Below, in pieces: positions 1-25,674 of a stretch of 25,674 bases of DNA; the stretch's first letter is position 1; every line of letters starts with the position of its first letter. The translations under genes and the position numbers were made by a program. Origin of the DNA: Octopus sinensis. Lineage: Eukaryota. The notes under the pieces were generated by a model. The model was not told the origin of the DNA. It saw nothing but the letters and a program-made list of their open reading frames with translations, and did no database searches. The stretch covers positions 1-25,674 of the forward strand of contig NW_021836011.1 in the NCBI RefSeq assembly GCF_006345805.1, read 5' to 3'.

Positions 1-77
1 TTTAAATATAAACTCAGTGAACGCGATACTTTTCGGTTGATGGAACAACTGAATCCTCGTGGTCGAAAGACGGAGAT

Positions 78-135
78 CCACCACCACTACCACCACCACC
101 ACCACCATCACCACCACCACCACCACCATCATCAT
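78..135. repeat. (CAC)n/(CAT)n trinucleotide microsatellite
   Basis: Directly visible; it explains the poly-His and poly-Gly ORFs at 14-252. Confidence 0.95.
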
Positions 136-449
136 AAACACTTATTGTGTTACAGTTCATGTAAAATGTATTACGGGTACACATATACGGGTGCAGCTTC
201 ATCTGCTCTAGCTTACATGTTGCTTCATGTTACATGTGTACTATTTATATGATAGCAGTCGTCTGCGTTTAGGGCCAACTGCTCTTCGCGCTAGCAAAAC
301 GCTTCCTTTGTTTTCGTTGGGGATGGCACGGCGCCTGAGCAAAACCAAAAGATAAAGAAATATTGTATGAGATACCCTGTGCGATAAATGTGTGTGTTGG
401 CCTTATATATGTTGTAGCTAAGAAAATAACAATAGGTAAGATTCAAGAA

Positions 450-1037
450 GGCGGCGAGCTGGCAGAAACGTTAGCACGCTGGGCGAAATGCTTAGAGGTA
501 TTTCGTCTGTCGTTACGTTCTGAGTTCAAATTCCGCCGAGTTCGACTTTGCCTTTCATCCTTTCAGGGTTGATTAATTAAGCACCAGTTACGCACTGGAG
601 TCGATGTAATCGACTTAATCCGTCTGTCTGTCTGTTCTTGTTTGTCCTCTCTGTGTTTAGCCCCTTGTGGGTAGTAAAGAAATAGGTATTTCGTCTGCCG
701 CTACGTTCTGAGTTCAATTTCCGCCGAGGTCGACTTTGCCTTTTATCCTTTCGGGGTCGATTAATTAAGTACCGGTTACGCACTGGGGTCGATATAATCG
801 ACTTAATCCATCTGTCTGTCCTTGTTTGTCCCCTCTGTGTTTAGCCCCTTGTGGGTAGTAAAGAAATAGGTATTTCGTCTGCCGCTACGTTCTGAGTTCA
901 AATTCCGCCGAAGTCGACTTTGTCTTTCAGTCTTTCGGGGTCGATAAATTAAGTACCAGTTACGTACTGAGGTCGATCTAATCGACTGGCCCCCTCCTTC
1001 AAAATTTCGGGTCTTTTGCCTAAAGTAGAAAAGAATA
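450..1037 (+). mobile_element. tRNA-derived SINE family S2, tandem trimer (head + tail-A unit, tail-A unit, tail-B unit)
   Basis: A-box-like TGGCAGAAACG and B-box-like GAGTTCAAATTCC. Units restart at GGTATTTCG at 497, 685 and 869. Flanked by AATA(G/A)GTAAGATTCAAG at 431-447 and 1034-1050 (TSD, 16/17 identical). Confidence 0.9.
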
Positions 1038-1098
1038 AGTAAGATTCAAGCCTAAAATCGGGGTCGTTTAATTCACAGTTCTGGGTGTGTGTGTGTGT

Positions 1099-1468
1099 TT
1101 CTTTATTTTAGCAGCCATATGACTGCGGCCATGCTGGGGTACTGACTCGAGAAATATTAACTCCAACGAATCAACCCAAGTGCTTATTATTTTTTTTTAA
1201 AGCCTAGTACTTATTCTATCGGTGGGTTTTGTCGAGCCGCTAGTCTACGGGGACGTAAACACACCAACACCCGTTGTCAAGAGGTGATGACACACACATA
1301 CACGACGGGCTTCTTTTAGTTTCCGTCTACCAAATCCACTCACAAGGCTTTGGCTAGCCTGAGGCTATAGCAAAAGACACTTGCCCAAAATACCACGCAG
1401 TGGGACTGAACCTAGAACTATGTGAATGGGAAGCAAACTTCTTACCACACGGCCACTCCAACGCCTAT
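1099..1468 (-). mobile_element. SINE family S1 (tRNA head, CORE-like TTGGGCAAGTG segment), diverged
   Basis: Reverse-complement match to the S1 copies at 9093 and 21052, with head, central segment and GCATGGCCGCAGTC tail. Confidence 0.9.
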
Positions 1469-1854
1469 GTGGAAGCACTCCGTCGGTTACGACGATGAGG
1501 GTTCCGGTTGATCCGAATCAACGGAACAGCCTGCTCGTGAAATTAACGTGTAAGTGGCTGAGCACTCCACAGACACGTGCACCCTTAACGTAGTTCTCGG
1601 GGATATTCAGCGTGACACAGAGAGTGACAAGGCCGGCCCCTTGAAATACAGGTACAACAGAAACAGGAAGTAAGAGTGAGAGAAAGTTGTGGTGAAAGAG
1701 TACAGCAGGGATCACCACCATCCCCTGCCGGAGCCTTGTGGAGCTTTAGGTGTTTTCGCTCAATAAACACTCACAACGCCCGGTCTGGGAATCGAAACCG
1801 CGATCCTAAGACCGCGAGTCCACTGCCCTAACCACTGGGCCATTGCGCCTCCAC
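1469..1854 (-). mobile_element. tRNA-derived SINE family S3, full length, long tail ending GTAACCGACGGAGTGCTTCCAC
   Basis: A box TGGCCCAGTGG and B box GGTTTCGATTCC. 14-bp TSD ACTCCAACGCCTAT at 1455-1468 and 1855-1868. Head matches the copy at 21961. Confidence 0.92.
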
Positions 1855-1994
1855 ACTCCAACGCCTATATATACACACACTCTCATGCGTACGTACACAC
1901 TCGCTCTCTTCGCTGAGAAGAGGTAGAACCAATGCTACACGAAGCGGTTTATCCAAGACTAGCCTGACAGTGATCCTCATAGTATCTGGCTGTC

Positions 1995-2268
1995 GTTTCA
2001 GTTATCAAACTGCGGCCATGCTGGAGCACCACATTGAAGCACCTTAGTCGAACGAATCGACCGCAAAACTGTTTTTTTTTCTTTTTAATCAGGTACATAT
2101 TCTTTCTCTTTTGCCGAACTGCTAAGTTACGGGTAACACCAGTTGTGAAGCGATAGTGACACACACACACACACACGACGGGGTTTTTTCCAGCTTCCAT
2201 CTACCAAATTCCATTCACAAGGTTTTGGTCGACTCGCAGCTACAGTAGAAGATACCTGGCCAAGGTGT
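1995..2268 (-). mobile_element. SINE S1, head-truncated and diverged
   Basis: Matches the S1 tail and central segment; internal (CA)n. Confidence 0.85.
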
Positions 2269-2270
2269 CG

Positions 2271-2480
2271 ACACACACATTGTGCAAACACATATGCCCA
2301 CACACATACATTCACATATATATACATTGACATACACACCTGTTCACACACACACGTTCACATACACACACGTTCATACAAAGTTCACACACATTCACAC
2401 GCACACATTCATGCACGCACACATGCACACACGCATACGCACAGGTATACGCATGCATGCACGCTCACACACGCATACAT
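2271..2480. repeat. Degenerate (CA)n-rich simple repeat
   Basis: Directly visible. Confidence 0.9.
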
Positions 2481-2649
2481 GCCTTCACGGGCAACAGGTC
2501 TTCCTCCAACACGACCATTCGTGTGAGTATGTGTGTAAAGCAGGTAGTTTCACACATAAGTTGGCATGACCAAATTAGTAAGTGGGGCCATGAACACTCG
2601 CCACTCACTGTGGAAGCTCGACGCATCTCTCTCTCTCTCTTTATATATA

Positions 2650-2684
<35 letters not shown>

Positions 2685-2687
<3 letters not shown>

Positions 2688-2879
2688 TTTTATTTCAGTC
2701 ATTTGACTGCGGCCATGCTGGAGCACTTTCTTTAGTCGAACAAATTGGCCGCAGGACTTATTCTTTGTGAACCTAGTACTTATTCTATCGGTGATTTTGC
2801 CGAACCGCTTAGTTACGGGGACGTAAACACACCAGCATCGGTTGTCAAGCGATGGCGGGAGGACAAACACACACACACA

Positions 2880-2917
<38 letters not shown>

Positions 2918-2960
2918 CGACAGGCTTCTTTTAGTTTCCGAGGCTATAGGAGAAGACACA
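2685..2960 (-). mobile_element. SINE S1, truncated with internal deletion, internal (CA)n(TA)n
   Basis: S1 tail motifs; the central segment jumps from TTTCC to GAGGCTATAG. Confidence 0.85.
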
Positions 2961-3114
2961 TGATGGGTATGCCTAGGGCTAAACTACACCAAAAGACTCT
3001 ATGCCAAAGTGAACCCGACGGGTTAATTAATATTTGTCTTCATCCATATTTTCCTATTCTGATATTAAATAATTGTACCAGTTATTAATAGACAAAGAAA
3101 AAAATGCTCAGCGC

Positions 3115-3251
3115 GAAGTGACGGAATCGGTGGAGCGCCGGTGTCACTTAGATAATTCCCACAATGCTCTCTGTAGGCGGTTTAAAATTTGCTTTTCTTC
3201 CCGCTGGATTTAGTAAAATAATTATTACCATTAATATAATGACGTCAGCTG
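3115..3251. promoter_or_regulatory. Candidate promoter or enhancer motif cluster
   Basis: Unique, CpG-containing stretch with GAAGTGACG (3115-3123), TTCCCACAATGC resembling a ZNF143/Staf site core (3156-3167), a perfect CRE TGACGTCA (3240-3247) and an overlapping E-box CAGCTG (3246-3251). Motif evidence only. Confidence 0.3.
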
Positions 3252-3442
3252 GTGCCATTTCTTGATAAAATATGGCTGTGTGCCAAATATCTATGAGCAT
3301 CCAAGATCGCATGTCCTTTACCGCTTTTGAAATTGATCAACAATAGATAGAAGCAACGGCTCGAGGTCCAGTGTTCGAATATAGGTCGATCAATATTAAG
3401 AGATCTGAAAAACACACACACATACACACACACACATACACA

Positions 3443-3475
<33 letters not shown>

Positions 3476-3488
3476 CATTCTCTCGCTC

Positions 3489-3869
3489 TCTCTTATTTTA
3501 CTTTGTCATTTGACTGCGGCCATGTTGGAGCACCACCTTTAGTCGAACGAATCGACCCCAGGGCTTATTCTTTGTAAGCCTAGTACTTATTCTAACGGTT
3601 TATTTTACCGAACCGCTAGGTTACGGGGACGTAAACACACCAACATCGGTTGTCAAGCAATGGTGGGGTACAACCACAGACACATAATACACACACACAC
3701 GCACACACATGACGGACGTCTTTCAGTTTCCGTCTACCAAATCCACTCACAAGGCTTTGGTCGGCCCGAGGCTATAGTAGAAGACACTTGCCCAGAGTGC
3801 CACGCCGTGAGACTGAACCCAGAACCATGTAGTTGGGAAACAGGCTTCTTACCACACAACCACGCCTAT
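3489..3869 (-). mobile_element. SINE S1, near full length
   Basis: Head-to-tail reverse-complement match to 21052-21447. Confidence 0.93.
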
Positions 3870-3970
3870 ATTATCGGAACTGGGAACAACAAACGGCAGC
3901 TCCGGCCTTTGGAACGGAGTATTCTTTGTTAGAAATGGAAGTATCTTTGAATACTATAACTGCATCTTCA

Positions 3971-4180
3971 GGCGACGAGCTGGCAGAATCGTTAGCATGC
4001 CGGACAAAGTGCATAGCAACATTTCATCCGTCTTTCTGAGTTCAAATTCCGCTGAGGTCGACCTTGCCGTTCTTAATTTTGGGGTCGATAAAATAAGTAC
4101 TACTAGAGTACAGGGGTCGATGTGATCGACTGACCCCAGCCCCGAAAATTTCAGGCCTTCTGCCTACAGTGGAAAGGATC
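3971..4180 (+). mobile_element. SINE S2 monomer, tail B
   Basis: GGCGACGAGCTGGCAGAA head, GAGTTCAAATTCC B box, tail ...GGCCTTCTGCCTACAGTGGAAAGGAT. Confidence 0.88.
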
Positions 4181-4412
4181 TTATACCTTCGCTTTTGTGG
4201 GTTTTCTTTTGCAGTGAATTCTTAAGTCACGCGGTTGGAAACGAAGCATTTTATGGAGTTCTTGAGTCTATCTTTAAGGAGGCTTTTCTGGCTTTGGTGA
4301 AAGTACTTGCTATCTTTCTGTCAATGCGCTATGAAACAACTTTTGGGGTTGCCTCTAACCTGGATCCTGAAAATCTTGATATATCAAACTCTCACGTGAT
4401 TCTGAGAACTTT

Positions 4413-4544
4413 CGGTTTATGGTCGAGTCTGTGGCAGTGGAGACCTCCGGCGTTCTCGGCCCCCGGACCACATCCCTGTTCACCGCTATCGGGGCGGAGA
4501 TGGCTATCCGCAAGTGCAAGTACTGGTTGTCACAAAAGTATTAA
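4413..4544 (+). pseudogene. Fragment of a CRE/NeSL-like non-LTR retrotransposon C-terminal (RLE) region
   Basis: Translates RFMVESVAVETSGVLGPRTTSLFTAIGAEMAIRKCKYWLSQK, resembling the F.P.AVET.G..G....L..IG...WL.QR motif of CRE-type ORFs. By-eye recognition. Confidence 0.55.
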
Positions 4545-4598
4545 AGTACATAAAGAATGTATATATGTACTTTAATACTTTTGTGATAACCAGTACTT
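4518..4598. other. 35-bp-stem hairpin (inverted repeat), 11-nt loop
   Basis: 4518-4552 is the reverse complement of 4564-4598 at 34/35 positions; the exception is a G:U pair on the + strand. Confidence 0.95.
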
Positions 4599-4761
4599 AA
4601 CACAACAAAAAGCTTATACAAAGCATTTACATTTTACTTTTGACAATCTATTTTCCAAAAAAGTGATACCGGTCAAGTGAATAAACATCTTTAAAATTGC
4701 ATTTTCAAACCTTCTTTCATAAATATTTCCACTCGTGCGATACCTTACAACTTCACTTTGT

Positions 4762-4798
<37 letters not shown>

Positions 4799-5259
4799 AG
4801 ACAAAAGACAGCCAGACAGAGGAACTATGTCGGAGTACAAGATTGCTGATGATATCGAATTACAACGACAGACAGACAGACACACACACACACACGCACA
4901 TAGCGAGCGAGCGAGAGGCTAAATTCCATATAAACACGTGTTGTAAATCTAGAGCAATCAGTATGTTTTGGCAAAGAGAATGTTTTGGTATTTGTCAAGT
5001 GTGTCGCATATTCAAACCATGCACACGTTTCTCTTGTAGATTTATTTACCTTTGGCGTCTTTTAATGGTAGTATCCTATTTTAGTATATTTATTCGGCCA
5101 GTCATCTGTCGAAGGAGGTTTCTATTTCCGCTTATCGCTCAATTTATAATGTCTTTTCACGCGTGCCCTGTCTGTAGTCTAGTCATCTGCTTGACTCGGC
5201 TTTAGTAATTGCCGTATGCTTCGGTTTATATCAGATTGTTAATAGATACTTTACTTATT

Positions 5260-6450
5260 TACCTATCAACATAACTGCCTACCTACACACCAACCTATTT
5301 ATTACCTACATACCTACCAACTTACCTACCTACATTCATACATATCGTCTTATCTACTTACATAGCTACTTATCTACCTACCTATTCACGTCGCTCGCTC
5401 TCTTCCTCTCTCTCTCTCTCTCTCCATATACAACCACAATCATACATGTATACATACTCATATAGACACATAAGTATGCACATCCCTACATTCATAGACA
5501 CACAAATATTTTATACACACATAAATACATAATTGCATACGTCATACACACGTATTTGCAAACACACACGTATATGCAAACATACGCGTATATGCAACAC
5601 ACGTATATGCACACACACACACACACGCATATATGCAGATACACACACACGCGTATATACAGACAGGCATACGCTTATATACACACACACACACACACAT
5701 GCATATATACAAACACGCGTATATACAAACACACGCGTATATACACATACACGCGCATGCCTATATATACACACACAACACATGTATGCCTATATAATAT
5801 ATATACACACATACACGCATACATACATACTTGCCCACATACATACACACCTGCATATATATATATATATACGCATATGTAAGTCTCATACATATGCACA
5901 CTCGTATATCTTTCATACATAAACACACTCATACATAAACACATACAAACACACATTCATAAACGCACGCACACATACAAACACACGTGCACATACATAA
6001 ACACACACAGAAACGCGCGCACACAGAAACACGTGCACACATACACGCACACACACATACACGCTCACACACATACACGCTCACACACATACACGCTCAC
6101 ACACATACACGCTCGCACGCATACATAAACGCACGCATACATAAACGCACGCATACATAAACGCACGCATACATAAACGCACGCATACATAAACGCACGC
6201 ATACATAAACGCACGCATACATAAACGCACGCATACATAAACGCACGCATACATAAACGCACGCATACATAAACGCACACATACATAAACGCACACATAC
6301 ATAAACGCACACATACATAAACGCACACATACATGGAAACCCACACATACATAAACGCATATATACACAAACACTATATACACAAACACATACATAAACA
6401 CATATACATAAACTCACATACACAAACACACACACACAAACACACACATT
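5260..6450. repeat. Compound low-complexity tract: (TACC)n, (CT)n, (CA)n, (TA)n, CGCA/TACA variants
   Basis: Directly visible; source of the many HT/CV-rich ORFs. Confidence 0.95.
6045..6334. repeat. 16-bp minisatellite with ordered variants
   Basis: About 4 x ACGCTCACACACATAC, then 10 x GCACGCATACATAAAC (6115-6274), then about 4 x GCACACATACATAAAC. Confidence 0.92.
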
Positions 6451-6683
6451 CATACTTAAAACATGGCGACCGTAGTTGTCAGCTGAATATTCGGACGTGT
6501 GTAATTACTACGTCTATGAAAGCAACAGGCCATATAATGGCTGAGCTGCACAGAGAAAGTCGATGAGATTAAATAAGAGTGTTTTTCTATAGGAATCTTT
6601 ACATAACATATGCTGCGACTAACATTCGCACGTATACTACACAGACTCTCTCTCTCTCTCTCTCTCTATCTCCACGTATTGCT

Positions 6684-6924
6684 CGGGTGACTAAGTGTAC
6701 GAACATCCAGGTACATCTATACTATAAACGTTTGTAGAATTTGAAACAATATTAAAAAAAAGTATAGATCTCATGTTGGGAATAAGTTTAAATTAAATCG
6801 TGACTAAGATTTGATGGAACTTTTAAAGAATATCATCGTTTACTTAAAATTAAATATAAATTCACAAAGAGTAGAGGAGAATAAATCCATCATGGCTGAA
6901 GTGTGTCGTCTGCTTCATCCCAGT
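6684..6924 (+). repeat. 241-bp segment duplicated at 10637-10876
   Basis: Same-orientation copy, CGGGTGACTAAG...CATCCCAGT, with only a handful of differences. Confidence 0.95.
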
Positions 6925-6933
6925 AAAGATGAA

Positions 6934-7415
6934 AGCATGGCTGCGTGGATTAAGAAATTCGCTTTGTAACCACGTGGTTTCGGTTTCGCTCCCATGGGCA
7001 AATGTCTTCTACACTATAACTCCGGATCGACCAATGTCTTGTGAGTCTGTCTACCTGCGTGTCTGTCTTAATTCGTATCTGTCTGTCTGTCAGTCTACGG
7101 GCTTGTCTGTCTATGTCTCTGTTTATCTATATTTGTGTTTTTTGCCTGCCTGCCTGTCTGTCTGTCTACCTACCTCTCTGTCCGTCCATCTGTCTGGCTG
7201 GTTGTCTGTCTGCGCGCATATGTTTGTGTTTACCTCATTACTTGCCGAGCGGTATTGGTTTGTTTACGTCCCCGTAGCTAACCGTTTCATAAATAATGCA
7301 AAAAAAAAAATAATAACTTCGTGGTGTCGCTTCGATGGATTAAACCGTTCAAAACGATGTCCCAGCATGGCCACGGACCAATGTCTGAAGCAAGAAACGG
7401 AAAAAAGGAGGGAAA
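6934..7415 (+). mobile_element. SINE S1, old and diverged, internal (TCTG)n-like tract
   Basis: GCATGGCTGCGTGG head, GGGCAAATGTCTTC central segment, CCAGCATGGCCAC tail. Confidence 0.8.
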
Positions 7416-7937
7416 GAGGAACCACACAACAGAGCGGAATCACCATTATAACAAAAAGTTATGCGAGGCAGAATTACAAACTGGTTTTATGCAAAGACTG
7501 AACGCGCTGTAGAGTTGTGGGGCGGGATGGGGGAGGGAGAGGCGAATATGAAACACCAAGAACTCGGCTTAAATCCCAAACACCTTAACGAACAAACAGG
7601 TGAAATAATTATCAAATGTAAACTGATTCCTTTAAGTGAATCATCCGATTCAACATAGATAAATATTCTTAGCGTAATTGAAACGCCAAATTGCGAAAAC
7701 ATGCTGCTACAATAATAACTTCAGCGACGTAAAGCTTAACGGTAGAATTTCTGAAGCTAGCTGATGGGTACATACATCAGATGTGTTCTCTTATGGTCAA
7801 CGTCAGACCATTTGAAGTTCGGACACTGAATGGACGAACAAATATAGTAAAATAGGCACCATTCCTCAACCTGTTTTCCACGACTGGATGTAGTATATGA
7901 GATAATGGGAAGGTATTACTTAAAATATACCCAGTCA

Positions 7938-8335
7938 TCTCTCTCTCTATATATATAAAGCTGAAGTTGTCTGTGTATGGCAGGTTTGGTAGCCTTCAAC
8001 TAACACTATCTCCTCCGAGACCCTACGGCGCAAGTTGAGCAAAATTGAGAGTATGATAGAAGAAGGCTTGCTCTTCCTTCGGTAGAAGAAAAAATTCAAA
8101 TTGGACCATATAAACACCAAAAATTATTAACATCAAAAAGGTGCTTTTTTTCCATGAAAATCCCTATTTTTTACGATTTTTTGACTGCTGTGTCGCCATT
8201 TTTCGGTGTATTTCAACCAGAAAAATGTTCACTTAAAGAGAATAACAAGCTACATAATGCAAAATTTTTACTTTTCAAAAATTCTAATTCTAAAGGGTCG
8301 AAACAAACCCGAGCAACGCCGGACGATACTGCTAG
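7938..8335 (+). mobile_element. Non-autonomous Helitron, about 398 bp
   Basis: 5' TC start (TCTCTC...TATATATAAAGCTG), subterminal imperfect hairpin CCCGAGCAACGCCGGA (8308-8323), 3' CTAG end, inserted between A (7937) and T (8336) with no TSD. Confidence 0.88.
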
Positions 8336-8679
8336 TAGGGTATAAACGGCTGCATGTGTTGAGGGATGAATTTTACCAGCTTCATGGCTAAGGGTCGGGG
8401 ACGGATAGCAGACACAACGAACGAGTTGTCTGTATAATCTCTCCTGGAAGAACAGGGTCGGAAGGAACAAATTCTAATTTTGTGTTTGATTCTTCTAGTC
8501 CTCATTCCTTCCTAGGCATCCACAAGCCGTGAGTGTTTATACTCGGAGTTTTTTCTTGTTCTTGTGGCCTTCCAAGGCTTCTGAATCTAATCCATCCGCT
8601 CACCCAGTTATACTACGCGGTGGAGCTGTGGATACAATAAATGTTCTCCCTCCACACGCTGGATACTAGATTATGAAAT

Positions 8680-8981
8680 ATTTCTTTATTGCCCACTAGG
8701 GGCCGACAAAGATGGGGACAACACAGCCTGATTTGGGGTCAGCTGTTCGATATGTAATTACAATAAAAATGAAGTTAAAAATGAAAGCATATATAAACGA
8801 ATGGTTATACATTACAAAAGGACAATAGAAATGGAGCGGTGTTTGGGTTCAGCCCCGACCCCACGAGCCCCAGTTCTCCACTGGTACTTTCCTGACACTT
8901 TATAGCATATTCACGAGATTCCAATCACTCGAAACACTCGTGCTACACACTTCCATCTTTTCGTTGAACACCACCACCGCT
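8680..8981 (-). mobile_element. 5'-truncated L1/Tx1-like LINE 3' end (ORF2 tip plus 3' UTR)
   Basis: Perfect 14-bp TSD CTAGATTATGAAAT at 8666-8679 and 8982-8995. Minus strand encodes KRWKCVARVFRVIG, similar to ERWVNCARMSSING in the 24452 element. Ends CCCCTAGTGGGCAATAAAGAAAT. Confidence 0.8.
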
Positions 8982-9092
8982 CTAGATTATGAAATCTAAC
9001 ACAAATAATACATTCACAGCAAGAAACGTATTAAGCAGAAATTAGAAAAATTGTTTAAAAAAAAAAGTACAAAAAAAAAATGAACTAAACTA

Positions 9093-9266
9093 ATAGATGC
9101 AGGAGTGGCTGTGTGGTAAGTAGCTTGCTAACCAACCACATGGTTCCGGGTTCAGTCCCGCTGCGTGGCATCTTGGGCAAGTGTCTTCTGCTATAGCCTC
9201 GGGCCGACCAAAGCCTTGTGAGTGGATTTGGCAAACGGAAACTGAAAGAAGCCTGTCGTATATATG

Positions 9267-9297
<31 letters not shown>

Positions 9298-9508
9298 TTG
9301 TGTATGTATGTTTGTCCCCCTAGCATTGCTTGACAACCGATGCTGGTGTGTTTACGTCCCTGTCACTTAGCGGTTCGGCAAAAAGAGACCGATAGAATAA
9401 GTACTGGGCTTACAAAGAATAAGTCCCGGGGTCGATTTGCTCGATTAAAGGCGGTGCTCCAGCATGGCCGCAGTCAAATGACTGAAACAAGTAAAAGAGT
9501 AAAGAGTA
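9093..9508 (+). mobile_element. SINE S1, full length, near consensus
   Basis: A-box-like TGGCTGTGTGG, B-box-like GGTTCAGTCCC, internal (TA)n(TG)n, tail ...AAGTAAAAGAGTAAAGAGTA. Confidence 0.95.
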
Positions 9509-9718
9509 AACTACTTGAACGGAAACGAGGATTTGCAGCTAAAACTAAAAGCTTAAACTATACAGTGTGGTCCAAAAGTCACACGCAAAATAAGTTCAGT
9601 ACGCTCCGAAATTGTCGAAGACATGCTTCAGTTTTTTCAGAATTGAATAAAATAATGAAATAATGATGAATACACACGTACTTGTACATAACAAAATAAA
9701 ATAAATAATAGAAAACAT

Positions 9719-9997
9719 AATTTTGTGTTTTGGGAGAGTCGTTATGCCAATATTAACACACGCACTGGTTCAATTCCACTTCTTTGCTATTAGTCAATTG
9801 GTTAAATACTAATTAATCGGTTGTTTGTTTAATTTGGTTAAACAGTAAGTCATTTATGTTGGTTTTTGTTTGTCGAAGCTTTTTAGTTGCTACTTGCAAC
9901 CTTTTCAATGACTTTTGAATTAGTCCGCTACTAATAATAAATTGAACCAGTGCGTATGTTAATATTGGCGTAATGGCTCTCCCAAGACAACAAAATT
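9719..9997. mobile_element. MITE-like element with about 57-bp imperfect terminal inverted repeats
   Basis: 9719-9775 (AATTTTGTGTTTTGGGAGAG...GCACTGGTTCAATT) is the approximate reverse complement of 9940-9997. AT-rich non-coding interior; TSD not clear, so the superfamily is unassigned. Confidence 0.8.
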
Positions 9998-10139
9998 TGA
10001 TTGAAGACACAAATTCACATAAATAATCTTGCAGATAGAAAAACGAGGTAAAAATAATAATAACGCAATATAAAATGTCAAATGTTTAGGTGCTTGACTT
10101 AGGGCCCACCCTGTAAATCTAGATACTTAAGCACCAAGT

Positions 10140-12786
10140 GTCGAATTGGCCGTTTGCCAGAGACTCTGAATCAATGCAGCATAGCTTGAACGTAAAGAAA
10201 TCAATCTCTGTTAAGACTCTCTATTAGCAGAACAAGTTCCAAAATGGAAAAAAAAAAAATCATGTTTAATAAGCAAATTCTATGAAGAGGAGAACCAAAG
10301 TAGAACAAGGCAACCACAAATATGCTGAACAAAAAGCAATCGGAAATTAAAGGCACAAAAGTGAAAACACTTCTAAAGAAAATGACAAATAGAATGTCTT
10401 CAGACATTCTTGAAGATATTGCTTCAAAGATCTCGACTTTTAGCGCCGAGATTTGAAAACATAGAATGGGAAGAGCGTTATGGGGACAACACAGCCTGAT
10501 TTGGGGCCAGCTGTTCGATATGTAATTACAATAAAAATGAAGTTAAAAATGAAAGCATATATAAACGAATGGTTATACATTACAGAAGGACAATAGAAAT
10601 GGAGCGGTGTTTGGGTTCAGCCCTGACCCAAACATACGGGTGACTAAGTGTACGAACATCCAGGTACATCTATACTATAAATGTTTGTAGAATTTGAAAC
10701 AATGTTAAAAAAAATATACATCTCATGTTGGGAATAAGTTTAAATTAAATCGTGACTAAGATTTGATGGAACTTTTAAAGAATATCATCGTTTACTTGAA
10801 ATTAAATATAAATTCACAAAGAGTAGAGGAGAAAAATCCATCATGGCTGAAAGTGTGTCGTCTGCTTCATCCCAGTTAGACGTTTTCAGATGTTTGCCAA
10901 CTGCCATTACGGTTTTCATTCATAAAAAACCCCCAGCCAAACCACCGAAATGAAAACGTATCGCTTGATAGCCAGAACATCAATGTATAAGATATACGCT
11001 GAGGTGCTGTTGTTCTTACACGATTATTGTAGCACCGATAGTACTATAATACTCGAACAGTCTGGGGGGAAAAAGAAAGAAGTATGGGGTTATAGAGCAG
11101 AGCCATTATTAACCAAAAAAAAAAGAGCAGAGAACCGCAGGAACTTGGCAGTAATATAAGTTGGACTACCAGAAAGTCTTTGAGAGAATGCCAAATGGGT
11201 GGATTATCAAATTATTATAATCAGCCAAAGTTCCACAACCACTGGTAATTGTTATTCAACAACTAAACATGATTTGGTACCGGACCCGACATTTTTACGT
11301 GTCAGAAATAACAGACAAATCAAATCTAACGTGATACGTTATCAATGAGGCATCCTGCAGGGCGATGGTTAGTCAGTATTGCTCTTTGCCCTCGTTAAGT
11401 TTTATCATCATACTTACTCACACAACATAATGCTTACAGAAATAGATACCGTGAATCTAGGAACATTTCTCACCATTGTAGCAGACCTGGAGCTGATACA
11501 GTATTAACAGCAGAAAACAATTGGATTTTATTATCCAATATTGTTCAGGCACTGCGAGGAAATTTTGCGAGTTTGTATGTGCATTACGATGGTAAGACAG
11601 TGAAAACTTGTGCACTCCTACCCACGACCCCCGTCCAAACTAAACCTGAACAGTTTGTAAATACAGTCGTTAATTTCAAGTGAAAACTAAAACCCACTTC
11701 GGCAGGATGTGAATGTTAGGTAGGGGTGGTGGTGGCAAGAAATGAGTATCTTCTGCGAGTAAAAGAAAATATGGTGATTAGAACTGTCAGTTTGTAACAG
11801 ATGACAATCATAATGGCCGCAAAACCTTTGAAGTGCTTGTCCGGACTCCTAACTTTGGTCTTTCCTAGATTAATTACGACGAAAACGTAGCGAGATGGTT
11901 GTAAAATCTCAGGAGCCTCTGTGGTACTTTAAACTTCCATATCAATGGAGGACGTAGACGTTATATTTCCCACGCAGATAGAAATGCTTGTAGCCTTAAA
12001 TTTGTATTAACATTATAGCAGATGCTGATTGGAACATTAAAGCAACAACAGAAAAAACAAAAACAAAACGAAGGGAAATAAAAACCGTCAAAGCAAACAA
12101 ACAGAAAATTAGGCATGTATTTTGCTCAAATTTACGAGCACAAACATAGAAATATCGTTAGGATAGCTAACTAACTTGAGAAGCGCCATGAAATAAAAGC
12201 TGACACGGATTTCTCCCCAAGGAATAGGGGAAAAATCCTATTTAACACCAAATGAAAATACAGACAACAAGAGCATTTCATTGAGAAGGTTGTAGACGGA
12301 GTGTTTGAAACGTAAAACACAGGCCGTAAATTGAATAAACCACACTAAAAGCCTGGAATGGAAAAACTGACAAGTTTATAACATCTCACTCCTGAAAGTT
12401 ACCGCCATGCAGTGTAGCGGCGGGAAGGAACTCCCCATCACGTAACTTCTGCACAAATGCCAGAAATTATCAATTGACAGCAAGAACCACATCATTGCTA
12501 ACTGCAAGAAAAATGTTCTTAAGATGCTGGATAAGGCATGACAGAGAGAAGGAAGAATAATAGGAAATTCGTGCGGAAGGTGAAAAAAAAAATGATAGGA
12601 ATTGAGTGAATATAACCTGAAAATAGTAACCGAATTCAAACACAAGCAACTTTATATTGGGTCTAAGTGAGAATACGTTCTGCTCTGGATGTCAGCTGCC
12701 CACAGTGGTAAGAATAAACAGAAGGATGACATCTAAGGACCGATTATGAGCAGTATGCAAAATCGGTATCCAAAATACACTTTCAC
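10140..12786 (+). pseudogene. Heavily decayed R4/Dong-like (RLE-type) non-LTR retrotransposon ORF: RT, CCHC-like finger, restriction-like endonuclease
   Basis: Motifs in the expected order across frameshifts: TYRLIA..MYKI..EQSGGKK.VWG (10950-11159), LDYQKVFERMPNGWIIK (11161-11211), GILQGD (11349-11366), EYLLRVK (11744-11764), HIIANC (12488-12505), RHD (12534-12542), LDVSCP (12685-12702), RYPKYTF (to 12784). The 5' boundary is approximate. Confidence 0.8.
10480..10876 (+). other. Composite insertion: copy of 8712-8861, short linker, copy of 6684-6924
   Basis: 10480-10629 matches 8712-8861 with about 3 mismatches; linker 10630-10636; 10637-10876 matches 6684-6924. It interrupts the R4-like ORF. 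Confidence 0.92.
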
Positions 12787-12801
12787 CTATGTATACACAC
12801 A

Positions 12802-12853
<52 letters not shown>

Positions 12854-12959
12854 GCATACACACACATATGTATATATATATATACATATAATATACATAT
12901 ATACACAAAGAGGCAAGCCTTTAACAGGTTGTCTAGCATACTAGAAAGAACAGTCACAC

Positions 12960-12990
<31 letters not shown>

Positions 12991-13062
12991 GATACATAGC
13001 CACACACACACACACACACACATATATACTATATATATAGATAGACAGATACACACACACAC

Positions 13063-13101
<39 letters not shown>

Positions 13102-13108
13102 GATAGAT

Positions 13109-13141
<33 letters not shown>

Positions 13142-13144
13142 AAG

Positions 13145-13290
13145 TTAATCCAAACATGAAAACACAACAAGATGAGGACGTGGAACAAATATAGTATTAT
13201 TGGACGCTCAGGAAGGAAGGGAAGAAGAGGGTTTTACGTTTCGAGCGGAGCTCTTCGTCGGAAACATAGAAGGAAAGATCCAGAGAAGGG
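13145..13290 (-). mobile_element. Short non-autonomous, probably Penelope-associated repeat carrying a hammerhead-like motif
   Basis: Minus strand CCGACGA-A-GAGC(TCC)GCTC-GAAACGT...GCGTC; a related copy lies at 23265-23447. Boundaries approximate. Confidence 0.55.
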
Positions 13291-13299
13291 AACACAGAG

Positions 13300-13353
<54 letters not shown>

Positions 13354-13656
13354 TGGCACCTTACAGTTCTTATCGAAGAATTATCTAGAAGAACTGTCTG
13401 TTGTCAATCCTTTGTTGGGAAGAATCGGTGACAGACCAACAAAGGTGAAAACCAGTTTATCAGAGAACTAAACACTGAGAAAAAAAAATGGAAGAACTGA
13501 ACATCATGGAAGGCGATTGGAACAAACAACCCCACCCTAAAACATTGCTGTCCTCTCGTCGATTACCAATGATGTCCAAGGTGGAAAGAAAAACGCGTAA
13601 GACTTACACAACACTGCAAGGATGAAGATCGCCTTCGATAGCGAAGAATAACCATT

Positions 13657-14111
<455 letters not shown>

Positions 14112-14339
14112 GATTACAATCATTTAACATATTTAGTAGTCTACTCTCGGTCGACCAGTCTTGAAAAAAAAAACCTCGCAAACAGTCCAGAGTTCTTGCA
14201 GACGAAGAAAAAATTAGTCATCAACTAATATTGGTTTTCTTTTACCGCATGTAGGAGTTAAATCTCATTAATGTACTCAGCATTAAGTATGCTTTCACCT
14301 ACATTACTTCATATTCAAATCTTTTTACATACGCCATTC

Positions 14340-14359
14340 TCTCTCTCCTCCTCGCCACC

Positions 14360-14418
<59 letters not shown>

Positions 14419-14424
14419 CTTTTA

Positions 14425-14457
<33 letters not shown>

Positions 14458-14900
14458 GTCTGTTTATATCTCTATCATTCTATCGCTCTGACACGTACGC
14501 AGAAATCCTTCTTTTTCTCTTTTTTTAACTACTCTATCGCTGTCTTTCTGCTTATTTCTGAATAATTTTATCAGTTTATCTGACGCACACAAATCCTCTT
14601 TCTATCTATTTAACTGTCTGTTTCTCTCTCTCTAAATATATATCTCAATCACACTATCTAACACACACTTACACCCTCTCTTTCTGTCTATTTAACTGTC
14701 TGTCTCCCTACCTCTATATCTCTCTGATCGTATCTGTGCCTCTCTATTATCGTCTGCTTCACATCAGTCTAACAGTTATTCTCTCTCTCTCTCTGTTCAT
14801 TGTTTATTTTTCTGTCTTAATTGTCTGCACAAACTCTTATCTATATTTATCCCTACATATTAGCTCACAATCACTCTTTCTCTCCCGCTTTCCCTCTCTC
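14340..14900. repeat. (CT)n/(TATC)n pyrimidine-rich low-complexity tract
   Basis: Directly visible. Confidence 0.85.
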
Positions 14901-15111
14901 GTTCGAAAGTTTCTTTAAGCTTCCGTTTAGCAGTCAAGAGAAGAAGCTCCGAACTCTTCAAAGATAAAATAACTTTCCTACAGACAAAATTTATGTATCA
15001 GAAATGTAATCAGTTTACTCCTCTTACCTGTGGTATACCTGCCAATTTACTCCTGTGACTTGGGCTATACTGGCTACTTGTAAAGCTATTCCTATAACTA
15101 TTAACAATAAT

Positions 15112-15541
15112 AGCTTCAAATTTAGGCACAAGGCCAGCAATTTCGGGGCTAGGGTAAGTCGATTACATCGACCCCAGTGTTCAACTGGTACTTATTTTAT
15201 TGACCCCTAAGGGATGAAAGGCAAAATCGACCTCGGCGTAGATTGAATTCAGAACGTAAAGACGAACAAAATGTCGCTAATCATTTTTGCTCGTCGTGCT
15301 AACGTTTCTTATTTCTTTATTGCCCACAAGGGGCTAAACATAGAGGGGACAAACAAGGACAGACGAAGGGATTAAGTCGATTACAGCGACCCCAGTGTGT
15401 AACTGAAACTTAATTTTTCGACCCCGAAAGGATGAAAAGCAAAGTCGACCTCGGCGGAATTTGAACTCAGAACGTAACGGCAGACGAAATACTGCTAAGC
15501 ATTTCGCCCGGCGTGCTAACGTTTCTGCCAGTTCACCTCCT
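15112..15541 (-). mobile_element. SINE S2 dimer: head + tail-A unit, then a head-truncated tail-B unit
   Basis: Junction at 15310/15309 (...AAAGAAATA|AGAAACGTTAG...). Flanking direct repeat TAACTATTAA(C/T)A(A/G)TAAT at 15095-15111 and 15542-15558 (15/17 identical). Confidence 0.88.
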
Positions 15542-16789
15542 TAACTATTAATAGTAATGGTTTCATTTGAACATTCAAAAGACTTGATTTTTTTTTTCTA
15601 CTATTCTTAGAATCTAATGACAGTCAAATTATGGCTCACGTGCTACACGCGGATCTCGAAGCTTCCCAGCGTGATATTGAATTCCAGTGCTATTTTTCTA
15701 AAACAGTACACTCTAGAGATAGAGGAACATAGCTACACCCCCCCCCCACACACACGTGTGTGTGGATAGGTATTTGTACGTGTGTGTGTGTATATATATA
15801 TTTATTCACACGCACACACATATTGTATATATATATATATATATGTATGTATATGTATATATGCACATACAATTATATGGATGTAGTGTGTGTGTATAGC
15901 CATGCACGTTTGTATGTAGACTGCAGCTTTAGAATATATATATATATATTATATATATATATATTAAAAAAAAAATCTCATCTATGCTATGGCTTCTTAT
16001 CAAACATCATGGCCACCCCTGATACAAACCAAGCTGAATGAATGGATATTAGTGTATTGCAGATGCTTATTGCATTATTCAGCTTACATAATAGGCTTGA
16101 TTCACATATCAATAACGTTTGATTATGAACTGATAGGGAGCCTAACTGTTACGTGAGTTCATATTCGGAAGCAGATGTGTTATATCTGTGTCACTGTTAT
16201 CATTTTGAATGTAAGCTTTCTATAGTATTATTTATGAGGAAAAGTAGCACGAAGCTTCTCCCGGTGAGAGACGAACTTAGTATTAAGAGATTCAAAGATT
16301 TTTTTAGCTTGTAGGCAATACCTAACACTTTTGTATTTCTCTCCCGTTCGGCCTTCTTCAGTCTGTCTCTGGACACCACACACACACACACACACACACG
16401 CATACACCAACGCACAAAAAACACACAGACGCTCTTACTCACTCACTCACGTAAACACATACATACATACATACATATAGACAGTGGCGGCTCGTACATA
16501 AAAATCAGTGGGGGTTCTGCTTCAGAAAACGTTTTGCTGTTGTTTTAATATTGTGTAAAAGGAAACAAAGATATAAAAAGAATATTTATACATAAACTTG
16601 ATCAGTTCGCGTTTTAGCCACTGCCGAGTAGTGTGTTGAATTTGTTCACAGAAAACCGCCGCGAAATCCCCCTTGTTTTTCAACCCGCCCAATGACAAAA
16701 TAAGGGTGGAAAATCTGCCCTATTTTTCAAATCCTGGCAGCAACACTAAAGCTGGAAGTAAGATAATAATCTAATTCTACATTTTATTA

Positions 16790-17345
16790 TATTCAAGAAT
16801 ATGTTAGGTAGCATGGTTCCGTTTACGAAGATTGATTTCTGCTTCATGTATTATTGTATCTGCATTGCACAACTGTTAGAGTGGGCATGCATCGGTATGT
16901 CTGCACTAACACCTACAAATTTAGTGGGTCTTTGTATTTTAACATCTTTCATATTTGCGAGTACAGCTTTAGTTTACTTTTAGGGTGTTCCTGTTGAATA
17001 TATTTCTGTAGTTATGTTTAATAGAGAAATGTTTACCTAATGAAGCTTAGGAAATTTCTGGCAATATTTCATTTAGTATTTAGGGAGGGATTATAATTCT
17101 TATAATCTTGCTGGCTTATCTTTAGCATTAAAAGGAGGAGGCCTGGAAGTGTACTAAACTTTGCCTTTGAACATGAAAGCAGCCTAAAATATCATTGTAA
17201 TAAGGAGTCGCCTTGTCAAAGGTCTCTTTGCTTCTGACCAGGTCTATAAAATGTATATCTTTGTGGCAGGAGCCGGTATAAATTTACGATAGCTTTTATA
17301 TATTTGCTTTACAAAAGGGTTCGTGCATAAATCTAAGCTGGCGTC
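16790..17345 (-). pseudogene. Decayed Penelope-like element fragment (RT C-terminus to start of the GIY-YIG region)
   Basis: Minus strand: DKATPYYNDIL (17217-17185), YNP (about 17094), KHFSIKHNYRNIFNRNTLKV (17034-16975), then CRH..ACPL..C...II.EA. This resembles the KHF...H....FNRNT.K.SYSC and C.C....CPL.G.C motifs of Penelope-like elements. Confidence 0.8.
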
Positions 17346-18061
17346 TCAGAAATTTACGTTGCTAAAGTTAATACTAAAGCCTATTATATATATATGCGTG
17401 AGTGTGTGTAGATCTTTATGTATATGATATATACTTCTATGCATGAGTATGTGAGTGTGTTGCATAAGTATAAGTATGTATGTTCTCTGTGTTAGGTGTG
17501 TGTGTGTGTGTGTGAAAGATGCACACACAACAGTATGCAAATAGTGTGCGCTGCATTATGTCTATAGTGCATGTATGTATATATATTGCGTCTGTAATAT
17601 AAATCCCTCATTTATTCCTTATTCTTTGTGATCTTCAAAGAGATCAGGGCTCCAGAAATCTGATTCCAGTGATTTGTAATTAGCAGCTACTGACATACGG
17701 AATATTCCTCTAACGGAAACTCTAAACACCGCGCAAAGATAACACATGGCTTCACATGTAACGAGAAACTCTATAATGAGACCTCCTCGCAATAAAAGGA
17801 AAAAAACAAACAAACCAAACAAACAAACAAACAAACCAAAACCAAAAATGCAAGACAAAAGCATGAAAAACAATTCTGGATGCATGTGCGTGCATGTAGC
17901 ATCACTACCCCCCCCCCTGAACGAGCTATGTTTAGCTCACCTCTTCCTTTCCCCCTTTTCCTCCTCTTTCTGCTCCTCTCCTCCTTCTCTTCCCCTCTCT
18001 TTTCCTTCTCCCTTTTCTTGTCCACCCTCCTGTTCCTCCCCCCAGTCTCTCTTCTTCTGCT

Positions 18062-18375
18062 CTTCCCTCTCGCATCACCTCATCTTCCCTCTCGACTCTC
18101 CTCGTCTTCCCTCTCGCCTCTCCTCGTCTTCCCTCTCGCCTCTCCTCATCTTCCCTCTCGCCTCTCCTCATCTTCCCTCTCGCCTCTCCTCATCTTCCCT
18201 CTCGCTTCTCGTCTTCCCCTCTCGCCTCTCCTCATCTTCCCTCTCGCCTCTCCTCATCTTCCCTCTCGCCTCTCCTCATCTTCCCTCTCGCCTCTCCTCG
18301 TCTTCCCTCTCGCCTCTCCTCGTCTTCCCTCTCGCCTCTCCTCGTCTTCCCTCTCGCCTCTCCTCATCTTCCCCC
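18062..18375. repeat. 22-bp minisatellite CTTCCCTCTCGCCTCTCCTC(A/G)T, about 14 copies
   Basis: Directly visible; explains the ORFs starting at 17746 and 17880 and the minus-strand ORFs. Confidence 0.93.
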
Positions 18376-18440
18376 TCTCTACTGCCGTCGTCAGCGTTAT
18401 TACTGAGATAAGCACAAATGTGCTTTGCCATGAATATCTT

Positions 18441-18474
<34 letters not shown>

Positions 18475-19184
18475 AAGCGTTTTGCGATAGTCTCCAGAAT
18501 TCTTCAAATTGATCCATCCACGTTGAATAACCAAAACAGCTCAACAAACATCCTTTCTCATTCTGCTTCCAAACTAAACACTCCCGTAATCTTGGTATGT
18601 TTTACTCCCAACACTTCCTTCCCCCACCCCACCTCCCCACCTCGCCTGTCACCATTTTCCATACATATCTCCTTCTATTCTTCCCACATTATTTATTACC
18701 CCCTCTTTATTCCCAACAATATTTTCAAACATTTGCTTTGCTTTCGCTTTTGACAACTTAACAACAATCATTCCTTTCGCCAAACACCGCGCATTTATTT
18801 CGCTAACGCATCATTCTCTACAGATGCTGTTTGCCTGTCTTTCCTACCCGCGCAACAATTTCTCTGTCACTTCTATTTGCAGAATACAATTGCCATTAAC
18901 CAACTGCTCTACTTACTTTGTGCACTTATCGCCTCAATTACACCACTTGACTTCAGAACATCTAATTCGCAGATGCTGGTGAAATTTGTAGCAAAGTGCA
19001 TTGTATGCAAGTGCATTTTATCTGTTATCTCGGTGCACACTTAAATTGCACTTGCAGTAAAGACACCACCCAGCTTCTTGTGACGTAACTCGTTCATTTC
19101 TGCAAGCATTGCTTCCTATACAATATCGTACGTTCCTCCCCTTAGGCCTCTATATTTCATTTTCACTTATTTAGGTCACATCGC

Positions 19185-19390
19185 TGGCATGGCTGTGTGC
19201 TTAAGCAGCTAACTTTTGCAACCACGTGGCTTTGGGTTCAGTCCTACTGCGTGGTAACTCGGGAAAAGTGTCTTCTACTGTATAGCCCCTGGCCGACCAA
19301 TGCCTCTTGAGTACATTTGGGAGACAAAAACTGAGTGAAAGCCTATCTAGCTATCTAGCTATCTACCTATCTAGCTATCTACCTATCTAC

Positions 19391-19428
<38 letters not shown>

Positions 19429-20130
19429 CGTTTTTTTCCCTCTTCCCCCTTTTTTCCTCTTCCCCTTTTTTCCTCTTTTTTTCTTTTTTCATTTCTCTTT
19501 TCTTTTGTTCCTTTTTTCTTTTTTTTTGTTTTATTTTTTGTTCTTTTTTTTTCCCTTTTACGATCCCTTTTGATCGAAAACCTACGCCACCTTTTTTTTG
19601 TTTCTTTTGTTTTTTGTTTTTTTCATCCCCCAAAAGAAAAGCTCTACCTTGTAACTTGTCCCATCTGTGTGGCCAATAAAGAAACTTATCTACCTACCTA
19701 TCTATCTACCTATCTATCTACCTATCTATCTACCTACCTATCTATCTACCTATCTATCTACCTATCTATCTACCTACCTATCTATCTACCTACCTATCTA
19801 CCTATCTACCTATCTACCTATCTATCTATCTATCTATCTATCAACATTTCTATTTATCTATCCAGTCTATGCATGTATGTATATATCTCTCTCTCTATCT
19901 ATCAACATGTCTGTCTGTCTTAACTATATACCTGTGCTTTTGTGTTTGTCACTCACCACCACTTAACAACCGGTATTGGTTTGTTTGTGTCTCAGTCGTA
20001 GCGGTTCGACAAGACGGACCCATAGAATAAACTGTAAACTTGAAAAAGAAAAAAGCACTAGGACCATGTTCTGCCAACAATGTACGAGTGCTTGTGCCTG
20101 GCTGTTGTTCATCTATTTTAAGCAGGTCCT
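19185..20130 (+). mobile_element. Old SINE S1 split by an expanded (TATC/TACC)n tract and a nested insertion
   Basis: Head and central segment at about 19185-19345; tail from about 19920 (CTTAACAACCGGTATTGG...). 3' boundary approximate. Confidence 0.75.
19430..19684 (+). mobile_element. Probable L1/Tx1-like LINE 3' UTR fragment inside (TATC)n
   Basis: T-rich body, CCTTGTAAC motif and terminal TGTGGCCAATAAAGAAA, similar to the ends at 8680 and 24976. (TATC)-type repeat on both sides. Confidence 0.55.
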
Positions 20131-20171
20131 CATCTTCCACAACAGAAGGTCTCCCTGACTTTTTGTCTTCG

Positions 20172-20300
20172 ATGCTCTGAGTTCAAATTCTGCAGAGGTC
20201 GACTTTGCCTTTAATCCTTTCGGGGTCGATGGAATAAGTACCAGTCGAGGATTGGGAGTCGATGTAATCAACTTACCCCTCCCTACCAATTTCAGGCATA
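20172..20300 (+). mobile_element. SINE S2, 5'-truncated
   Basis: CTCTGAGTTCAAATTC...GGTCGACTTTGCC...TCGATGTAATC matches the S2 body. Confidence 0.85.
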
Positions 20301-20544
20301 AAAGGAAAATAAAAAAAGGTGAACGATTTTAAGAAACTTTTACTTGTCAGTAATGTCGAATCTGCTGCTTTTATAAATATTTGTCTTGTAATGTTGATAC
20401 GACGCTGACATCTACGTTCTTTAAGTTCAAGCATACATCCAAAACATATTGATTAGGCCAACTCAAGTTTCGTAGCAGTAGCTTTACTTATCATCAGATT
20501 TTTCTCTTCGTTGCTATGCCTTCAAGGTTTACTATTTCTGTATA

Positions 20545-20590
20545 CATAATAATAATAATAGTAATGATCATAATAATAATAAGGATGATG

Positions 20591-20626
<36 letters not shown>
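20545..20626. repeat. (TAA)n/(TGA)n microsatellite
   Basis: Directly visible. Confidence 0.95.
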
Positions 20627-20629
<3 letters not shown>

Positions 20630-21051
20630 GCTAAAAGTGCATCTTGTTTATATACGGAAAGACGAAATAATAGTCCAGAAATTGGTATGATTAACAAGGA
20701 ATGGTAGGACGTGGCGTTGGATTGGGGACTGGGTTAGCGTAAAGGGATTTAGATACGATGCCAATTAGTGACTTACCAAACCACACAATATTTTCTTTGA
20801 ATACGATAATAGATTTTTTCTCTCGCATGGAATACTTACTTAGAAACGATAAAAACACGAAATGTCCATACGTACGAAACCTATGCAGCCGAGAAAAAAA
20901 GAAATGTCCAATAGTTGTCTCTTTCTGACTCTGTGGAAGAAAAAAAAATGGCTCGAAGACAAAGTAAGAAAATGCTGCTGCTACCTGTTACGGGAATCTC
21001 AGTTGCAGTGGAGGACATTCTCAATGTGAGACACACAATTCTTCATCAGAC

Positions 21052-21447
21052 AGGCGCAGGAGTGGCTGTGTGGTAAGTAGCTTGTTTACCAACCACATGG
21101 TTCCGGGTTCAGTCCCACTGCGTGGCACCTTGGGCAAGTGTCTTCTACTATAGCCTTGGGCCGACCAAAGCCTTGTGAGTGGATTTGGTAGACGGAAACT
21201 GAAAGAAGCCCGTCGTATATATGTATGTGTGTGTGTTTGTATGTCTGTGTTTGTCCCCCTAGCATTGCTTGACAACCGATGCTGGTGTGTTTATGTCCCC
21301 GTCACTTAGCGGTTCGGCAAAAAAGAGACCGATAGAATAAGTACTGGGCTTACAAAGAATAAGTCCGGGGTCGAGTTGCTCGACTAAAGGCGGTGCTCCA
21401 GCATGGCCGCAGTCAAATGACTGAAACAAGTAAAAGAGTAAAGAGTA
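21052..21447 (+). mobile_element. SINE S1, full length, near consensus
   Basis: AGGCGCAGGAGTGGCTGTGTGG head through ...AAAAGAGTAAAGAGTA tail. Confidence 0.95.
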
Positions 21448-21834
21448 TACTTTGAAGCAGAAACTGACATGAATACCGTTTGTTCGAGTTTGTTACAAAT
21501 GTTCACATTGTTTTATGCGAAGACTTCTGCGCATTTCTCTCTCTCCCTCTCCCTCTCTCTGTCTCTCTCCAAATTCTTAACGATGTACGAGCATTTGTGT
21601 TCTGTTAGCCGAGGTCTTTCCTGGCATTTTGCAATTTAGTAATCTGTTAAAATAATAAACAAACAACAATATATAAACAAATAACTTGCTTTATCACAGG
21701 ATCTGCTCAAACCCAGCAGAGTTTGCGGACTACAAGTCAAATATATGTCTAAATATTGTAGACGGCAAGTAGTAATCGTGTGTCTGTTTGCGTGTATACA
21801 TACATATATATGTGCACATATTATTTGTGTGTGT

Positions 21835-21868
<34 letters not shown>

Positions 21869-21960
21869 GTATATTATATTATATATATTAATATTATAAT
21901 ACATATTATATTATATATATTATATTATGTATTATAATATATATATATATAGTATATTAT

Positions 21961-22241
21961 GTGGAGGCGCAATGGCCCAGTGGTTAGGGCAGCGGACTCG
22001 CGGTCGTAGGATCGCGGTTTCGATTCCCTGACCAGGCGTTGTGAGTGTTTATTGAGCAGAAACACCTAAAGCTCTTCGAGGCTCCGGGCAGGGGGTGGTG
22101 GCGATCCCTGCTGTACTCTTTCGCTACAACTTTCTCTCACTCTTTCAGCGGGGTGGCGTCATTTGAAGGCTAAAACAATGCGAAGCACATTGTGACCAGC
22201 GATGTGTAGCAACATCTGATAGCCTGGTCGATCACGGTGAT
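21961..22241 (+). mobile_element. SINE S3 with an alternative short tail, inserted in an AT-rich tract
   Basis: Same head and body as 1469-1854 up to TTTCTCTCACTCTT, then an unrelated tail ending GGTCGATCACGGTGA. 13-bp TSD TATAGTATATTAT at 21948-21960 and 22242-22254. Confidence 0.9.
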
Positions 22242-22354
22242 TATAGTATATTATATATATTATATTTTATATTATATATACTATAATATATATTATATTA
22301 TAATATATATTATATTATAGTATCTATATATATTATAGGATCTATATAATTATA

Positions 22355-22390
<36 letters not shown>

Positions 22391-22911
22391 TATAATATAT
22401 ATTATATATACACATAACTGCATGCATACGCGCGCAAATTCACACACACACACACACAATAACACCTTTGTTAAAACTTATCCGTTTCGGTTTGTCTTTT
22501 TTTTGTTTTTTTCCTCGTTATAATATAGGTGTATATATATGTGTGTGTGTGTGTGTGTACACATAAAAAACATCAACAAAGGCAACACTTGGCACACAAC
22601 ACGGTGTCTATCGTAATATAATTGTATCAGTTTTTCGATAAAATAACTGAGCGAATAATTGACAAAAAAATTGTTTGCATAACATGAACTGAATAATGAG
22701 TTCGAACTTCTCCACCTCACACTCTTGCCATATCCCCTCCACACACACACACACACACACACACAGACGTTTGTGTATGTATATATATATATGTGTGTGT
22801 GAATCGAAAGCAAGCTACAGATGTTAGTTTTCCCAAAGAGAAGATTGAGAAGAAAGACTAGTGCGTATGCTGAGGAAAACCACAAGACAGACAACGAAAT
22901 AGGGGCTGAAA

Positions 22912-23003
22912 ACCACATGGTACCGGGTTCAATCCCACTGCGTGGCACCTTGGGCAAGTGTCTTCTGCTATAGCCCCGATCCGACTAATGCCTTGTGAGT
23001 GGA

Positions 23004-23037
<34 letters not shown>

Positions 23038-23201
23038 GTGTGTGTCTGTGCTTGTCCCCGTAGCATTGCTTGACAACCGATGCTGGTGTTTACTTTGTAA
23101 GTACTGGGCTTACAAAGAATAAGTCCCGGGGTCGATTTGCTCGACTAAAGGCGGTGCTCCAGCATGGCCACAGTCAAATGACTGAAACAGTAAAAGAGAG
23201 T
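22912..23201 (+). mobile_element. SINE S1, truncated with internal deletions
   Basis: AACCACATGG...TTGGGCAAGTG centre, (TG)n and tail motifs. Confidence 0.88.
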
Positions 23202-23216
23202 ATATGTATATATAAT

Positions 23217-23247
<31 letters not shown>

Positions 23248-23264
23248 GGGAAGCTTTATAAAAT

Positions 23265-23445
23265 AGACAAAAACGAAGGCAGGTAAATCAAACGAACAAT
23301 TGTATAGTATGGCGCTCAGGAAATATAAATAAACAAGTCTTTAACGTTTCGAGCCTACGCTCTTCAACAGAAAAGATACACAGAGAGAAAAAAAACACAG
23401 AAAGAAGGAGAGAAAAAAAATGCGTGCAGTAACTAACGAATCAAC

Positions 23446-23447
<2 letters not shown>
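23265..23447 (-). mobile_element. Short non-autonomous, probably Penelope-associated repeat with a decayed hammerhead-like motif
   Basis: Minus strand CTGTTGA-A-GAGC(GTAG)GCTC-GAAACGT...CCTGAGCGCC, the same layout as 13145-13290, between (TA)n tracts. Confidence 0.55.
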
Positions 23448-23483
<36 letters not shown>

Positions 23484-23625
23484 ATGTATGTATTTATGTA
23501 TGTATTTACTGGTGCGGGGATACGCTAACTTAAAGATAGGGAACTCAGCAGTGACATTTAAATTTTTTAGTTAGTGGTAATAAGCGAATACATTTCTGTT
23601 TTATATAAATATACATCCATACACA

Positions 23626-23960
23626 AGTGCAGGCGTGGCTGGGTAGGAAGAAGCTTGCTTCCCAACCACATGGGTGACACCTTCGGCCAGTGTCTTCTAC
23701 TATATTCCCGGCCCTACAAAAAGCCTCGTAAGTGTATTCGGTAGATGGAAACCGAAAGCAGCCTGTCCTGTATATATATATATATATTATGGGGAGGCGT
23801 GCTTGTCATTGTGTCTGTCCCCCGCTACCGCTTAACAACCGGTGTTGGTGTGTCTACGATCCCGTAACTTAACGGTTCGGCAAAGGAGTATTAGAATAAG
23901 TACGAGTAAAAATTCCAGGTGGTGTTCCAGTATGGACTAATGCTTGAAATAAGTAAGAGA
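23626..23960 (+). mobile_element. SINE S1, old and diverged
   Basis: GCAGGCGTGGCTG head, CTTAACAACCGGTGTTGG and CCAGTATGG tail motifs. Confidence 0.8.
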
Positions 23961-23990
23961 TAAGATACAGATTATTATTATCATATCATA

Positions 23991-24210
23991 GACAGCAAAC
24001 TGGCAGAAACGTTAGCACGCCGGGCGAAATGCTTAGCAGTATTTCGTCTGTCTTTACGCTCTGAGTTCAAATTCCGCCCAGGTCGACTTTGCCTTTCATC
24101 CTTTTGGGGTCGATAAATTAAGTACCGCTTGAATACTGGGGATCGATGTAACTGACTATCTCCCGTCCCCAAATTTCTGGCCTTGTACCTAGAGTTGAAA
24201 AGATTACTAT
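23991..24210 (+). mobile_element. SINE S2 monomer, tail B
   Basis: CTGGCAGAAACGTTAGC head, B box, tail GGCCTTGTACCTAGAGTTGAAAAGATT. Confidence 0.9.
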
Positions 24211-24212
24211 TT

Positions 24213-24450
24213 AGGCGGCCAGGTGGAAGAAACCTTAAGTGCGTTGGACGAAGTGCTTAACGGCATTTCGTTTCCTCACGTTCTAAGCTCAAATTCCGCT
24301 GAGGTCGACTCTGCCTTTCCTCCTTTCGGAGTCGATAAAATAAATACCAGTTAAGCACTGGGGTCAATTTAATCGACTTATCCCCTGTCCCAAAATTGCT
24401 GCCCTTGTGGCAGAATTTGAAACCATTATTATTATTATTATTATTATTAT
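24213..24450 (+). mobile_element. SINE S2 monomer, diverged, with (ATT)n tail
   Basis: GGCGGCCAGGTGG head, CAAATTCCGCTGAGGTCGAC body, TTTGAAACC(ATT)n end. Confidence 0.85.
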
Positions 24451-24451
24451 A

Positions 24452-24999
24452 GTGAAAATTGTTCCGCCGACCTCCTTTAACAAGGAGGGCAAGACCGTTT
24501 TCCTGTGCCTAGTGGCTGTGGCGAAAGAGGTTGTATGGTGGACCCATTTGAAAGGGCTAAAGTCAGACACTTTCCTCTTTGGTCAAGGCCTCATCAACTC
24601 TTTCAAGTTTCACTTGAAAAGGAAGATGAGGTTAGAGAGGAGAGTGCTGTCTGATAGCAAGTTTTCTGAAAGGTGGGTGAATTGTGCAAGAATGTCCAGT
24701 ATAAATGGACCAATTCTGAGGTTTCGCCTGTAATTGAAAAAGGTATTATAAAAGGAGAAAGGGGCTCTATCCCCACTTTTGACTAGGCTCCTGTTGGCTT
24801 TTATGGGTTTTTTCCACCAGGAACCTTTCGTAACGCCTCCCCCTATTGGGGGTTTTTCGTTGTTATATTTTCGTTGTTAAACTGCTTTTTTACTCGATGT
24901 TTTCACAAACGGACAAAACCCTTTGTAACCTTTTGTCCTGTTTTGTCCCTTTATGTTTTCCAATCATATTTGTCAGCCCTTGTGGCCAATAAAAAGAAT

Positions 25000-25032
<33 letters not shown>
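24452..25032 (+). pseudogene. 5'-truncated L1/Tx1-like LINE: ORF2 C-terminus (24452-24733), 3' UTR, (TAA)n tail
   Basis: Uninterrupted frame ...FLCLVAVAKEVVWWTHLKG...KRKMRLERRVLSDSKFSERWVNCAR...RL*, resembling the AK..IW..R...E......F...W end of L1/Tx1 ORF2. Terminal GCCCTTGTGGCCAATAAAAAGAA at 24976-24998. Confidence 0.75.
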
Positions 25033-25498
25033 TATTATTATTATTATTCAGTCACACAGTCAACTCAAATTTCGTCTTTGCTCAATCACGACTACAGATG
25101 AAAAAAAAAAAAAAGCAATAAACAAGGAACCTGAGGCGTTAGAGACGTCTGAGTTGGCGGGGGTTGTTAATTATAACTGTAATTTCATAATTGGCGGTGT
25201 GAGTTGGTGTAAAAGGCTTCTCATTCATGTGTGGTGTAGAAAGCGACTGACTGAGTGAGTGAGAGGGAAGTGTTGGACGGACATGCGGGAGTGGTTGGGG
25301 TGAAGAGGTAGCAGAGGTTTCATTCCGTCTGGAATTTGTGTGTATTGTATACCGTAGTGTGACATTTGTGTTTGTATGTTATATATGCGCGTGGGTGGGT
25401 GTGTATATGTGTGTGTGTATCTTTATTGTGTATTCATATTTCCGATGCAGAAAATGAGCGGTGTTTTTTTTTTATGCTGCCCACCCAACTCAGGTCAG

Positions 25499-25553
<55 letters not shown>

Positions 25554-25564
25554 CAGCTTGACTC

Positions 25565-25633
25565 AGGTCCACATGACTGAAGGTTTCGTGGAAACGTTGG
25601 AGACGTCCATGAAACCCTCAGTCATGTGGACTT
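25565..25633. other. About 69-nt hairpin with a 26-28 bp stem
   Basis: 25567-25592 pairs with 25606-25631 (24 Watson-Crick pairs, one G:U, one A-C mismatch); 13-nt loop. Confidence 0.93.
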
Positions 25634-25674
25634 TTATTAAAAAACTTCTCTACCGAATGTGTCAAATGCTACTT

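What the first reader, a model, noticed from the sequence alone, without database searches (positions are those of the whole stretch)
450..1050. Tail-A SINE units occur only nested inside other S2 SINEs (possible self-targeting or template jumping)
Seen: all three tail-A units in the window are immediately followed by a head-truncated S2 unit. The junctions are AAAGAAATA|GGTATTTCG (684/685 and 868/869) and AAAGAAATA|AGAAACGTT (15310/15309, minus strand). One outer TSD flanks each whole array, while tail-B copies (3971, 23991, 24213) stand alone. At 15112-15541 the extreme head (GGAGGTGAACTGGC) and the tail-B unit look diverged, whereas the tail-A unit is near consensus, suggesting later insertion into an older copy. 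Established: several Tx1-clade LINEs are target-specific, including for tRNA or snRNA sequences. Inference: tail-A RNAs are inserted preferentially into the tRNA-derived head of their own family, or are concatenated by RT template jumping. Only two loci support this.
Basis: partly seen in the sequence, partly recalled or inferred. Interest (0 to 1): 0.72.

Follow-up and report, generated by a model that had tools for sequence, protein, structure and literature searches.

The report
Octopus SINE copies stacked head-to-tail
Two compound repeats in this octopus-like DNA are short mobile elements (SINEs) stacked head-to-tail, most likely because a younger copy landed inside an older relative. Related octopus DNA shows the same element standing alone, so this is ordinary transposon behaviour, not a self-targeting system.

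Summary
The sequence facts hold. Three tail-A S2 units (448-684, 685-868, 15541-15310 minus strand) each abut a head-truncated S2 unit at the stated junctions. One outer target-site duplication (TSD) flanks each array.

Two supporting claims fail:
- Tail-B copies 23991 and 24213 do not stand alone. They are a head-to-tail pair 7 bp apart.
- A fourth tail-A-like 3' end (8680-8981, minus strand) sits in unique DNA with its own 14-bp TSD.

"Only nested" is refuted. In about 146 kb fetched from Octopus vulgaris and O. bimaculoides, none of four tail-A S2 units is followed by S2. One is a full-length solo insertion with its own 11-bp TSD.

Head-to-tail stacking is general for S2: 11 same-orientation neighbour pairs, 0 opposite, about 1.4 expected. 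Tail-B copies home to (ATT)n.

Best reading (about 0.5):
- Ordinary target-primed insertion of the younger tail-A subfamily into older tail-B copies at AGA-type nick sites.
- The shared head guides second-strand priming in register, which hides the inner TSD.
- At 450-1038 a 184-bp unit was then duplicated locally; 69 nt spanning both junctions are identical.

The main rival is template switching by the reverse transcriptase (about 0.3).

Known kind of event; low interest.

The parts
436..447 (+). 5' copy of the outer target-site duplication (TSD) of array 1, GTAAGATTCAAG
   Evidence: The exact 12-mer occurs only at 436 and 1039.
448..684 (+). Array 1, unit 1: full-length S2 SINE with tail A (leader AAGGCGGCGAGCTGG ... 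GTAAAGAAATA)
   Evidence: It is 7.1% from the tail-A consensus.
685..868 (+). Array 1, unit 2: S2 unit that starts at GGTATTTCG (head-truncated) and carries tail A
   Evidence: TRF gives period 184. Its first 33 nt are identical to unit 3. Its last 36 nt are identical to unit 1, including the private GGGTAG variant.
869..1038 (+). Array 1, unit 3: S2 unit with the same truncated start, and a tail B of the 'By' type (...GCCTAAAGTAGAAAAGAATAA)
   Evidence: Its 3' body and tail carry the diagnostic bases shared with L004 1891 and L004 13578.
1039..1050 (+). 3' copy of the outer TSD of array 1
15542..15551 (-). 5' copy of the outer TSD of array 2, TTAATAGTTA
15310..15541 (-). Array 2, unit A: full-length S2 with tail A
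   Evidence: It is 6.6% from the tail-A consensus.
15105..15309 (-). Array 2, unit B: older S2 unit of the B2 tail type.
   Evidence: It is 15.4% from the B2 consensus. Its first 15 nt are identical to the homologous 15 nt of unit A, which is the longest match run in that alignment.
15095..15104 (-). 3' copy of the outer TSD of array 2
23991..24425 (+). Two full-length tail-B S2 units head-to-tail (23991-24205 and 24213-24425), 7 bp apart, with (ATT)n on the flanks
3970..4185 (+). Solitary tail-B S2 copy
20164..20300 (+). Solitary 5'-truncated tail-B S2 copy
8666..8995 (-). A 302-bp non-S2 insertion (8680-8981) that ends in a tail-A-like 3' end. It is flanked by the perfect 14-bp TSD ATTTCATAATCTAG at 8666-8679 and 8982-8995.

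Best explanation
S2 is an abundant octopus SINE. It has a tRNA-like head and a conserved body. Its 3' tail comes in two forms, a (ATT)n-terminated tail B or tail A.

Tail A is tail B's relative with a 26-nt insert. It ends ...GTAAAGAAATA. It marks a younger S2 subfamily that retrotransposes on its own.

Proposed sequence of events at both window loci (inferred):
1. A tail-A RNA was reverse-transcribed from a nick inside the head of an older, same-orientation tail-B S2 copy. This is ordinary target-primed reverse transcription at an A/AG-starting site.
2. The new cDNA is homologous to the resident head. The upstream DNA end therefore annealed in register to prime second-strand synthesis.
3. As a result the inner TSD is hidden inside the shared head, the downstream (resident) unit looks head-truncated, and only the resident copy's outer TSD is visible.
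4. At 450-1038 the resulting A-B dimer later gained one more 184-bp unit, by unequal crossover or slippage between the homologous bodies.

There is no family-specific self-targeting. The association with S2 reflects a short nick-site preference plus the density and clustering of SINEs.

Shown: the structures, the solo copies, the divergence difference and the duplicated junction.
Inferred: the in-register resolution and the order of events.
For: 1. Tail A works alone. L001 13692-13919 is full-length and has its own 11-bp TSD inside an S1 SINE whose two halves are both present. L002 3814 and L006 20130 abut non-SINE DNA.
2. The 3' flanks of independent tail-A ends start AGAAAC (L001), AGAAAT (L006), AGACGC (L004), AATATT (L002) and AGAAAC (window array 2). 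The array-2 junction is therefore a typical tail-A target site.
3. Array 2 shows an age difference: unit A is 6.6% from its consensus and unit B is 15.4%.
4. In array 2 the 15 nt after the junction (AGAAACGTTAGCACG) are identical in both units. This is the longest match run in an alignment that is 80% identical overall, as expected of a hidden TSD.
5. Array 1 has identical junctions. A 69-nt stretch spanning both junctions is identical (649-717 = 833-901), although the units differ by about 9-12% overall. The GGGTAG tail variant is private to units 1 and 2 among 7 tail-A ends. Unit 2 matches unit 3 at its 5' end and unit 1 at its 3' end.
6. Stacking is general for S2. There are 11 same-orientation neighbour pairs against 0 opposite, with 1.4 expected; 0 of 5000 permutations reach 11. 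Of about 23 genuine S2 5' ends, 13 lie just downstream of ATT repeats, against a 3.3% background.
7. The terminal 39 nt of tail A are homologous to tail B: score 31 against 14.9 +/- 3.5, with 0 of 2000 shuffles as high.
Against: - A nested insertion between homologous SINEs and a one-step template-switch chimera give the same final sequence. Neither can be proven from two loci.
- The array-1 junction (ATA|GGTATTTCG) matches the AG-type flank only if the last A belongs to the target.
- The 15-nt identical run lies in the conserved A-box region, so by itself it is weak (p about 0.04).
- The subfamily consensuses rest on only 5-9 copies, partly from other species.
- Chimeras that are not nested insertions exist in related DNA. 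In L004, S2-A is joined to S1 from nt 24 with no S1 head upstream. In L005, S2 nt 1-158 is joined to S1 from nt 24 with no S2 remainder downstream.
- The species of the window is not known.
Confidence: 0.5

Rival explanations
1. One-step chimera by template switching. The LINE reverse transcriptase starts on a tail-B S2 RNA at the target, which creates the outer TSD. It stops inside the head and jumps to the 3' end of a tail-A S2 RNA. Array 1 would need two such jumps, or one jump plus a duplication. The whole array is then integrated at once.
For: - A single outer TSD flanks each array, the upstream unit has a complete 3' end, and the downstream unit has a truncated 5' end.
- Non-nested SINE-SINE chimeras occur in related DNA: L004 12826-13162 and L005 18722-19249.
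- The 302-bp insertion at 8680-8981 joins a tail-A-like end to unrelated sequence at an 8-nt overlap, inside one TSD.
- Template jumps by LINE reverse transcriptases are documented (PMC2104539, PMC4476161). They are the usual explanation for the exchange of SINE modules in molluscs (PMC4758252).
Against: - It does not explain why the array-2 breakpoint is followed by AGAAAC, the flank seen at independent tail-A insertions.
- It predicts equally aged units, but unit B of array 2 is about twice as diverged as unit A.
- Two independent jumps at the same nucleotide in array 1 are unlikely. The 69-nt identity and the private tail variant point to duplication of one junction.
Confidence: 0.3
2. Composite master element. 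Dimeric or trimeric S2 (A-unit plus B-unit) is itself a SINE subfamily that is transcribed from the first head and retrotransposed as a whole through tail B.
For: Each array has one TSD and a functional tail B at its 3' end. Dimeric SINE families are well known (PMC4758252 introduction; PMC13023118).
Against: The two arrays have different junctions (GGTATTTCG against AGAAACG) and different tail-B types. Neither junction recurs in 146 kb of related octopus DNA that holds 4 tail-A and about 30 other S2 units.
Confidence: 0.07
3. Family-specific self-targeting. The tail-A partner LINE has a sequence-specific endonuclease aimed at the tRNA-like S2 head, like the Tx1-type or R2-type site-specific LINEs. 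Tail-A copies would therefore exist only inside S2.
For: Two of two tail-A loci in the window lie in an S2 head in the same orientation.
Against: None of 4 external tail-A units is in S2, and one has an ordinary TSD in S1. The two window junctions lie at different head positions. A tail-A-like end sits in unique DNA at 8680 with its own TSD.
Confidence: 0.03
4. Purely DNA-level origin. Ectopic recombination or tandem duplication between neighbouring S2 copies built both arrays without any new retrotransposition.
For: The 184-bp periodicity, the duplicated junction of array 1 and a similar duplication of about 190 bp at L004 1090-1560.
Against: It cannot create the first junction between the tail-A 3' end and the head. 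The units carry different subfamily-diagnostic bases: A against By in array 1, A against B2 in array 2. The tail-A end is complete to its last base at every junction.
Confidence: 0.1

Closest known systems
SINE-into-SINE insertions and head-to-tail SINE clusters seeded by the elements' own 3' repeats. Examples are Alu copies landing in the A-rich tails of older Alus, and LINEs or SINEs that target microsatellites (reviewed in PMC3812793; Kojima and Fujiwara 2004, cited in PMC3747384).
   Same: The pairs are in the same orientation and head-to-tail. New copies sit at the simple repeat that the family itself deposits; here (ATT)n lies upstream of 13 of about 23 S2 5' ends. A younger subfamily sits inside or next to an older one.
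   Different: In the two tail-A arrays the insertion point is in the head of the resident copy, not in its tail. Homology between insert and target hides the inner TSD.
Chimeric retrocopies made by LINE reverse-transcriptase template switching. Examples are U6/L1 chimeras (PMC4476161), the tripartite Magnaporthe pseudogene (PMC2104539) and module exchange among mollusc SINEs (PMC4758252).
   Same: One TSD surrounds two or three fused RNA copies. The downstream part is 5'-truncated, and the upstream part is complete at its 3' end.
   Different: Here both partners belong to the same SINE family, so a nested insertion gives an identical product. The age difference and the AGAAAC flank favour nesting at array 2.
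Dimeric or composite SINE families (Alu, Twin, the shrew-mole dimer PMC13023118)
   Same: Two SINE monomers are fused in tandem, with one promoter-bearing head at the 5' end and one LINE-recognised tail at the 3' end.
   Different: A family needs the same junction in many dispersed copies. The two junctions here differ, and neither recurs in 146 kb.
Site-specific LINE/SINE systems (Tx1-type, R2, snRNA- or tRNA-targeting elements; R2 in PMC5035012)
   Same: The insertion lies within a multicopy sequence derived from a small RNA gene.
   Different: There is no fixed target position. Most tail-A copies lie elsewhere.

Membership tests
tRNA-derived SINE with a LINE-type (stringent) 3' tail | Many dispersed copies with variable TSDs, intact 3' ends and variable 5' truncation | tested here: met
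   44 S2 units lie in 171 kb. TSDs of 10-14 bp are seen. 5' starts are scattered from nt 17 to about nt 135, while the 3' ends are complete.
tRNA-derived SINE with a LINE-type (stringent) 3' tail | Head derived from a tRNA, with internal pol III A and B boxes | tested here: inconclusive
   A B-box-like GAGTTCAAATTCC and an A-box-like region are visible. ARAGORN and Rfam report no tRNA. The predicted fold is rod-like, with z = -1.3.
tRNA-derived SINE with a LINE-type (stringent) 3' tail | The 3' tail is shared with a partner LINE | not tested
   No LINE open reading frame lies in the window or the loci. Only tail-A-like ends on non-S2 DNA were seen (window 8680; L001 17895).
CORE-SINE superfamily (octopus OR1/OR2 of Ohshima and Okada 1994, as cited in PMC4824008 and PMC4758252) | Central CORE domain homologous to that of MIR | tested here: inconclusive
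S1 aligns significantly at CCTTGGGCAAGT (1 of 500 shuffles as good). S2 does not (100 of 500). No reference OR1/OR2 sequence was available.
Site-specific (self-targeting) retroelement | All or nearly all copies lie at one fixed position of one target sequence | tested here: not met
   The junctions lie at two different head positions. None of 4 external copies is in S2, and there is a solo copy with its own TSD.
Composite (dimeric) SINE family | The same monomer-monomer junction recurs at many loci with different TSDs | tested here: not met
   Neither junction recurs in L001-L006. The sample is small (146 kb).
Template-switch chimeric retrocopy | One TSD around fused RNA copies, no TSD at the internal junction, and the internal junction at the exact 3' end of the upstream RNA | tested here: inconclusive
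   The structure fits. Because the partners are homologous, an inner TSD of 13-15 nt could be hidden.
Local tandem duplication (unequal crossover or slippage) | Identical junctions, repeat units that share private variants, and a recombinant middle unit | tested here: met
   This applies to the second junction of array 1 only. The period is 184. 69 nt are identical across both junctions and the GGGTAG variant is private. Unit 2 matches unit 3 at its 5' end and unit 1 at its 3' end.

The most novel reading that the evidence does not exclude
Some octopus SINE multimers may be assembled at the RNA level.

Two observations prompt this:
- The array-1 junction falls on the first nucleotide of the 3' arm of a predicted 13-bp hairpin in the tRNA-like head, directly after its 4-nt loop.
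- Two independent S2-S1 chimeras have the S1 partner cut at nt 24-29 of its tRNA-like head.

Cleaved SINE RNAs could be joined to the 3' end of another SINE RNA before integration. The joining could be an end-to-end template jump, or an RtcB-type RNA ligation as shown for U6/L1 (PMC6789731). In that case tRNA-processing enzymes would shape SINE architecture.
Probability: 0.1. Interest if true: 0.55.

Novelty: new member of a known kind. Interest (0 to 1): 0.22.

Why it matters
Mostly as a caution and an annotation aid. The arrays are real, but they are ordinary products of SINE biology: a younger subfamily nested in or fused to an older one, plus a local duplication. They are not evidence of a self-homing retroelement.

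Useful by-products for annotating cephalopod repeats:
- Tail A is an independently mobile S2 subfamily, and its tail is a relative of tail B.
- Tail-B S2 copies home to (ATT)n, so they build same-orientation stacks.
- SINE-SINE chimeras are common in octopus DNA.

If the RNA-level joining idea were true, it would link tRNA-processing enzymes to SINE evolution. The present data do not require it.

Tried and rejected
- Searching a minus-strand open frame that spans the tail-A/S2 junction as a 'protein' found no candidates.
- Exact DNA scans for the 25-nt tail-A end in viral and JGI metagenome contigs gave 0 hits.
- A full-text search for SINE sequence strings in papers gave 0 hits. The octopus genome papers found carry no SINE sequence detail.
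- tRNA and Rfam scans of the window found nothing.
- No real coding exon lies in the window, so orthologous loci of the two arrays could not be fetched.
- I prepared a padded-exon query to retrieve the neighbouring genes of L001. I dropped it in favour of a composite query of SINE-derived peptides. That query gave five O. bimaculoides genes with DNA.
- Proteins known only from UniProt or metaclust are not on record for DNA look-up.
- The 'diverged extreme head' was rejected as evidence of age. It has 2-3 mismatches in 16 nt, and a solitary copy (23991) has more.
- The shared G in GGTATTT and the CTACG and GATTAA variants were rejected as array-private markers. They also occur in copies at other loci (L004, L006, L002).
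- No TSD could be found for the composite at L004 12826-13162, or for L006 19947-20130.

Full report
WHAT IS THERE

The window is non-coding, repeat-rich DNA. It has no tRNA or Rfam hit and no credible open reading frame.

A SINE-derived peptide from the window matches a 'hypothetical predicted protein' of Octopus vulgaris. The same repeats fill loci fetched from O. vulgaris and O. bimaculoides. The source is therefore an octopus or a close relative.

It has these parts:
- a leader AAGGYGGYGAGCTGGCAGAA;
- a tRNA-like head;
- a conserved body (...TTTCGGGGTCGATAAAWTAAGTACCAGT...GGGGTCGATGTAATCGACT);
- one of two tails.

Tail B ends ...GGCCTTGTGCCTAWAGTAGAAARGA followed by (ATT)n. Tail A carries an extra 26 nt (TAATCC.TCTGTCTGTCCTTGTTTGT) and ends ...TTTAGCCCCTTGTGGGYARTAAAGAAATA.

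The last 39 nt of tail A are homologous to tail B. The alignment score is 31, against 14.9 +/- 3.5 for shuffles, and 0 of 2000 shuffles reach it. The two tails are therefore variants of one LINE-type tail, not unrelated modules.

CHECKING THE OBSERVATION

The coordinates and junctions are as stated.

Array 1 (+ strand):
- Unit 1 is 448-684: full head, tail A.
- Unit 2 is 685-868: starts at GGTATTTCG, tail A.
- Unit 3 is 869-1038: same start, tail B.
- TRF gives period 184, 2.6 copies, 90% matches.
- The TSD GTAAGATTCAAG lies at 436-447 and 1039-1050.

Array 2 (minus strand):
- Unit A is 15541-15310: full-length, tail A.
- Unit B is 15309-15105: starts at AGAAACGTT, tail B.
- The TSD TTAATAGTTA lies at 15542-15551 and 15095-15104.

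Two parts of the observation are wrong:
- The tail-B copies at 23991 and 24213 do not stand alone. They are two full-length units in the same orientation, 7 bp apart.
- There is a fourth tail-A-like 3' end at 8679-8702, minus strand. It terminates a 302-bp non-S2 insertion (8680-8981) bounded by a perfect 14-bp TSD, ATTTCATAATCTAG.

The 'diverged extreme head' of array 2 is only 2-3 mismatches in 16 nt against the family leader. That is no worse than in the solitary copy 23991.

TESTING 'ONLY NESTED' OUTSIDE THE WINDOW

No eukaryotic DNA collection can be searched directly, and DNA scans of the viral and metagenome collections found nothing.

I used SINE-derived peptides instead, to find annotated octopus proteins. 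I then fetched the DNA around their genes:
- L001: 20.3 kb of O. vulgaris OX597840.1.
- L002-L006: 150 kb of O. bimaculoides.

Together these give about 146 kb of non-N sequence. They were chosen without regard to tail A.

They contain four tail-A S2 units:
- L001 13692-13919 is full-length and has its own 11-bp TSD, AGAAACAGAAG (13679 and 13920). It is inserted in an S1 SINE whose two halves flank it.
- L002 3814-3930 is 5'-truncated and is followed by non-SINE DNA.
- L006 19947-20130 is 5'-truncated and is followed by AGAAATTGCATG..., which is non-SINE DNA.
- L004 12988-13162 is 5'-truncated and is followed directly by an S1 SINE that starts at its nt 24. No S1 head lies upstream.

None of the four is followed by S2. 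Tail A marks an independently mobile subfamily.

STACKING IS A GENERAL PROPERTY OF S2

Across the 171 kb held, there are 44 S2 units. S2 covers 4.1% of the sequence and S1 covers 11.3%.

The S2 units form 11 neighbour pairs with a gap of at most 100 bp, all in the same orientation. No pair is in opposite orientation. Random placement gives 1.4 same-orientation pairs, and 0 of 5000 permutations reach 11.

Most of the pairs are tail-B units followed by a full-length unit.

Of about 23 genuine S2 5' ends, 13 have ATTATT-type repeats within 30 nt upstream. The background is 3.3%.

Tail-B S2 therefore lands in (ATT)n, the repeat that its own tail deposits. This accounts for same-orientation stacks. 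It is the familiar behaviour of elements whose 3' repeats match their targets (PMC3812793; PMC3747384 and references therein).

HOW THE TWO TAIL-A ARRAYS AROSE

Three facts bear on array 2:
1. Independent tail-A ends are followed by AGAAAC (L001), AGAAAT (L006), AGACGC (L004) and AATATT (L002). The array-2 junction is followed by AGAAAC. The junction is therefore a typical tail-A target, and that is a property of nicking DNA.
2. Unit A is 6.6% from the tail-A consensus. Unit B is 15.4% from its B2 consensus.
3. The 15 nt after the junction are identical in both units. This is the longest match run in an alignment that is 80% identical overall, and it is followed by the most divergent stretch. 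A hidden TSD would look like this.

A full-length cDNA made at a nick in the head of a homologous, same-orientation SINE offers the upstream DNA end tens of nucleotides of homology. Second-strand priming in register is then the expected outcome. It yields exactly the observed structure: resident head, then new body and tail A, then the resident copy from the nick onward. This step is inferred, not shown.

For array 1:
- The two junctions are identical.
- A 69-nt stretch across both junctions (649-717 = 833-901) is identical, although the units differ by about 9-12%.
- The GGGTAG tail variant is private to units 1 and 2 among seven tail-A ends.
- Unit 2 matches unit 3 at its 5' informative sites, and matches unit 1 at its 3' sites and tail.
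- Unit 3 carries bases diagnostic of a tail-B subfamily that is also seen at L004 1891 and L004 13578.

Array 1 is therefore best read as one A-into-B event followed by a 184-bp unequal crossover or slippage. A similar duplication of about 190 bp is visible at L004 1090-1560.

THE MAIN RIVAL

Template switching by the reverse transcriptase gives the same product when both partners are S2. It clearly happens in this genome:
- The L004 composite has no S1 head upstream.
- L005 18722-19249 joins S2 nt 1-158 to S1 from nt 24, with no S2 remainder downstream.
- The 8680-8981 insertion joins a tail-A-like end to other sequence at TTGTCCCC, inside one TSD.

Such jumps are documented for LINE reverse transcriptases (PMC2104539, PMC4476161) and are invoked for mollusc SINE evolution (PMC4758252).

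I rank template switching second, at about 0.3. It does not explain the AGAAAC flank or the age difference at array 2.

A composite master element is unlikely: the two junctions differ and neither recurs. A site-specific self-targeting system is contradicted.

COMPARISON WITH KNOWN SYSTEMS, AND NOVELTY

Nested SINE insertions, homing to the element's own tail repeat, template-switch chimeras and unequal-crossover expansion are all established. What is described here is a further instance of them, in an octopus SINE family.

I could not test whether S2 is the published OR1, OR2 or OK SINE.

One unexplained detail may be worth a look. The array-1 junction is the first base of the 3' arm of a predicted 13-bp hairpin in the head. 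In addition, the S1 partners of two chimeras are cut at nt 24-29. RNA-level joining of cleaved SINE RNAs, by an end-to-end jump or by RtcB-type ligation (PMC6789731), is not excluded. It is not needed either.

VERDICT

The feature is a known kind of event, and interest is low.

Noticed in passing
window 8666-8995 (minus strand); also 10480-10876 and 6684-6924: A 302-bp insertion (8680-8981) has a perfect 14-bp TSD and a tail-A-like last 42 nt. Its nt 121-270 are 98% identical to window 10480-10629. That homology stops at TTGTCCCCA, exactly where the similarity to tail A begins, so it looks like a chimeric retrocopy or a templated repair. Separately, 6684-6924 is 97% identical to 10637-10876. 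Neither module occurs in L001-L006.
   Followed up: partly
window 23991-24425; L001 10277-10710; L002 22347-22742; L004 1126-1504; L005 18490-18879, 24524-24829 and 35784-36125; L006 7795-8130: S2 SINEs sit in same-orientation head-to-tail pairs far more often than chance: 11 pairs against 1.4 expected, and none in opposite orientation. Of about 23 full-length S2 5' ends, 13 lie just downstream of (ATT)n. Tail-B S2 therefore homes to the microsatellite that its own tail creates.
   Followed up: yes
window 9103-9526, 21060-21464, 3505-3867, 13656-14109 and others: A second, more abundant SINE ('S1', 11% of the sampled DNA) is itself composite. It has a tRNA-like head with CCTTGGGCAAGT (CORE-like), an internal (TA)n(TG)n microsatellite of variable length, and a second half with a body resembling that of S2. 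Its 3' end, ...AAGTAAAAGAGTAA, resembles the ends of tail A and the By type of tail B. This suggests one shared LINE partner.
   Followed up: partly
L004 12826-13162 (minus strand) and L005 18722-19249: Two S2-S1 chimeras have the S1 part starting at nt 24-29 of its head. Neither shows the missing half of the interrupted element. These are not nested insertions; they are probably template-switch products.
   Followed up: partly
S2 consensus nt 33-62; window 497-509, 685-697 and 869-881: The S2 head is predicted to form a 13-bp hairpin: CGGGCGAAAUGCU, loop UAGC, GGUAUUUCGUCUG. The truncated units of array 1 begin at the first base of the 3' arm. The tail-A end GAAAUA is also complementary to UAUUUC of that arm, so the junction is a small palindrome. 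The fold as a whole is not better than shuffles (z = -1.3).
   Followed up: no
L004 1090-1560: An S2 tail-B copy is followed by a 5'-truncated copy that shares its private variants (CAGTGAAA). The motif ATAATATGTAAT (or a near copy) appears before, between and after the units. This is a local duplication of about 190 bp, analogous to the 184-bp repeat of array 1.
   Followed up: no
window 60-130, 5500-6460, 17940-18380 and 19340-19900: There are long simple-repeat tracts: (CCA)n, a 16-bp CATACATAAACGCACA array of about 34 copies, a 22-bp TCTTCCCTCTCGCCTCTCCTCA array of 14.5 copies, and (TATC)n with a 40-bp higher-order period.
   Followed up: no
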